Source: an uncultured Bacteroidales bacterium (GTDB lineage Bacteria > Bacteroidota > Bacteroidia > Bacteroidales > FEN-979). From it: a stretch of 64,000 nucleotides of DNA. Location of the stretch: positions 15,078 through 79,077 of the forward strand of contig CAJAUM010000070.1 of assembly GCA_903945175.1 (NCBI GenBank). Reading direction: 5' to 3'. This document shows, one piece after another, positions 1 through 64,000 of the stretch (positions within the stretch are counted from its first letter, which is position 1; the number at the start of each line of letters is the position of its first letter). The notes under the pieces are model-generated. The model was not told the DNA's origin and did no database searches. It was given only the letters and a program-made list of their open reading frames with translations. The translations under genes and the position numbers were made by a program.

Positions 1-2
1 TG

Positions 3-1895
3 GGATTTGGCACCGGACCTTTACTCATCAGTAAAAATGAATATACCCGCGAAGACCTTCCCCATCTTACGGTGGCCATTCCCGGCCATTTTACCACGGC
101 ACATATGCTGTTCCGGATGTTCGCACGGAGCGTGAAAAAAAAAGAATTCATGTTGTTTTCCGAAATAGAAGATGCCATTCTCAGGGGAGAGGTTGATGCC
201 GGTGTGATCATCCATGAGAATCGTTTCACCTATGAAAAGAGAGGATTAAAAAAAATCGTTGACCTTGGCAGTCACTGGGAGAAACTTACCGGAGCCCCCA
301 TCCCGCTGGGTGGCATTGTTGCCCGGAAAGGACTGGGAGCCGATACCATCGAAAAGCTCAACCGCATCATGCATCGCAGTGTGAAATTTGCATTGGAACA
401 CCCCGAGGTGGCCATGCCTTTTGTGAAACAACATGCTCAGGAGATGGCTGAAGATGTGATGAAAAAACACATTCAGCTGTATGTCAATGAAAATACACTT
501 AAAATCGGAACAGAAGGAAAGGCAGCCATTAAAAAACTTCAAGAGATCGCCAGCGAAATGGGGCTTCTGAGACAATCGAATCTGAAATCTGAATCAATCG
601 AACAAGCGCTCCGATCTGCTATTCTGCAAGGCAGAATACGAAAGGAGGATACTGCAACAATCTTTTATGATCTCACATTTCTTGAAGAACGCATTCGCTA
701 CCTCACCTCATGCTTCCCTCCCGCCACCCTGCATGGATTGGCCATTAAAGCGAATCCCCTATTGCGGATCATGGAACATGTCAGGGGGGTTTCCCCCAAC
801 ATCGGGGTTGAGGCAGCATCGATTGGAGAGGTATCGCTGGCGCTGCAGGCAGGTTACCGGCCCGACCAGATTGTTTACGATTCTCCTGTAAAAACATTGG
901 CTGATCTGGAGTTTGCGCTGAAAACCGGCATCCATATCAACATGGATAATCTTTCAGAACTTGAACGGGTAGATAAAATACGGAATGAAACAAGTACAAC
1001 TGGTGCGGGTAAGTTGGGAGCCTCACAGGAAAGCACCTCTACAATCGGGCTCAGAATAAATCCGCAGGTTGGTTTGGGAACCATTCAGGAATCAAGCGTA
1101 GCGGGTGAATATTCCAAATTTGGTGTTGCAATAAAGAATAACCGGAAGGAACTTGAACATGTGTTCCTCACCTACCCCTGGCTCACGGGAGTCCACCTGC
1201 ATGTAGGTTCACAGGGATGTCCCCTGGGTATGCTGGCCGAAGGAATCGGCCTGTTGTACGATTTCGCCCAGGAGATGAACGAACGGCGCAGTGAAAAGGG
1301 GTTCCCTCACATCTCAATCTTTGATATCGGCGGCGGACTGCCCGTTTCTTATCATTCAGATACGACGCCACCATTGATGGAAGATTACGTCACTGAAATC
1401 CTAAAGCGGGCACCGAAATTATTTGATTCTTTCAGGGTGATCACTGAATTTGGCCGTTGGAGCTATACCAATGCCGGCTGGACGGTCAGTCGGGTTGAAT
1501 ACGTGAAACACGACCCCGGCATCAATACAGCCATGCTCCATGTGGGGGCAGACCTGTTTGTAAGGGAGTGTCTGAATCCAAGAGACTGGCCACATGAATA
1601 CAGCGTGTTTGATCAGGCCGGAAACCTTAGGCAAGGCTGCGACGAGCACCCCTATAACCTGGCCGGGCCGCTTTGTTTTTCAGGGGATATCCTGGCCAAA
1701 GGGGTCATCCTTCCTGAAATAAAAGAGGGTGATTACCTGGTGATACACGACAGCGGCGGATATACCTTTAGCATGTGGTCGCGCTATAACAGCCGCCAAA
1801 CACCCAGGATTTTAGGATATTACAATGATGGTGAGCGTTTTGACCTATTGAAAGAGCGCGAAAGTCTGGAGGAACTTCACAGGTTTTGGAAGTGA
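3..1895 (+). CDS. Fusion of MqnD-like 1,4-dihydroxy-6-naphthoate synthase (5'-truncated by window edge) and fold-III PLP-dependent decarboxylase (LysA/ODC-like)
   Basis: The frame is open from base 3 (GFGTGPLLISK...VAIPGHFTTA...GVIIHENRFTY...DLGSHWE...PIPLGGI...HIQLYVN, MqnD). It continues without a stop into AIKANP (PLP Lys), HLHVGSQ, DIGGG, EFGR, GPLCFSGD and DSGGY. Confidence 0.85.
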   Translation, partial: GFGTGPLLISKNEYTREDLPHLTVAIPGHFTTAHMLFRMFARSVKKKEFMLFSEIEDAILRGEVDAGVIIHENRFTYEKRGLKKIVDLGSHWEKLTGAPIPLGGIVARKGLGADTIEKLNRIMHRSVKFALEHPEVAMPFVKQHAQEMAEDVMKKHIQLYVNENTLKIGTEGKAAIKKLQEIASEMGLLRQSNLKSESIEQALRSAILQGRIRKEDTATIFYDLTFLEERIRYLTSCFPPATLHGLAIKANPLLRIMEHVRGVSPNIGVEAASIGEVSLALQAGYRPDQIVYDSPVKTLADLEFALKTGIHINMDNLSELERVDKIRNETSTTGAGKLGASQESTSTIGLRINPQVGLGTIQESSVAGEYSKFGVAIKNNRKELEHVFLTYPWLTGVHLHVGSQGCPLGMLAEGIGLLYDFAQEMNERRSEKGFPHISIFDIGGGLPVSYHSDTTPPLMEDYVTEILKRAPKLFDSFRVITEFGRWSYTNAGWTVSRVEYVKHDPGINTAMLHVGADLFVRECLNPRDWPHEYSVFDQAGNLRQGCDEHPYNLAGPLCFSGDILAKGVILPEIKEGDYLVIHDSGGYTFSMWSRYNSRQTPRILGYYNDGERFDLLKERESLEELHRFWK

Positions 1896-1900
1896 ACGCA

Positions 1901-1945
1901 TAATCGTGACGCGTGACAGAAAAGCGTGACGCGTGACACGTGACG
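1901..1945 (+). repeat. Intergenic (CGTGACG)n heptamer repeat cluster
   Basis: taatcgtgacgcgtgacag-aaaag-cgtgacgcgtgacacgtgacg lies between two convergent genes. The 17-mer taatcgtgacgcgtgac recurs at 12757. Confidence 0.85.
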
Positions 1946-1948
1946 GGT

Positions 1949-2482
1949 TCAGGTTCCCCGTTCCCCGGCGAACTGATCATCCCTATTCTTAAACAACACA
2001 TTGAAGGTGGTGAGACTTCCGTAAACCCGCGTGATATATTGCTGCATCTCTACCTTTTCCTGATCTGTCAGTTCGCTTGCGTTCAGTTTCTGTTCAAGAA
2101 CGCGAAGCCGGTCGCGTACCATAACGATTTTATGAAAAAAGGTCTCCATGGGCACCTCTTTCTCTTTAAGCCCCGGATCACTTGGATACATTACCAGTCT
2201 CCCTCCGGTCCATTTCGAGCCCAATGGAACTGTCTCCTGGATGTCACTGAAACGCTGGAGCACCCGGATAAGTCCCTTTTCGATTTTTTCATAGGTCACC
2301 AATTCCGAAGGAGTTTCAACAGCTTCTATTGTTTCCATTCCTTCATAATCACGCATGATGATGCGGGTACCATGTTCGATGAATGTGATCTCATACGCGT
2401 CGGAGCGGACCTGAATGACGACCCCTTTGCCAAACTGCGGATGTTTTACCCTGGAACCTATTCCCAACATGATTGCAGCCAT
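1949..2482 (-). CDS. Conserved hypothetical protein with N-terminal SH3-like segment and helical C-terminus
   Basis: 177 aa ORF. LGIGSRVKHPQFGKGVVIQV resembles an SH3/Tudor-like barrel; the C-terminal part contains FFHKIVMVRDRLRVLEQKLN. Confidence 0.7.
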   Translation of the reverse strand: MAAIMLGIGSRVKHPQFGKGVVIQVRSDAYEITFIEHGTRIIMRDYEGMETIEAVETPSELVTYEKIEKGLIRVLQRFSDIQETVPLGSKWTGGRLVMYPSDPGLKEKEVPMETFFHKIVMVRDRLRVLEQKLNASELTDQEKVEMQQYITRVYGSLTTFNVLFKNRDDQFAGERGT

Positions 2483-2565
2483 ATAAAGATGTTTAAAGAT
2501 TGAAAAATCAAGGTGTAAAAATAGGCAAAATGAATCAATTATTATGTTTCCACCTGGTCATTGTG

Positions 2566-2573
2566 TACATTTG
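2566..2573 (+). promoter_or_regulatory. Bacteroidota sigma-A -7 element (TAnnTTTG) for rfaD
   Basis: TACATTTG lies 24 nt upstream of the ATG at 2598. Confidence 0.6.
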
Positions 2574-2597
2574 TGATCGGATTTAATTGCTGGAATT

Positions 2598-3608
2598 ATG
2601 ATTGTCGTCACTGGCGCCGCAGGGTTTATCGGGAGCTGCATGGTAACCAAGCTTAACAACAAAGGGGTTAAGGATATTGTCATGGTTGATGATTTTTCCA
2701 GGACAGAGAAGCATCCGAATATGGCCAATAAAAGTTATCGTGAGAAGGTTGATCGCACGCAGTTCTTCCATTGGCTCAGGATGAATGCAGGCCAGGTTGA
2801 TTTTATATTTCACATTGGCGCCCGTACCGACACCACCGAATTTAACATGGCGATCTTCGATGAGTTGAATCTGAATTACACCAAAGATGTATGGAAATCC
2901 TGTTGTGAATTTGGGATTCCCATGGTTTATGCCTCATCTGCAGCCACCTACGGCGATGGTCTCCTGGGCTATAACGACGATGATCCGGCGCTGAGTTTTC
3001 AGTTGAAGCCCCTCAATCCTTACGGCATATCCAAAAATGAATTTGACAAGTGGGCTTTGCAGCAAACCCATACACCCCCGCGTTGGTGCGGGCTTAAATT
3101 CTTTAATGTATTTGGACCCAACGAATATCATAAGGGAAGAATGGCCTCCGTTGTTTTCCATGCGTTTAATCAGGCGGTGGGTGGGATAAACGGGCAGGCT
3201 GAAAAGCAAAAAAACGGCCAAACGGAGGGCATTGTAAAGCTGTTCAGGTCGCATAATCCTGATTATCCCGATGGCGGGCAAGTTCGTGACTTTATCTATG
3301 TAAAGGATGTGGTGGATGTGATGTATTTCCTGATGAACCAACCCGTTGATTCAGGTATCTACAACCTCGGCACTGGCAGGGCAAGAACATTTCTGGATCT
3401 TGCGAATTCAGTCTTTGCTGCCTTGAATTTACCAGCCGCCATTCAGTTTATTGATACGCCCATGGATATCCGTGACAAGTACCAGTATTTTACCGAAGCC
3501 CGCATGGAAAAACTCCGCCTGGCCGGTTACGTTAAACCATTTTACACACTTGAAGAAGCAGTTGAAGAGTATGTACAAGGGTTTCTGGTGGATGGCATCC
3601 ATTATTAA
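2598..3608 (+). CDS. rfaD: ADP-L-glycero-D-manno-heptose 6-epimerase
   Basis: MIVVTGAAGFIGS, HIGARTDTTE, YASSAATYG, PLNPYGISK (YxxxK), FFNVFGPNEYHKGRMASV, RDFIYVKD. Confidence 0.92.
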   Translation: MIVVTGAAGFIGSCMVTKLNNKGVKDIVMVDDFSRTEKHPNMANKSYREKVDRTQFFHWLRMNAGQVDFIFHIGARTDTTEFNMAIFDELNLNYTKDVWKSCCEFGIPMVYASSAATYGDGLLGYNDDDPALSFQLKPLNPYGISKNEFDKWALQQTHTPPRWCGLKFFNVFGPNEYHKGRMASVVFHAFNQAVGGINGQAEKQKNGQTEGIVKLFRSHNPDYPDGGQVRDFIYVKDVVDVMYFLMNQPVDSGIYNLGTGRARTFLDLANSVFAALNLPAAIQFIDTPMDIRDKYQYFTEARMEKLRLAGYVKPFYTLEEAVEEYVQGFLVDGIHY

Positions 3609-3633
3609 TCATTCCGGATTTTATGCACGTTCG

Positions 3634-6549
3634 ATGATGGCAGGAGCAAGGAAGAAGATACTCATTCTGATCATCTTAATCCTTTGCCTGACGATCAGGA
3701 GCACTGCTCAATATTACAGCACCGGCCAGGATCCGGCATCTTTACGCTGGCTGCAGATAAAAACAGCGCGGTACAAACTCATTTTCCCAGGTCAGTTCGA
3801 GAAAAAAGCGCAATATCTTGCCAATATCATGGATATTATCTGCCGAAATGAGACCGCCACCCTCTCGGCTAAAGTTCCACGGATCCCGGTCATCATGCAT
3901 ACACAGTCCGTTACTTCCAACGGACTTACGGTGTGGGCCCCAAAACGAATAGAATTGTATTCATGCCCCCCACAACAAACCTATGCCGAAGAGTGGCTAG
4001 AGCAACTGGCCATTCATGAATACCGCCATGCGGTGCAAATCAGCAAGATCAACCGCGGGTTTTCAAAAGCCCTCTATTATATTTTCGGAGAACAAATCAC
4101 CGGTGGAATTCTCGGGCTATATGTTCCATCATGGTTCCTGGAGGGGGATGCCACCGTTACCGAAACTGCAATGACCAAGACCGGCAGGGGCCGGTCTGCG
4201 CTTTTTGAATGCACACTCAGGGCTCAGATTGTCGAAAAAGGAGCTTACACTTATGATAAAGCCACTTTAGGATCCTATAAAACGTTCACCCCCGACGCCT
4301 ATTCCCTGGGATATTACCTTGTAGGGCAATCGCGGGCCCGTTATGGTCCTGATTTGTGGAATACAACCCTTGACCGTGTTGCCAAATATCCCTTCATGGC
4401 AGTTCCATTCAATAGCGGAATCCATAAAGTAACAGGGATGTGGAAAACGCAACTTTATTCACAATCGCTCAAATCGCTTGACAGTGCGTGGACCCAACAG
4501 TTAAATGCCTCTGATCATTCGCCTCTTCGTGCCATAACCAAGCGTGATCCAAAAAATTATGTGATTTACAACCATCCGATTTTATTAAATGATTCCACGA
4601 TACTGGCTGATAAAGCGAGTATGGACGATGTTGCCCGATTTGTACTTATCGATCGGAAAACCGGAAACGAAAAGATTCTCCTTACACCAGGGCACCATAT
4701 AGGCGGGACCACCTCTATTGGAGGAGACTACCTCGTGTGGTCTGAAATGGAAAGGGATTCCCGATGGTCGAACCGGCAGTATGCCGAAATAAGGATATAC
4801 AATTTTAAAACCCGCAAGCAGCATGAACTGACATGCCAAACCCGATATTTTGCCCCAATTATATCCCAAGACGGGTCAAAGGTTGCAGCCGTTTTTATTT
4901 CCGAAGAGAACCAGTGCTACATCGATATTCTGAATGTCCCCGCTGGCCATCTTGTCAGACGATATCCTATTCCTGCTTATGGCCAGGCCATAACACCAAA
5001 CTGGTCGCCCGATGATACCAGGATCATTTTCACCCTGCTGACCGAAAAAGGAGAAACAGTGGCAACCCTTGATACCACCACGGGTACAATCCGCAACCTC
5101 CTTCCGGAATCCTTTAATGAGTTTTCCGGTCCTGCCTTCTTTTTCAAACAATATATCATCTATAGCGTTGATCATTCCGGTGCCGAAAATATCTATGCAA
5201 TGGATACCCTTACACGTGCCATCTTCAGGATTACTTCAGGGCGCTTCGCCAATTTCGATCCCGACTTTACATCGGATAAAAAGTTTATGATCTGCTCCGA
5301 TTACACCTCCGATGGATTGATGGTCGCTGAAATGCCGATAGATACTGCTGCCTGGTTGCCTTTGCACCAGGTCAACAACCATGCTTACAAATTATATGAA
5401 GTATTGGCAAAACAGGAATGTGCAAATATCCAGGACAGCGTAATTGAACGGAAGATCTATAAAATGAATGCATCTGACAATTATCATCTTGAACAAGATT
5501 CCATCCTTGGAAAAATATACCCAATCCAAAAATATTCGAAATTTCTTAATCTCTTTAACCCACACAGCTGGGCTCCTGTCTCATTCAATTTGTCCAACCT
5601 GACCTTCAAACCAGGTGTGATGGTACTCTCACAAAATGCCCTGAGTACCATGTTTGCCGGTGCCGGATGGGAATATGACATCAATGAACAATCCGGGAAG
5701 TTCTACGCCAGTCTGAGCTACCAGGGATGGTACCCTGAATTCACTCTGCGGTTCGATATCGGAAACAGGGCATCCTACGCACGGTATCATGGAAGCAGTG
5801 AAACCTTCCGGTTTACATGGCAGGAATCAAATTTCACAGCATTGATCAGCATTCCCTGGAATTTCTCTCATGGCAGGTATTCCCGTTATCTGCGACCCGC
5901 TATCGGGACCACCCTTATCGGAATTAACCACAACGCCTCCACCCCTGAGAATTTCAGTTCCGGCCTGATCCAAACCATGGATTACCGGGTAACGGCATCA
6001 CAGAAACTTATTTCAGATCAAAAAGATGTATATCCGCGATTCGGACAATCCATAGATGTAAGCTACAGGCATACCCCGCTTGGCGGCAATGACATGGGGT
6101 CAATCCTGGGAGCTGAAGCCAACCTCTATTTTCCCGGATTGGTCCGACATCAAGGTATCTGGATATATGCAGGATACCAGCAGCGCCATGACAACGACCT
6201 GTTGACCTATTCTTTTTCAAATATCATCTCCTATCCAAGGGGATATATCGGAGCCTATGATGATGATTTACTGAGCATTGGCGTGAATTACACGTTCCCC
6301 TTCTGGTATCCTGATTTTAGTTTCGGATCGGTAATTTACCTGAAACGCCTTAAACTGAATCTTTACTACGATTGGGCCAACGGAAAAAATCCGGGATACC
6401 TGAACGAATATCAATCGATGGGGGGCGAACTTACAGCTGATTTTCATTTTCTGCGGATCGTTGCCCCCATAGAAATGGGCATTCGCAGCGTATACCACCC
6501 CACCACCGGCAATTGGGGATTTGAATTTCTATATTCCATCTCCTACTGA
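3634..6549 (+). CDS. Exported protein: gluzincin-like peptidase domain, TolB/PD40-like beta-propeller, and C-terminal outer-membrane beta-barrel (Omp85-like)
   Basis: Signal peptide after the ATG at 3634/3637 (the ORF-track start 3451 overlaps rfaD). HEYRH...WFLEGDA, then propeller-type repeats (APIISQDGSKVA, TPNWSPDDTRI, DPDFTSD), then amphipathic beta strands ending FLYSISY. Confidence 0.65.
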   Translation: MMAGARKKILILIILILCLTIRSTAQYYSTGQDPASLRWLQIKTARYKLIFPGQFEKKAQYLANIMDIICRNETATLSAKVPRIPVIMHTQSVTSNGLTVWAPKRIELYSCPPQQTYAEEWLEQLAIHEYRHAVQISKINRGFSKALYYIFGEQITGGILGLYVPSWFLEGDATVTETAMTKTGRGRSALFECTLRAQIVEKGAYTYDKATLGSYKTFTPDAYSLGYYLVGQSRARYGPDLWNTTLDRVAKYPFMAVPFNSGIHKVTGMWKTQLYSQSLKSLDSAWTQQLNASDHSPLRAITKRDPKNYVIYNHPILLNDSTILADKASMDDVARFVLIDRKTGNEKILLTPGHHIGGTTSIGGDYLVWSEMERDSRWSNRQYAEIRIYNFKTRKQHELTCQTRYFAPIISQDGSKVAAVFISEENQCYIDILNVPAGHLVRRYPIPAYGQAITPNWSPDDTRIIFTLLTEKGETVATLDTTTGTIRNLLPESFNEFSGPAFFFKQYIIYSVDHSGAENIYAMDTLTRAIFRITSGRFANFDPDFTSDKKFMICSDYTSDGLMVAEMPIDTAAWLPLHQVNNHAYKLYEVLAKQECANIQDSVIERKIYKMNASDNYHLEQDSILGKIYPIQKYSKFLNLFNPHSWAPVSFNLSNLTFKPGVMVLSQNALSTMFAGAGWEYDINEQSGKFYASLSYQGWYPEFTLRFDIGNRASYARYHGSSETFRFTWQESNFTALISIPWNFSHGRYSRYLRPAIGTTLIGINHNASTPENFSSGLIQTMDYRVTASQKLISDQKDVYPRFGQSIDVSYRHTPLGGNDMGSILGAEANLYFPGLVRHQGIWIYAGYQQRHDNDLLTYSFSNIISYPRGYIGAYDDDLLSIGVNYTFPFWYPDFSFGSVIYLKRLKLNLYYDWANGKNPGYLNEYQSMGGELTADFHFLRIVAPIEMGIRSVYHPTTGNWGFEFLYSISY

Positions 6550-6550
6550 T

Positions 6551-6580
6551 ACCCTGACCAGGTCCCCACCCTGACAGGGT
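6551..6580. repeat. REP-like palindromic doublet
   Basis: ACCCTGACCAGGT-cccc-ACCCTGACAGGGT. The second unit is a perfect ACCCTG/CAGGGT palindrome around one base. Confidence 0.45.
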
Positions 6581-6593
6581 AGTGAAAAAAGGT

Positions 6594-6601
6594 TACATTT
6601 G
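6594..6601 (+). promoter_or_regulatory. TAnnTTTG -7 promoter element for the ClC gene
   Basis: TACATTTG lies just upstream of the ATG at 6609. Confidence 0.55.
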
Positions 6602-6608
6602 CAGCAAC

Positions 6609-8381
6609 ATGCTCCCAAAATCAATAACCGGTAAACTCCTGGTATGGCGGTTGCGTCACATCAAACAACGGGAATTTGTATTGATTCTCAGCGTATTGGT
6701 CGGATTTGGCAGCGGGCTCGCTGCGGTGATCCTGAAAAACACCCTCTATTACACCAATTATTTCCTGACCAACGGATTTAGTTACCACGGCATTTATTAC
6801 CTCTACCTCGCTTTTCCATTGATAGGAATCATCCTCACCATCCTGTTTATCAGGTTTGTGGTTAAAGATAACATCAGCCATGGCGTAAGCAAAGTACTTT
6901 ATGCCATTTCAAAAAACAACAGTCAGATCAAACCGCACAACACTTTTTCATCACTGATAGCATGTACGCTTACACTTGGATTCGGAGGGTCAGTCGGTCC
7001 TGAGGCTCCCATTGTACTTACAGGTTCGGCCATCGGATCAAATCTGGCCCGGTTGTTCAGGCTCGATTACCGGACAACCACCCTGATGATAGGCTGTGGT
7101 GCCGCCGGAGCCATTGCCGGGATTTTCGAAGCGCCGATTGCCGGGGCTATTTTTGTGCTTGAAATACTGATGCTTGACCTTACCGTGACAACGCTGATTC
7201 CATTGCTGATCACCACTGTGACGGCCTCTCTGGTGTCGTACCTGCTGATGGGAAATGAGGTGCTGTTTTCGTTCACCCTGAATAGCCCATTTATCCTTCG
7301 TCACATTCCATTCTATCTTTTACTCGGTGTTTTCACAGGGCTGGTCTCTGTATTTTTTATCAGGGGAAGTATTGGCATTGAATCGATTATGAAAAAGGCA
7401 TCTCCTGTGGTACGGATCGGTAGTGCCGGTATTTTACTGTCTGTTCTTATTTTCGCCTATCCATCGTTATTCGGAGAGGGCTATACCATTTTGAAAGAGG
7501 TGATCAATGGCCATGGGGAAGTCATTGGCAACTCAACTTTATTTGGCGCGCTGAAACATAACGATTGGTCATTCCTGGTAATCATCTTCGGCTTGATCAT
7601 CCTGAAGGTGGTTGCCATGGCGCTGACACAGGGCAGTGGAGGCATCGGAGGCACGTTTGCCCCCGCTATTTTTGTCGGAGCCATCTGCGGGTATTTCTTT
7701 GCAAGTCTGCTGAATTCAGTTTTCGGTCTCCATATTTCATATGCCAACTTTGCTTTGGTCGGCATGGCCGGGGTGATGGCCGGGGTGATGCATGCCCCGC
7801 TCACAGCCATATTCCTCATTGCCGAGATTACCGGAGGGTACCTCCTGCTCACCCCGCTCATCATGGTCTCGGCGATTGCCTACCTCACCTCCCACATATT
7901 TGAAAGCCATTCCATTTATACCCGCCAACTGGCTGCCCGAAAGGAGCTGATAACCCATGACAAAGACAAAGCAGTGCTTTCGTTTATGTCGCCCCGCCAA
8001 TTAATCGAAACAAACTTTGCAAGGGTTGATCCCAAGGCCACATTGGGCCAATTGGTAAAAGTAGTCGCTACCGCATCCCGCAATATCTTTCCAGTGGTGG
8101 ATGAAGCGGGCACTTTCTATGGCGTTGTGATGCTTGACAACATCCGTCAGATTATGTTCGACCAGTCAATCTATGAGGTTACCTTCGTAAAGGACCTGAT
8201 GTTTATGCCCGATTATTCCATCCATCCCGATGATTCGATGGACACCGTCATTCAACTCTTTCAACGGAGCGATCGATATAATTTACCCGTACTCGAAAAT
8301 GGGAAATACCTTGGGTTTATCTCCCGGGCAAATGTATTCTCGCAATACAGGGTGTTACTGAAGAAATTTTCAGAGGACTAA
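6609..8381 (+). CDS. ClC-family chloride channel / H+:Cl- antiporter with two C-terminal CBS domains
   Basis: GGSVGPEAP (gating Glu), GAAGAIAGIFEAPIAG, GGIGGTFAP, HAPLTAIFLIAE. CBS pair (IFPVVDEAG, NLPVLENGKYLGFISR). Confidence 0.9.
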   Translation: MLPKSITGKLLVWRLRHIKQREFVLILSVLVGFGSGLAAVILKNTLYYTNYFLTNGFSYHGIYYLYLAFPLIGIILTILFIRFVVKDNISHGVSKVLYAISKNNSQIKPHNTFSSLIACTLTLGFGGSVGPEAPIVLTGSAIGSNLARLFRLDYRTTTLMIGCGAAGAIAGIFEAPIAGAIFVLEILMLDLTVTTLIPLLITTVTASLVSYLLMGNEVLFSFTLNSPFILRHIPFYLLLGVFTGLVSVFFIRGSIGIESIMKKASPVVRIGSAGILLSVLIFAYPSLFGEGYTILKEVINGHGEVIGNSTLFGALKHNDWSFLVIIFGLIILKVVAMALTQGSGGIGGTFAPAIFVGAICGYFFASLLNSVFGLHISYANFALVGMAGVMAGVMHAPLTAIFLIAEITGGYLLLTPLIMVSAIAYLTSHIFESHSIYTRQLAARKELITHDKDKAVLSFMSPRQLIETNFARVDPKATLGQLVKVVATASRNIFPVVDEAGTFYGVVMLDNIRQIMFDQSIYEVTFVKDLMFMPDYSIHPDDSMDTVIQLFQRSDRYNLPVLENGKYLGFISRANVFSQYRVLLKKFSED

Positions 8382-11299
8382 TAGCCAAATACATCCTTTA
8401 ATTCCAGCGAATTTACCGGTCCGTAGGATGAAAGGGTTTTCATATCCAGTTCAGACTTTTTGCCCAGCACCATGATGGTGAAGTTTTTGTCCTTTATACA
8501 CTTCTGTTGAAAAACTTTCAGGTCGGCAAAGGTCATCATTGGCACCTTCTCAAATACATCTTTGCGGATATCATAGGTGAGCCCGAATTTCATGGCATTG
8601 ATATAATTGAACAACACCTGCGATTTGGTGATCCGCTCAGTCCGAATCTTGTTTATGATCGCCTCACGGGATGAATTCAGGGCCTTTTCACTTTCCGGCA
8701 TGTTGTTAAACAGGCCAACCATGGCCTTCATGGCTTCCGGAAGCTTGTCGATTTGTGTCCCGATATAGGAGAAGAGATAATAATTCTGATAGGGCTGCTG
8801 TGGCGGACGATAGCCGGCATACGCACTGTAGGCAAGCCCTTTTGATTCACGAATTTCCTGGAAAACAATTGAATTCATGCTGCCGCCAAAATATTCATTG
8901 AACAGGCGAACCACCGGAACGACAGTCTTATCATATTTATCCGACTTTGAAAGCATAATGATCTCGGCCTGCTTCATATCGTAATCCACGGTATACACTT
9001 TATTGGCATCCGTCGGTTTCTGCTCAAACATTACTGCAGTAGGAACCGGCTTTAATACGGCCGGCACCTGGTGCTCCTGATCCATAAGTAAAGTCAGCTT
9101 ATCTGTCTTATCAGGGCCATAATAAAGCACTTTATGTTTATACCCATTCAATCCTTTGATCAGGGCAACCAGATCTCCGGCTTTGAGTGCATCCAATTCA
9201 GATGACGATAAGATATGCGTGTAGGGTGACTTTTCGCCATAAACGCCATAGTTGTACATCGCAGACCAGAGAATGGTTTGCTTTGAAAGTTTGTCATCAT
9301 CCCTGCGTTTCTTGAGATCTGCCACCAGGTTCTTCAGCGCCTGATCGTTGGGAAGGGCCGTTGAGAGTAAATGCTCAAACAGTGAAACTGATTTGGCCAT
9401 ATTTTCGCTCAATCCGCTGAGTGAAACCCAAACATCGACATCTGAACTGTTCACGCTGAATGAACAACCCAATTTGTAGAACTCCTCCTGAATCTGGTTG
9501 GGTGAATATTTCGAAGTGCCCAGGTACTTCAGGTAATCAAGGGCGATACCCAGCTCACGGTTACTGTTGGTGCCCATTTCAAAGAAATAGTACAGTGAAA
9601 AGGTTTCATTCTCGGTATTTTCTTTATATAGCACAGGAATGTTACTTTTGATATTGAACTTTTTAATATCCTTTGCATAATCAAGGAATACCGGTTCAAT
9701 CAATGTACCAGGTTCCGACATTATCTTCTTGAGGAAGGCTGACTCCTCATCACGGTTCATGGTAACCGGAGTAATCTGCGGTTTCTGGATTTTCGCCGTT
9801 TCTTTTGCCTGTCCATTGCGCTTGTAAACGATGACATAGTTGTCCCCATAATTTTTATTGGCAAAATCTATCACATCCTTTTTGGTGATCTTTGAAAGAC
9901 GATTTACATTGTTCACTATATCAGCATGGGGTAGTTCCTTCACGAACTCGTCCACCAATTCCATGGTACGTCCGAAATTATTCTCATATTTCTTTATTTC
10001 AGCCAGTTTAAAATCATTGATGATGGCCGGGATAAGCCAATCTGGAAATTCGCCTTTCCTGACCAGCCCGATTTGTGACATGATGAGGTCTTTCACCTCT
10101 TCAAGCGATTGGCCCTCTTTGGCCTTTCCTGAAAAAACATTCACGGAGTAATCTTTCAGAACATAAGAAAATGCACTTGCTTCCAGCACCTTTTGTGCCT
10201 GATTCAGGTTCAGATCCAGCAAACCGGCCTTGCTGTTGCTTAATACCATATTGCACATCGTGACCAAATCCGCATCTTTCGTATCAACCCCACCCAGGCG
10301 ATAGCCAATGGTCACCGATTCAGCATCAGGTCCGAGAACCTCCTTCACAATGGGTTTTGTTATAGGATCCTCTTTAGCCGGAACATACGGAGTAACGGGC
10401 TTAGAGGCAAGCTGTCCGAATGTGGCATCCACCAGTTTGATCATCTCATCTGGATTAAAATCGCCTGAAAGTACAATGGCCATGTTATTGGGAACATACT
10501 TTGATGCAAAATAATTCCGCAGGGAGACAAGCGATGGATTTTTCAGATGCTCCACAGTTCCGAGGGTCGTTTGGGTTCCATAGGTATTCTTCTGAAATAA
10601 ACCGGAAAATAATTCATCAAAAATCTTATCATCATCATTGTCAAGACTCATGTTCTTCTCTTCATAAACGGTTTCCAATTCGGTATGGAACAACCTAAAG
10701 ACAGGATCCTGAAAACGTTCCCGTTCAATCTCCAGCCACTGGTTGGTTTTGTTCGACGGGATATCATTGATGTACACCGTCTCCTCAAAAGAGGTAAAGG
10801 CGTTGGTGCCTTTTGCCCCGATCACCGAGAGCAGCTTATCATACTCATTGGCAATGGCATAGGTAGCTGCAACACCCGACAAACTATCGATTTCGTGATA
10901 GATTTTTTTACGCTGAAGGGTATCCAACGTTTTTTTATACACCTCAAATTTGTATTCGATTTGATCGAGCAACGCCTTTTCTTTAACAAAATCTCTTGTC
11001 CCAAATTCATCGGTGCCCTTAAACATGATATGTTCGAGGTAATGCGACATTCCCGTATTGTCCGAAGGATCGTTTTTACTACCGGTCCGCACAGCAATGG
11101 CAGTCTGGATACGGGGTGCATCCTTGTAGACTGTGAGATAGACCTTGAGGCCGTTGTTCAGTGTGTATATCCTGGCCTTGAGCGGGTCGCCCGGAACGCT
11201 GTCATATTTATACGGTTTCTGACCAGCCTGAACGCTGAAGCTGAATGCCAGCGCAAACAACAATGCAATCATTGCAAAGCGTGTAATCGTCGTTTTCAT
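8378..11299 (-). CDS. M16 family (insulinase-like) zinc peptidase, exported
   Basis: Signal peptide, TGMSHYLEHIMFKGT (HxxEH), NAFTS, C-terminal IRESKGLAYSA. Confidence 0.9.
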   Translation of the reverse strand: MKTTITRFAMIALLFALAFSFSVQAGQKPYKYDSVPGDPLKARIYTLNNGLKVYLTVYKDAPRIQTAIAVRTGSKNDPSDNTGMSHYLEHIMFKGTDEFGTRDFVKEKALLDQIEYKFEVYKKTLDTLQRKKIYHEIDSLSGVAATYAIANEYDKLLSVIGAKGTNAFTSFEETVYINDIPSNKTNQWLEIERERFQDPVFRLFHTELETVYEEKNMSLDNDDDKIFDELFSGLFQKNTYGTQTTLGTVEHLKNPSLVSLRNYFASKYVPNNMAIVLSGDFNPDEMIKLVDATFGQLASKPVTPYVPAKEDPITKPIVKEVLGPDAESVTIGYRLGGVDTKDADLVTMCNMVLSNSKAGLLDLNLNQAQKVLEASAFSYVLKDYSVNVFSGKAKEGQSLEEVKDLIMSQIGLVRKGEFPDWLIPAIINDFKLAEIKKYENNFGRTMELVDEFVKELPHADIVNNVNRLSKITKKDVIDFANKNYGDNYVIVYKRNGQAKETAKIQKPQITPVTMNRDEESAFLKKIMSEPGTLIEPVFLDYAKDIKKFNIKSNIPVLYKENTENETFSLYYFFEMGTNSNRELGIALDYLKYLGTSKYSPNQIQEEFYKLGCSFSVNSSDVDVWVSLSGLSENMAKSVSLFEHLLSTALPNDQALKNLVADLKKRRDDDKLSKQTILWSAMYNYGVYGEKSPYTHILSSSELDALKAGDLVALIKGLNGYKHKVLYYGPDKTDKLTLLMDQEHQVPAVLKPVPTAVMFEQKPTDANKVYTVDYDMKQAEIIMLSKSDKYDKTVVPVVRLFNEYFGGSMNSIVFQEIRESKGLAYSAYAGYRPPQQPYQNYYLFSYIGTQIDKLPEAMKAMVGLFNNMPESEKALNSSREAIINKIRTERITKSQVLFNYINAMKFGLTYDIRKDVFEKVPMMTFADLKVFQQKCIKDKNFTIMVLGKKSELDMKTLSSYGPVNSLELKDVFGY

Positions 11300-11356
11300 A
11301 AAAGTGTCTTTTGGTGGAATTGATGGGTTTATATAATTTTTCTATCGGTTTGATTT

Positions 11357-12742
11357 CTATTTATGGAACTTCCTGATAAAGTCCTCCACCTCCGGTACGC
11401 CACCCTGGTAAATCAGGTAACCGTTGTAAGGCTCCCTTTTCGTGATTTCATCGTTGATGGGGGTCAGCATGATCTCCTTCACTTTGGCCAGGTCGGAGGT
11501 TTGACCCAGCGCCCAGCTTAGCTTGATAAACGCAGTTTCAGGCAGCATATTTTCAGCCGGGATGATTCCTTTGGCCATCAGGTCGCGCCCGGTATCATAT
11601 ACAAACATATGGACATATCCCCACAGGGTTTGCACGGTCATATAGATTGCGACACCCTTGGCAATGGCCCGTTCGATGGCGGGATAGATCGGCTTGTTCA
11701 CATGACCCAACCCGGTGCCAATGATGATGATCCCCTTATACCCTGCATCAACCAGTGCATCGATCACATCGGGTTGCATGTTGGTATAATAATAGATCAT
11801 GGTCACCTTCTCTTCATAATAGGGCATGATCGTCACATTCCGGTCTTTACGCCTGTGGTGGTATTCCTGCTTGATGGGAGTAACTCCCTGCCGGGTTACA
11901 GTGGCCAGCGGGGTATCGCCAATTGTGCGGAAGGTAGAGCGGTATGATGAATGCATTTTGCGGACGCGGGTGCCCTTGTGGAGGAATCCATATTCATCGG
12001 AGGTCGGCCCGAACATACAGACCATCACCTCGGCAATGTCGCCATGTGCAGCAGCAGTGGCCGCATGCATCAGGTTCAGGGCGGCGTCGGAGCTGGGCCG
12101 GTCAGACGAACGCTGGGAGCCGACCAAAACAATGGGTACCGGTGAATTCTGCACCATGAAGGTCAATGCCGCAGAGGTATAATGCAAGGTATCAGTTCCA
12201 TGGCCGATGATGATGCCATCGATCCCCTTTTCGATCTCATTTCCGATGGCGATGGCCAACTTTTTATATTGATCGGGTCCCATGTTTTCACTGAATACCG
12301 CAAACAACTTTTCGGTAGTCAGGTTACAGATATCGGCCAGTTCAGGAACGGCGCCATACAACTCTCCGGGTGAAAATGCAGGTATCACGGCCCCTGTGCG
12401 ATAATCCAGCCTGGATGCAATGGTGCCGCCTGTCCCCAGCAATTTAACATTGGGTTTATCTTTTGAATAGGGGAACTCCTTTTCAGGTATTTTATATACT
12501 GCCTTCTTGTATCCCAGTTCTTCAATACCGGTAATCCCATCAATGGAAACACCGATGTTGTAACCGGTGAAAATTTTCAGTACGATGTGTTTGTCATCGG
12601 TGTTTTCGGCCCGGGGCAATATCGTACCTTCAAACGTACCCCTGCTGCTGTCGACCCGAACCTTTGCCCAGACCCTGGCGGTATATTTCTGCAGTACTTC
12701 GAGTGCGCGGCCTTTATATCCCTGGAATATATCTTCGCTCAT
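11357..12742 (-). CDS. gatD: Glu-tRNA(Gln) amidotransferase subunit D (archaeal type)
   Basis: GatD-specific N-terminal domain (FEGTILPR...HIVLKIFTGYNIGV). Asparaginase-like core with GTGGTIASRLDYRTGAV, HGTDT, GSQRSSDRPSSDA, RVRKMHSS, GTGLGHV. Confidence 0.9.
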   Translation of the reverse strand: MSEDIFQGYKGRALEVLQKYTARVWAKVRVDSSRGTFEGTILPRAENTDDKHIVLKIFTGYNIGVSIDGITGIEELGYKKAVYKIPEKEFPYSKDKPNVKLLGTGGTIASRLDYRTGAVIPAFSPGELYGAVPELADICNLTTEKLFAVFSENMGPDQYKKLAIAIGNEIEKGIDGIIIGHGTDTLHYTSAALTFMVQNSPVPIVLVGSQRSSDRPSSDAALNLMHAATAAAHGDIAEVMVCMFGPTSDEYGFLHKGTRVRKMHSSYRSTFRTIGDTPLATVTRQGVTPIKQEYHHRRKDRNVTIMPYYEEKVTMIYYYTNMQPDVIDALVDAGYKGIIIIGTGLGHVNKPIYPAIERAIAKGVAIYMTVQTLWGYVHMFVYDTGRDLMAKGIIPAENMLPETAFIKLSWALGQTSDLAKVKEIMLTPINDEITKREPYNGYLIYQGGVPEVEDFIRKFHK

Positions 12743-12756
12743 GTTAGTTGGTGGTT

Positions 12757-12780
12757 TAATCGTGACGCGTGACGCGTGAC
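12757..12780 (+). repeat. (CGTGACG)n heptamer repeat in the gatE-gatD spacer
   Basis: taatcgtgacgcgtgacgcgtgac; same family as 1901-1945 and 51371-51398. Confidence 0.85.
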
Positions 12781-12783
12781 AAG

Positions 12784-14748
12784 TTATTCAATTTTAATTC
12801 CCTTGCTAAGTTCTCTCAGGGAGATATTCCCGGTGGCCAGCTTGTTTAGGTTTCCCATAACCCAACGCAATCCTGCAGAATCATCGTGAGAGCTTCTGAT
12901 CTCCTTGTATTTTTTGATAAGGAATGGAACCTTACCAAGAAGTTCCTCCCTGGTCACCGCTTTGAAATTCAGGGTAATCAGAATGGAATCGAAATCCATC
13001 TTGGGGTGTTGGTACAGATGTAACAGCATCCTTTTGGCTATGGCCAAATCCATATTCTTCTCAACAAGAAATTTCATCAAATCAAAAACCTTTTCATAGG
13101 TAAATTCAGGCAAAGCCGGATATTTTCCCTGGATGTATTTCAATGTGTGAGCCAGCAATGAAGATGTAAAACGGGCCGGCACCCCCAACTCAGTCCAGGC
13201 TTTTTCCATGAGGGGGACAAGGTTGTTTTTAAGGATATAGGTATGGGTATCTTCAGGCACATTCCATTCCATCAATTGTTGAATGCGTTCGGAAACCAGT
13301 TTCGGAAGGCCTTTCATTGCTGCGTCAATCGTAGCATCCTCCAGCGGAATGGGTGCTGAGTCTGTATCAGGATACATGCGGTCGGCACCGGGCAGCACGC
13401 GCTCAAATATCGTCGTTCCGTCTTCAAATGATTTCCGTGTTTCGTTCGGCACACCCATGAAGGCCATCTTACAACGTTCTTCAATGGTTTCGAGGGCTGT
13501 TTTGATGTCATCTTCCGGCCCCCAGAATATCAGTTGTGCATCGCCCTCTTTGCTTCCCAGCAGGGAGCGGACTTTGGTCCAGGCCTTCTCACCAACTGCA
13601 TCCTCAAACATTTCAGAATGAGCCAGATTGGGTTTTTCGATGCAGGCAATTACTTTTAGCCTGTCGGAAAATTCATCGGCAAACATTTTCCCTGGCTGGG
13701 TAAAGTGGGATAATATGCCATGAAATTGAGGCAGGTTTACCACATAGACTTTAACCAAGGCGTTTTTGGGCACCCCAAGGTTTTCCAGTTTGAAATCTTT
13801 GGCTTTGACCTCCTTCGACGAAATTTTCCAAGTTACCGTATCCTTGATCCTTGCAATCAATAGATCTTTAATCGCGAGCAAAGCCCATTGCCGGTAAGCT
13901 TCATTGTGCGTGAGTTCGGGCATCCAACCCGTATGGGCCACCCCCTTTATTTCAACTCGGGTTCCACCTTTACAGCTCACGTTCACATCGGCCCTGGTGG
14001 AGCCAATACCACTGCGTACTTTACCGGTACTGCGATTCAGGAAGCGAATGTAATCAGCGCCCTCCTTTACCTCGTCCGGGTTTTTAAAATCGGGGTAGGT
14101 TACAGTCTCGATCAGAGGCATTCCAAGCCGGTCGGTGCGGTAAATACGAACATGCCCGATATCGGAAACTTCGCGACAGGAGTCTTCTTCAAGACTAAGC
14201 TGGATCAGTCTGATTTTCTTGTGTTTCAACTGGATCTCACCCTCAATGCCAATGATTGCCGTGCGCTGAAAGCCGGTGGGGATGGAACCATCGAGGTACT
14301 GTTTCCGTGTAATGTGAACCTCTCCCACCACCTTTAGCTTCGAGAGCAGTGAAATATCAATCGCCTGGAGCAAGGCTTCCTGATTCAGCGGGAAGGGGGG
14401 CGTATCGTCCACATCATAGGTGCAGGCTGTTTCATTTTTAATCCGGTAAATGATGTTTTTTCGCGTTCTGAACTCCATAAGCGCGGTACCATCGTATTCA
14501 CCAAGTTCGCTCAGGGTTGGCCGCATATGGCGGACCAATTCGGCATCATAGTCATCTGCACTTTGAAAAATGCCGGCCGGACAATGGCAAAACAATTTTT
14601 CTTTGGTTTTTAACTGTTGGTGGACCTCCAGTCCCGACATAAAACCAATGCGATCGTAATCAGCCTGGGTGGCTTTTTCGCGTGTGACATATCCCGTTTT
14701 TTGCTTTGTTTCGGCATGGTTGCGCCTTACGTCAAAGGTTTGTTTCAT
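12784..14748 (-). CDS. gatE: Glu-tRNA(Gln) amidotransferase subunit E (archaeal type)
   Basis: GLEVHQQL, KLFCHCP, RPTLSELGEYD, DGSIPTGFQRT, LEEDSCR, DRLGMPLIE, RVEIKGV. Has the AspRS-like insertion ending GVPNETR, then RVLPGADRMYPDTD, and a helical/Yqey-like tail. The start at 14748 is inferred (14790 is an alternative). Confidence 0.9.
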   Translation of the reverse strand: MKQTFDVRRNHAETKQKTGYVTREKATQADYDRIGFMSGLEVHQQLKTKEKLFCHCPAGIFQSADDYDAELVRHMRPTLSELGEYDGTALMEFRTRKNIIYRIKNETACTYDVDDTPPFPLNQEALLQAIDISLLSKLKVVGEVHITRKQYLDGSIPTGFQRTAIIGIEGEIQLKHKKIRLIQLSLEEDSCREVSDIGHVRIYRTDRLGMPLIETVTYPDFKNPDEVKEGADYIRFLNRSTGKVRSGIGSTRADVNVSCKGGTRVEIKGVAHTGWMPELTHNEAYRQWALLAIKDLLIARIKDTVTWKISSKEVKAKDFKLENLGVPKNALVKVYVVNLPQFHGILSHFTQPGKMFADEFSDRLKVIACIEKPNLAHSEMFEDAVGEKAWTKVRSLLGSKEGDAQLIFWGPEDDIKTALETIEERCKMAFMGVPNETRKSFEDGTTIFERVLPGADRMYPDTDSAPIPLEDATIDAAMKGLPKLVSERIQQLMEWNVPEDTHTYILKNNLVPLMEKAWTELGVPARFTSSLLAHTLKYIQGKYPALPEFTYEKVFDLMKFLVEKNMDLAIAKRMLLHLYQHPKMDFDSILITLNFKAVTREELLGKVPFLIKKYKEIRSSHDDSAGLRWVMGNLNKLATGNISLRELSKGIKIE

Positions 14749-14843
14749 TGGATGGGCAGAATAGTGGAAAGAGATTTCAAATTTACCCATTTTGCGGATA
14801 TTTTGAAGTAAATGTTCATTTATTTTGGTAAGATTGACTTTAG

Positions 14844-14851
14844 TATCTTTG
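14844..14851 (+). promoter_or_regulatory. TAnnTTTG -7 promoter element for the OstA-like gene
   Basis: TATCTTTG lies upstream of the ATGs at 14860 and 14872. Confidence 0.55.
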
Positions 14852-14871
14852 CCGATGCTATGCATGAATAT

Positions 14872-16389
14872 ATGACCCGGATTTTCCGACTCCTTTCCCT
14901 GTTTTTTTTACTTGGTCATCTTGCCGGGTTTTCTCAGAAGGAGACTGCTCCTACCAAAATTCAATATTCAGGGACGATCTGGCAATTCAACAAGGACATC
15001 TACCCTGATGGTCCGCGGGTGCTTGGAAATGTGGTTATGAACCACGACAGTGCTTTCCTCTATTGCGACAGCGCCTATGTGAATGAAAAAGCCAACAGGG
15101 TTATCGCATACGGCAATGTGCGTGTCAAACTAAGCGATACGTTGAACCTATATGGCGATTCACTTAAATATGACGGCAATACAAAGATCGCCCATGCAAA
15201 CAGCAATGTCAGGCTGATCGACAACCAAACCACCCTTACCACGGACACCTTGGTCTATAATCGTAAAACGCAGATTGCGCAATACGACTATTGGGGTAAA
15301 ATTGTCAACGCCAACAATTATCTGGTCAGCCAACATGGTTATTATTACACGGATAAAAAGGAATTTTTCTTTAAGCATAAGGTGGTGCTGATCAATCCCG
15401 ATTACACCATGAACTCCGACACGCTCATGTACAATACCCTGACGAAAACTGCCTTCTTTTTTGGTCCTTCGCACATCATCAGCAAAGACAAGCGGGATTC
15501 GATCTACTGCGAAAACGGATGGTACAACACCCATCTCGATATGGCGCGTTTCAGGAACCGTGCACGGATCTATCATGAACAGACATTCCTGACCGGCGAC
15601 AGCATGTTTTATAAACGAAAATCAGGTTTCGGGCAGGTATTTCGGAAGGCATTGCTGATCGATACAAAAAACAACATCCTGTTAATGGGAAATTATGGAG
15701 AGATGCACCGGGAGGCAGGTTTTGCATTCATGACCGACAGTGCCGTTACAGTAATGGCTGAGAAGCGTGATTCACTGTTCATGCATTCCGATACGCTGCG
15801 TGCAACCTTTGACTCAGCGCAAAACATTATCTCCGTATTTTGTTTTTACAAGGTGAAATTCTTCCGGCACGACATGCAGGGAATGTGTGATTCTCTTACA
15901 TATCACCGCCGCGATTCATCGATGACCATGTACCACGATCCGATCATATGGTCAGATTCAAACCAGCTCTCAGCCGATTCGATCAAACTTAAAATGCATA
16001 ACGGGGAGGCCGATTCACTGAAACTTTACAATTCGGCCTTCATTGTCTCAAAAGATGATACCGGAAGCTACAACCAGATCAAGGGACGCAATGTGCTGGC
16101 CAAATTCAGGAACAATGATCTTTACAAAATCAATGTCCTTGGAAATGCAGAAACCATCTATTATTCCAGGGAGGAAGACCGTACTTTGATCGGGATCAAT
16201 GTAACCTTATCAAGTGATATGCTCATATTTCTTGAAAAGAATCAAATACAAACCATCACCTACATCAACAAAGTTGAATCGCACCTTTATCCCGAAAAGG
16301 ATGTGCCGTTTAATGAGCGGAAATTAAAAAATTTCCGATGGGAGGAAAAACGAAGACCGCTTAGAAAGTCGGATATTTTTGTTTGGTAG
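14872..16389 (+). CDS. OstA/LptA-like beta-jellyroll envelope protein
   Basis: Signal peptide, then repeated LYCDSA, LYGDSL, LTTDTL, MNSDTL and LSADSI strands typical of Bacteroidota OstA-like proteins. Confidence 0.75.
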   Translation: MTRIFRLLSLFFLLGHLAGFSQKETAPTKIQYSGTIWQFNKDIYPDGPRVLGNVVMNHDSAFLYCDSAYVNEKANRVIAYGNVRVKLSDTLNLYGDSLKYDGNTKIAHANSNVRLIDNQTTLTTDTLVYNRKTQIAQYDYWGKIVNANNYLVSQHGYYYTDKKEFFFKHKVVLINPDYTMNSDTLMYNTLTKTAFFFGPSHIISKDKRDSIYCENGWYNTHLDMARFRNRARIYHEQTFLTGDSMFYKRKSGFGQVFRKALLIDTKNNILLMGNYGEMHREAGFAFMTDSAVTVMAEKRDSLFMHSDTLRATFDSAQNIISVFCFYKVKFFRHDMQGMCDSLTYHRRDSSMTMYHDPIIWSDSNQLSADSIKLKMHNGEADSLKLYNSAFIVSKDDTGSYNQIKGRNVLAKFRNNDLYKINVLGNAETIYYSREEDRTLIGINVTLSSDMLIFLEKNQIQTITYINKVESHLYPEKDVPFNERKLKNFRWEEKRRPLRKSDIFVW

Positions 16390-16400
16390 AAAACCCGGCG

Positions 16401-16453
16401 AATGACCAATGACCAATTACCAATTACCAATGACCAATTACCAATGACCAATT
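16401..16453 (+). repeat. Heptamer tandem repeat (AATKACC) x7
   Basis: aatgacc aatgacc aattacc aattacc aatgacc aattacc aatgacc aatt. Confidence 0.95.
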
Positions 16454-16462
16454 TTAACTCCA

Positions 16463-16627
16463 TTACCTTGTTACCTTGTCACCTTGTTACCTTGTCACCT
16501 TGTCACCTTGTTACCTTGTTACCTTGTCACCTTGTCACCTTGTCACCTTGTCACCTTGTCACCTTGTCACCTTGTCACCTTGTCACCTTGTCACCTTGTC
16601 ACCCTGTCACCCTGTTACCCTGTCACC
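16463..16627 (+). repeat. Octamer tandem repeat (TYACCYTG) x~20
   Basis: About 20 contiguous ttaccttg/tcaccttg/tcaccctg units between the convergent OstA-like and mlaD genes. Confidence 0.97.
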
Positions 16628-16629
16628 TC

Positions 16630-17577
16630 TTAAAACACCGACACCTTCACGTATTTGCCAGGATTCTTCTTGATGTCTTCCAACAATAAATTCAGATCGC
16701 GGGCGGCTTTTTCAACTTCCTTATAAAGTTGTTCATTTGTCAGCAATTGGCCAACCGTTCCCTCTCCCTTGTTGATTTTTTGAAGCACAAGGTCCAGGTC
16801 GACAATGGCATTGTTTAGCTGCGCAATGGTGTAAGGAATGCGGGCTTTTGCAAGGGAATCACTGATATCAGAAAAATTGGTGATCACATTGGTTATTTTA
16901 TCATTGTTCTGTTTCAGGTTGTTGCTGATCGACTCTACATTGGTGATGATTTTTGCAAGGTTATTGCGCTGGGATCCCATCAGTGTGTCGAGATTTTGCG
17001 TAGTATGCGCAATGTTTCCAAGGGTCTGCTTCACATGTTCGATGGCTTCAACCAGGTTTTCACGGGTGTTTTTATTGAGCACCTGTTGAATAATGACTGC
17101 AATGGTATCAATGGAACTGATCAGATTTTCTGCTTTTGTTTTCAATGGAAGCAACTGTTTGTTCACCTCCTGGCCCAGGGTTGCTTCAAGTGCCGATAAA
17201 AGTGTATCCCCTGATACAGCCATCACTTTTGAATCACCGGGAATAATCTCTACCTCCGGCGCTCCAAGCAGGCTGGAACTGAATATGCGTGCTTTTGAAT
17301 TTTTCGCAATGGGATAATCTCCCAGGATATACAGCTCTACGATTATATTTTTGGGGTTATCCTTGTCGAAATAGAGTTTCTTGACCTGTCCGACTTTCAA
17401 TCCCTTGATGGAGATTGGGTTCGCAGCAACCAGGCCATTTACCTGGTCATAAACGGCATAAAACGTTCGGCTGGTCTTAAGCAATTCAAGACCTTTCAGA
17501 AACATCAGACCCCAGATAAGTACTGCAGTTGCGATTACAAAAGTAACGCCGACTTTTATCTCTTTCCTGATTTTCAC
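16630..17577 (-). CDS. MlaD/MCE family protein
   Basis: N-terminal TM helix, MCE domain (VNGLVAANPISIKGLKVGQV, ARIFSSSLLG), helical tail ending DIKKNPGKYVKVSVF. Confidence 0.88.
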   Translation of the reverse strand: MKIRKEIKVGVTFVIATAVLIWGLMFLKGLELLKTSRTFYAVYDQVNGLVAANPISIKGLKVGQVKKLYFDKDNPKNIIVELYILGDYPIAKNSKARIFSSSLLGAPEVEIIPGDSKVMAVSGDTLLSALEATLGQEVNKQLLPLKTKAENLISSIDTIAVIIQQVLNKNTRENLVEAIEHVKQTLGNIAHTTQNLDTLMGSQRNNLAKIITNVESISNNLKQNNDKITNVITNFSDISDSLAKARIPYTIAQLNNAIVDLDLVLQKINKGEGTVGQLLTNEQLYKEVEKAARDLNLLLEDIKKNPGKYVKVSVF

Positions 17578-17612
17578 TGTATCTGTTTTTGCAAACTTAC
17601 AAATAATAATAT

Positions 17613-18809
17613 TTACTTTCCCAGTAACCGGCGTGCTTCGTCCTGTGGAATTCGTTCTCCATCTCTGAATATAATGATGAATGCATCTTTTACCCCCTTG
17701 GTTTTCACCTGATCGAGCAATCGTTGCGCATCCTTTAGTGTAGACTCATCTCCTACAGTGTATTTGTACATTCCGCCATGCCGGTACATTTTAACCTTGG
17801 TGAAACGGGAAAAGTCAGGTGCATTGACCCCAATATCCTGTGTGGTTACAGCGATCTGAATCCTGTACGATAATTCACCCCGTTTAACGACATCCTGTGG
17901 TTTTGTATAATCACCATTTGTGCGATCAATCACCGGGGTCACCTCCTTATTTTCACTGAATCCTTTGGTCCGCAGCGTTTCACGGGCCGGGATATATGTT
18001 TTTACCTCCGGCTCCTTAGCCATTGAGGCATTGGAGACCGTCTCCCTGAAACTCTTGAATGCCCTGTAGATGGCTGATGCGATGTATTCCTGCCCCTTGT
18101 CTGTCACCAGGAATTTTTCCTCCGTTTGATTGCTCAGGTATCCTACTTCGACCAAAACGCTGGGCATGGCGGTTTTGTAAAGCACAATGAAACCGGCCTG
18201 CCTTACTCCACGGTTGTTCATACCCACACGTTCCTCCATCTGATCCTGGATTAAAGCTGCAAAATCGGTACTCTGTTCCAGATTTGCATTCTGGTTTAAT
18301 GAAAAAACGATATAGGATTCATCTGCATTTGGATCAAATCCATTGTAGGTCGATTGATAATTGGACTCAAGCAGGATGGCTGCATTCTCAAACTTGGCCA
18401 CTTCCAGATTCGCCTGCGATTTATGTAGCCCCATCACATAGGTTTCAGCTCCTTTAAAGGCATGATTGTCATTGGCATTGCAATGTATACTGATAAACAA
18501 ATCGGCTTTTTTTTCATTTGCAATTTCAGCCCTGCGGTACAATTCAACAAAATAATCCCTGTCGCGGGTATAAATAACCTTCACATCTTTCATGGATCGC
18601 TGAATCAGGTTTCCCAATTTAAGTGCGATGGCCAGGTTGATATTTTTCTCTTTCGCCAATCGTCCCACGGCCCCGGGATCATGCCCGCCATGACCTGCAT
18701 CAATCACCACCGTGCGGATCGTACTCCGTTGTTGTGCAAAAATTATGCAAGGCAGAAACAAAAAGATAAGAATGGGTAAAAACCAGATAAATCGGGGCAT
18801 CCGCAACAT
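17613..18809 (-). CDS. N-acetylmuramoyl-L-alanine amidase (Amidase_3) with C-terminal SPOR-like domain
   Basis: VVIDAGHGGHDPGA, EKNINL, LFISIHCNA, MPSVLVEVGYLSN. C-terminal YRIQIAV...KYTVG...DAFII. The start is uncertain (18848, 18809 or 18800). Confidence 0.9.
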   Translation of the reverse strand: MLRMPRFIWFLPILIFLFLPCIIFAQQRSTIRTVVIDAGHGGHDPGAVGRLAKEKNINLAIALKLGNLIQRSMKDVKVIYTRDRDYFVELYRRAEIANEKKADLFISIHCNANDNHAFKGAETYVMGLHKSQANLEVAKFENAAILLESNYQSTYNGFDPNADESYIVFSLNQNANLEQSTDFAALIQDQMEERVGMNNRGVRQAGFIVLYKTAMPSVLVEVGYLSNQTEEKFLVTDKGQEYIASAIYRAFKSFRETVSNASMAKEPEVKTYIPARETLRTKGFSENKEVTPVIDRTNGDYTKPQDVVKRGELSYRIQIAVTTQDIGVNAPDFSRFTKVKMYRHGGMYKYTVGDESTLKDAQRLLDQVKTKGVKDAFIIIFRDGERIPQDEARRLLGK

Positions 18810-18958
18810 TGGATTGTTAAAGTATCTTAAAAAAAGCGAGAGTTTCAATAATTTTGATTAGTTTTGAAACCCTAAGAATAACGGTCTTCACCGCCTTTTT
18901 ATTCTGAATTTTTTATAAAACAAAGATAGAACTTAAACCACAGAATTCAGAAAAGAAG

Positions 18959-21664
18959 TTGTTAACGAAATTATTAACAAGGTCTTTCCCTTTTTGTCTT
19001 TTTTTTGTCCTTTCCTTCCTGCAAATCACACAAGTGATCGCACAGGATACAATCCGGCAGAAAAAGGGAGATTATGCCATCGTGCCTGACGGTCAGATTG
19101 TTTTTACCAGGCTCGATTCGCTCCGCAACGATTCCATCAAGAAACTGCTGATCCTAGTCGACTCCATTTCCACCGACTCAATAAAATCTGACACGAGTGC
19201 TGTTAAACCTGTCAAAAAAAGTAAACTGGAATCCAGGGTGGATTATTCTTCCAAGGACTCGCTTCGATTTGAAATAAAAGGGCAAAAAGTCTTTCTATAT
19301 CAGGATGCAGATATCAAGTACCAGGACATCAGCCTTAAGGCAGCCTATGTGGAGATCGACTTTCCAAAAAACCAGGTTCATGCCACCGGGGTTCCTGATT
19401 CAACAGGCAAGCCTGTCGGAGTACCTGATTTCACACAGGGATCTCAAAATTTCAAAGCCAAGGAAATTGATTACAACTATACCTCGAAACGTGGACTGAT
19501 AAAAAAGGTTTTCACCAAGCAGGATGAAGGTTACCTCCATGGAACCGTGGTAAAGAAGATGGAAAACGATGTGACTTACATGAAATCTGGCGCTTACACC
19601 ACGTGCGACAATCAGGAGGATCCGCATTTCTCATTCCAATTCAGCAAAGGGAAGGTCATACCCGGGAAAAGGGTTATTACCGGACCTGCCTATATGGAAA
19701 TTGCCAATGTCGGCACCCCCCTGTTTATTCCTTTTGGTTACTTTCCGAGTAAATCAGGACAACGCTCGGGCATATTGCTTCCCACCTATGGCGAATCAAA
19801 AGACCGTGGGTTTTATTTTGAAAATTTCGGATATTACTTTGCCATAAGTGACTATTTTGACCTGCAGGTACAGGCCGACATTTACACACACGGAAGTTGG
19901 GCTATCAAGCCAACCATGAGGTACAGCAAGCGATATCATTACAATGGGGCCTTTAACTTCAGCTATGCGGTGAATATTCTGGGGGCAGCCGATTCACCCG
20001 ACTATCAGAAATCAAAGGATTTTCAGGTGCGGTGGGTTCACAGCCAGGATGCAAAGGCACGGCCCCGAAGCAGTTTTTCGGCCAATGTAAATATTGTCAG
20101 TAATACCTTTAACAAATATAATCTTGCATCCAGTGCACAATCGTACCTTTCAAATACATTTCAATCCAGCATAAACTATTCTACCAACTTCTCAGGAAAA
20201 TATTATCTGAACTTAAACTTTAACCACAGCCAAAACACCCTTAACAAAACGATAAATATCACCTTGCCTCAGGTCTCCTTCTCGGTTAACCAGTTTTATC
20301 CCTTTCGCCGGCAAAATCCAGTTGGGAAAATCCGCTGGTATGAACAGATCAGTATGAAATACAACATGGACGCTGAAAACCGGTATAACACACTTGATTC
20401 AAATTTTGCAAAGGGACAATGGGCCGATTCCATGCAGAATGGCATGCGTCATAGTGTTCCCATCAATGCCACATTCCGGATTCTGAAATTCGTCAACTGG
20501 TCGAACTCGATGAACATAACCGACCGGATGTATCTTCAAACCGTAAGAAAATCCTATCAAGCCGACACCATCATCGAAGCAGGCGATACCATACTGCCCG
20601 GGTACAAAACCAACACGGTGTCGGGTTTTGCCAATGCCATTGATTTCAATGTATCTTCATCCGTGAATGCACGGCTTTATGGCATGTACCAATTCAAGGG
20701 GGGCTTTTTGAAGGCGATCAGGCATATGGTCACCCCATCGGTTTCATTTTCCTATACACCCGACTGGGGTGCACCCGGACTGGGCTATTACCGATATATC
20801 GAAAATGATACCAATACCGTTAATCCTGCCAGATATTCAATTTTTGAAAAATCCATTTATGGAGGCCCTCCGGGCCAGAAATCCGGCATGATCTCCTTTT
20901 CCATCAGCAATAACCTGGAAATGAAGGTCAGAAACAGGAAAGATACGCTAACAGGAGAGAAAAAAATTCCGCTCATCGATGATTTTGTAATTCGGTGTTC
21001 CTATGACATTGCCCGCGATTCAGTTAACTGGTCTCCCATCACACTCAGCGGACGAAGCACGATTGTCAAAGGGTTGACAATTCAGTATGCAAGCACCTGG
21101 GATATGTATACCCGAGACTCAATAGGAAGACGTACCAATACCACTGAATGGGAAGCAAATCACCAGCTGATCCGGCTTGACAATACCACCTGGGATGCAG
21201 GGTTTAACTACACCCTTTCATCCGACAAGGTAAAGGGAAAGAAAACAACGGACAAGGGGACCCAGGGGGAACGCCAGGACATCGTCGACTATTATGACTA
21301 TTATGTCGATTTCGATATTCCCTGGAGCTTTTCGGTGAATTATAATTTCCATTATGCGAAGGCATGGGATAACAGCAGTAAGATCCGGGTTGCAAAAATA
21401 ACGCAGACCCTGGGATTTAACGGGCAACTGAACATCACCCCGAAATGGAAAGTCTCCCTTACCACCGGCTGGGATTTTGTGAACAACGAGTTATCCTATA
21501 CCTCAATTGATGTTTATCGTGACCTCCACTGCTGGGAGATGCGATTTGGCTGGATTCCCAAAGGCGGCCAGCAAAGCTGGAATTTCTCCATCAATGTGAA
21601 GGCATCCATCCTTCAGGATCTTAAACTGAACAAGAAACGAGATTTCAGGGATTTTGCATATTAG
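18959..21664 (+). CDS. lptD: Putative LPS-assembly protein LptD (Bacteroidota type)
   Basis: N-terminal jellyroll, YTTCD...PHF, large beta-barrel, C-terminal RDLHCWEMRFGWIP...ILQDLK. Divergent from the amidase-mlaD pair. Confidence 0.82.
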   Translation: MLTKLLTRSFPFCLFFVLSFLQITQVIAQDTIRQKKGDYAIVPDGQIVFTRLDSLRNDSIKKLLILVDSISTDSIKSDTSAVKPVKKSKLESRVDYSSKDSLRFEIKGQKVFLYQDADIKYQDISLKAAYVEIDFPKNQVHATGVPDSTGKPVGVPDFTQGSQNFKAKEIDYNYTSKRGLIKKVFTKQDEGYLHGTVVKKMENDVTYMKSGAYTTCDNQEDPHFSFQFSKGKVIPGKRVITGPAYMEIANVGTPLFIPFGYFPSKSGQRSGILLPTYGESKDRGFYFENFGYYFAISDYFDLQVQADIYTHGSWAIKPTMRYSKRYHYNGAFNFSYAVNILGAADSPDYQKSKDFQVRWVHSQDAKARPRSSFSANVNIVSNTFNKYNLASSAQSYLSNTFQSSINYSTNFSGKYYLNLNFNHSQNTLNKTINITLPQVSFSVNQFYPFRRQNPVGKIRWYEQISMKYNMDAENRYNTLDSNFAKGQWADSMQNGMRHSVPINATFRILKFVNWSNSMNITDRMYLQTVRKSYQADTIIEAGDTILPGYKTNTVSGFANAIDFNVSSSVNARLYGMYQFKGGFLKAIRHMVTPSVSFSYTPDWGAPGLGYYRYIENDTNTVNPARYSIFEKSIYGGPPGQKSGMISFSISNNLEMKVRNRKDTLTGEKKIPLIDDFVIRCSYDIARDSVNWSPITLSGRSTIVKGLTIQYASTWDMYTRDSIGRRTNTTEWEANHQLIRLDNTTWDAGFNYTLSSDKVKGKKTTDKGTQGERQDIVDYYDYYVDFDIPWSFSVNYNFHYAKAWDNSSKIRVAKITQTLGFNGQLNITPKWKVSLTTGWDFVNNELSYTSIDVYRDLHCWEMRFGWIPKGGQQSWNFSINVKASILQDLKLNKKRDFRDFAY

Positions 21665-21733
21665 ACTGGGTAAAAGCGAACTAAATAGGTCGAATACATA
21701 TAAACCGTATAGCATAAATCAAAAATCGTACCC

Positions 21734-22111
21734 ATGAAAAAAGTCATTTCAACCCCGAATGCCCCAAAAGCCATCGGTCCATACAGCCAGGCCATAGAGG
21801 CGAATGGCATGTTGTTCATATCCGGACAGATTCCCATCGATCCTCAAACAGGGAAAATTGTGGATGGAGGCATCACGGAGCAGACGGAACAGGTCATGAA
21901 AAATATCGGAGCCATCCTCAAGGAAGCCGGATTTGAGTTCAGGGATGTTGTAAAATCGACCTGTTTGCTCAGTGATATGGACAACTTTGCAGCGATGAAT
22001 GTTGTCTATGGAACCTATTATTCCGAAAATCCTCCGGCACGGGCCGCCTATGCGGTGGTTAAATTACCCTTGGGCGCCCTGATCGAAATTGAAACAATCG
22101 TGGTCAGGTAA
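21734..22111 (+). CDS. ridA: RidA/YjgF family reactive imine deaminase
   Basis: [47 protein letters not shown]. Confidence 0.92.
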
Positions 22112-22165
22112 ATAAACAACGACACATCCAAACAGCCATCCCTCATCAACAGTAGTTATCCGCTT

Positions 22166-23365
22166 CTATCTTGCGGTTAAAATGTACGGCGCCCAAATGG
22201 TCGGCAAAGCTGTTTCAGGGCAGCTGATCATCTGCAATTTAACTTCGCGCAAAGCCTGGCTGTATGTTTTTCCGCTAAGACATAATCGATAAAAATTGAT
22301 CATAAAGTCTCCCGCAAGATGATCAGTTACATTCCATAGCGTTGACAGGATATTTCTGGCACCTGCCTTTATAAACACCTCAGGCAGCGTATAGTCACGC
22401 ACCCCCGAATTATGCTTTACAATCCCTGAAGCACACGCATTCAAAACAATCAGGTCTGCTTGCAATTGCAATCCCTTAATTTCTTCAATGGTGAGGATGC
22501 CTTCATTTTTCCCATCCACTGTCACGGCTGGATCATACCCGGAAAAAAGAAAGCCGCCATAACCTTTATTGGGCGCTTCTGCCAGATAATGAGTTGAAAG
22601 ATGAACGATTTTCCCCATGCATGCAACGGTTTTAAAATATTCCTTTTCTGAATATTCTTCATATACCAGCCAGGATGTAAGTCCTTGCTGCCTGAACAAG
22701 GAGCCTATTTCGGCAATTTCCTGCCTTGAGTCAGGAAGTTCGGAAAGTCCGGCATTATTGTGAAAAACAGGAGAAAAGCCCATAAAAGAAAATTGGGCGT
22801 TAACCGGTATCATGGTATTTTCGTCCGCTGTATTAAATACAGCATCCTGACCAAAATCCTGTTTACTATGGTATATAATCTCGTAATCACGTATCAGATA
22901 ATGAAGGGCGGTTCCTATGTGAAGCGACCGTTCATCATCCGGCCGGATTAAGGCTTCAAATGGCAGCTCCGACAACCTGTCGTCAGTTTTGATGATCAAT
23001 CGCCTCTTCCCTATAATAAAATCCTGGATGGGCCGGATCAGGAACAAATACAATATCTGGCCTGCGATGTCAAAACCTCTTTTATCTGCAGATTTTATTT
23101 TTTTCCTGAATGATTGATGCGCCATCCAGAACAGTGGATTCAAAGATTGAATTGCCAGCAATGTTGAATCACCAACTGTGGCAAAAACAATGGCTGTGGA
23201 ATCAGTAACCGCGAATTCAAGCAAAGCCTCATCCTGTTTGAGACAATAGTTACCTCTATTGGCTTCCTTCGATGGCAGCGTGGTTTGGGCCTCAATGATT
23301 CCCGGAATAACCGGGATCATTATTGTTGGAAGGATAATCGTAATCCAGGAAAAAATATGTATCAT
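22166..23365 (-). CDS. CHAT-domain (caspase-like) protease without TPRs, with predicted signal peptide
   Basis: LSELPFEAL, LPDSRQEI, IVHLSTH (His), LIVLNACASG (Cys), FIKAGARNILSTLWNV, ALREVKLQM, WAPYIL. Hydrophobic N-terminus ending IEA-Q. Confidence 0.85.
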   Translation of the reverse strand: MIHIFSWITIILPTIMIPVIPGIIEAQTTLPSKEANRGNYCLKQDEALLEFAVTDSTAIVFATVGDSTLLAIQSLNPLFWMAHQSFRKKIKSADKRGFDIAGQILYLFLIRPIQDFIIGKRRLIIKTDDRLSELPFEALIRPDDERSLHIGTALHYLIRDYEIIYHSKQDFGQDAVFNTADENTMIPVNAQFSFMGFSPVFHNNAGLSELPDSRQEIAEIGSLFRQQGLTSWLVYEEYSEKEYFKTVACMGKIVHLSTHYLAEAPNKGYGGFLFSGYDPAVTVDGKNEGILTIEEIKGLQLQADLIVLNACASGIVKHNSGVRDYTLPEVFIKAGARNILSTLWNVTDHLAGDFMINFYRLCLSGKTYSQALREVKLQMISCPETALPTIWAPYILTAR

Positions 23366-23384
23366 ACTAAATGAAATTTATGGT

Positions 23385-24170
23385 TTAAAAAAGTGTGAGT
23401 TTACCCAGGAGGATCATTTCTTCATCCAGAATGATTTTCCAGTAATAAATCCCCCCGGGCCAATCCTTCGTATTTAAAATATAGGAATCATCCAAAAGTG
23501 CAGGTGTTTCAAAAATCAAATTTCCAGCATTATTGTAAAACAAAATATTGACCGGAAGCACCCTGTTTTGGGAAACCCATTCAAATTTAACATCGTATCC
23601 TGCTGCTATTTTCCAATTGGACGCCGGGGATTTGATTGTAATTTGGGAAGACCTGGTAACCGAACCAACCAGCAATTCAAAATCAGGCAACGGCATATAA
23701 TTCAATGAAAGATACTGATTCACTGAATGTTCCTGCCATTTTTGCGTGACCATTTTCCTCTCCTGCACCGGAATTTTTAAATTATCTTTTGATAATAGCT
23801 TTCCTTCAGCTCCTTTCCATATTTCATTTTGATCTGAATTGGAACTGGATGCATAATCAACAGGATCATAATGCATCCTATTGAAAATTATAGCCAATGC
23901 CATGAGATAGAGAATGGATGCAGCCAACAGCAAATACCCCAGCTTACCTCCCCGCCGGTCAGACTTTTGTCTGGCATCCTGGATTTTTTTCACCAGATCC
24001 AGGGTCCCCTCATCCTGGTATAATTTGTTCAGGCACTCGTCAATATAGACTTCGGTGCGTAACAATGGATTCACCTCCAACCGCTTTCGGAAGAATTCCT
24101 TTTCTTCTTCATTCAGTTCGTTTTCGTTGTAACGATCAATCCAATCATTTGTAATTTCCATGTCTTTCAT
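23385..24170 (-). CDS. Putative membrane-anchored anti-sigma factor
   Basis: WIDRYNENELNEEEKEFFRKRLEVNPLLRTEV, then one TM helix (YLLLAASILYLMALAIIF), then a C-terminal beta-rich domain (GIYYWKI). Overlaps the 3' end of the sigma gene. Confidence 0.65.
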   Translation of the reverse strand: MKDMEITNDWIDRYNENELNEEEKEFFRKRLEVNPLLRTEVYIDECLNKLYQDEGTLDLVKKIQDARQKSDRRGGKLGYLLLAASILYLMALAIIFNRMHYDPVDYASSSNSDQNEIWKGAEGKLLSKDNLKIPVQERKMVTQKWQEHSVNQYLSLNYMPLPDFELLVGSVTRSSQITIKSPASNWKIAAGYDVKFEWVSQNRVLPVNILFYNNAGNLIFETPALLDDSYILNTKDWPGGIYYWKIILDEEMILLGKLTLF

Positions 24171-24750
24171 ATTCAAAATATTGTTGATATTCAGGATCAC
24201 CTATTATTCTCTTACGCAACATGTTTTTGCAACTATACTTGCGTGTTTTTACATACACTTCATCTTTGAAGTTCATAAGCCGGGCAATTTCCTTATAGGG
24301 GATCTTTAAAAAGTAAAGTTCCAGCAGCCGCTGACAATCTGCTGGCAGTGACAGCATGTTTTTGTACAGCAGGCGTCGTTTCTCATTGTTTTCTTCACGT
24401 GTTTCCATGTCGTCGGAATTATAGGTGGAATTGGGTTCATTCACTTCAAATTCGGCCTGGTAAAGCAGGCGGTATTTATTATCGAGGTGCTGTAACCACA
24501 GATTTTTACATATCGAGATGAAAAAGGTCTTCAGGCTGCACTTCAATTCAAAGGGCTGATTGAGTGATCGTTTATACAAAAGGATTATGGCCTCCTGAAC
24601 CAGATCGCCCACGTCAGATTCACTTCCGGAATTTTGCTTGACAAGATGTCTAACTACCGGGGTAAATTCCTGGTAGATATAATCGATATGACGCTGTTTT
24701 CTTTGCCGCAGGCCTTCAATTAGCGTTTCATCTGAATAACGGAGGATCAT
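24145..24750 (-). CDS. ECF RNA polymerase sigma-70 factor
   Basis: Region 2 (DVGDLVQEAII, SLKTFFISICKNLW) and region 4 (LPADCQRLLELYF, YKEIARLM, VKTRKYSC). Confidence 0.88.
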   Translation of the reverse strand: MILRYSDETLIEGLRQRKQRHIDYIYQEFTPVVRHLVKQNSGSESDVGDLVQEAIILLYKRSLNQPFELKCSLKTFFISICKNLWLQHLDNKYRLLYQAEFEVNEPNSTYNSDDMETREENNEKRRLLYKNMLSLPADCQRLLELYFLKIPYKEIARLMNFKDEVYVKTRKYSCKNMLRKRIIGDPEYQQYFEYERHGNYK

Positions 24751-24846
24751 GGTCAGGATATATAATGGTTAATCCGGAAAAGTCGAAAAGGTAACAGGGT
24801 TGTTAATAACTTTTTTATCCTGGCCAGACGGATGTTACATTATAAG

Positions 24847-24873
24847 GACAATGTAAGGGTGTAAAACGTTGCA
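24847..24873 (-). promoter_or_regulatory. Possible ECF-type promoter upstream of the sigma/anti-sigma/CHAT operon
   Basis: On the minus strand, an A/T tract is followed by TGCAAC-N18-GTC, resembling the AAC(-35)/GTC(-10) ECF pattern. Confidence 0.3.
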
Positions 24874-24971
24874 TCCGGAAAAAAATATTTTTAGATTTCG
24901 TGCCCTTCAATCTCAATATTTAAAGTAAATTTATCGCCACAATATGAAGTGATCATCCCAAAACAGGTTCA

Positions 24972-25679
24972 ATGAAGAAGAAAACCAAAAGCATTACCAT
25001 TACACAATTTGACTATATCATCCGAAATGTCAATGATGAGGAGATCGATATCGAGGGGCATCCGCATCATTACACTGAATTTGACCAGGAGGGCCGACCT
25101 TTGACGGAGATCAGGTACAACCGGTTTGGTGATTTTGAAGAAAAGAGAGAATATGGTTACAATTCAAGTGGTAAACTCATCCGTGAATCCTACTTTTCTG
25201 AAGAGAATGAACTCGCTGAAGAAAAAACATTCGAGCTGAATGAAGCGGGGCTTGTAATTCGTGCATTCAAACATTATCAGGATGGATCGGTCGATACGTC
25301 AGATTTTTACTACAATGCGTTAAACCAGTTGATTAAAAGAACAACGACCACGGATGAAGGAGAAATTGAACAGGTAGAGACCTTTGATTGGGAAAACGAG
25401 AAAATTGTAAACCATACCATCTTCGACAGTGAAGGAAATGAAGTAATAGAGCAGGATGCCCCCCCCATGAAACCAAATCAAACGCGTATCACGACGAATG
25501 AAAAGGGGCAGGTAGTTACCGAGGAGGAGTTGGATGGGCAGGGTGAAGTTATTATGACCATTAACCGCACCTATGATGAAGATGAAGAGCCCGATGAGGT
25601 GCAGGTATACATCGACGGCCGCGGCAATACCATCAGCCAGCATTATTTTCTCAAATACGAATACACCTATTTCGAATAA
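24972..25679 (+). CDS. Highly acidic hypothetical protein with YD-like beta-hairpin repeats
   Basis: Repeated units (EFDQEGRPL, YGYNSSGKLIRE, FELNEAGLV, YYNALNQLIKR, TTNEKGQVV), very Glu/Asp-rich, no signal peptide. Confidence 0.65.
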   Translation: MKKKTKSITITQFDYIIRNVNDEEIDIEGHPHHYTEFDQEGRPLTEIRYNRFGDFEEKREYGYNSSGKLIRESYFSEENELAEEKTFELNEAGLVIRAFKHYQDGSVDTSDFYYNALNQLIKRTTTTDEGEIEQVETFDWENEKIVNHTIFDSEGNEVIEQDAPPMKPNQTRITTNEKGQVVTEEELDGQGEVIMTINRTYDEDEEPDEVQVYIDGRGNTISQHYFLKYEYTYFE

Positions 25680-27670
25680 TCGCCAAGCAATGCGTCGTTG
25701 ACCAAATTCGGCAATGTAACATGCAGCCTGGGTTCATGCTGCATGGCGCGTTTTATAGCAAAGATGGCTTCATCGTTTCGGGCCCAGGCGCGACGTGCGA
25801 TTCCGTTGTTCACATCCCAGTGAAGCATTGACTTTAATTTTCGGGCTGCATCCGCTGTACCATCGAGCAACATACCAAAGCCGCCATTGATCACTTCGCC
25901 CCAGCCAACACCTCCGCCATTGTGGATAGAAACCCAGGTGGCTCCCCGGAATCCATCACCAATCACGTTCTGGATGGCCATGTCGGCTGTAAACTGCGAA
26001 CCATCATAAATATTGGAGGTTTCGCGATAGGGTGAATCGGTTCCGGAAACGTCATGATGATCGCGACCAAGAACGACAGGTGCCGAAATCCGGCCAGCAG
26101 CAATGGCTTCATTGAAGGCTGTCGCTATTTTTGTACGCCCTTCACAGTCTGCATAAAGAATGCGGGCCTGCGACCCGACAACCAATTTATTCTTTCCGGC
26201 CTCACGGATCCAATGAATGTTATCGCGCATCTGCATTTCGATTTCGCTGGGTGAGGTTTGTGCAATCTCTTCAAGGACGGTGGCCGCAATGTGGTCGGTA
26301 ACAGCAAGGTCTTCCGGTTTTCCCGAGGTACACACCCAACGGAATGGGCCGAATCCATAATCAAAAAACAGCGGTCCCATGATGTCCTGAACATAGGATG
26401 GATAGATGAAGGTTCCATCAGCCTTCATCACATCTGCACCAGCCCGGGAGGCCTCGAGTAAAAACGCGTTGCCATAATCCCAGAAATACATGCCGTTTTC
26501 AGCCATTTTGTTGATGGCAGTCACCTGCCGGCGCAACGATTCCTGAACGACACGCTTGAATTTTTCCGGTTCTTCAACCATTAGCCGGTTCGACTCCTCA
26601 AAGGTGAGGCCGACAGGATAATAACCGCCTGACCATGGATTATGTAAAGAAGTTTGATCAGAACCCAGTTCAATCCGAAGGTTTTGATGGGCAAAATGTT
26701 CCCAAAGATCCACAATATTTCCCTGGTATGCCAGTGATACGGCTTCATGATTGGATATGGCCTGCTTCAGGCGGCCCTCCATCTCCTTGAGATCGGTAAA
26801 TACCTCATCGACCCAGCCCTGCTGATGACGCTTTTTCACCACGGCCGGATTGATTTCTGCAACTACGGCAATGGCTCCGGCAATAACGGCTGCCTTTGCC
26901 TGGGCCCCCGACATGCCTCCCAACCCTGAAGTGACAAAAACCATCCCTGCAATGGTATCGGATGTCACCTTGCGTGCAGCATTCAGAATGGTTATGGTTG
27001 TTCCATGCACAATCCCCTGCGGACCGATATACATATACGAACCAGCCGTCATTTGCCCGTATTGCGTTACACCGAGTGCATTGAAGCGTTCCCAGTCGTC
27101 GGGTTTGGAATAGTTGGGTACCATCATCCCGTTTGTAACGACCACACGCGGGGCATCGGCGTGTGAGGGGAAAAGACCCATCGGATGTCCTGAATACATT
27201 ACAAGCGTTTGATCATCCGTCATGTTGGCCAGGTACTTCATGGTGAGCAGGTACTGAGCCCAATTCTGAAATACCGCTCCGTTTCCGCCATAGGTAATTA
27301 GTTCATGGGGATGCTGCGCCACAGCCGGGTCAAGGTTATTCTGAATCATCAGCATAATGCTGGCAGCATGGATTGAACGGTGCGGATATTCATGTATGTT
27401 TCTGGCAAACATTGGATATGCAGGCCTGAAACGGTACATGTAGATACGCCCGTATTTTTTGAGCTCATCGGCAAATTCCGGCGCCAGCGCTGAATGATAT
27501 TTTGGATCGAAATACCTCAACGCATTTTTCAAGGCAAGTTTTTTCTCGTCGGATGATAAAATATCTTTTCTGACCGGGGCATGATTGGCCAGTGCATCAT
27601 GGGGCAGCATTTCGGGTAGTCCGTCTGGAATACCGCGCAGGATTGCCTGCCTGAAATCGTTTGTATTCAT
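25667..27670 (-). CDS. hutU: Urocanate hydratase (long form)
   Basis: MIQNNLDPAVAQHPHELITYGG, GQMTAGSYMYIGPQGIVHGT, GLGGMSGAQ, SDQTSLHN, GRDHHDVSG, SIHNGGGVGWG. Confidence 0.95.
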   Translation of the reverse strand: MNTNDFRQAILRGIPDGLPEMLPHDALANHAPVRKDILSSDEKKLALKNALRYFDPKYHSALAPEFADELKKYGRIYMYRFRPAYPMFARNIHEYPHRSIHAASIMLMIQNNLDPAVAQHPHELITYGGNGAVFQNWAQYLLTMKYLANMTDDQTLVMYSGHPMGLFPSHADAPRVVVTNGMMVPNYSKPDDWERFNALGVTQYGQMTAGSYMYIGPQGIVHGTTITILNAARKVTSDTIAGMVFVTSGLGGMSGAQAKAAVIAGAIAVVAEINPAVVKKRHQQGWVDEVFTDLKEMEGRLKQAISNHEAVSLAYQGNIVDLWEHFAHQNLRIELGSDQTSLHNPWSGGYYPVGLTFEESNRLMVEEPEKFKRVVQESLRRQVTAINKMAENGMYFWDYGNAFLLEASRAGADVMKADGTFIYPSYVQDIMGPLFFDYGFGPFRWVCTSGKPEDLAVTDHIAATVLEEIAQTSPSEIEMQMRDNIHWIREAGKNKLVVGSQARILYADCEGRTKIATAFNEAIAAGRISAPVVLGRDHHDVSGTDSPYRETSNIYDGSQFTADMAIQNVIGDGFRGATWVSIHNGGGVGWGEVINGGFGMLLDGTADAARKLKSMLHWDVNNGIARRAWARNDEAIFAIKRAMQHEPRLHVTLPNLVNDALLGDYSK

Positions 27671-28275
27671 ATTTTTTCCTGTGAAGTTCGCAATATCTGA
27701 TAGAGAAATTCCCTGGCCCTGAAGAGCTGGGCCTTCACAGTACCCAGAGGCAAATCGAGTTCCGTGGCAATTTCTTCATAAGACCATTCCTTGAAATAGC
27801 GCAATTCAATCAGTTGGCGGTAATGTGGCTTGAGTTTTTCCACCACATCATGCATCAACTGAATCTTCTGCTTTTCGATGATTTTTTCTTCAGGATCAAG
27901 ACCATCTGACGGAATGTTGGAAGGCGCATCCTGATATTCTCCGTCGTCGTCAAAAAAATTATCGGCAAACTGAATCCGCTTGTTCTTGCGTAAAAAATCA
28001 ATGCAGTTATTGGCCGCAATCTTGAAAAGCCAGGTACTGAAAGCAAATTCAGGCGTATATTGCTTCAGGTTTTTAAATGCTTTTCCGAAGGCTTCAATGG
28101 TGAGATCATCGGCATCGGTGGCATTGCTGGTCATCTTCAGCATCATAAAATAGAGGGAATCGCGGTATTTATTCAACAGTTCGGCATAGGCCTGCTGATC
28201 TCCCTGATCGAGGGCCAGTTGCACGAGCACATAATCGTGTTGCGCCTTTTCAGTCAGATGAGCCGCTACTTCCAT
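27667..28275 (-). CDS. ECF sigma-70 factor (SigW/RpoE-like)
   Basis: DADDLTIEAFGKAF, FSTWLFKIAANNCIDFLRK, SYEEIATELDLPLGTVKAQLFRAR. Confidence 0.92.
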   Translation of the reverse strand: MEVAAHLTEKAQHDYVLVQLALDQGDQQAYAELLNKYRDSLYFMMLKMTSNATDADDLTIEAFGKAFKNLKQYTPEFAFSTWLFKIAANNCIDFLRKNKRIQFADNFFDDDGEYQDAPSNIPSDGLDPEEKIIEKQKIQLMHDVVEKLKPHYRQLIELRYFKEWSYEEIATELDLPLGTVKAQLFRAREFLYQILRTSQEKI

Positions 28276-29399
28276 CGGGTCGGTTTATAAAACACATTGG
28301 AAATCCAGGTAGCTGCATTGAACAGCAATAGCAAAATCTCAAAAAACAGAAGAAAGGGCACCAGGTCTCTTTCATTCAGTTGTTTCAGGCATCGGGCAAA
28401 GACGATATACTGAAAAACCAGCCTGATGATAAAAATCCCGGCCACCGGAATGACCGACCAGTTGAGCGATAAAAGAAGGATGAAAAGTCCGTAAAACAAC
28501 ACCAGGTTAAAAGAATACAAACCCAGCAGAAACTTATGGTTGAACCTGTAAAGATGACTTGCAGCAAGATGCTTTTTTTTCTGCGTTATCCAGCTCCCCA
28601 GAGTTTCCTTGGGATCCGAAAGGGTATGACTTCCCGGATCGACCATAATGGCCGTGTTCGATTTGCTGGCCACCCGGTTGACAAAGAGGTTGTCATCGCC
28701 GGAATGTATGCGGTAATGGGAGATAAAGCCATTGTTCTTATAGAAAACCTGCTTCCGGTACGAAAGATTTCGGCCCACACCCATATAGGGAACACCGGCA
28801 AGGGCATATGAAAGATACTGGATGGCAATGTGTGCGGTGTCAAACCGGATTAACTTGTTCAAAAGTCCGGGGCTGCGGAGATAGGGACCATAACCAACCA
28901 CCACTTCAATTTTTGGCGTGAATGCCGACTGCATCAGCCGAACCCAATCCTTTGATGCGGGTTTACACTCAGGATTGGTAAGCAGTACCAGATCATGCCT
29001 GGCAGATTTAATGCCAATTGAAAGAGGAAATTTTTTTCCCGAGAAAAAATTCAGCTCCTCCTTAATGGAAATGGTTTTTAAATGAGGGAACTTTTCTTCC
29101 AGATCGGCAAGCAAATAACGGGTATCATCGTCGGATGAATAATCAACCACCAGTACCTCATAATCAGGATAATCCTGCTCAAGGATGAGCGGAAGGCTTT
29201 CTTTCAGATGATGGTATTCATTGTGGGCACAAATAACAACTGAAACCCCCTGGGGATTTTGTTCGGCAGGATGATGCCGGTAACGGCCGAGCCGCCAGTA
29301 AAAAACCCGGTAAAAAACAAGATGCAAAATAAGCGTCAGGGTAAACACGCCCACCAGGATAAGTGGCAAAAACTGCGTATTTATCAGATTATCAGCCAT
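28266..29399 (-). CDS. GT2-family glycosyltransferase-like membrane protein with altered acidic motifs
   Basis: VSVVICAHNE, GKKFPL, GVGRNLSYRK, TM helices at both ends. The DxD position reads TNPEC. Confidence 0.85.
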   Translation of the reverse strand: MADNLINTQFLPLILVGVFTLTLILHLVFYRVFYWRLGRYRHHPAEQNPQGVSVVICAHNEYHHLKESLPLILEQDYPDYEVLVVDYSSDDDTRYLLADLEEKFPHLKTISIKEELNFFSGKKFPLSIGIKSARHDLVLLTNPECKPASKDWVRLMQSAFTPKIEVVVGYGPYLRSPGLLNKLIRFDTAHIAIQYLSYALAGVPYMGVGRNLSYRKQVFYKNNGFISHYRIHSGDDNLFVNRVASKSNTAIMVDPGSHTLSDPKETLGSWITQKKKHLAASHLYRFNHKFLLGLYSFNLVLFYGLFILLLSLNWSVIPVAGIFIIRLVFQYIVFARCLKQLNERDLVPFLLFFEILLLLFNAATWISNVFYKPTRWK

Positions 29400-29518
29400 T
29401 TAAAAATATCACTTTTGAACGGTTCAAAGTTATTCATTATCGCATAACAATAAGCAGGATTGTGTATAAATAAGCAGGATGGTTGAAAAGAGTCCGCAGA
29501 AGAAAATGCAATAACGCT

Positions 29519-29526
29519 TACCTTTG
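29519..29526 (+). promoter_or_regulatory. TAnnTTTG -7 promoter element for tgt
   Basis: TACCTTTG lies 25 nt before the inferred TTG start at 29552. Confidence 0.55.
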
Positions 29527-29551
29527 CCCCGAATCTTCTAATTTAACCTAT

Positions 29552-30682
29552 TTGCAATTCGACATTTTACATCGGGATACGGGCTCTTCGGCCAGGGCGG
29601 GAACCCTCACGACCGATCATGGCCCCATCGAATCCCCCTTTTTTATGCCTGTTGGCACGGCGGGAGCAGTAAAAGCCCTGCATGTCAAGGATTTACGGGA
29701 AGAAATCCAGTCCCAAATCATGCTTTCAAACACCTACCACCTCTACCTCAGGCCAGGGGTGGACATCATCTCCAAGGCAGGCGGACTTCACAAATTCAAT
29801 GGATGGTCGAAGCCAATCCTTACCGATAGCGGCGGTTACCAGATCTATTCGTTAAGCGACATCCGGAAATTCACCGATGATGGTGTCATCTTTCAATCAC
29901 ATATCGATGGGTCAAGGCATGTTTTCACCCCTGAAAAGGCTGTCGAAGTTCAGCGTGAATTGGGCGCCGACATCATCATGGCATTCGATGAATGTACACC
30001 CTATCCCTGTGATGAGGCCTATGCAAGAAAGTCGATGAAACGTACACATTACTGGCTTACCCGCTGTGTCTCCCACTTCGAAAAAACGGCCTGTCCTCAT
30101 GGCTATTCGCAAAGTTTGTTCCCCATCGTGCAGGGCAGTGTCTATCCCGACCTGCGTGTTGAATCAGCCAGGTTCATCGCTGACCAGGGTGCACCGGGCA
30201 ATGCCATCGGCGGATTATCCGTTGGCGAACCCGCTGCCATGATGTACGACATGACCGGCCTGGTTTGTGGCATTCTGCCGGATGAAAAACCACGCTACCT
30301 GATGGGCGTGGGTACTCCTGCCAACATACTCGAATGTATCGCCTTGGGGGTGGATATGTTCGATTGCGTAATCCCTACCCGCAATGGACGAAATGGCATG
30401 CTTTACACCCGCCATGGGATTATCAATATAAAAAATGAAAAGTGGAAGGATGATTTTTCTCCCCTGGAAGCCGATGGAGAAGTATTCGCTGATCTTCAAT
30501 ATAACAAAGCCTTCCTGAGGCACATGTTTGTTTCAAATGAGATCCTCAGCGCCATGATCGCAACCATGCACAACCTCGGGTTTTACATGTGGCTTATGAA
30601 AGAGGCGCGGAAGCAGATTTCACAGGGAACTTTTTCACCCTGGAAGGAGAAGATGGTGAAACAACTGATGCAACGTCTGTAA
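29552..30682 (+). CDS. tgt: Queuine tRNA-ribosyltransferase
   Basis: FMPVGTAG, NTYHLYLRPG, LTDSGGYQ, GADIIMAFDEC, IVQG, PRYLMGVG, DMFDCVIPTRNGR, HNL. The TTG start at 29552 is inferred. Confidence 0.95.
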   Translation: MQFDILHRDTGSSARAGTLTTDHGPIESPFFMPVGTAGAVKALHVKDLREEIQSQIMLSNTYHLYLRPGVDIISKAGGLHKFNGWSKPILTDSGGYQIYSLSDIRKFTDDGVIFQSHIDGSRHVFTPEKAVEVQRELGADIIMAFDECTPYPCDEAYARKSMKRTHYWLTRCVSHFEKTACPHGYSQSLFPIVQGSVYPDLRVESARFIADQGAPGNAIGGLSVGEPAAMMYDMTGLVCGILPDEKPRYLMGVGTPANILECIALGVDMFDCVIPTRNGRNGMLYTRHGIINIKNEKWKDDFSPLEADGEVFADLQYNKAFLRHMFVSNEILSAMIATMHNLGFYMWLMKEARKQISQGTFSPWKEKMVKQLMQRL

Positions 30683-30716
30683 AGATTCAGGTGGCTCGAT
30701 AAGAGAACAAAGAAAT

Positions 30717-32462
30717 ATGCCAGGGAGCTCATTTATGGCCAGATACAACACAAAAGACCTTTTCGTCCGGCACCAACACCTGTTGCCAATACTGATCATC
30801 CTTGGCAGTTGGTTTATCATTAACCTTGTTCAGTCTGTGTTTACTGGTTTGTTTGATGACGAAGCCCTGTTCTGGATGTATGGCGAACGACTCGACTGGG
30901 GTTTTTACGAACACCCCCCGATGGTGGGGTTCATGATAAAAATGGGATATTCCATATTCCACAACGAATTGGGGGTACGCCTCTTTTTCGTAATGGCCTC
31001 AACGCTCTCCGTCTTTCTGCTGATGAAGCTTTCTGATGTCAAAAACTATCTTTTGTTTGCTTCAATTTGCTTGTCAATCGGCATTATACAAGCGGGAGGC
31101 TTTATTGCTGCCCCTGATGTAGCCCTGGTGCTATTCACCCTGCTGTTTTTCCTGGTTTACCGCCATCTGATTGAGCATGATTCCATCCCGCTTGCCTTGC
31201 TGTGGGGAGTGATCATGGCTGCCATGATTTACAGCAAATACAATGGGATCCTGGTGATCTTTTTCACCTTGCTCTCCAATCTGAAACTGCTTCGGAAAAA
31301 ATCGTTTTACCTTGCTGCCTTCGTGGCCATTCTTTGCTTTGTTCCCCATATCATCTGGTCGTTCCGGCATGGCCACCCGACTATGTATTACCATCTGATT
31401 GAGCGTAATTTTGAACAATACAACTACTTCAAATATTTCTTTTCATTCATTATCGGGCAATTTATCATTTATGGGCCCTTTATGGCTGCTTTTCTCTTTT
31501 GGTTCTCCTTTACCTATAAACCAGCCAATCAATTTGAACGCAGCCTTAAATTCACAGCGATCGGGATCGTGCTGTTTTTTCTCCTTTTCACTTTTCAGGG
31601 ACAGGTCGAACCCAACTGGACTGTTCCCGCCTTTCTCCCCATGCTGATCCTTACCTATAAAGGGATTGAAAAGCGATTGTACCTTCATAAACTGATCTAT
31701 ATCCTTGCAGCAGTCGGCTTTGTGCTGATGTTATTCTTAAGGGTCTACCTTGTGTATGACTTTCTGAAATTGCCCCGAAAATTCGTTAACCTGTCTGAAT
31801 TATATGATTGGAAGGATTGGGCAAAAGAGATGGAGAAGAGGGCCGATGGTCGCCCGGTTTTGTTCCTCAGTTCGTACCAGCGTGCTTCAAAATATTCATT
31901 TTATACAGGGGAAACAGCACATTCCGTTGATGGATTCGATGGGCACCGCACCCAATATTATTATTGGGACGACCTTGAAAAGAAGCTCCAGGGAAAAGAG
32001 GTGCTGGTAGCTGGCTATACGGACTGGATGTATATTCCCGGCAAACAGCCTTATAAAGCCAAAAATGGGGTGGTGACCTTTTGGGGTATTGCGAAAAATT
32101 TCAGATCAAACTTTAACGTGACCATTGAAACCAGTATCAGTCCATTAAAATTTCCGGCATCAACGTATGTAAAGATCCCCGTAAGAATATTCAACCCGGG
32201 AACCGATACGCTGCGCTTTGACCAGGATCCGGACCAGCCGTCAAGCCTTGTTTATCACATTCATCTTAAAGACAAATTCGTTGTTTACCAGGAAACGGCA
32301 GCAGATATTTCACACCTGTTGATACCAGGTGCCTACGCCGATACGTTAATGACCATTAAAACGCCCGATGAACCCGGAAAGTATTATTTTTGGGGTTCCA
32401 TTCAAACCGGCTGGCTGATGGCGGGGAGGAACCAGAACTATCAGATTATGGAAATTTACTGA
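30717..32462 (+). CDS. GT-C fold (GT39/ArnT-like) membrane glycosyltransferase
   Basis: LFDDEALFW...LDWGFYEHPPMVG, APD, SKYNG; multiple TM helices followed by a periplasmic tail. Confidence 0.82.
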   Translation: MPGSSFMARYNTKDLFVRHQHLLPILIILGSWFIINLVQSVFTGLFDDEALFWMYGERLDWGFYEHPPMVGFMIKMGYSIFHNELGVRLFFVMASTLSVFLLMKLSDVKNYLLFASICLSIGIIQAGGFIAAPDVALVLFTLLFFLVYRHLIEHDSIPLALLWGVIMAAMIYSKYNGILVIFFTLLSNLKLLRKKSFYLAAFVAILCFVPHIIWSFRHGHPTMYYHLIERNFEQYNYFKYFFSFIIGQFIIYGPFMAAFLFWFSFTYKPANQFERSLKFTAIGIVLFFLLFTFQGQVEPNWTVPAFLPMLILTYKGIEKRLYLHKLIYILAAVGFVLMLFLRVYLVYDFLKLPRKFVNLSELYDWKDWAKEMEKRADGRPVLFLSSYQRASKYSFYTGETAHSVDGFDGHRTQYYYWDDLEKKLQGKEVLVAGYTDWMYIPGKQPYKAKNGVVTFWGIAKNFRSNFNVTIETSISPLKFPASTYVKIPVRIFNPGTDTLRFDQDPDQPSSLVYHIHLKDKFVVYQETAADISHLLIPGAYADTLMTIKTPDEPGKYYFWGSIQTGWLMAGRNQNYQIMEIY

Positions 32463-33538
32463 TGCGAACGATCGACATTTATATCATTAAAAAATTTCTG
32501 GGAACATTTTTCTTTACCTTGATATTGTTGATATTTATTGTTATTGTATTCGACATCTCCGAGAAACTCGATGACTTCCTGCGCCACGATGCACCGCTCA
32601 ATGCCATAATTTTTGATTACTATCTCAACTTCGTCCCCTATTTTATTAACCTTTTCAGCTATCTGTTGACCTTTATAGCCGTGATATTTTTCACATCCCG
32701 CATGGCCTCTGATTCTGAAATCATTGCGATCCTCAGCAGTGGCATCAGTTTCAAGCGGATGATGTTTCCCTACTTTATTTCAGCCCTGGCACTTGGTGTA
32801 TTTTCGTTTTTTCTGGCCAATTTTATTATTCCCTACACCAACCGGAGCATGCTTGCCTTTGAAAAACGGTTTATAAACGACCCCAGGGAATTCAGCGACC
32901 AGAACATTCACAAGCAAGTCAGTCCGGGAACATTTATATATCTTGAAAATTACAACGTCAAGACCAACACCGGCTGGAAATTCACCCTCGAAAAATTTGA
33001 AAAAAACGAGTTGGTGTTTAAAATGAAGGGGGAGCGCATTGAATGGGACAGTTTACGGCTGCGCTGGCGGATTACGAATTATTATAAAAGGAATATCAGC
33101 GAAATGAATGAATCTATAATCAAAGGAACTAAATTAGATACCTTGTTACCATTTAAGCCTGCTGATTTCACCGAAGATATTGAGGATGTCAAGATCATGA
33201 ATTATTTCGTACTCAGGGAGCATATCCAGGACAAGGAGTTGCGTGGAGATCCGGATGTGATAAAATACAAGGTGAAAAAATATGAACGGATTGCATTTCC
33301 TTTTGCCACGCTTATTCTGACTGTGATTGGCGTTTCAGTTTCCAGCCGGAAAGTTCGCGGTGGCATCGGCTTTCACCTTGGATTTGGGTTGGCCCTGACC
33401 TTCATCTACATTCTTTTTATGCAGATATTCACCGTCTTTGCAACGTTTGGCGACCTCCCCCCGTTGATTGCAGTTTGGGTTCCCAACATCATTTTTGGTT
33501 TTATTGCCCTATTCCTGTTCAGGATTGCACCGAAATAG
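32462..33538 (+). CDS. LptF/LptG family LPS export permease
   Basis: MRTIDIYIIKKFLGTFF, SEIIAILSSGISFKR, RIAFPFATLILTVIG, WVPNIIF. The ATG overlaps the upstream TGA. Confidence 0.9.
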   Translation: MRTIDIYIIKKFLGTFFFTLILLIFIVIVFDISEKLDDFLRHDAPLNAIIFDYYLNFVPYFINLFSYLLTFIAVIFFTSRMASDSEIIAILSSGISFKRMMFPYFISALALGVFSFFLANFIIPYTNRSMLAFEKRFINDPREFSDQNIHKQVSPGTFIYLENYNVKTNTGWKFTLEKFEKNELVFKMKGERIEWDSLRLRWRITNYYKRNISEMNESIIKGTKLDTLLPFKPADFTEDIEDVKIMNYFVLREHIQDKELRGDPDVIKYKVKKYERIAFPFATLILTVIGVSVSSRKVRGGIGFHLGFGLALTFIYILFMQIFTVFATFGDLPPLIAVWVPNIIFGFIALFLFRIAPK

Positions 33539-33540
33539 AG

Positions 33541-34353
33541 TTAAAGCAGGAATTCGGCTGTATACATCCCCCTGAAGACATCCCCAACCTCTGGTGGTTT
33601 GTTGAAAAGACCATACACAGCAGACCCGCTGCCGCTCATTGAAGCATAAGCTGCACCCGCATCATATAATTTCTGCTTGATTTCGCCGATTACCGGAAAT
33701 CTTTTAAATACCGGTTCTTCGAAATCATTGGTCACCTTATCCTTCCAAAGTTCGACCGGAAGAAGAACCAGTTCTTTCAGCGAATTTACAGGTTTCGCCG
33801 GTATTACGGCCGGGTAGGCTTCCGCCGTGCTCACATGCACCCCGGGGACAACCAGAAGAAGGGTAAATCCAGCAAGATCAAGAGATATCGGCTCAAACCG
33901 GTCACCCCGCTCAAAGGCATAAAGCGCTCTGTTTTCAATGAAGAAGGAGCAATCGCTGCCCAGTACCCGGGCATACGATTTTAATTGATCGGTATCCAGT
34001 AAAAGGTTAAAATATTCGTTTACCAATCTCAGGGTAAATGCGCCATCTGCTGAACCACCGCCTAGTCCGGCTCCCAAAGGGATCACCTTATGGAGGTGCA
34101 TGTTAACTTCCGGCAATAAATATTCAGATTGCAGCAAACGAAAAGCTTTGATGCACAGGTTAGTTTCAACCTCACCGGGGATGGGCAATCCCGTTGATTG
34201 GAATGAAAATATTCCATCGTCCGCAGAGATGATCTCCACGACATCGTGCATGGGAACTGGAACAAAGATGGTTTCGAGATTATGATAGCCATCGGGGCGC
34301 TTACCAACGATGTTCAGGCCCAGGTTTATTTTACAATTCGGAAAGTAGATCAT
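33541..34353 (-). CDS. ispE: 4-diphosphocytidyl-2-C-methyl-D-erythritol kinase
   Basis: PNCKINLGLNIVGKRPDGYHNLET, KVIPLGAGLGGGSAD, LGSDC, NDFE, MSGSGS. Confidence 0.95.
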   Translation of the reverse strand: MIYFPNCKINLGLNIVGKRPDGYHNLETIFVPVPMHDVVEIISADDGIFSFQSTGLPIPGEVETNLCIKAFRLLQSEYLLPEVNMHLHKVIPLGAGLGGGSADGAFTLRLVNEYFNLLLDTDQLKSYARVLGSDCSFFIENRALYAFERGDRFEPISLDLAGFTLLLVVPGVHVSTAEAYPAVIPAKPVNSLKELVLLPVELWKDKVTNDFEEPVFKRFPVIGEIKQKLYDAGAAYASMSGSGSAVYGLFNKPPEVGDVFRGMYTAEFLL

Positions 34354-34380
34354 CGCAATACATGTTAAAATCAATCTTCT

Positions 34381-35571
34381 CTATTTATCCGGAAAGCTAA
34401 CCGGTCTTAAAAGATCCGGATTAGCCACAAAGGCGCTGTCGGTCAAAGTCAGCAGGAATGCTTTAATATCCGCAAGCTGCTTTGGATTGAGCCGGATGCC
34501 CCCGGTTCCGATGTGATGCATCAGCGGGCTGATGTAGGGTGACCAAACCAGGTTGTTGTTGTAAAATCCAAGAACTTCATCGAGGGTTTTAAAACGTCCA
34601 TCGTGCATATAGGGCGCTGTGAATGCCAGGTTCCTTAGGGTGGGTGCTTTGTATGCGCCAATATCCACCGGGTTCCCCGTAATAGAAAAACGGTCGGCCG
34701 GATCGGCGAAAACTGAATCTTTTCCATTGTTATAAAACAGGGTTGTAGTAAAAAGCGGGTTCCCATCACCTCCATGGCAATGGAAGCAGTCTCCGCCCTG
34801 TTCTGTCATAAAAAGCACATATCCATTTCGTTCATCATTGTTCAGGTTTGTTTCGCCCCGAAGGAAGCGGTCGAATTTGGAATTGGCCGATATCAGTGTG
34901 CGAACAAACTGGGCAATCGCCCGGCCCATATTTTTTACTGTAATCCTGTCGGACCCAAACGCCCTTTTAAAAAGACCGGGATATCCGGAAAGTGACTGGA
35001 AAAGCGCAGCAACCTTCGCCGTGTCGCCGTTTATTTCATGTGGCGCCGTAATGGCCATCCAGACAAAATCCTCCAGGCTCCTTGCCGAAACAGATGGATT
35101 TTCTTCTGAGACTTTTCCGTTCCATAAATATCCGTGTGTAGACCAAACCAGGTTTATCATTGGCATCATGTAGTGCGGAGTAGGAATCCCGGTCAACCCG
35201 AACGGATGTCCTCCCAAAAATTTTGGATGGTCAATGCCACATTCGAACGAATGAGATTGCAAATGACAGGTACCGCAACTCATGAGCGAATCCGGATCTG
35301 TTCGTCCTGAAAGGCGGCCGTCATAGAAGAGATATCGCCCCAGAGCGACTCCTTCAACGGTCATTGGATTATCGTTCGGGATGTTCAGTTCGGTGGGAAA
35401 AAACCGTGGAATTTTTATCTCATACGGTGTTGGAAGGCTCTCAGCAGCATCGGTTTGATCCTTTTTGCATCCGGAGGTCAGGAGAATCATTAAACAAAAA
35501 GCAACGGTCAGCAAAAACTGACCTGGCACCCATACTTTTGAATATAAATTAATTCGTATCAAATGATGCAT
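34381..35571 (-). CDS. Di-heme cytochrome c peroxidase / MauG-MbnH-like lipoprotein
   Basis: Lipobox LTSGC, LGRYLFYDGRLS, CGTCH and CFHCH heme motifs, KAPTLRNLAFTAPYMHDGR. Start uncertain. Confidence 0.85.
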   Translation of the reverse strand: MHHLIRINLYSKVWVPGQFLLTVAFCLMILLTSGCKKDQTDAAESLPTPYEIKIPRFFPTELNIPNDNPMTVEGVALGRYLFYDGRLSGRTDPDSLMSCGTCHLQSHSFECGIDHPKFLGGHPFGLTGIPTPHYMMPMINLVWSTHGYLWNGKVSEENPSVSARSLEDFVWMAITAPHEINGDTAKVAALFQSLSGYPGLFKRAFGSDRITVKNMGRAIAQFVRTLISANSKFDRFLRGETNLNNDERNGYVLFMTEQGGDCFHCHGGDGNPLFTTTLFYNNGKDSVFADPADRFSITGNPVDIGAYKAPTLRNLAFTAPYMHDGRFKTLDEVLGFYNNNLVWSPYISPLMHHIGTGGIRLNPKQLADIKAFLLTLTDSAFVANPDLLRPVSFPDK

Positions 35572-35591
35572 ATGGTTATTTTGTCCATGTT

Positions 35592-36272
35592 TCATTCCAA
35601 CCGCCAATCTATCTCTTCAACGCCATTCTGATGCAATAAATTGTTGATTTGTGAAAAATGGCGGCAGCCGAGGAAACCACGGTATGCGCTCAATGGTGAA
35701 GGATGAACGGTGGTAAGAACATGATGCCGGGAGGTATCGATCAGTGACTTTTTTGCAATGGCATAGCTTCCCCAGAGCACAAAAATCAGCCCCATCCTCC
35801 TGAGCGACAGTTGGGCAATGGCCGCATCAGTAAAGGTTTCCCATCCGTGATTCTGGTGCGATCCTGGCTGGTTCTCGCGAACGGTCAGTGTAGCATTGAG
35901 CAGTAAAACGCCCTGATCGGCCCATTTCGTAAGATCTCCACTCCGTGGCAGTGCCACTCCGGTATCGTCCGTTAACTCCTTAAAAATATTGATCAGTGAA
36001 GGTGGCTTTGGTACGCCATCGGGAACTGAAAAGCACAGTCCATGCGCCTGACCGAGGCCATGATATGGATCCTGACCAAGCAAAACAACCTTCACCTTTT
36101 CAAAAGGGGTATGGTTAAATGCATTAAAAATAAACTTCCCAGGAGGGAATATCCTGTATTTCTTCTTCTCTTCCAGCAAAAACGCCTTCAGTTCACTGAA
36201 ATACAATTTATCAAATTCAGCTCCCAGCACCTCCTTCCAACGCGCTTCAATTACCGGATTCACCTTCTCCAT
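35592..36272 (-). CDS. ung: Uracil-DNA glycosylase (family 1)
   Basis: VKVVLLGQDPYH, GLCFSV, PPSLINI, QGVLLLN, HPSPLS. Confidence 0.96.
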   Translation of the reverse strand: MEKVNPVIEARWKEVLGAEFDKLYFSELKAFLLEEKKKYRIFPPGKFIFNAFNHTPFEKVKVVLLGQDPYHGLGQAHGLCFSVPDGVPKPPSLINIFKELTDDTGVALPRSGDLTKWADQGVLLLNATLTVRENQPGSHQNHGWETFTDAAIAQLSLRRMGLIFVLWGSYAIAKKSLIDTSRHHVLTTVHPSPLSAYRGFLGCRHFSQINNLLHQNGVEEIDWRLE

Positions 36273-36392
36273 CCTCTTATAAACTTTTGTCCGTTAATAA
36301 CTTTACGCAATAAATATTGAAATTGTTTGTTCCTTAATTGGGGAAAATGTAATTTTGCCCGTCTAATTCAACGAAAATCAGGAGTAACCATT

Positions 36393-36515
36393 ATGAAAAA
36401 AGCCCTTTTTGTTATTCTGGCCACTGTTCTTTTAGGTATTGTTTCATCATGCACTTCAAACCAGCATTGTGCAGCCTATGGCGAAAAGCAAAGATACCAA
36501 ACGGAACGTCGATAA
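36393..36515 (+). CDS. Small (40 aa) lipoprotein
   Basis: MKKALFVILATVLLGIVSS-C-TSNQHCAAYGEKQRYQTERR. It has its own TAATTTTG box (36350-36357) and a downstream hairpin. Confidence 0.7.
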   Translation: MKKALFVILATVLLGIVSSCTSNQHCAAYGEKQRYQTERR

Positions 36516-36545
36516 AAAAACTTTTCCATTTGTTTTATATTTTTA

Positions 36546-36577
36546 ATGGGAGGCCCTGGCTTCCCATTTCTTTTTTC
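36546..36577 (+). terminator. Intrinsic terminator after the small lipoprotein gene
   Basis: ATGGGAGGCC-CT-GGCTTCCCAT stem followed by a T-rich run. Confidence 0.6.
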
Positions 36578-36614
36578 TTTTGTACATTTGTTTCCTTCCA
36601 GATTTTCCTTACCC

Positions 36615-37379
36615 ATGAAACACATCATCCTCTTTCTATCGTTCATTTTCACGACAGCGGGAGGATATTTTGCAAGTGCACAATATGAAGCCATCCCCGA
36701 CACAACACCCGACAATGTATTATTTGAGCAGCAATGGAGCCTGGGTGCGATGCTTCATACCAATGGATGGGGACTTAAATTCCGCAAGGGGCATAATGTA
36801 GCTGCCTTAAGGCAATTTATGTGGGAATTGGAATTTTCCACCTACAAATCATCCAAAGAGGTGCGAAGCATCAATCCCTATTTCTCCGATTCGAGATCCT
36901 ATTTTTATGGTAAACTAAACTATGTGTGGTTTTTCCGCGGCGGCGTGGGACAGCAGCACATATTAAACCGAAAACCCTATTGGGGCGGTGTTCAGTTAAG
37001 CTGGCTATATTACGGAGGGCTATCCCTGGCACTCACAAAACCGATTTACCTCTATATCATCCACTTTAACAGCGGATTTACCGATTATGAAGTCAAAGAG
37101 GAAAGGTACGACCCTGAAGTGCATTTTATTGATAATATATATGGAAGGGGGTCATTTTTAGCCGGATTTACAGAGATGGGATTTCATCCCGGTGTTTATG
37201 TTAAAACCGGGCTGGATTTCGAATTTGGCGTAAAAAACAAGCAGATCAACTCACTTGAAATCGGAGGGATCTTTGATTATTCACCTATTCCCGTTCCAAT
37301 TATGGCGTACAATCCCAAACAGTCTTTTTTCCTTACACTTTATCTGAGCGTTATGTTTGGGAAGAGGTATAATAAGTAA
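36615..37379 (+). CDS. Hypothetical outer-membrane beta-barrel protein
   Basis: Signal peptide (MKHIILFLSF...ASA-Q), alternating aromatic beta strands, C-terminal YLSVMFGKRY. TACATTTG box at 36583-36590. Confidence 0.65.
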   Translation: MKHIILFLSFIFTTAGGYFASAQYEAIPDTTPDNVLFEQQWSLGAMLHTNGWGLKFRKGHNVAALRQFMWELEFSTYKSSKEVRSINPYFSDSRSYFYGKLNYVWFFRGGVGQQHILNRKPYWGGVQLSWLYYGGLSLALTKPIYLYIIHFNSGFTDYEVKEERYDPEVHFIDNIYGRGSFLAGFTEMGFHPGVYVKTGLDFEFGVKNKQINSLEIGGIFDYSPIPVPIMAYNPKQSFFLTLYLSVMFGKRYNK

Positions 37380-38163
37380 ACTCAATTTCCCCGTGATTGA
37401 AGTATCGCATTTCACCGCTGCGTGTTTCGACCATGAGCCGGCCAAGGTTATCGACCCCACCAATTTTTCCTTCCATTAAGGAGCCGGAGCAAATATATTT
37501 CCGCCATTGACCATACCCAAGCATAGATTCCTGATAATCCCTGTTTAGGTTATCAGGACCTTGTTCTCTCAAAGCATGGTATCGGATTTCAAGACATCGG
37601 CATACCTCCGGCAGCACCTCCTTCAAGTCCATCTCCTTTCCACCTATTTGCATAAGTGAAACAGGATTTGGCAGGGTGGATGAAAACCGGATTTGATTGA
37701 TATTGATCCCAATACCGGCAAGAGATGTTTCCAGGGAGATTCCCATTATTTTATGCTCAATCAGGATCCCTCCGATTTTTTTATTCCCGATATACAAATC
37801 ATTGGGCCATTTAATGCTGATCCCCTGGGGATGACCGGAATTTGAATGAGCTGCAGTATTCGACCCGGCAGGTGAAATGTTGTTCAATAAAGTTCGGATA
37901 AAGTCGAGAACCCCAAGTGAAATCGCTTTATTTAACAGGAATTGCTGCTCAGGATCAATAAATCCGGGTTTCAGGATAACAGTGAATGTAAGGTTTTTTC
38001 CGGGTTCACTGATCCATGAATGCCCATGCTGTCCCCGACCTGCAAATTGCTCATGAGCCCATATAATTGTTCCCTCCTCCACGGGTCCTCCTGAAAGCAA
38101 CCTATTTGCATAGGCGTTGGTCGAGTCAACCCGGTCGAGTTCAAGGATGGTTTTACCGATCAT
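37351..38163 (-). CDS. birA: Biotin--[acetyl-CoA-carboxylase] ligase (no HTH)
   Basis: VDSTN, QFAGRGQHGHSW, IKWPNDLY, KKIGGILIE, GIGININQ. Confidence 0.92.
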   Translation of the reverse strand: MIGKTILELDRVDSTNAYANRLLSGGPVEEGTIIWAHEQFAGRGQHGHSWISEPGKNLTFTVILKPGFIDPEQQFLLNKAISLGVLDFIRTLLNNISPAGSNTAAHSNSGHPQGISIKWPNDLYIGNKKIGGILIEHKIMGISLETSLAGIGININQIRFSSTLPNPVSLMQIGGKEMDLKEVLPEVCRCLEIRYHALREQGPDNLNRDYQESMLGYGQWRKYICSGSLMEGKIGGVDNLGRLMVETRSGEMRYFNHGEIEFTYYTSSQT

Positions 38164-38326
38164 GAGATGCAAGGTTAATATCATCCAGAGAAAATGATCT
38201 GCCGATGATCAGGATTATAACGGATTACCCTGATCATTTAGTGTCATTGTCCGGGGTATTTTGTTTAAAAATATTTTCTTGACCGACAGCACCTTTCTAT
38301 GGTTTGCCCGATTAAGCATAAAAAAC

Positions 38327-39025
38327 ATGGAAACATACGAAAATCGAATTGCCATCAAAAACTGGGCGGAAGATGACCGTCCGCGTGAGAAATTACTGCT
38401 GAAAGGGCGGCAAAGTATGAGTGATGCAGAGCTTCTGGCAATCCTCATCGGATCGGGAACAAAGCAGGACTCGGCGGTTGATTTGGCAAAAAACATCTTG
38501 CACCGGGCACACGACAACCTGGCTGAGTTATCGAAAATGAGCATAAATGACCTGGTTACGGTGAAGGGTATCGGTAAGGGTCGGGCGACCACGATTCTGG
38601 CAGCCCTTGAACTGGGTCGGCGCAGAAATGAATCGGAGGTACTGGCCAGAGACAAAATAAAAACCAGCAGGGATGCCTATGAGATATTCCGAAGTACACT
38701 TGGAGACCGGCCGTATGAAGAATTCTGGATCATCCTGCTCAACAAGGCAAACAAAGTGTTGAAGAAGTGCAATATCAGCGAAGGAGGCATTTCGGGAACA
38801 GTGGTTGATCCAAAGAAAATTTTCAAAATCAGTCTCGATCATCATGCGTCATCTATCATTCTGGGTCATAATCATCCTTCAGGGGTCGTAACTCCAAGCG
38901 AAGCAGATCAACGGATTACAAAAAAAATTTGCGAAGCAGGTGCCATGCTGGAGGTGACGGTGCTTGACCATCTGATCATCGGTGATGACAGCTATTATAG
39001 CTTCGCAGATGACGGGGCTTTGTGA
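38327..39025 (+). CDS. radC: RadC family JAB-domain protein
   Basis: DRPREKLL, SDAELLAIL, HhH KGIGKGRA, EEFW, HNHPSG, PSEAD, LDHLII. Confidence 0.92.
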   Translation: METYENRIAIKNWAEDDRPREKLLLKGRQSMSDAELLAILIGSGTKQDSAVDLAKNILHRAHDNLAELSKMSINDLVTVKGIGKGRATTILAALELGRRRNESEVLARDKIKTSRDAYEIFRSTLGDRPYEEFWIILLNKANKVLKKCNISEGGISGTVVDPKKIFKISLDHHASSIILGHNHPSGVVTPSEADQRITKKICEAGAMLEVTVLDHLIIGDDSYYSFADDGAL

Positions 39026-39633
39026 AGACTATCAAATGTGTAACCCAAACGCGAAAAGTGTTCCAGAAATCGCGGGAGGGCATGCCTGGCCTTTTCCAAA
39101 GCCTTCAGGCTGTCGTGAAAAACGACAATAGAACCACAACAGGTATGATCAAGCACATTTTTCAAACATTGTTCCGGTGTAGTATTGCGGTGAAAATCGT
39201 AGCTAAGCACCGACCAAAGGATAAAACGGAAATCCTTCCGGAGAAGGAAATATTGCGAAGGTGTAAACCTCCCGTAAGGTGGCCTGAAGAGGTTTGTGCT
39301 GACATATTCCCGGCACCGGTAAACATCCTCGATGTAAGCGCCAGGTGACGTGTGCCATCCATTGAGATGATGAAATGTATGATTTCCGATCGCGTGTCCA
39401 TCGGTTCTGACCATTTCGCAGAGATCAGGATGTTTTCGGATATTGTCACCAACCATGAAAAAGGTAGCAGTGGCGCTGAAGTTCCTAAGGATCCCAAGAA
39501 TTTCCGGGGTGGCCTCCGGAATAGGGCCATCGTCGAATGTAAGGTATATCACCTTGGCGTCACCCGGAATGTCACACAGGAGGTATTCGGGGCTTAACCA
39601 CCTGAAAAATAACGGCGTTCTGGCAGAAATCAT
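38995..39633 (-). CDS. Polysaccharide deacetylase (CE4/NodB)
   Basis: YLTFDDGP, GNHTFHH, FRPPYG, IVVFHD. Confidence 0.9.
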   Translation of the reverse strand: MISARTPLFFRWLSPEYLLCDIPGDAKVIYLTFDDGPIPEATPEILGILRNFSATATFFMVGDNIRKHPDLCEMVRTDGHAIGNHTFHHLNGWHTSPGAYIEDVYRCREYVSTNLFRPPYGRFTPSQYFLLRKDFRFILWSVLSYDFHRNTTPEQCLKNVLDHTCCGSIVVFHDSLKALEKARHALPRFLEHFSRLGYTFDSLHKAPSSAKL

Positions 39634-42600
39634 TGATTTGAAGGCTGATACACCTTTTCAACATATAAGTCGTAATATTTTTTCAGGGTTGCTTCGGTTT
39701 CTGCTGCCAGTTTGGCCTGTTTTGCCTCGCTGGTAATCACGCTGAGTCTTTGCATTGTAAAAACAGCTTCCTGAATGGTCATATCCATCGCCTTGAGATC
39801 CTTGTCAGGAAATGAAAAGAGATAGACCAGCTCTTCTGTCACTGTCTTGTTGAGCTCGGCAGCAATCTGGTTTGCTTTGGCCAGGTCGCCGGTTTTGTAA
39901 TAACCACTGATGAGGGGTACCGTAAAGAAATCATAGGGGACGACCGACTCAGGCATCACTTCGAAACATTGATCCAACACGCGTCTGGCCGAATCCAATT
40001 TGCCTCCGCCAATCAGGGCGTCAGCAAGCCTTCCGAAGAGACTGCGCATGTTCATGACCATCCGGGCATTGGTTTCATCGATATAAACTCCGGGTTTATT
40101 CATGTTCCCCCATTTAAAACGGTTCATCAGATTATCGTACATCACATCGGTATTCACCTCGCCTACCTGCCCTTCAGTTGTTTTTGCCCGAACCGGAATT
40201 AACCTGTATGCAAGTCCTTCGAGATGAAAATATTTCTCAAGACCTATATAGGTATCAACACCAGTGGTCATTACAAAATAGACCGGACGTTCCCAATTGT
40301 TTGTGGCAAGCAGATCCAGGATCATGAGATTGGCCTTCTCAACACCCTGGGCTTTGATTTCCCAACGTATTGTATCGAGCCTGTCTGCCATCTTCGGTAA
40401 AATCGAACCCGTCTTCATCAGGGCTGCAGCGTCATAGGTTACCATGAACTTCTTGGTTGGAAAGTAATCAATCATCCCAATCTGTGAAGTATTCATTTTC
40501 AACCTGGAATCATCCTGGGCCAGGATGCCAAAAAGCGCTTTTACATCTACATAGGTATTTTTAAGTCCCTCGTCCTCTATGAGATAGGTCACGTCATGGC
40601 TACCCTGGCGATATTTCTCCTTTGTGAGTGAGAATGGGACAGGATCTGAGTCGTACGCTTTGCGTTTCATCTGATCAATATACCATTCCGTGTTAAGCAG
40701 GCTGAGGTTGACCACGCGCACATCGGTACGGATTCCCTCCACCTCCTGGGCATACCAAAGAGGAAACGTATCATTGTCCCCGTTTGTGAAGAGGATGGCA
40801 TTCGGAGCGCATGAATTCAGATAATTTTCGGCGATGGCCAATCCGGTATATCGGCCCGAGCGGTCATGGTCATCCCATCCCTGTTGTGCCATCAGGGTTA
40901 CCACTCCCATCCCGAACAGAAGGGAGAGGATCATGGCCATGTTTTTTCCGGTCAATTTACTAAGCCACTGCATGATCTGAATGATTCCAAGTCCGATCCA
41001 GATTGAAAAAGCGTAAAAGGAGCCGGCAAATGAATAATCACGTTCACGGGGCTGCGGTGAATGCGAGTTGAGATACAACACAATGGCGAGTCCGGTCATC
41101 AGGAAAAGCAAAAACACCACCCATGCGCTGTGCTTGTCGTTTCGCAGGGTGTAAAATATGCCGATTAAACCAAGAAGAAGCGGCAGAAAATAGAAGTTGT
41201 TATCGCCTTTACTTTTGCGGCTCTCCGGAACATCCTGCGGGCCGAGTCTCATTGTATCGATAAATGGAATTCCGCTTTTCCAGTTTCCATCGAGTTTGTT
41301 GCCCATTCCCTGGATATCATTTTGCTTTCCGGCAAAATTCCACATGAAATAGCGGTAATACATATGGACCAACTGGTAATTCCAGAAAAAAGCAAAATTT
41401 TCAGAAAACGTAGGCAGATTCAGCGTTTCACTGCGTTCCCCTTGCTGCATCTGAACAGGTCTTCCCTTTACCTTTCCCCAGCGTATATATTCCTGCTCAA
41501 AACGTGGCTCTGACTGGTCCCACATCCGAGGAAAAATTGTTGTAAAACGTTCATCGTAGACCGGGATCACATTCTCCCGTTTATCTGTTACTAAATATTT
41601 CCCTGATTTGGTATCTTTTGCATACACCGGGTTCCCATCGGCCCTATCAACAACAGGGGCATTGTAATACTGTCCTTTGAGCAGTGGCCAGTCCCCGTAT
41701 TGCTCCCGGTTCAGGTAGGCAAGCAGGTACATGGCATTTTCAGGATTGTTCTCATCGATGGGTGTATCGGCATTGCTGCGTATGACCAGCATCAGGAATG
41801 AAGAGTATCCGATAATAATGAAGGTCAGGGCAAGGACAATGGCATTCCATACTGGTTTTCCCTTTTTGCTTGTATAATATAGACCCCAGATGATCAACCC
41901 GATAAGCAGCACGAAATAAATCATGGTACCGGAGTTGAACGGAAGACCGATGGAATTGATGAAAAAAAGTTCAAAAAGTCCGGCCAATTTGATGATCCAG
42001 GGAATGATAAGGTACATCACTACGGCCAAAATCAGGATTGACAGGATAGCCGTTACAACCATGCCTTTCCATCCGGGATTTGGATATTTTTTAAAATAAT
42101 AGACGAATGTAATTGCCGGAATGGCGAGCAGGTTAAGCAGGTGAACCCCAATGGAGAGCCCCATCAGATAGGCGATCAGGATAAGCCAGCGATAGGCGTG
42201 CTTTTCATCGGCATGCTCCTCCCATTTAAAAATGGCCCAGACCACGATGGCCGTAAAGAAAGATGACATGGCATAAACTTCGCCTTCGACTGCCGAAAAC
42301 CAGAATGAATCGGTGAAGGTATAAGCCAGGGATCCGACCAATGCAGCCCCCATGATCATCCACATTTTCTGATCAGTCATCTCTCCCTGTCGAAGGACAA
42401 TTTTTTTTGCGATCAGGGTAATCGTCCAAAACAGGAAAAGTATCGTAAACCCACTGGAAAGTGCCGACATGGTATTGACCATTCGGGCAACATGCGTCAC
42501 ATCTCCGAAGGCAAACAGTGAAAAGAAACGGCCAATTATTTGAAAAAGCGGTGCCCCCGGCGGATGACCCACCTCCAGTTTAAACGCAGTTGAAATGTAT

Positions 42601-42713
42601 TCTCCGCAATCCCAGAAGCTCATGGTAGGCTCGGAGGTGATAATGTATACGGCAGAGGCAATGGAAAACACGATCCAGCCGAGGATGTTGTTGATCTTTT
42701 TATAACTGTTCAT
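39630..42713 (-). CDS. DUF2723 / TMEM260-like GT-C membrane glycosyltransferase
   Basis: SFWDCGEYI, EVGHPPGAP, FWFSAVEGEVYA, QPRERDY, LFTNGDNDTFPLWY. The start is inferred at MNSYKKINN. Confidence 0.88.
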   Translation of the reverse strand: MNSYKKINNILGWIVFSIASAVYIITSEPTMSFWDCGEYISTAFKLEVGHPPGAPLFQIIGRFFSLFAFGDVTHVARMVNTMSALSSGFTILFLFWTITLIAKKIVLRQGEMTDQKMWMIMGAALVGSLAYTFTDSFWFSAVEGEVYAMSSFFTAIVVWAIFKWEEHADEKHAYRWLILIAYLMGLSIGVHLLNLLAIPAITFVYYFKKYPNPGWKGMVVTAILSILILAVVMYLIIPWIIKLAGLFELFFINSIGLPFNSGTMIYFVLLIGLIIWGLYYTSKKGKPVWNAIVLALTFIIIGYSSFLMLVIRSNADTPIDENNPENAMYLLAYLNREQYGDWPLLKGQYYNAPVVDRADGNPVYAKDTKSGKYLVTDKRENVIPVYDERFTTIFPRMWDQSEPRFEQEYIRWGKVKGRPVQMQQGERSETLNLPTFSENFAFFWNYQLVHMYYRYFMWNFAGKQNDIQGMGNKLDGNWKSGIPFIDTMRLGPQDVPESRKSKGDNNFYFLPLLLGLIGIFYTLRNDKHSAWVVFLLFLMTGLAIVLYLNSHSPQPRERDYSFAGSFYAFSIWIGLGIIQIMQWLSKLTGKNMAMILSLLFGMGVVTLMAQQGWDDHDRSGRYTGLAIAENYLNSCAPNAILFTNGDNDTFPLWYAQEVEGIRTDVRVVNLSLLNTEWYIDQMKRKAYDSDPVPFSLTKEKYRQGSHDVTYLIEDEGLKNTYVDVKALFGILAQDDSRLKMNTSQIGMIDYFPTKKFMVTYDAAALMKTGSILPKMADRLDTIRWEIKAQGVEKANLMILDLLATNNWERPVYFVMTTGVDTYIGLEKYFHLEGLAYRLIPVRAKTTEGQVGEVNTDVMYDNLMNRFKWGNMNKPGVYIDETNARMVMNMRSLFGRLADALIGGGKLDSARRVLDQCFEVMPESVVPYDFFTVPLISGYYKTGDLAKANQIAAELNKTVTEELVYLFSFPDKDLKAMDMTIQEAVFTMQRLSVITSEAKQAKLAAETEATLKKYYDLYVEKVYQPSNQ

Positions 42714-42795
42714 GGAGAAAGGCATTGAAGCGCCGCAAAGGTAGGAAAAATAGAGACATTTTTGTATTTTTGCCAGGTAACGAAAAACCACTCAC

Positions 42796-43542
42796 ATGAA
42801 CAAACTTGTATTGATCCGCCATGGTGAAAGCACCTGGAATAAAGAGAACCGATTTACCGGATGGACAGATGTTGAATTATCGGAACGCGGAATAAAGGAG
42901 GCCATGGAGGCCGGAAAAATCCTGAAGAAGGAGGGTTTTGAATTTAAAATAGCCTATACCAGTTACCTCTCCCGCGCCCTCCGAACGTTGTGGCTCTTGC
43001 TTGAACAGATGGATCTTCAATGGATCCCGGTAGAGAAAACCTGGAGACTGAATGAAAAACATTACGGGGTACTCCAGGGATTGAACAAATCGGAGATGGC
43101 AGAAAAATATGGCGATGAGCAGGTTCTTATCTGGCGCAGAAGTTATGATGTGCGTCCTCCCGCGCTTGATATGGACGATCCACGTCATCCGCGCTTTGAT
43201 CATCGTTACCGTGACCTCAACCCAAGAGACATCCCGGGAACTGAGGCGCTGAAGGACACTGTTGAACGTATCGTCCCCTATTGGCAGCAGGAGATGGCCC
43301 CTGCCCTTGCAAAACACAAACAGGTGGTTGTTGCAGCCCATGGAAACAGCCTCCGTGGAATTCTGAAATATCTGAAAAACATTTCCGACGAGGATATTGT
43401 GGGAATTAACCTTCCGACCGGCATTCCCTACGTTTTTGAATTCGACGAGCAAATGGTTCTGCAGAAGGACTATTTCCTGGGCGATCCCGACGTCATTAAA
43501 AAACTGATGGATGAGGTTGCCAACCAGGGCAAAAAGAAATAG
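42796..43542 (+). CDS. gpmA: 2,3-bisphosphoglycerate-dependent phosphoglycerate mutase
   Basis: [49 protein letters not shown]. Confidence 0.96.
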
Positions 43543-43552
43543 CAAACATGCG

Positions 43553-44116
43553 TTAGTCTTCCATCATAAACGCCTTGATGGTACTTTCATCAACCCTTGT
43601 AAGCAGGTTGGCTGCAAGATTTTCATGTGAACCAAAGTATCCCTGTACTTTTTCTTTGGCTACCAAGGTCGGGCTGCTTGTAACGGTGGCCCTGAATGAG
43701 GAAAACCGGTAATTTGCAGGATGTTCAGTAACACCGTGCCGCCAGGGATTTTGATTGACATACCTGATCATCTCAAAAAAATATAGAAGATTCCTGATCT
43801 CCATCCGTTTGAGCTTGAATTTAAAAACCCGGCCCTCTTTTCCGTTGTGAATATTATAGCCTTTGGAATAGGCGTTGAACAACAGGGCAAACGGTTTGAA
43901 GAGACTCCCGGCTGCCTCGTCCCGGATCCGGATCAGCAAGTGAAGGTGATCGCTTAGCAAGCAATAGGCATACGTCTCCGCGATGGGGTAAATATGCACC
44001 TGGTATAGTTTCATAAAGAAGCGATAGGCCTCTTCGTTTTCAAACAGCGGGTCGCCGTTTTTTGCCCGGTTGTATACATGGTAATACTTTCCCGGTTCCA
44101 ACAATGTTGTTTTCAT
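43553..44116 (-). mobile_element. REP-associated tyrosine transposase (RAYT)-like / Y1 HUH endonuclease gene
   Basis: YYHVYNR...LF, AYCLLSDHLHLL (HUH), IRYVNQNP (catalytic Tyr), FSS. No tnpB and no IS ends seen. Confidence 0.75.
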
Positions 44117-44174
44117 AAGCAGTTTTTCTGCTTAATCGGAGGAAAAAGAAAAGGTGAGTGGATTGTTAATAACT

Positions 44175-47144
44175 TTACGGTTTAAACACCACCCCAAAGT
44201 TTTTCTTCCCGTCAATCTCAATACGAATAGGCTTTTCGAAGCGGATATGCCGGATATATTCGTCCTCATAAATGGCAGGTTGTGCATTGAGGTAATCCAG
44301 ATCATAAAAACCCTCATTGATGTAAGGGTTAATCGTGAAATAGCCCACCCTGAACGAAGTCAGGTTCTGGAAGAAGTGCGTCCCCTGGCTGGGGTCGATG
44401 CGGTAATGTTCAAGTCCCGATTCAACAATTAGACGGGCCGCGCTGATTTGCGGCCATTTCACAGGAATGCCAAGCCATGGATCGCTCGATCCCCAACGCC
44501 CTGGCCCAACAAGCACATAAAACTTCTTCTCATGCAGGAATTTATCATTCAGATTCTCAAGAAGATGAGCGATCTCCATGCTTTTGGATGCATTAAACAT
44601 GCTGGGTTTCACATACACAAAATCGTAAATTCCCGTAATAATTCCATTGCCAAGTGCTGTATTCGAAATCATCAGGGCCTCATCCCTATTGATGGATTCT
44701 GGCTTGAGATCAATGGTTTCATCGCGGCCGGCAATCGGACGGATTTGCAGAAGGCTGAATACTTTTGGCTCTCCTTTAGGCATGTCAAGATTCACGGCAA
44801 ATTCAATTTCGACCGGTTTGTTCATCTCACGCTGCCCTATCTCAAGGACCTCCTTCAAAATTTCAGCCAAAGGGAACGTGGCGTGGTTGAGCAACTGTGA
44901 AAAAGTGATGATCCGTTTCCCCTCTGCCATTGTTCCCTCCTTCAACTGATGGCTGTCATAATCAAAGGTAGAGGCGACCAGTTTCAAGGCATGGTCCGAT
45001 TCCGCATCCTTGATACGAAGCTTCATCAGATTCACCGTTTCATCTATATCGGGAGTAAAACTTTCCGGCCTGAGATCAAGTGCATAGAAGAATTTCTGTG
45101 TTTCGCTCAGCGCAAGTTCAGGTGTTGAGAGTTGCAGGATTTTTTTGGGATATTTAGGTGAAAACCGGATGCCATTTCCCCCATCAACAATGTATTTGCC
45201 TAATCCATAGGCAATATTCGCAATCCCATCATCCGGCTTTTCCGGGGCAATCGGATAAAAATTGATCGATCTCGCCACTCCGGAGATGGCCGGATAAAAC
45301 CGGTCTCCATACTGCCGGCCTGTAACCTCCTGCAATACAATGCCCATCTTCTCCTCATCGATCATGTTCAGCGTTGCTGCCATATAGGATTTGCTGTCCT
45401 TGAAATAGGCCGAAGCATACACACTCTTTATGGCTTCACTCAATTTGTCGATCATGACCCGCTCGTTGAATTTGATATTTGGGATCATGTAGGTGGAATA
45501 TATTCCTGCAAATGGTTGATAATGTGAATCTTCCAGCAAACTTGATGATCGGATGGCAATTGGATTATTCACGCACGAAATAAAGCGATACAGATCTTCA
45601 TGGATACGGAATGGCAACCGTGATTTGACAAAACGCGTGAGTATTTCTTTATCACTGCGGTCGGAAAGGGCGATTTCATAAAGGTTGTTTTCCTCCATGA
45701 ATTCATCAAAAATATCAGTACCCAATACAACAGTGCGGGGAATGGTAATAACGACCTCTTCATATTTATCGGTGAGGCGATTCCGCTTGATGAGCGAATC
45801 GAGAAAGGCCAGTCCGCGGGCTTTTCCCCCGATGGAGCCTTCGCCGATCCGTGCAAACTGGAGATATTCATCATACCGATCGCGGTCAAAATCGGCAATA
45901 ACCCCTTTGGCCTTGTTAATCCGAAAAGCAGTGATGGCATCGAACAGATAACGTTTGGCCTGGTCCATATCATCGGAAAAGGAGGTAACCGATACCTCCC
46001 TGAACATTTCAGCAATCGGAAAAAGGGCACGGGCATTGAGCCATTTCGAAAAGTGATTGCGCTGCATGTGATAAAGCAACGAATAATCGGGGATTTCAAA
46101 AATTTTATCCTGAAGCGATTTCAGATCAACGGCACGGGTGATCTCACGACCGTTTTTGGGATCGATGAAAATAAAATCACCAAACGAAAAATATTCTGTG
46201 ATATAATTTCTTAATTCAATGGAGAGTGTTTTGGAATTCTTGTTCAGAAACCCGACTTTTAATTCATGGGCCAGTGATTCATATTCGATATCCGTCGACT
46301 GAAAAAGGATGGGCATGTATTGATCCTCATCGCGAACCTTTTCAACAAATTTAATCCCTGCGGTTTTATCGGTTTCGCCGGCCCGCATGAATGAAATATC
46401 GGTAATGATTCCCAGGAGGTTGTTTTTGTATTTTTCCCACATCTTCACGGCCTCCTCATAATTGGTCGCCAGCAGGATTTTTGTTCGCCCGCGCATCCTG
46501 AGCATCTTATTGTGCTCGTTCAATCCTTCGGCCATGAAGGTTTTCGACTGCTTGAGCAGGATCTTATAAATATTGGGGAGATAGGATGAGTAAAAACGGA
46601 TGGAATCTTCAACCAATAAAATGGCCTGCACCCCCTGCTTCACATCCTGGTCGATGTTCATTTTATCTTCAATCAACTTGATGATGGCAAGCAGGATGCC
46701 TGCATTTCCAAGCCAGCTGAATACATAATCGATGGCGCTCAAGTCTTTTTCGGCAAGTTTCAGGTTAACCTCGCGCGAAAAAGGGGTCAGCACGACGATC
46801 GGAATCTTGGGGTACTGCTTTTTGATGCGCATGGCCAAATCGAACGTGTCGGCCTTTTCAATGTTGAGCATCGAAATAACCAGCTCGATCCTTTTGTCCT
46901 CCAGCACCTCGAACGCCTCTTCTTCTGAAGTCACCTTCAGAAATTGCGGCGGGTAACGCAGGTTTAGTGAGACATATTCGAGGAAAATGGTTTCATCGAT
47001 ACGCCCATCCTCCTCCAACATAAATGAATCATATGTACTGGAAATGAGGAGGATCTGGTAAATCCTCCGTTTCATCAGCAAATTAAACGAAGTATCAATG
47101 AAATAATACTTCTTTGGATCGAGGGCATTTTGTGATCCCGGCAT
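44175..47144 (-). CDS. Receiver-domain / PEP-pyruvate-binding (PPDK_N) protein, paralog 1
   Basis: Receiver-like domains (LLVEDS...ITD...QST...K), ATP-grasp motifs IGGKARGL, AIRSSSLLED, FAGIYST, LQIRP, and C-terminal GPGRWG...PSQGTHFF. No PEP-binding TIM barrel. Confidence 0.85.
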   Translation of the reverse strand: MPGSQNALDPKKYYFIDTSFNLLMKRRIYQILLISSTYDSFMLEEDGRIDETIFLEYVSLNLRYPPQFLKVTSEEEAFEVLEDKRIELVISMLNIEKADTFDLAMRIKKQYPKIPIVVLTPFSREVNLKLAEKDLSAIDYVFSWLGNAGILLAIIKLIEDKMNIDQDVKQGVQAILLVEDSIRFYSSYLPNIYKILLKQSKTFMAEGLNEHNKMLRMRGRTKILLATNYEEAVKMWEKYKNNLLGIITDISFMRAGETDKTAGIKFVEKVRDEDQYMPILFQSTDIEYESLAHELKVGFLNKNSKTLSIELRNYITEYFSFGDFIFIDPKNGREITRAVDLKSLQDKIFEIPDYSLLYHMQRNHFSKWLNARALFPIAEMFREVSVTSFSDDMDQAKRYLFDAITAFRINKAKGVIADFDRDRYDEYLQFARIGEGSIGGKARGLAFLDSLIKRNRLTDKYEEVVITIPRTVVLGTDIFDEFMEENNLYEIALSDRSDKEILTRFVKSRLPFRIHEDLYRFISCVNNPIAIRSSSLLEDSHYQPFAGIYSTYMIPNIKFNERVMIDKLSEAIKSVYASAYFKDSKSYMAATLNMIDEEKMGIVLQEVTGRQYGDRFYPAISGVARSINFYPIAPEKPDDGIANIAYGLGKYIVDGGNGIRFSPKYPKKILQLSTPELALSETQKFFYALDLRPESFTPDIDETVNLMKLRIKDAESDHALKLVASTFDYDSHQLKEGTMAEGKRIITFSQLLNHATFPLAEILKEVLEIGQREMNKPVEIEFAVNLDMPKGEPKVFSLLQIRPIAGRDETIDLKPESINRDEALMISNTALGNGIITGIYDFVYVKPSMFNASKSMEIAHLLENLNDKFLHEKKFYVLVGPGRWGSSDPWLGIPVKWPQISAARLIVESGLEHYRIDPSQGTHFFQNLTSFRVGYFTINPYINEGFYDLDYLNAQPAIYEDEYIRHIRFEKPIRIEIDGKKNFGVVFKP

Positions 47145-47149
47145 AGAAT

Positions 47150-47605
47150 TTAGTTTTCTTTCAGGATAAAATCATCATATTCTATTTCAAAGCGAAGTTT
47201 ATGTTTGGATTCTTCCTGGGCCAGACTCAGAAATGTCGCCTTGACAGATGGATCTTCGGCTTTTTCAGCCAGCATGGTATACATGCGGAAAGCTGCCTTT
47301 TCTTTTTTCATGGCCAGGATCAATGCGTCAGGATAAGACATATTTGCCGAAGGTTTTACATCCACAAGGTATTCAGCAATTTTCAGGTCCCTGACCTTTT
47401 CATCGGATAATTGGAAACTTCCATTCTCCTTAACCCCCAGAATAAATGCTTTATGCCGCATCTCCTCTTCGGCATATTCGAGAAAGGCTTTTTTGGTTTG
47501 CTGATTCTTTGATTGGGCTGCAAGTTGCAAATAAAAATCAACGGCGGCCTGCTCCTCCCCGATGGCAAAATCAAGGATCTCTGTTATGTTGGTGAACTCT
47601 TTCAT
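47150..47605 (-). CDS. Ferritin-like (rubrerythrin-family) di-iron protein
   Basis: Two E...ExxH halves: AIGEEQAAVDFY...EEMRH and KEKAAFRMY...EESKH. Confidence 0.85.
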   Translation of the reverse strand: MKEFTNITEILDFAIGEEQAAVDFYLQLAAQSKNQQTKKAFLEYAEEEMRHKAFILGVKENGSFQLSDEKVRDLKIAEYLVDVKPSANMSYPDALILAMKKEKAAFRMYTMLAEKAEDPSVKATFLSLAQEESKHKLRFEIEYDDFILKEN

Positions 47606-47617
47606 ATGATTTACGAT

Positions 47618-50600
47618 TTATAAATGACGAATGACGTTAAATTCTTCCTGAAACCTTTTAGTAACAGCATCACAACCATGGTTATATTGGCGTTTATTGT
47701 TATCCTCTTTGGTCGGGCGCATCAGCAATTTTCCATGCTCCTTTTTTGCAGGTAAAAGCGCGATGATCTCCATGAATATATCGTGCGGGTTATCGGGTGA
47801 ATGAATCCCAAATTCCTTAAGAATGGCAGCAAATTGCTGCAGAGAGGTCATCTCAGTTCGTGACTTCATCTCCTTTTCAAAATTCTGGATTACCTTTTGG
47901 GCGTTTGTATAGGTGCCGCCCGTTTCAGTCGGGAAAGATGCCGGCAAGATAAGGTCGGCTGCCCTGGCTGTTTCCGTTAGAAAATAGTCCTGAACCACTT
48001 TAAAGGATGGCTGCGAAAAGATCTTGTCAAAAGCCTCCCGGTTGATAGCACATCCGGCGGGATCCTCCCCGAAGATGAAGATATTTTGAATAGCTCCCGC
48101 GTTCAGACAACCATGAAGACAATCGGTTTCTTCGGATGCGATTTCCGACACACCCCATTTTTCCTTCTGTCGTTGCATGTAATCCGGATCTGAGAGCTCC
48201 TGTCCGCCAATTCCCAGATGCGGACTGATGCCCATATCGAATAAACCCTGAGCATTGTTTTTCTCCTTCAGGGCCATAAGGCCGTTGGCAGTTTTACCCA
48301 ATTTTCCGGTAATCCTTGCCAGGTTGAACAACTCCTTGCAGGTATTTGCGGAGCTTTCTTTCTCTGAAAAAATCAGGATCGCATTCAATTCATTGTTGTA
48401 GGTCTCCGCAAAGGCACCTATTTCCTGTGAAGAGATACCGGAGGCAGCTACCAGCGTATTGTAATCCTCCTTGAGCAGCATGGCTTTATAACCTTCAAAT
48501 CCCTCGGTACGATCACGGAGGAACAGTGCATTTTCCAATCCGTTTGAGAGGATGTAATGGTTCAGGGCCTTCACAAAATGATAGTAGGATTTCACCACAA
48601 TCTGCTGGCTTACCTTATGCGACATCCTGTTTTCCGGTTTCTCAGTGACCATGATAACCGGTGTTTTCTTCAGGTAGTGTGCATTCTGAACCATGAATCC
48701 AACCACTGCATGATCCTGATTTATTTCGGTCCCGAGAAGATAAATGGCGCTGGCTCCACTCATTTCGGCAAAGGGAACATTAAGGTCACAATTGGCGCGA
48801 TAACCTTCACCCCTTCCGAGGTAATGAAAGCTGCCGATATTGTTGGTCTTTGCAGCGGCGCGTGCGAGTTTATGCACCATGTAGAGTTCTTCATTTGAAA
48901 GACGGGCTCCTCCGAAAAAGGCATTTTCATTGGGGGTTACCGATTTGATTTTGTCTTTGATCAAATTGAACGCTTTCTCAAAGGAAATTTCCTCAAATTT
49001 ATTGTTGACCTTCAGCATTGGTTTGGTGATACGGCTGACATCATTCAGATACTGATATCCAAACTTCGGGTATTTGCATATATTTCCGTCGGAATTGATG
49101 AGGCCGTTTTTACCAGTTACGCCCAGAACGAACCCATTTTTATGGTGCAAATCGATGGCACAACCAACAGAACAATAATTGCAGATGGAACCCATCATGT
49201 CAGATTTCACCGGGCCCGGCTTGAAAAGCACATTTTCGGTGATGGCTCCTGTGGGACAGGTGGAGATGCACAATCCGCATGATTCGCACGGCGTATCCTG
49301 TAAGGCATCGCCCATGCTTGGCGCCACATAGGTATGAAATCCGCGGTTGATCAATCCCAACGCGTTGGCGCCTGCAACTTCGCGGCAGATGCGCACACAA
49401 CGGGCACAAAGGATACACTTGTTGTTATCTATTTCAATGAAGGGATGACGAAAATCGACCTTGTATTCCCTGAATTCGCCTTCAAAGGATTTCTGCTGCG
49501 CCTTGTACTCGCTGGAATATTTCTGAAGGTCGCAGTCAAAAAAAGCAACACAACCACATTCCAAACATCGTTGGGCTTCATGATGCGCCACATCTGCCCC
49601 ATCATATCCCAATTCCACCTCTTGGAAGTTGAAACGGGCTTCGGCTGGCAAGGTAGGCATCTCTTCGCGCGCCTGGGTTTCAAAACAACCTATATACGCC
49701 TCATTCAGCTGCTTTTTAAAATTATCCCGCTTGCTTGTGAAAGGCTTTTTAGCGGGTTGAATGGGCAACCCCATCAGGAACTGGTGGGCGCTGGTAGCGG
49801 CAACCTTTGCCTGAGCAATGGCTTCAATAATTGTGGCTGGACCCGAAACCCCATCACCTGCGGCAAACATCGAAGGAATCCCGGTTTGCAATGTAGCTTT
49901 ATCTGCATCAATGTCGCCCCATTTGTTGATTTTCAACTCACCGTCACCAGCGTGGGCATTGATATCATCGATAAAATTCACATCCGTCTTCTGCCCAATG
50001 GCAGCGAGGATATAATCGACCTTGATTTCAAAATCGGAACCTTCCACCGGAACAGGACGGCGGCGGCCTGAAGCATCGGGTTCTCCCAGTTCCATCTTAA
50101 TGCATGTGACCGATTCCACTTCGCCCAGGGGATTTTTATGAATCTTTTTAGGAAGCGTAAGGAACAGGTATTCCACTCCTTCAAGCTTCGATTCATGGAT
50201 TTCGATCGGGTTGGCTGGCATCTCTTTTTCTGTGCGCCGATAGATCACATAAACTTTATCGGCTTTGCACCGGATCGAGGTACGGCAACAATCCATGGCG
50301 GTGTTTCCACCACCCACCACAGCAACCGTTTTTCCACGAAAATCGTACCGTTGACCGGTCATCTCCATGTTTTTCAGGAAGTCGATTCCAGAGTAAACAT
50401 TTCCCGCATCATCGCCTTCACAGCCTACCCCGGTCCCTTTTTGAGAGCCAATGGTGAGCACGGTTGCATCATATTTTGATTTCAGCTCCCTGTAGCTGAT
50501 GTTGTCCCCGAGTTTCTGATTATAAAAGATGTTAACTCCAAGATCAGTAATATTCTTCACCTCCTGATCAAGGATATCATTGGGGAGCCGGTATTCGGGA

Positions 50601-51319
50601 ATCCCATACCGCAACCATCCGCCCGATTTCGGGGCAGCTTCATAAATATCAACCTGGTGGCCTTCGATCTCCATGAAATGGCCCACCGATAATCCACCGG
50701 GACCGGCGCCGATAACGGCTACTTTTTTTCCCGTTGATGGTTTTACAGCAGGAATATATTTTTCGGGGGATGCCAGGTCATAATCAGAGGCAAAGCGCTT
50801 CAGGTAGTCAATGCCAACGGGGGCTCCTTCATCAAGCAGGTTACGGCGGCATTCAGTTTCACAGGGGCGAACACAAACGCGACCACAAATAGCGGGCAAC
50901 GGATTTGTCTCTTTGATGAGTGCAACTGCTTCGCTGTACTGACCTTTGTCGATGAGCGAAATATAGCCCTGCACATCAACACCAGCCGGACAGGTTTGCT
51001 TGCAGGGACCAATGCAGTCGGCATAATGGTTGCTCAACATCAGCTCCAGTGCCATTTTCCGCGACTTGCGAATGCCTTCGTTATCGGTAGTGATCTTCAT
51101 CCCTTCGGTTAGTTTCGTTGAGCACGATGGCTGATGGCCCCGCATTCCTTCGACCTCCACAACGCATACATAACAGGAGGTAAAGGGTTCCAGGCGATCG
51201 TCGTTACAAAGGGTAGGGATTTCGATACCGTGTCGTTTTGCCAGTGTCAGAATGGTTTCACCCGTAAAACCTTTTACTATATTTCCGTCAAGAATGATAT
51301 TTAATGAGTTGTCAGACAT
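47618..51319 (-). CDS. StnC/BfuA-like subunit: [2Fe-2S], GltD/NfnB-like FAD-NADPH module, FeS clusters, and molybdopterin-oxidoreductase-like scaffold
   Basis: IPTLC..C..C...C, PCKQTCP, CGRVCVRPCE, GAGPGG, GGGNTAMD, YRRT (NADP-type), CILCARCVRIC, CESCGLCISTC, CNYCSVGC. No Cys/Sec is seen at the FDH metal-ligand position. Confidence 0.8.
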   Translation of the reverse strand: MSDNSLNIILDGNIVKGFTGETILTLAKRHGIEIPTLCNDDRLEPFTSCYVCVVEVEGMRGHQPSCSTKLTEGMKITTDNEGIRKSRKMALELMLSNHYADCIGPCKQTCPAGVDVQGYISLIDKGQYSEAVALIKETNPLPAICGRVCVRPCETECRRNLLDEGAPVGIDYLKRFASDYDLASPEKYIPAVKPSTGKKVAVIGAGPGGLSVGHFMEIEGHQVDIYEAAPKSGGWLRYGIPEYRLPNDILDQEVKNITDLGVNIFYNQKLGDNISYRELKSKYDATVLTIGSQKGTGVGCEGDDAGNVYSGIDFLKNMEMTGQRYDFRGKTVAVVGGGNTAMDCCRTSIRCKADKVYVIYRRTEKEMPANPIEIHESKLEGVEYLFLTLPKKIHKNPLGEVESVTCIKMELGEPDASGRRRPVPVEGSDFEIKVDYILAAIGQKTDVNFIDDINAHAGDGELKINKWGDIDADKATLQTGIPSMFAAGDGVSGPATIIEAIAQAKVAATSAHQFLMGLPIQPAKKPFTSKRDNFKKQLNEAYIGCFETQAREEMPTLPAEARFNFQEVELGYDGADVAHHEAQRCLECGCVAFFDCDLQKYSSEYKAQQKSFEGEFREYKVDFRHPFIEIDNNKCILCARCVRICREVAGANALGLINRGFHTYVAPSMGDALQDTPCESCGLCISTCPTGAITENVLFKPGPVKSDMMGSICNYCSVGCAIDLHHKNGFVLGVTGKNGLINSDGNICKYPKFGYQYLNDVSRITKPMLKVNNKFEEISFEKAFNLIKDKIKSVTPNENAFFGGARLSNEELYMVHKLARAAAKTNNIGSFHYLGRGEGYRANCDLNVPFAEMSGASAIYLLGTEINQDHAVVGFMVQNAHYLKKTPVIMVTEKPENRMSHKVSQQIVVKSYYHFVKALNHYILSNGLENALFLRDRTEGFEGYKAMLLKEDYNTLVAASGISSQEIGAFAETYNNELNAILIFSEKESSANTCKELFNLARITGKLGKTANGLMALKEKNNAQGLFDMGISPHLGIGGQELSDPDYMQRQKEKWGVSEIASEETDCLHGCLNAGAIQNIFIFGEDPAGCAINREAFDKIFSQPSFKVVQDYFLTETARAADLILPASFPTETGGTYTNAQKVIQNFEKEMKSRTEMTSLQQFAAILKEFGIHSPDNPHDIFMEIIALLPAKKEHGKLLMRPTKEDNNKRQYNHGCDAVTKRFQEEFNVIRHL

Positions 51320-51329
51320 TTTTAAAATA

Positions 51330-51398
51330 ATTTCAGATTTACGATTTCAGATTTCAGATTTTCGTTTTTTTGTCACGCGTCACCTGTCACGCGTCACG
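51330..51398. repeat. Heptamer repeats in the spacer between the NuoF-like and StnC-like genes: (ATTTCAG/ATTTACG) x5 and a (GTCACGC)-type cluster
   Basis: atttcag atttacg atttcag atttcag attttcg at 51330-51364; tgtcacgcgtcacctgtcacgcgtcacg at 51371-51398. Confidence 0.85.
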
Positions 51399-51414
51399 GT
51401 CTCTTAGTCAGGTG

Positions 51415-53190
51415 TCACGAAAGTAATATGGACTCAAATTTGCATTTTGAAAAACAAACCCCGCATTTGGTGCACATATCCTGGTTAATCAGGTGCTTTT
51501 GCTTGCGTTCACCGGTAATGGCTTTTACCGGGCAATTTTTGAGACAAACCATGCAGCCGGTGCATTTTTCTTCGTCCACTTTGTAGGTGAGTAAAGGCCG
51601 GCAAACCTTTGCCGGGCACTTTTTATGATTGATATGGGCTTCGTACTCATCCCTGAAATACCTGATGGTCGTAAGAACCGGGTTCGGGGCGGTTTGCCCG
51701 AGTCCGCACAACGAATTATCCTTGATCTGGTAAGCCAGCTCTTCCAGTTTTTCGAGGTCTCCCTCTTTCCCTTTGCCATTGGTGATTCGATCGAGGATCT
51801 CGAGCATGCGTTTTGTGCCCATCCGGCAGAAGGTACATTTCCCACAACTTTCCTTGCAGGTAAAATCGAGAAAGAACTTCGCCACATCAACCATGCAGGT
51901 GGTCTCATCCATCACAACCATCCCGCCTGAACCCATGATGGCACCGGTTGCATTTACCGAATCATAATCAACGATGGTATCGGATAAAAATTCAGGAATG
52001 CAACCTCCCGACGGGCCGCCCATCTGCACGGCTTTGAATCTTTTATTGTTCTTGATCCCACCGCCAAGCTTGAAGATCACATCGCGGATGGTCATCCCCA
52101 TAGGAACTTCGACCAATCCAGAATGGCGAACCTTGCCGGCCAGTGCAAAAACTTTTGTTCCCTTGCTCTTTTCAGTTCCGTATTTTGAATAGGCCTCAGC
52201 ACCATGTATTATGATCCAGGGGATGTTAGCAAAGGTTTCGACATTGTTGATATTCGTTGGTTTCTTCCACAACCCTGAAACAGCAGGGAACGGCGGGCGC
52301 TTGCGTGGCATCCCGCGTTCACCTTCGATGGAAGCGATCAGCGCGGTCTCTTCACCGCACACAAAAGCCCCGGCGCCCTCCTTGATATAGATGTCGAGGT
52401 TAAATCCTTCAATGCCAAAAATATTTTTTCCAAGATAGCCTTTGGCATGTGCCTGTTTGATGGCGATGTTCAGCCGTTTGATGGCCAGCGGATATTCGGC
52501 CCTGCAGTAGATCACACCTCCGGTAGCCTCAATGGCATAGGCTGCAATGATCATCCCCTCGAGCACCGAATGAGGGTCGCCTTCGAGCACCGACCGATCC
52601 ATAAATGCACCGGGGTCACCTTCATCGGCATTGCAGATGACATATTTTTCGGCCGATTTGTTGGCGTTGGCAAATTTCCACTTCATGCCTGTTGGGAAAC
52701 CTCCGCCGCCACGACCGCGCAATCCCGATTTCAGAACGGTATCAATCACCACTTCGCGGGGAATCTTTTCGGCAGCAATTTTTTTTATCGCCTCATACCC
52801 CTCCCTTGATTCATATTCCTCAATAGATTCGGGATCCATGTAACCGCAATTGCGCAGTACTATCTTTATCTGGGCTCCTATAAAATCATTCTCAGGGGCA
52901 TCAAACAGGTCGGTATATACGATATAATCACGGATAGGATCCTGCTGATTGATGTGTTTCTCAATCACCTCGACCGCACGATCAGCATCCACTTCACCAT
53001 ATAAATAGGTACCCGTTTCATCCGTGATTTCAACCAACGGTTCACGGTAACACATACCCACACAACTGGTTTTCTTGAGTTGGAAATCGAGTTTGTCAGC
53101 TTCTTTAAGCGCTTTAATTTTATCATAGGTCTTGCTTGCCCCTGCTGCGATTCCGCAACTTCCAAGCCCTACAGTTACAATGGTAGGCAT
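51415..53190 (-). CDS. NuoF/HydB (BfuB/StnB)-like FMN, NADH-binding subunit
   Basis: N-terminal thioredoxin-like FeS domain, LRGRGGGGFPTG, CNADEGDPGAFMDR, GAGAFVCGEETAL, GTKVF, GGPSGG, ESCGKCTFCR, and two C-terminal [4Fe-4S] motifs. Confidence 0.92.
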   Translation of the reverse strand: MPTIVTVGLGSCGIAAGASKTYDKIKALKEADKLDFQLKKTSCVGMCYREPLVEITDETGTYLYGEVDADRAVEVIEKHINQQDPIRDYIVYTDLFDAPENDFIGAQIKIVLRNCGYMDPESIEEYESREGYEAIKKIAAEKIPREVVIDTVLKSGLRGRGGGGFPTGMKWKFANANKSAEKYVICNADEGDPGAFMDRSVLEGDPHSVLEGMIIAAYAIEATGGVIYCRAEYPLAIKRLNIAIKQAHAKGYLGKNIFGIEGFNLDIYIKEGAGAFVCGEETALIASIEGERGMPRKRPPFPAVSGLWKKPTNINNVETFANIPWIIIHGAEAYSKYGTEKSKGTKVFALAGKVRHSGLVEVPMGMTIRDVIFKLGGGIKNNKRFKAVQMGGPSGGCIPEFLSDTIVDYDSVNATGAIMGSGGMVVMDETTCMVDVAKFFLDFTCKESCGKCTFCRMGTKRMLEILDRITNGKGKEGDLEKLEELAYQIKDNSLCGLGQTAPNPVLTTIRYFRDEYEAHINHKKCPAKVCRPLLTYKVDEEKCTGCMVCLKNCPVKAITGERKQKHLINQDMCTKCGVCFSKCKFESILLS

Positions 53191-53193
53191 ATT

Positions 53194-53228
53194 GATTTAC
53201 GATTTACGATTTACGATTTACGAATGAC
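53194..53228. repeat. (GATTTAC) x4 plus one variant, directly upstream of the NuoF-like start
   Basis: gatttac gatttac gatttac gatttac gaatgac. Confidence 0.9.
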
Positions 53229-53233
53229 AAATC

Positions 53234-53752
53234 TTAATTACTCCCCGCCAGCCTGATATTCTTAACAATTTTTACGGCCTCATTGCCTGTGAGTTTCCCA
53301 TAGGTTTGTTCACCGATCATCATCACCGGAGCAAGCGAACAACAACCAAGACAGGCAACGGATTCGAGGGTATAGAAACGGTCCTCGGTGGTTTCCCCGT
53401 CCTTTACTTTTAACACCTCTTCAAGCGACTCGGTTATTTCGACCGCATTCTGCACATGGCAGGCTGTACCATGACATACCTTTATGATGTTCTTGCCAAC
53501 GGGATTGAGACGGAACTGGGCATAAAAGGTGGCCACCCCAAACATATCGCTCAAAGGGATTCCGGTCTCACGCGAAAGTTTATCAAATGCAGCCTTTGAA
53601 ATAAAGCCATACAACTCCTGCGCCCCTTGCAGCAGTGGGATCATGTTCCCTTTCTTTCCTTTGTGTTTGGCAATGATCGGATCCAGCAAACTCAGGTCCT
53701 GCACCTCCCCATTGACAGTAGGTTCATTCGGGTTGATTCGTACGATGCGCAT
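53234..53752 (-). CDS. NuoE/HydC (BfuC/StnA)-like [2Fe-2S] subunit
   Basis: GVATFYAQF, VCHGTACHV, VACLGCCSLAPVM. Confidence 0.92.
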   Translation of the reverse strand: MRIVRINPNEPTVNGEVQDLSLLDPIIAKHKGKKGNMIPLLQGAQELYGFISKAAFDKLSRETGIPLSDMFGVATFYAQFRLNPVGKNIIKVCHGTACHVQNAVEITESLEEVLKVKDGETTEDRFYTLESVACLGCCSLAPVMMIGEQTYGKLTGNEAVKIVKNIRLAGSN

Positions 53753-53813
53753 AGGTTTTATCTATTTAGTTCGATATGCTTATTTAAAGTGAAAAACGTA
53801 TTGATCAAAAAAT

Positions 53814-56800
53814 TTATTCTTCCCATGTGACCACCGAAATCCGTTTTTTCCCGTCCATCCTTACTGAAAGTGGTTTCTCAAACTTCACAATGGAAAAATA
53901 TTCAGTTTTCACGATATCTTTCTGGGCTTTCAGTACATCAAAACGAATGAAACTGTCGGATAGTTCGGGTTGTACACAAAAATAACCCACATTCATGGAG
54001 GTGACATTGTGGAAAAAATGCGATCCCGATGAAGCATCGAGCGGAAAACCCTCCAGGCTGGTCTCCACAATAACTTTTGCATTGCTGATCTGCGGCCATA
54101 CAACAGGGACCCCAATCCAACGGTCGCGCGTTCCCCAACGGCCCGGGCCAATAAGGATATATTTTTTACCGGCTTTACCCATCTCCGCATTGATTTTATC
54201 AATCTCAGCCGCCATCTCAACCGTTTTCCCCTTATCGAAGGTGTCCGGATCCACAAATACGACTTCCTCAATACTGTCGATCAGGCCATTACCCATCTCT
54301 TTTTCCGAGTATAGTAAAATCCTGTTTTTATCAACTTTAGCCATATCAACTTCAAAATCAGCAACATTGCCTATCAAAGGCTTGATCTGAAGCAGATAAA
54401 ACGATGCTTTGTAATTGTCATCCTTGTTCAGGTCGATGGCAAATTCAATTTCCACCGGCGAACCAAGCGCCTCTTTCACCACATCGAGAACAACTTCAAT
54501 GGTCTTGGCCATCGGAATATAGTTGTACTTGAGAATATCGGCAAAATTGACCACACGCGGGCCTGCATCCCGTAATCCGGCCGAAATACGTTCATTTTCA
54601 ATAGAATATACCGACGCAAGGTGTTTGAGGGTTCCGTGCATTTCAGCATCATAGATGTCGAGTTTACACAATCCGGCATCTTCACCCTCAAGCAGGTTTA
54701 CAGCTTTTTTCTTGAGATCAACGGCATAAAAATAGACCTGCGATCCTTTATACTGATCTTTGGCTGAATTAATTTCGAGGTTTGGATAAAGTGGTGCAAA
54801 ACGAAATGCTTTCTCCCCTTCCACCACATAACGGCCGAGCCCCAGTGCCACAACGGCAAATCCCTCCTCGGGCTTCATATGCGCAAATGGATAATAGTTG
54901 AATGATTGTGCCACCCCGCTGATGTGGGGATAATACACCTCATCGTATTCATGACCAACTACCTCCTGGATGACAACAGCCATCTTTTCCTGCTCAATAC
55001 GGTAATTGACTGCTTCGATGTAGCCTTTCGCTGTGGGTGAATATACCGATGCGTAAACAAGTTTGATGGCATCCATCAGTTGTTCAAGCCTTTCGGCAGG
55101 ATCGGGATGGTTGTTCGGGATCAGGTAAGTTTCAAATATCCCTGCAAACGGCTGATTTTGCGAATCTTCAAAAAGACCGGAGGACCTGATGGCCATCGGT
55201 TTCGTGATATGCTTGATGATCAGTTTCAGCTTCCTGATCAGTGTTTCAGTCAGCTTGCCATCAATAAACAGGCGCTTGATCAGGTCATAATCAGTTTCAT
55301 GGACCGCCCGTTCGCGCAACTTGTTGCGGTCGAGAAAATATTCAAATTCATCTGTCCCGATGATGGAGGTCTTCGGTGTACGGATATTGATATTGGGGAC
55401 ATGCTGCGAAAAATCGTAATTGTAGATCAGGGTATTAACGAAAGCCAATCCACGCCCCTTTCCTCCCAGGGCCCCTTCGGTCAGGGCCAGTATGTTATGT
55501 TCATCCTTGATGGCAGTCTCTTCAAAGGGGATTACCTTCCCGATATTCTGCTCGTTTCTGAAATTCTGGATGACATTGATCAGGTATTCACGCAACGCGG
55601 ATGGATCTTTGAAATCGGTGACCTTGGCCGGATTGAGAATTTTGGCAACCTGGATCTCCCCGCGGGCCATCAGCCAGAGTGAAAAATGATCCTTTCTGGC
55701 ATGGTATAGCAATGACTCTTCAGGGATGGTCTTGAGAAGATCTTCAAACTCTTTCAATGATTTTGCGACGGCAATCTGGCCCCCCTCTTTATCCCTGTAT
55801 ATAAAATTTCCAAATCCAAGATAATGGGTAATGAAACTCCTGAAATCGACGAGCAGGGTTTCTGAATTTTTATTGATAAAGGAGGCCTTCAGTTCATATG
55901 CCTTCTGGGCATTGTCTTCATCCGATGATTGTAATACAATCGGAAGGTCGAACAGCTCTTTCCGGGTTTGCTTCACGAGGCTGAATCCTGCGTTATCGTT
56001 CAACTTGCCATCTTTTTTAAACTTCACATCCGAGATAAGGCAGAGCATGTTGTCACGATATTTGTTGAAAATATAGATGGCCTCCTCGTAGGTTGAGGCC
56101 AGCAATATCTTTGGACGCGCTTTCAGCCGCAAGATCCGGTAAAGTTCATCCGTTGTCACATCTTCGATGATATTTTTTGTCTGTTCCAGCACAATGTTAT
56201 ACAGCATCGGCATGTACAGTGAATAATATTTCGATGAGTCTTCAACCAGAAGGATTACCCTGACCATCCCAATGGTGGTATCATTCTCTACATTGATTTT
56301 ATCTTCCAGATAATTGATCATTGCAAAGAAAATCTTGGAATCGCCGTTCCAAACAAATACCCGGTCGATCCAGACCATTTTTTCAGGTTCCTCTTCGTAT
56401 TTTGCAATTTCGGTATTGCTGTTCAGCAGCAGGAAGACAGGAATGTATTGAAACTGTTCCTTGACTGTCTTGCTTAATTCCAGGGGAAAATGTTTATCGG
56501 ACCCAATCATGATGATGATGAGGTCATAATGTTTGGCATTGAGCTGTTCCATCACCTCTTCTATGGTCGAAACCCCGGTGATGCGCGGCATGGTGCTCAG
56601 GCTCAGGGAATAGAACTCACCGAGAACATGTTCCGAAAACCGGCCCTCCTTTTCAATGCTGTAGGCATCGTACAAATTGGCAACCAATAAAATCTCCTTG
56701 ACTTTAAAAGGCATCAGGTCATGATAGAGATCGCGGTTATAATTTGTTCTGTTGAGGAAGGTCTGCAACAGCTTTCTGCTATATTTAACAGGAATGGAAG

Positions 56801-57683
56801 GGTCGGGTTCCTGCTCCCTGCTCTCCTTCTGCACCGTTTTCCGCAGGATTGCTTTACCTTTTATGGAGTTCAGGTATCCTGTGATGATATTGGCCAGGTT
56901 GATAATCAGGTGGCGTTCTTCTTCAAGAAAAGGACCTTCGAACGATGATTGAAATCCTTTCAGATAGCAAATCTGAATATATCCCTGCTGGTTATCGATG
57001 GTTTCAAAATCCTGTTTTTGCATCCATTCCGTCTCGCGAAATGCAGGGGTCTTCACCTCAACATTTGCGTATTTGATCCGGCAAACGGTATATTCAGGGT
57101 ATTGCCATGCTTTCGGCAGGATCAGGCATATCTGGTGCAGGGATTCATCGATGGGTTTTCCGGTACGAAGAATGGCCGTAGTTTGGTTGATCGCCGTCAG
57201 TTCTTTGAGCCGTTCGCGGGTAATATAGCGGCCTTCACGTCCCTTTACGCCATTCAGGTATCCCTCGATCAGGCTCCCCAGGTTTATAAGCAGGTTACGC
57301 TCCTCCTTCAGGAAAGGGCCCTCGTCATTTTCAGGAAATTCCCGGAGATAAAAAATCTCAATGGTTCCCGAAAGGTTATCAATCGTGTCAAAAACCTGTT
57401 CCTGTTTCCACCGTGATTCCCGGAAGCCCTGACTGACAAACTCCATCTCTTCAAACCGCATCCTGGCCACAGCATGGTCGCAATGTTGCCATGCTTTTGG
57501 AAGGATCTGGCAAATTTCGTCCAGCGTTTCGGGAATCGGCTTTCCGGCCTTGATGATGGCCGTGGTTTCATTAATTGCAGATAACTCCTTGAGGCGCTCC
57601 TGGTTGTCGTGCACCAGTTGTTTCAAATCAACGTCATCGGGAATGATTTTCCCGGGTTTCTGATGGTCGTCGGAGAGTTGCAT
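53814..57683 (-). CDS. Receiver / PPDK_N protein with two N-terminal GAF-like repeats, paralog 2
   Basis: Two ~128 aa repeats (ERLKEL...LPKAWQ...GPFLxEERxL), then receiver-like domains (LLVEDS...ISD...QSS...K), LGGKGRGL, AIRSSGLFED, FAGIFET, GPGRWG...SSGSHFFH. The start is inferred at 57683 (ORF track gives 57734). Confidence 0.85.
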   Translation of the reverse strand: MQLSDDHQKPGKIIPDDVDLKQLVHDNQERLKELSAINETTAIIKAGKPIPETLDEICQILPKAWQHCDHAVARMRFEEMEFVSQGFRESRWKQEQVFDTIDNLSGTIEIFYLREFPENDEGPFLKEERNLLINLGSLIEGYLNGVKGREGRYITRERLKELTAINQTTAILRTGKPIDESLHQICLILPKAWQYPEYTVCRIKYANVEVKTPAFRETEWMQKQDFETIDNQQGYIQICYLKGFQSSFEGPFLEEERHLIINLANIITGYLNSIKGKAILRKTVQKESREQEPDPSIPVKYSRKLLQTFLNRTNYNRDLYHDLMPFKVKEILLVANLYDAYSIEKEGRFSEHVLGEFYSLSLSTMPRITGVSTIEEVMEQLNAKHYDLIIIMIGSDKHFPLELSKTVKEQFQYIPVFLLLNSNTEIAKYEEEPEKMVWIDRVFVWNGDSKIFFAMINYLEDKINVENDTTIGMVRVILLVEDSSKYYSLYMPMLYNIVLEQTKNIIEDVTTDELYRILRLKARPKILLASTYEEAIYIFNKYRDNMLCLISDVKFKKDGKLNDNAGFSLVKQTRKELFDLPIVLQSSDEDNAQKAYELKASFINKNSETLLVDFRSFITHYLGFGNFIYRDKEGGQIAVAKSLKEFEDLLKTIPEESLLYHARKDHFSLWLMARGEIQVAKILNPAKVTDFKDPSALREYLINVIQNFRNEQNIGKVIPFEETAIKDEHNILALTEGALGGKGRGLAFVNTLIYNYDFSQHVPNINIRTPKTSIIGTDEFEYFLDRNKLRERAVHETDYDLIKRLFIDGKLTETLIRKLKLIIKHITKPMAIRSSGLFEDSQNQPFAGIFETYLIPNNHPDPAERLEQLMDAIKLVYASVYSPTAKGYIEAVNYRIEQEKMAVVIQEVVGHEYDEVYYPHISGVAQSFNYYPFAHMKPEEGFAVVALGLGRYVVEGEKAFRFAPLYPNLEINSAKDQYKGSQVYFYAVDLKKKAVNLLEGEDAGLCKLDIYDAEMHGTLKHLASVYSIENERISAGLRDAGPRVVNFADILKYNYIPMAKTIEVVLDVVKEALGSPVEIEFAIDLNKDDNYKASFYLLQIKPLIGNVADFEVDMAKVDKNRILLYSEKEMGNGLIDSIEEVVFVDPDTFDKGKTVEMAAEIDKINAEMGKAGKKYILIGPGRWGTRDRWIGVPVVWPQISNAKVIVETSLEGFPLDASSGSHFFHNVTSMNVGYFCVQPELSDSFIRFDVLKAQKDIVKTEYFSIVKFEKPLSVRMDGKKRISVVTWEE

Positions 57684-57746
57684 GAGAATAAATAAGTGAG
57701 GCCTCAAAATTAGAATAAACTTTTCATCTTTCAAACATCCTCAAAC

Positions 57747-60700
57747 CTATTTTTCAATCACGATCTTTCGCGTTAACTGTTCATTCTCAAGTTGCAGGAT
57801 CAGCGAATAGATCCCTCCCGCCAAGGTGCCAAGGTCTATATCCCTCGAAACTTCGCCGAAAACCTTTTGGCCTGGTATGCTGAAAATTTCCTTGCCCAGC
57901 AGATCAATCACCCGGATCGACAGATCCTTTTTCCGGCCATCCGTAATCAGCCGAATGGTGAACTTCCCACTCCCCGGGTTGGGATACACGATCAGCTCTG
58001 CCTTCAATTTTTCATTGACTCCGACCACCATAGCATAGATAATATTGGAGGTATCGGATAAGCAACCGAGCGGATTCACCAGCACAAAATAATGTCCGCT
58101 GTTATTCACGAACTGCCGCTGACTGGTTGCTCCCGGAATAACCTGATTTTCGAAGTACCATTGGTTTCCTGTGGGTGCTGAGGAAACCAGGGTATCTGCA
58201 GTTACCAGGGAAATGACCGGATCAGGGGGATAAGGATTAACCGTGATCGGCAATGCCGGTGAAAAGGGCCCGGGACCACAGGAATTTGCACAGATGACAA
58301 AAATTTCTCCCGATTCGGCCCCCGCATTAAAGTTCACGGTGATGATCGGAGTATTGGCCCCATTGGTGATCACAGTTCCCGGTGGAAGGTTCCAGAAGTA
58401 TCCTGTGGCAAGCGGAACCGGTGCAACACTGTAAACAACTCCATACATGGGTTTGCAAATCTGGGTTTCACCTGTCACTGAACCCGGGGCGCCGGGCACG
58501 GCATTGACCGTGACAGTAAGCGTCCCTGCAACGGCTGAGGCACATCCATTGGAGGAGGTACAATTTACATTGACAGCATGTGCTCCGGTCGTTGTCCAGT
58601 TAATAAGAATTTCGCTGGTGCCCTGTCCGCTTGCGATGACCCCTCCCGATGAAATACTCCAGGTATACGAAATCATCCCAGGTTGAGTCATATAGGCGTA
58701 ATTTACAGCGGTGTTGCATGCCACGGTATTTCCCGAAACCGAAGGCAATGGGAGTACATTGACAGTCACCGCCAATGTGCCGGGAGCCGGGGCGGTACAT
58801 CCGAAGCTGTTCGAATAGTTCACCGAGATGGACTGGGCGCCGGGCGTGTTCCAGGTAACATGAATGCTGTTGGTTCCGGCGCCGGAGGTGATAACGCCCC
58901 CTGATGTGACTGTCCACGAATAAGTTGACATCCCGGGCTGGGTTGTATAAACAACTCCGGCAGTGCCGGCGCAAACTGTTGATACACCTGTTATGGTCGG
59001 GTTCAGCAACCTCACAACAACATTTTTCAATCCGGGCACTGCTGAAGCACAACCATTCGGATCTGTGTAATGTATCGTGATTACCTTTGTTCCGACCGTG
59101 CTCCAGGAAACCTGGATCAGGTTGGAACCTGCTCCGGAAATGATGGTTCCTCCATTCCCGACTGTCCACTGGTAGCCGGTCATGCCTGCCTCCGTCATGA
59201 ACCAAGATAGCTGATTTACACATACCGTGTCATAACCGGCTACTGTTGGTATAGGCAACGGGTTAACCACCACATTTTTGATGGCAGGGCTTGTAGCGGC
59301 ACATCCCGAAGGATTGATATAGTTTACGCTTACAGTCTGATTTCCAATGGCATTCCAGGTCACCGTGATGGCATTGGTCCCGGCACCAGACGTTATGAAT
59401 CCACCGCTTGAAATATTCCAGGTGTAAGCCGACATTCCCGTTTCGGTTGTATAAACCTGGCTGACAGCGCCGATGCATGCTGAGTTCGCTCCGTTTATGC
59501 CGGGTACCGGCGGAACCACCACGGTAATAATTTTGACAGCTGGATTCGATGCCGTGCATCCGTTTGAATTCTGATAATTGACTGTAATTGTTTGCGGGCC
59601 TGTATTGATCCAGCTTACAGTCACCATTGAAGTATTATTTCCCGAAATGATCGTACCTCCCGGCGTGACGGTCCAGTTGTAGGCCGACATGCCATTCTCT
59701 GTCGAAAAAATCGAGGTTGAATTCAAACATCCTGTGGATGTGCCGGTAATGGTTGGATTTGGGAGCGGATTAACCGTCACCGTTTTTACTGCCGGGGTTG
59801 TTGCAACACACCCGTTGGCCCCGGTGTAGGAAACACCTACAAACTGGGTCCCGGGTGTATTCCACGAAACAAGGATTGAATTCGTTGTGGCGCCTGAAGT
59901 AATGGAGCCCCCGGCTGATATGGTCCATACATAATTGTACATCCCGCTCTCGGTGGAATAAGGCACATTGGGGGTGGCAGCACATAAGGAATTACTTCCG
60001 GTGATGGTGGGAACAGGCCTGGTTTTCACAGTCACCGGAAAGGAGGGTGAAACAGGATTGCTGCTGCATGCATTGACGGCCCTGACGGTGATACTGCCGG
60101 AAACTGCAGTTGCCGATGCCTCCAGGGTAATTGAATTGGTGTTCTGCCCCGAAGCTGGAGAAAATCCGGCAGGGTAGGTCCAAATATAACCGGTTGCACC
60201 GGTAACCGCCGGGACTGTATAAACATGGCCTGCCGTTCCCTGGCAAACGGATGAAGGTCCTGTAATGGATGCGGGAGCCGGTAACCCTGTAAAATTCACC
60301 TGTCCGCTCAGGTAATAGGTTGAGGCAGGAAAATCAATCATCACAGTGCCACTTTCATCTTTATATTCACAGTCGGCCGAACTTCCTGAGGTCGTGTTGA
60401 AGATGAGCGGAACAGAATTCAACGCATTGTTAAAAACCAGTTTGGCCAGGGTATCGTTGGCTGAAAGCGATTTCGGCGTTGCATTGGACCATTGTATCAT
60501 GATCTTATTCAAAGTCGATCCTCCGCCTACCGGTGAGGAATTTATCTGCATTCCCGTCAGAATAGCAGGTTTGGCTGCAGATCCAGAGATAAATGTAATG
60601 AGGGCCGGATCATATTCAATGCGGAGCGAAGCAGAGGTGATGTTGGTAAAACCGTTTACCAGCACAGGAATGGAAACCTGATTCCCCGGGCAGACATTCA

Positions 60701-62093
60701 CCGCAGGAATCGAGGTGATTGGAGCATTACGCATGTTGCAAAAATCGGCAGGCAAAGTGACTCCCGGAATCGTGCACAACCTCAGGCGGAATGCCTGTTG
60801 TGCTGCTCCGGCAGGTACCATAAGCACATAATCCATGGCGACTTTGGCATCGAGCTGACTTTGGGTGGATTCTGCCGTGGAAACCCAGGTTTCAGCCGTC
60901 ACTTCGGGAGGAATAACATAGTGACCATTCCAGTTGATGTTGATCAGCGCGTTGTGTGTTCCAACTCCATTGTAGGTTTTTCCGGCAACACCAGTCGCCG
61001 TTACTGAAGCTATTGATTGGTCGGCAGTGACCAGGAGTGAATTGTTGTAAAACCGATAGGACGAAGGAATGGTTCCTGAATAGGTTATTTTCAACACGGA
61101 GCCTGTTAACTGGGTATTCACGGTAATTGCATCCTTGATCAGCAGGTAATCGAGAACCTCCTCCTCCGTTGCCATCCAGATATTATCCAGTCCGTTTTTG
61201 CCATACGTATTGGCCACACTGTTCATTACAGTCTGAAAAGTGGGAAAATCATATCCATAGTTTGCATTATTCACCGCATGGGTGAAATGAACACCCCAAT
61301 GCCGCGCACTGCCCGTGCTTGCCGCTGCCATGGCATTCACCAGTGACACCAACGTGTTGCTGCTGTTGCCGACTCCCCGGCGTCCCATCATGATCTGGTT
61401 GTGATTCCAGTTTGAATTCACGTTAAGACTTGGATCTCCAAGGGTATATCCTTCCCTGTAACACACCAGGGATCCCTGGGCAAATGCGACCGGGGTAAAG
61501 GCCTCAGCGCCGTTGGGATTTACAAATATGCTCATATATATACCGCCGGTAGTGGCCGATTGCGTCTTGCGTTTTACATAACTGTGATTGCGTGCAACAT
61601 CATAGGACAAATTGCCCGAAGAGGAGGAGGTGAGACCGTGATTCGAAACACCCCAATTATGTTGGTAAATTTCATTTAATTCAGGCCATGTTACGTTGAG
61701 CAGCGCATATCCTCCGTTTGGATCATGCATGTCCGTCTCTCCACCTCCATAAGTTGAGAAGGAAAACAGCGAAGTACTCATCTTGAAATTGAGATCATTT
61801 CCACATCCATCGGTGAATTTCAACCCCGGGAAAGTCGTACCGGCCACAGTCCCTCCTTCAAAAAAGGGATAGCCATGTGAATAAATATCCTTCTCGCCAT
61901 CGTCAATCTGAAAACTGTACGCAAATGATTTATTATAACGCAGTGGAGCTTTGGCAACTGTGAAGATAGAAGGCGGAGATGCAAACGTTACAGTGACAAT
62001 TATATTCTGAAGACTATCAATTTGCTGGGCCGAAGCACCGGACACAAGCACTGTAAAAAGTAACATCTGTAAGGCGATGCTGTATGATCTCAT
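57747..62093 (-). CDS. T9SS-secreted multidomain protein: CE4/deacetylase-like domain, cohesin-like domain, 8 PKD/Ig-like repeats, type A CTD
   Basis: Signal peptide, FQIDDG...TWPEL...VSNHG, VSIPVLV...LRIEYDP, eight ~85 aa repeats (PTITG..C...Y.W...GG.I.SG.GTN...W), C-terminal VYPNP...DLLGKEI...GIY...KIVIEK. Confidence 0.82.
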   Translation of the reverse strand: MRSYSIALQMLLFTVLVSGASAQQIDSLQNIIVTVTFASPPSIFTVAKAPLRYNKSFAYSFQIDDGEKDIYSHGYPFFEGGTVAGTTFPGLKFTDGCGNDLNFKMSTSLFSFSTYGGGETDMHDPNGGYALLNVTWPELNEIYQHNWGVSNHGLTSSSSGNLSYDVARNHSYVKRKTQSATTGGIYMSIFVNPNGAEAFTPVAFAQGSLVCYREGYTLGDPSLNVNSNWNHNQIMMGRRGVGNSSNTLVSLVNAMAAASTGSARHWGVHFTHAVNNANYGYDFPTFQTVMNSVANTYGKNGLDNIWMATEEEVLDYLLIKDAITVNTQLTGSVLKITYSGTIPSSYRFYNNSLLVTADQSIASVTATGVAGKTYNGVGTHNALININWNGHYVIPPEVTAETWVSTAESTQSQLDAKVAMDYVLMVPAGAAQQAFRLRLCTIPGVTLPADFCNMRNAPITSIPAVNVCPGNQVSIPVLVNGFTNITSASLRIEYDPALITFISGSAAKPAILTGMQINSSPVGGGSTLNKIMIQWSNATPKSLSANDTLAKLVFNNALNSVPLIFNTTSGSSADCEYKDESGTVMIDFPASTYYLSGQVNFTGLPAPASITGPSSVCQGTAGHVYTVPAVTGATGYIWTYPAGFSPASGQNTNSITLEASATAVSGSITVRAVNACSSNPVSPSFPVTVKTRPVPTITGSNSLCAATPNVPYSTESGMYNYVWTISAGGSITSGATTNSILVSWNTPGTQFVGVSYTGANGCVATTPAVKTVTVNPLPNPTITGTSTGCLNSTSIFSTENGMSAYNWTVTPGGTIISGNNTSMVTVSWINTGPQTITVNYQNSNGCTASNPAVKIITVVVPPVPGINGANSACIGAVSQVYTTETGMSAYTWNISSGGFITSGAGTNAITVTWNAIGNQTVSVNYINPSGCAATSPAIKNVVVNPLPIPTVAGYDTVCVNQLSWFMTEAGMTGYQWTVGNGGTIISGAGSNLIQVSWSTVGTKVITIHYTDPNGCASAVPGLKNVVVRLLNPTITGVSTVCAGTAGVVYTTQPGMSTYSWTVTSGGVITSGAGTNSIHVTWNTPGAQSISVNYSNSFGCTAPAPGTLAVTVNVLPLPSVSGNTVACNTAVNYAYMTQPGMISYTWSISSGGVIASGQGTSEILINWTTTGAHAVNVNCTSSNGCASAVAGTLTVTVNAVPGAPGSVTGETQICKPMYGVVYSVAPVPLATGYFWNLPPGTVITNGANTPIITVNFNAGAESGEIFVICANSCGPGPFSPALPITVNPYPPDPVISLVTADTLVSSAPTGNQWYFENQVIPGATSQRQFVNNSGHYFVLVNPLGCLSDTSNIIYAMVVGVNEKLKAELIVYPNPGSGKFTIRLITDGRKKDLSIRVIDLLGKEIFSIPGQKVFGEVSRDIDLGTLAGGIYSLILQLENEQLTRKIVIEK

Positions 62094-62252
62094 AAATTTT
62101 CATTTCAATTGATAATGCTAAGATAATCTTTGTTGAATTGAATCAGAAATTTTATTAAAAAAAAACCGGGATGATTGTCTTTGCTATCAGAAATTTTGTT
62201 TAAAATTGTGAATTATTTCACACGCCCTTAATTTTCAACTCTCAATCATTAA

Positions 62253-63626
<1,374 letters not shown>

Positions 63627-63645
63627 ACTGATCCGTTCATTTTGA

Positions 63646-63690
63646 TTTAAAGGGGAATCCAGGAAACCGGGTTCCCCTTTAAAGTTTTTT
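63646..63690. terminator. Probable bidirectional intrinsic terminator
   Basis: tttaaaggggaatcc-aggaaacc-gggttcccctttaaa followed by a T tract, between gdhA and a convergent gene. Confidence 0.75.
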
Positions 63691-64000
63691 ACTTGTGATC
63701 AAAGCAAGTACGACCATGAAACCGGCATAGAGCGTCGATGTGGTCAGGAGGATCAGGCTTGATGCAATCATCCCATGTTGTGGGACAAAAATAAGATTGA
63801 GAATAACATTCAGGAAAACACAAACCCCGATGGCGATCAACATATATGCTGTCCGATATGTCAGTTCAAGAAACCGTTGAAGAAGCAGCGCCACCTGCCA
63901 TAAAAAAGAGGCCATCAGCACAGGCAGGTAGAGGAGCCAGAAATCCATTTCAGGAATTTCCAACACCTCAGCAAACAGCATGGGCTTACTGACCATAAAT
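63679..64000 (-). CDS. 3' end of a polysaccharide flippase-like (Wzx/MATE) membrane protein, truncated by the window edge
   Basis: Consecutive TM helices with LNVILNLIFVPQHGMIASS, typical of a polysaccharide-biosynthesis C-terminal domain. Confidence 0.6.
   Translation of the reverse strand, partial: FMVSKPMLFAEVLEIPEMDFWLLYLPVLMASFLWQVALLLQRFLELTYRTAYMLIAIGVCVFLNVILNLIFVPQHGMIASSLILLTTSTLYAGFMVVLALITSKKL

Follow-up and report, generated by a model that had tools for sequence, protein, structure and literature searches.

Excerpts from three reviews describe the amidotransferase GatDE as exclusively archaeal and argue from this restriction about how it co-evolved with the tRNA(Gln) of archaea, why archaea lack GlnRS and which genes LUCA contained (PMC2811023, PMC8007984, PMC9499178). 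The GatDE enzymes treated in one of these excerpts are specific for Glu-tRNA(Gln), and in the solved GatDE the tRNA is recognised through its first base pair and its D-loop (PMC2811023). According to another, the first pair of archaeal tRNA(Gln) is A1-U72, and A73 is the archaeal discriminator state (PMC9499178). GatCAB is described, in an excerpt from a further paper, as the asparagine route of Deinococcus, Thermus and Bdellovibrio, which have both AsnRS and GlnRS (PMC4206432). A literature search of open-access full text, including GatDE papers since 2013, returned no paper describing a bacterial GatDE among those listed.

The window, by which is meant the whole 64,000-nucleotide stretch of an uncultured freshwater Bacteroidales genome that was analysed, contains two adjacent and intact open reading frames on the minus strand, gatE at positions 12784 to 14748 and gatD at positions 11357 to 12742. 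GatE corresponds to the kinase/transamidase subunit and has 654 residues from the ATG given in the initial annotation; the longest form of its reading frame extends up to 14865, further possible ATG starts upstream are at 14790 and 14865, and an ATG giving a product of 668 residues is also chosen by gene callers. GatD, with 461 residues, corresponds to the asparaginase-like, ammonia-releasing subunit with the GatD N-terminal domain. The gatE product passes the cut-offs of NF003107 (460.7 bits; cut-off 456) and TIGR00134 (409.3 bits; cut-off 319.55), and the best GatB model, with 117.3 bits, does not pass its cut-off of 338. The gatD product passes those of NF003217 (503.6 bits; cut-off 310) and TIGR02153 (497 bits; cut-off 324) and is composed of the Pfam domains GatD_N (50.1 bits; cut-off 25.7), Asparaginase and Asparaginase_C. 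The core of GatD resembles type I L-asparaginase, matching TIGR00519 with 373 bits, but GatD differs from that enzyme in having GatD_N, in its higher score on the GatD equivalogs and in the operon link to gatE. Since the equivalog cut-offs are passed and GatB sequences split from GatE with a support of 100 in the tree, the pair is, as the initial annotation had proposed, a true GatE and GatD rather than a GatB with a plain asparaginase.

GatE matches the archaeal structures of Methanothermobacter thermautotrophicus (PDB code: 2D6F, chain C, E = 4.5e-90) and Pyrococcus abyssi (PDB code: 1ZQ1, chain C, E = 4.6e-79) in continuous alignments over residues 30–560 and 29–614, respectively, and GatD matches chain A of 1ZQ1 (E = 1.2e-115) and of 2D6F (E = 2e-113). 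The domain set of GatE consists of a cradle, a GatE-type insertion, a helical domain and a YqeY-like tail. Since the Pfam GatB_N match is stretched, with 274 profile positions spread over 437 residues, and the alignment with chain C of 2D6F is unbroken, the GatE-specific insertion is present. In solved GatE this domain within the cradle is AspRS-like, the name that the initial annotation also uses. The motifs GLE.HQQ, EED.CRE, DRL..PL.E, R.D.N.S, R.EIKG and RMYPDTD, which hold putative catalytic residues assigned by homology, are invariant or nearly so in 80 of 80 Bacteroidales-type and 77 of 77 other-phylum copies of GatE and are visible in both structural alignments. Likewise, GTGGTIAS, QRSSDRPSSDA, VRKMHSS, GTGLGH and the H-G-T-D of HGTDT in GatD are invariant in two sets of copies (69/69 and 68/68), and HGTDT ends in Thr in 69/69 copies of one set and in 59/68 of the other. 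Mean column conservation among the 80 Bacteroidales-type GatE sequences is 0.71 in the insertion, 0.73 in the helical domain and 0.64 in the tail, and these tRNA-binding parts are retained. The tail keeps a conserved MGnL.k.A.GN motif but does not have the basic RGK/RGR motif seen in GatE of archaea and of other bacteria.

The gatE–gatD operon is genuine, expressed and selectively maintained. A misassembled or chimeric contig is ruled out by a 29,177-nt DNA contig from another study, which spans window positions 10800–15300 with both flanks, and by the syntenic flank in 43–57 of 80 related loci, so that the initial annotation was right on this point. The 41-nt spacer (12743–12783, minus strand) carries 2.9 exact tandem copies of CGTGACG at 12761–12780, detected in the sequence with TRF, which the initial annotation took for the host's own repeat. 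CGTGACG also makes up arrays at 1905–1945 and 51372–51398 (TRF); its plain count in the window, seven occurrences, is not above chance (expected 3.55 ± 1.84; 6/100 shuffles reach 7). In two further DNA runs (X10 and X17), contigs carry a spacer that is one heptamer copy shorter. The flanking genes are envelope genes encoding M16 peptidase, OstA_2, MlaD, Amidase_3 and LptD_2. Two metatranscriptome libraries contain contigs that agree with parts of gatE and gatD at ≥99%, and uncovered stretches in the RNA libraries X18 and X19 carry no meaning. The dN/dS ratio shows purifying selection, being 0.027–0.039 for gatE and 0.012–0.022 for gatD, which equals or falls below the 0.036–0.082 of the neighbouring envelope genes; GatD is 94–98% identical across the genus, no pseudogene was found among the full-length matches, and most of the matches listed are without internal stops.

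The case is not a rare one: the operon is widespread, and databases already label these bacterial proteins GatE. The gatE gene is present in 24/24 genomes of the genus, is above cut-off in 139 of the 301 sampled genomes of the order and occurs in 97 of its 209 genera. Roughly one in two of the Bacteroidales families sampled contains the clade, as do several other phyla, with gatE in at least 599 species-representative loci under labels such as Ignavibacteria, Aminicenantes, Planctomycetota and Cloacimonetes. The pair described here is unexceptional within a large bacterial GatDE clade. Among the genomes sampled from the remaining orders of the class the gene was not detected, two large families included (0/63 and 0/49). 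Families of mixed GatE status exist, and the distribution is patchy. This patchiness would fit a redundant relic, in which GatDE is an ancestral Gln-tRNA route that became dispensable when GlnRS arrived and is now being lost. Such a relic is nevertheless very improbable, since the low dN/dS ratios of both genes, the lack of pseudogenes and the near identity of GatD across the genus amount to a constraint so tight that a neutral relic is not expected.

Bacterial GatE forms a single clade with a support of 100, within which the Bacteroidales sequences stand on a long branch (0.40). Because gatE is found genus-wide, order-wide and across phyla and the bacterial sequences fall into one fully supported clade, the acquisition of GatDE by bacteria is supported as old. 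In a quick GatB-rooted tree, bacterial GatE is nested beside a Heimdallarchaeota-labelled cluster with a support of 98, but when the archaeal rows are constrained to stay in one group, the tree gains 25.5 log-likelihood units and has a p-AU of 0.7, and so nesting within the Asgard archaea is not upheld by the AU test. Of the old archaea-to-bacteria transfer proposed initially, the age is supported and the direction stays a proposal.

The genome has glnS (754.8 bits), asnS and a single gltX of bacterial type; gatCAB was not found in it, the GatB models remaining below their cut-offs, and a search for a second GluRS gave none. In the order, glnS is present in 134 of the 141 GatE-bearing genomes and gatB in two of the other seven (G106 and G236), and from other phyla five GatE-bearing genomes were checked, each of which carries at least one of glnS and gatB. 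The remaining five genomes of the order (G088, G029, G188, G132 and G219), in which neither glnS nor gatB was found, are 63–96% complete. Three GatE-minus genomes (G091, G294 and G309) show no Gln-tRNA route at all, indicating that gaps of this size arise from genome incompleteness, and GatDE as the sole Gln-tRNA route is accordingly unsupported. In family f83, gatE is present in 6/6 genomes and glnS in 2/6, and gatB is present in 4/4 genomes of its genus g85. In G088 and G220, where synteny was viewed for a clean deletion of glnS, glnS and gltX are not linked.

The setting expected for GatDE, a non-discriminating GluRS without GlnRS, differs from that of this genome, where glnS is present and GluRS keeps a putative discriminating Arg. 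In Thermus thermophilus, Arg358 of GluRS is described, in an excerpt on that enzyme, as the discriminating determinant (PMC2978374), and the Arg of the K-E/D-R motif, a putative reader of C36 matched to Arg358 by coordinates only, may be its equivalent. All the genomes compared, 37/37 GatE-plus and 34/34 GatE-minus, have this Arg; the two groups are not told apart by any GluRS column (best column difference 0.64), and GluRS identity between them equals that within them, 58%. The tRNA(Gln) genes for UUG and CUG both have U1-A72 rather than the archaeal A1-U72, the two states that the initial annotation had set side by side, and tRNA(Glu) and tRNA(Asp) have G1-U72 and G1-C72, so that this pair distinguishes tRNA(Gln) from both. 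A further 32 tRNA(Gln) genes, taken from 30 additional genomes of the order, show the same pair, and no co-variation of tRNA(Gln) with GatDE was detected, U1-A72 and A73 being the same with or without it. Given glnS and asnS, the lack of a second GluRS, the invariant Arg and the constant tRNA(Gln) pair, the claim that a third bacterial route to Gln-tRNA(Gln) is needed here is not supported.

These observations lead to the hypothesis, which we hold to be slightly better than evenly probable, that the pair works as a Glu-tRNA(Gln) amidotransferase and is maintained as a second route in parallel to GlnRS. It would be second rather than sole because the genome also has GlnRS, which on paper makes the GatDE route unnecessary for viability. 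By homology, GatD would hydrolyse Gln or Asn to release ammonia; GatE, with ATP, would activate the side-chain carboxyl of Glu esterified to tRNA(Gln) and then amidate the activated Glu to give Gln-tRNA(Gln). GatDE would thereby capture Glu-tRNA(Gln) produced by the single bacterial-type GluRS; here we infer the substrate, the amide donor and the mischarging of tRNA(Gln) by GluRS. [quoted passage not shown]

Several of these contrary points bear on repurposing, the alternative that the initial annotation had tied to the presence of glnS, which is indeed present. A repurposed enzyme would keep the amidotransferase chemistry and act on another acyl-tRNA or on a non-tRNA carboxylate, which would account for its persistence beside GlnRS or GatCAB. 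The nearly constant co-occurrence of GatDE with another complete Gln-tRNA(Gln) route, the absence of any GluRS or tRNA(Gln) signature, and the long branch and altered tail motif of Bacteroidales GatE are all consistent with this, but all the catalytic motifs and tRNA-binding domains are retained under strong constraint, and no conserved extra neighbour hints at another pathway. The two genes of the predicted complex are adjacent, gatD adjoining gatE in 73/80 Bacteroidales-type loci and following it in 67/80 loci of other phyla; the commonest neighbour cluster apart from them is found in 7/80 loci. Neither an informative neighbour gene among the loci examined nor a nearby tRNA gene in 110/110 loci was found, apart from one tmRNA. 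Moreover, Archaea too retain GatDE alongside GatCAB. Repurposing is therefore considered unlikely.

A supply of asparagine, in which GatDE amidates Asp-tRNA(Asn), alone or besides Glu-tRNA(Gln), as the cell's only asparagine route, is quite improbable. The suspicion arises since asnA was not found in this genome, which is 98% complete, and its asnB-family matches are below cut-off and fit best as a lasso-peptide cyclase beside an ABC exporter. G146 and G266, the only further genomes sampled from the family, likewise show neither gene, tRNA(Asn) of this genome shares the U1-A72 pair, and GatCAB offers a precedent, as far as the excerpt cited goes (PMC4206432). Across the order, asnA is present in 18/141 GatE-plus versus 88/160 GatE-minus genomes, and neither asnA nor an asnB-family gene in 61/141 versus 31/160, although the asnB counts are noisy because TIGR01536 matches include paralogues. 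Among 13 families of mixed GatE status, picked by eye, however, one contrast fits compensation, three are opposite and nine show no difference, suggesting that the order-wide association reflects shared ancestry or habitat. In addition, 80/141 GatE-plus genomes carry at least one of asnA and the asnB family, 31 GatE-minus genomes have neither, and the GatDE enzymes studied are specific for Glu-tRNA(Gln), at least in the excerpt cited (PMC2811023). The order-wide counts and the family contrasts thus weakly contradict an asparagine role.

Because other routes co-occur nearly always and yet selection is very strong, bacterial GatDE may have a non-redundant role. It may, as we suggest only tentatively, do what the other routes cannot, making Asn on tRNA(Asn) in genomes that, like this one, have no asnA and no true asnB, or supplying Gln-tRNA at times when free glutamine is scarce. 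According to an old proposal, GatDE is older than the separation of the domains; a single deep bacterial clade whose placement within Archaea is not required by the data would make this proposal directly testable, a further part of the same tentative suggestion. The bacterial clade undercuts the premises drawn from an archaea-only GatDE. If the bacterial enzyme works, it does so with U1-A72 tRNAs, and it is found beside GlnRS or GatCAB. The clade also poses the biochemical question of what the substrate is and why two routes are kept.

Compared with the archaeal GatDE of M. thermautotrophicus and P. abyssi, the locus has the same two subunits, the same domain set and the same catalytic motifs, but it lies in a bacterium that has GlnRS, AsnRS and a GluRS of bacterial type, the tRNA(Gln) of this bacterium differs at the first pair from the archaeal state given in the excerpt cited above (PMC9499178), its Bacteroidales tail is without the RGK-type basic motif, and it belongs to a separate bacterial clade. 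Compared with GatCAB of Deinococcus, Thermus and Bdellovibrio, it differs in that GatD rather than GatA is the ammonia donor and that there is no GatC. In both cases an amidotransferase is kept despite the two direct synthetases, and asnA and a true asnB are missing here as they are, according to the excerpt on GatCAB, in those bacteria (PMC4206432).

The adjacent genes gatE (12784-14748, minus strand, 654 aa) and gatD (11357-12742, minus strand, 461 aa, the downstream frame of the pair) pass the equivalog cut-offs for both subunits of the GatDE amidotransferase. GatD scores 503.6 bits with NF003217 (cut-off 310) and 497 bits with TIGR02153 (cut-off 324), and contains GatD_N and both asparaginase domains in Pfam. 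GatE scores 460.7 bits with NF003107 (cut-off 456) and 409.3 bits with TIGR00134 (cut-off 319.55), whereas the best GatB model reaches 117 bits, below its cut-off of 338. In agreement with this, residues 30-560 of GatE match the solved structure of Methanothermobacter thermautotrophicus GatE (2d6f_C, E 4.5e-90), GatE also matches Pyrococcus abyssi GatE (1zq1_C, E 4.6e-79), and GatD matches 1zq1_A (E 1.2e-115) and 2d6f_A (E 2e-113). The longest gatE frame extends to 14865, but since most close GatE homologues are 653-655 aa long, the ATG at 14748 is favoured as the start. The initial annotation of a GatE/GatD pair is correct, and the two genes look functional from their sequences.

Both proteins are conserved at their motifs. 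The GatD motifs GTGGTIAS, QRSSDRPSSDA, VRKMHSS and GTGLGH are invariant in all 69 Bacteroidales-type and all 68 other-phylum copies, as are H-G-T-D of HGTDT, the last Thr of which is present in 69/69 and 59/68 copies, respectively. In GatE, none of the conserved motif residues, RMYPDTD among them, varies across the 80 Bacteroidales-type or the 77 other-phylum copies. Among Bacteroidales-type copies, conservation is 0.90 in the cradle, 0.71 in the insertion, 0.73 in the helical domain and 0.64 in the tail. In pairwise comparisons with seven relatives, gatE has a dN/dS of 0.027-0.039 and gatD of 0.012-0.022, and the two neighbouring envelope genes have 0.036-0.082, all of these values being rough because dS is near or beyond saturation.

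An assembly artefact is ruled out by an independent spanning contig, flank synteny and even G+C along the window. A DNA run from a separate study yielded a 29,177-nt contig that spans 10800-15300 without a break, in agreement with the initial argument against a chimeric contig. This contig differs from the window by 7 substitutions and one missing heptamer copy at 12761, and a second run has the same 7-nt difference. Among 80 related loci, gatD is present in 73, and on the flanking side OstA_2 is syntenic in 57, MlaD in 53, Amidase_3 in 51 and LptD_2 in 43. Within the 41-nt gatE-gatD spacer, CGTGACG is repeated 2.9 times without mismatch (12761-12780), and this array varies by one copy between metagenome assemblies, 7 nt being absent in the DNA runs X10 and X17. 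Further CGTGACG/GTCACGC arrays lie at 1905-1945 and 51372-51398, all three being intergenic; the raw count of CGTGACG in the window is 7, within chance. Two other abutting tandem arrays, AATGACC (about 7 copies) followed by ACCTTGTC (about 20 copies, score 272), occupy 16401-16628 between OstA-like and MlaD-like genes, where the repeats stay open in one frame and so give a spurious ORF of 95 aa. In two metatranscriptome libraries, short contigs align to portions of both gatD and gatE at 99% or above, which is compatible with transcription of the genes, although DNA carry-over may also account for it.

The window locus is one unremarkable representative of a large GatDE clade in bacteria. A gatE gene scores above cut-off in 27 of 41 relatives, and each of the 24 further genomes from the genus has a match, which in three cases is split or cut at contig ends. 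Among 301 evenly drawn Bacteroidales genomes, gatE is above cut-off in 139, and 97 of the 209 genera contain a match. When 301 genomes were drawn at the level of the phylum, gatE was detected in 12 genomes of other classes and in no sampled genome from the remaining orders of this class, where two large families gave 0/63 and 0/49. A protein search listed 120 close homologues, many of which carry the NCBI or JGI name [quoted passage not shown]. With one genome per species, 477 close gatE loci were found, and a profile of diverse bacterial copies recovered at least 599, with labels including Ignavibacteria, Melioribacteraceae, Kapaibacterium, Chlorobiota, Rhodothermaceae, Aminicenantes, Phycisphaerae/Planctomycetota, Cloacimonetes, Neomarinimicrobiota, Fermentibacteria and Aegiribacteria, among more. 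In other phyla, gatE is followed by gatD on the same strand in 67 of 80 loci, which share no conserved neighbours beyond the pair. In 13 of these 67 (within L184-L263) the genes are separated by 100-1500 nt, so that an inserted gene is possible. Across 110 loci (subsets of L019-L098 and L184-L262), the 4-6 kb around gatE contain no tRNA gene, which is fewer than roughly expected from tRNA gene density; many of these loci are syntenic and hence non-independent.

A FastTree phylogeny of the window GatE and 112 full-length cluster representatives, only a few of which have organism names, separates a 33-row clade including the window from an 80-row clade (support 100 each). The former contains one cluster labelled candidate-division bacterium, and the latter four labelled Heimdallarchaeota, Thorarchaeota, Parvarchaeota and "archaeon". 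A quick IQ-TREE analysis of 72 rows (LG+G4, SH-aLRT only) used five GatB sequences from bacteria as the root; it groups the 31 bacterial GatE rows in a single clade (support 100), whose sister is the Heimdall-labelled cluster (support 98), and eleven added named bacterial loci all fall inside the bacterial clade. In an AU test, a tree holding the 36 archaeal-side rows together lies 25.5 log-likelihood units above the free quick tree (p-AU 0.7), the archaeal sampling being biased towards the most query-like clusters. Bacterial GatE is thus a single clade, placed either inside or beside Archaea. For the old archaea-to-bacteria transfer proposed initially, the age is plausible and the direction is not demonstrated.

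The initial annotation had offered a repurposed amidotransferase as the alternative should glnS also be present. The source genome (98% complete, 155 contigs) has glnS (754.8 bits) with tRNA-Gln(CUG) immediately downstream and a single bacterial-type gltX close by, as well as asnS and aspS; gatB is absent and no gatA is above cut-off. The gltX, tRNA-Gln(CUG) and glnS genes lie within 4 kb of one another, outside the window (contig C134:59551-63653), and gltX and glnS are near neighbours in several other order genomes regardless of GatDE (e.g. G060, G141, G082 and G211). Across the order, glnS is found in 289/301 genomes. Seven of the 12 glnS-less genomes are GatE-plus, two of them with gatB; the five lacking both are 63-96% complete, and three GatE-minus genomes likewise show no Gln-tRNA(Gln) route. 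In one genus (g85 of family f83; G106, G236, G326 and G327), gatB and gatE occur in 4/4 genomes and glnS is lacking in 3/4; these are small (about 2.2 Mb) Bacteroidales genomes in which GatCAB and GatDE form an archaeal-style pairing in a bacterium. Among five GatE-plus genomes of other phyla, glnS is present in three, gatB in three and both in one. Because of this co-occurrence with glnS or gatB, GatDE is nowhere clearly the sole route.

GluRS is matched in 288/301 order genomes, two matches occurring in only two, both GatE-minus. No GluRS column separates 37 GatE-plus from 34 GatE-minus sequences, and the Arg of K-E/D-R, taken to be the counterpart of Thermus thermophilus Arg358, is invariant in both sets. 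Replacement of Arg358 by Gln is described in a passage of PMC2978374 as giving a non-discriminating enzyme. Both tRNA(Gln) genes of the source genome (on contigs C52 and C134) have U1-A72 and A73, so the archaeal-like A1-U72 pair is not found; the first pairs of tRNA(Asn), tRNA(Glu) and tRNA(Asp) are U1-A72, G1-U72 and G1-C72. U1-A72 is universal in 17 GatE-plus and 13 GatE-minus genomes (L274-L303), and the discriminator A73, which is archaeal according to the review PMC9499178 (bacteria having G73), occurs in 18/19 GatE-plus and 12/13 GatE-minus genes (30/32 overall), independently of GatDE. None of the co-occurrence, GluRS and tRNA(Gln) comparisons refutes a Glu-tRNA(Gln) role, but neither do they point positively to a dedicated partner for mischarging.

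GatDE might instead, or in addition, act on Asp-tRNA(Asn), supplying asparagine where asnA and true asnB are absent. The source genome lacks asnA, and its asnB-family matches (166.5, 144.3 and 113 bits) fall below the cut-off of 267.1 and fit best as lasso-peptide cyclases. Order-wide, asnA occurs in 18/141 GatE-plus vs 88/160 GatE-minus genomes, an asnB-family gene in 72/141 vs 105/160, and neither in 61/141 vs 31/160 (Fisher p values 6e-15 and 1e-5, ignoring relatedness). However, among 13 families of mixed GatE status, read from tables, compensation fits one, is opposed by three and is neutral in nine. Since only 1/13 family contrasts fits, the asparagine role is kept as a minor alternative to the proposed Glu-tRNA(Gln) route parallel to GlnRS. 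Two asparagine-synthase-like genes of the source genome (L264 and L265; C124:5088-8449 and C73:15561-20174) are best read as lasso-peptide isopeptide-bond cyclases; one such gene is divided between the ends of two contigs, an ABC exporter comes next and a transposase lies close by, giving the appearance of a lasso-peptide cluster.

Bacterial GatDE is already annotated in databases and overlooked by reviews, and no paper on it was found among open-access full texts. The point of interest is function: why GatDE is kept beside GlnRS, and which tRNA is its substrate. Passages of PMC2811023, PMC8007984 and PMC9499178 describe GatDE as exclusive to archaea, as reading A1-U72 and the D-loop, and as possibly as old as LUCA. 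The Bacteroidales GatE tail conserves an MGnL.k.A.GN motif and is without the basic RGK/RGR, whereas archaeal-side and other bacterial GatE copies have RGK/RGR.
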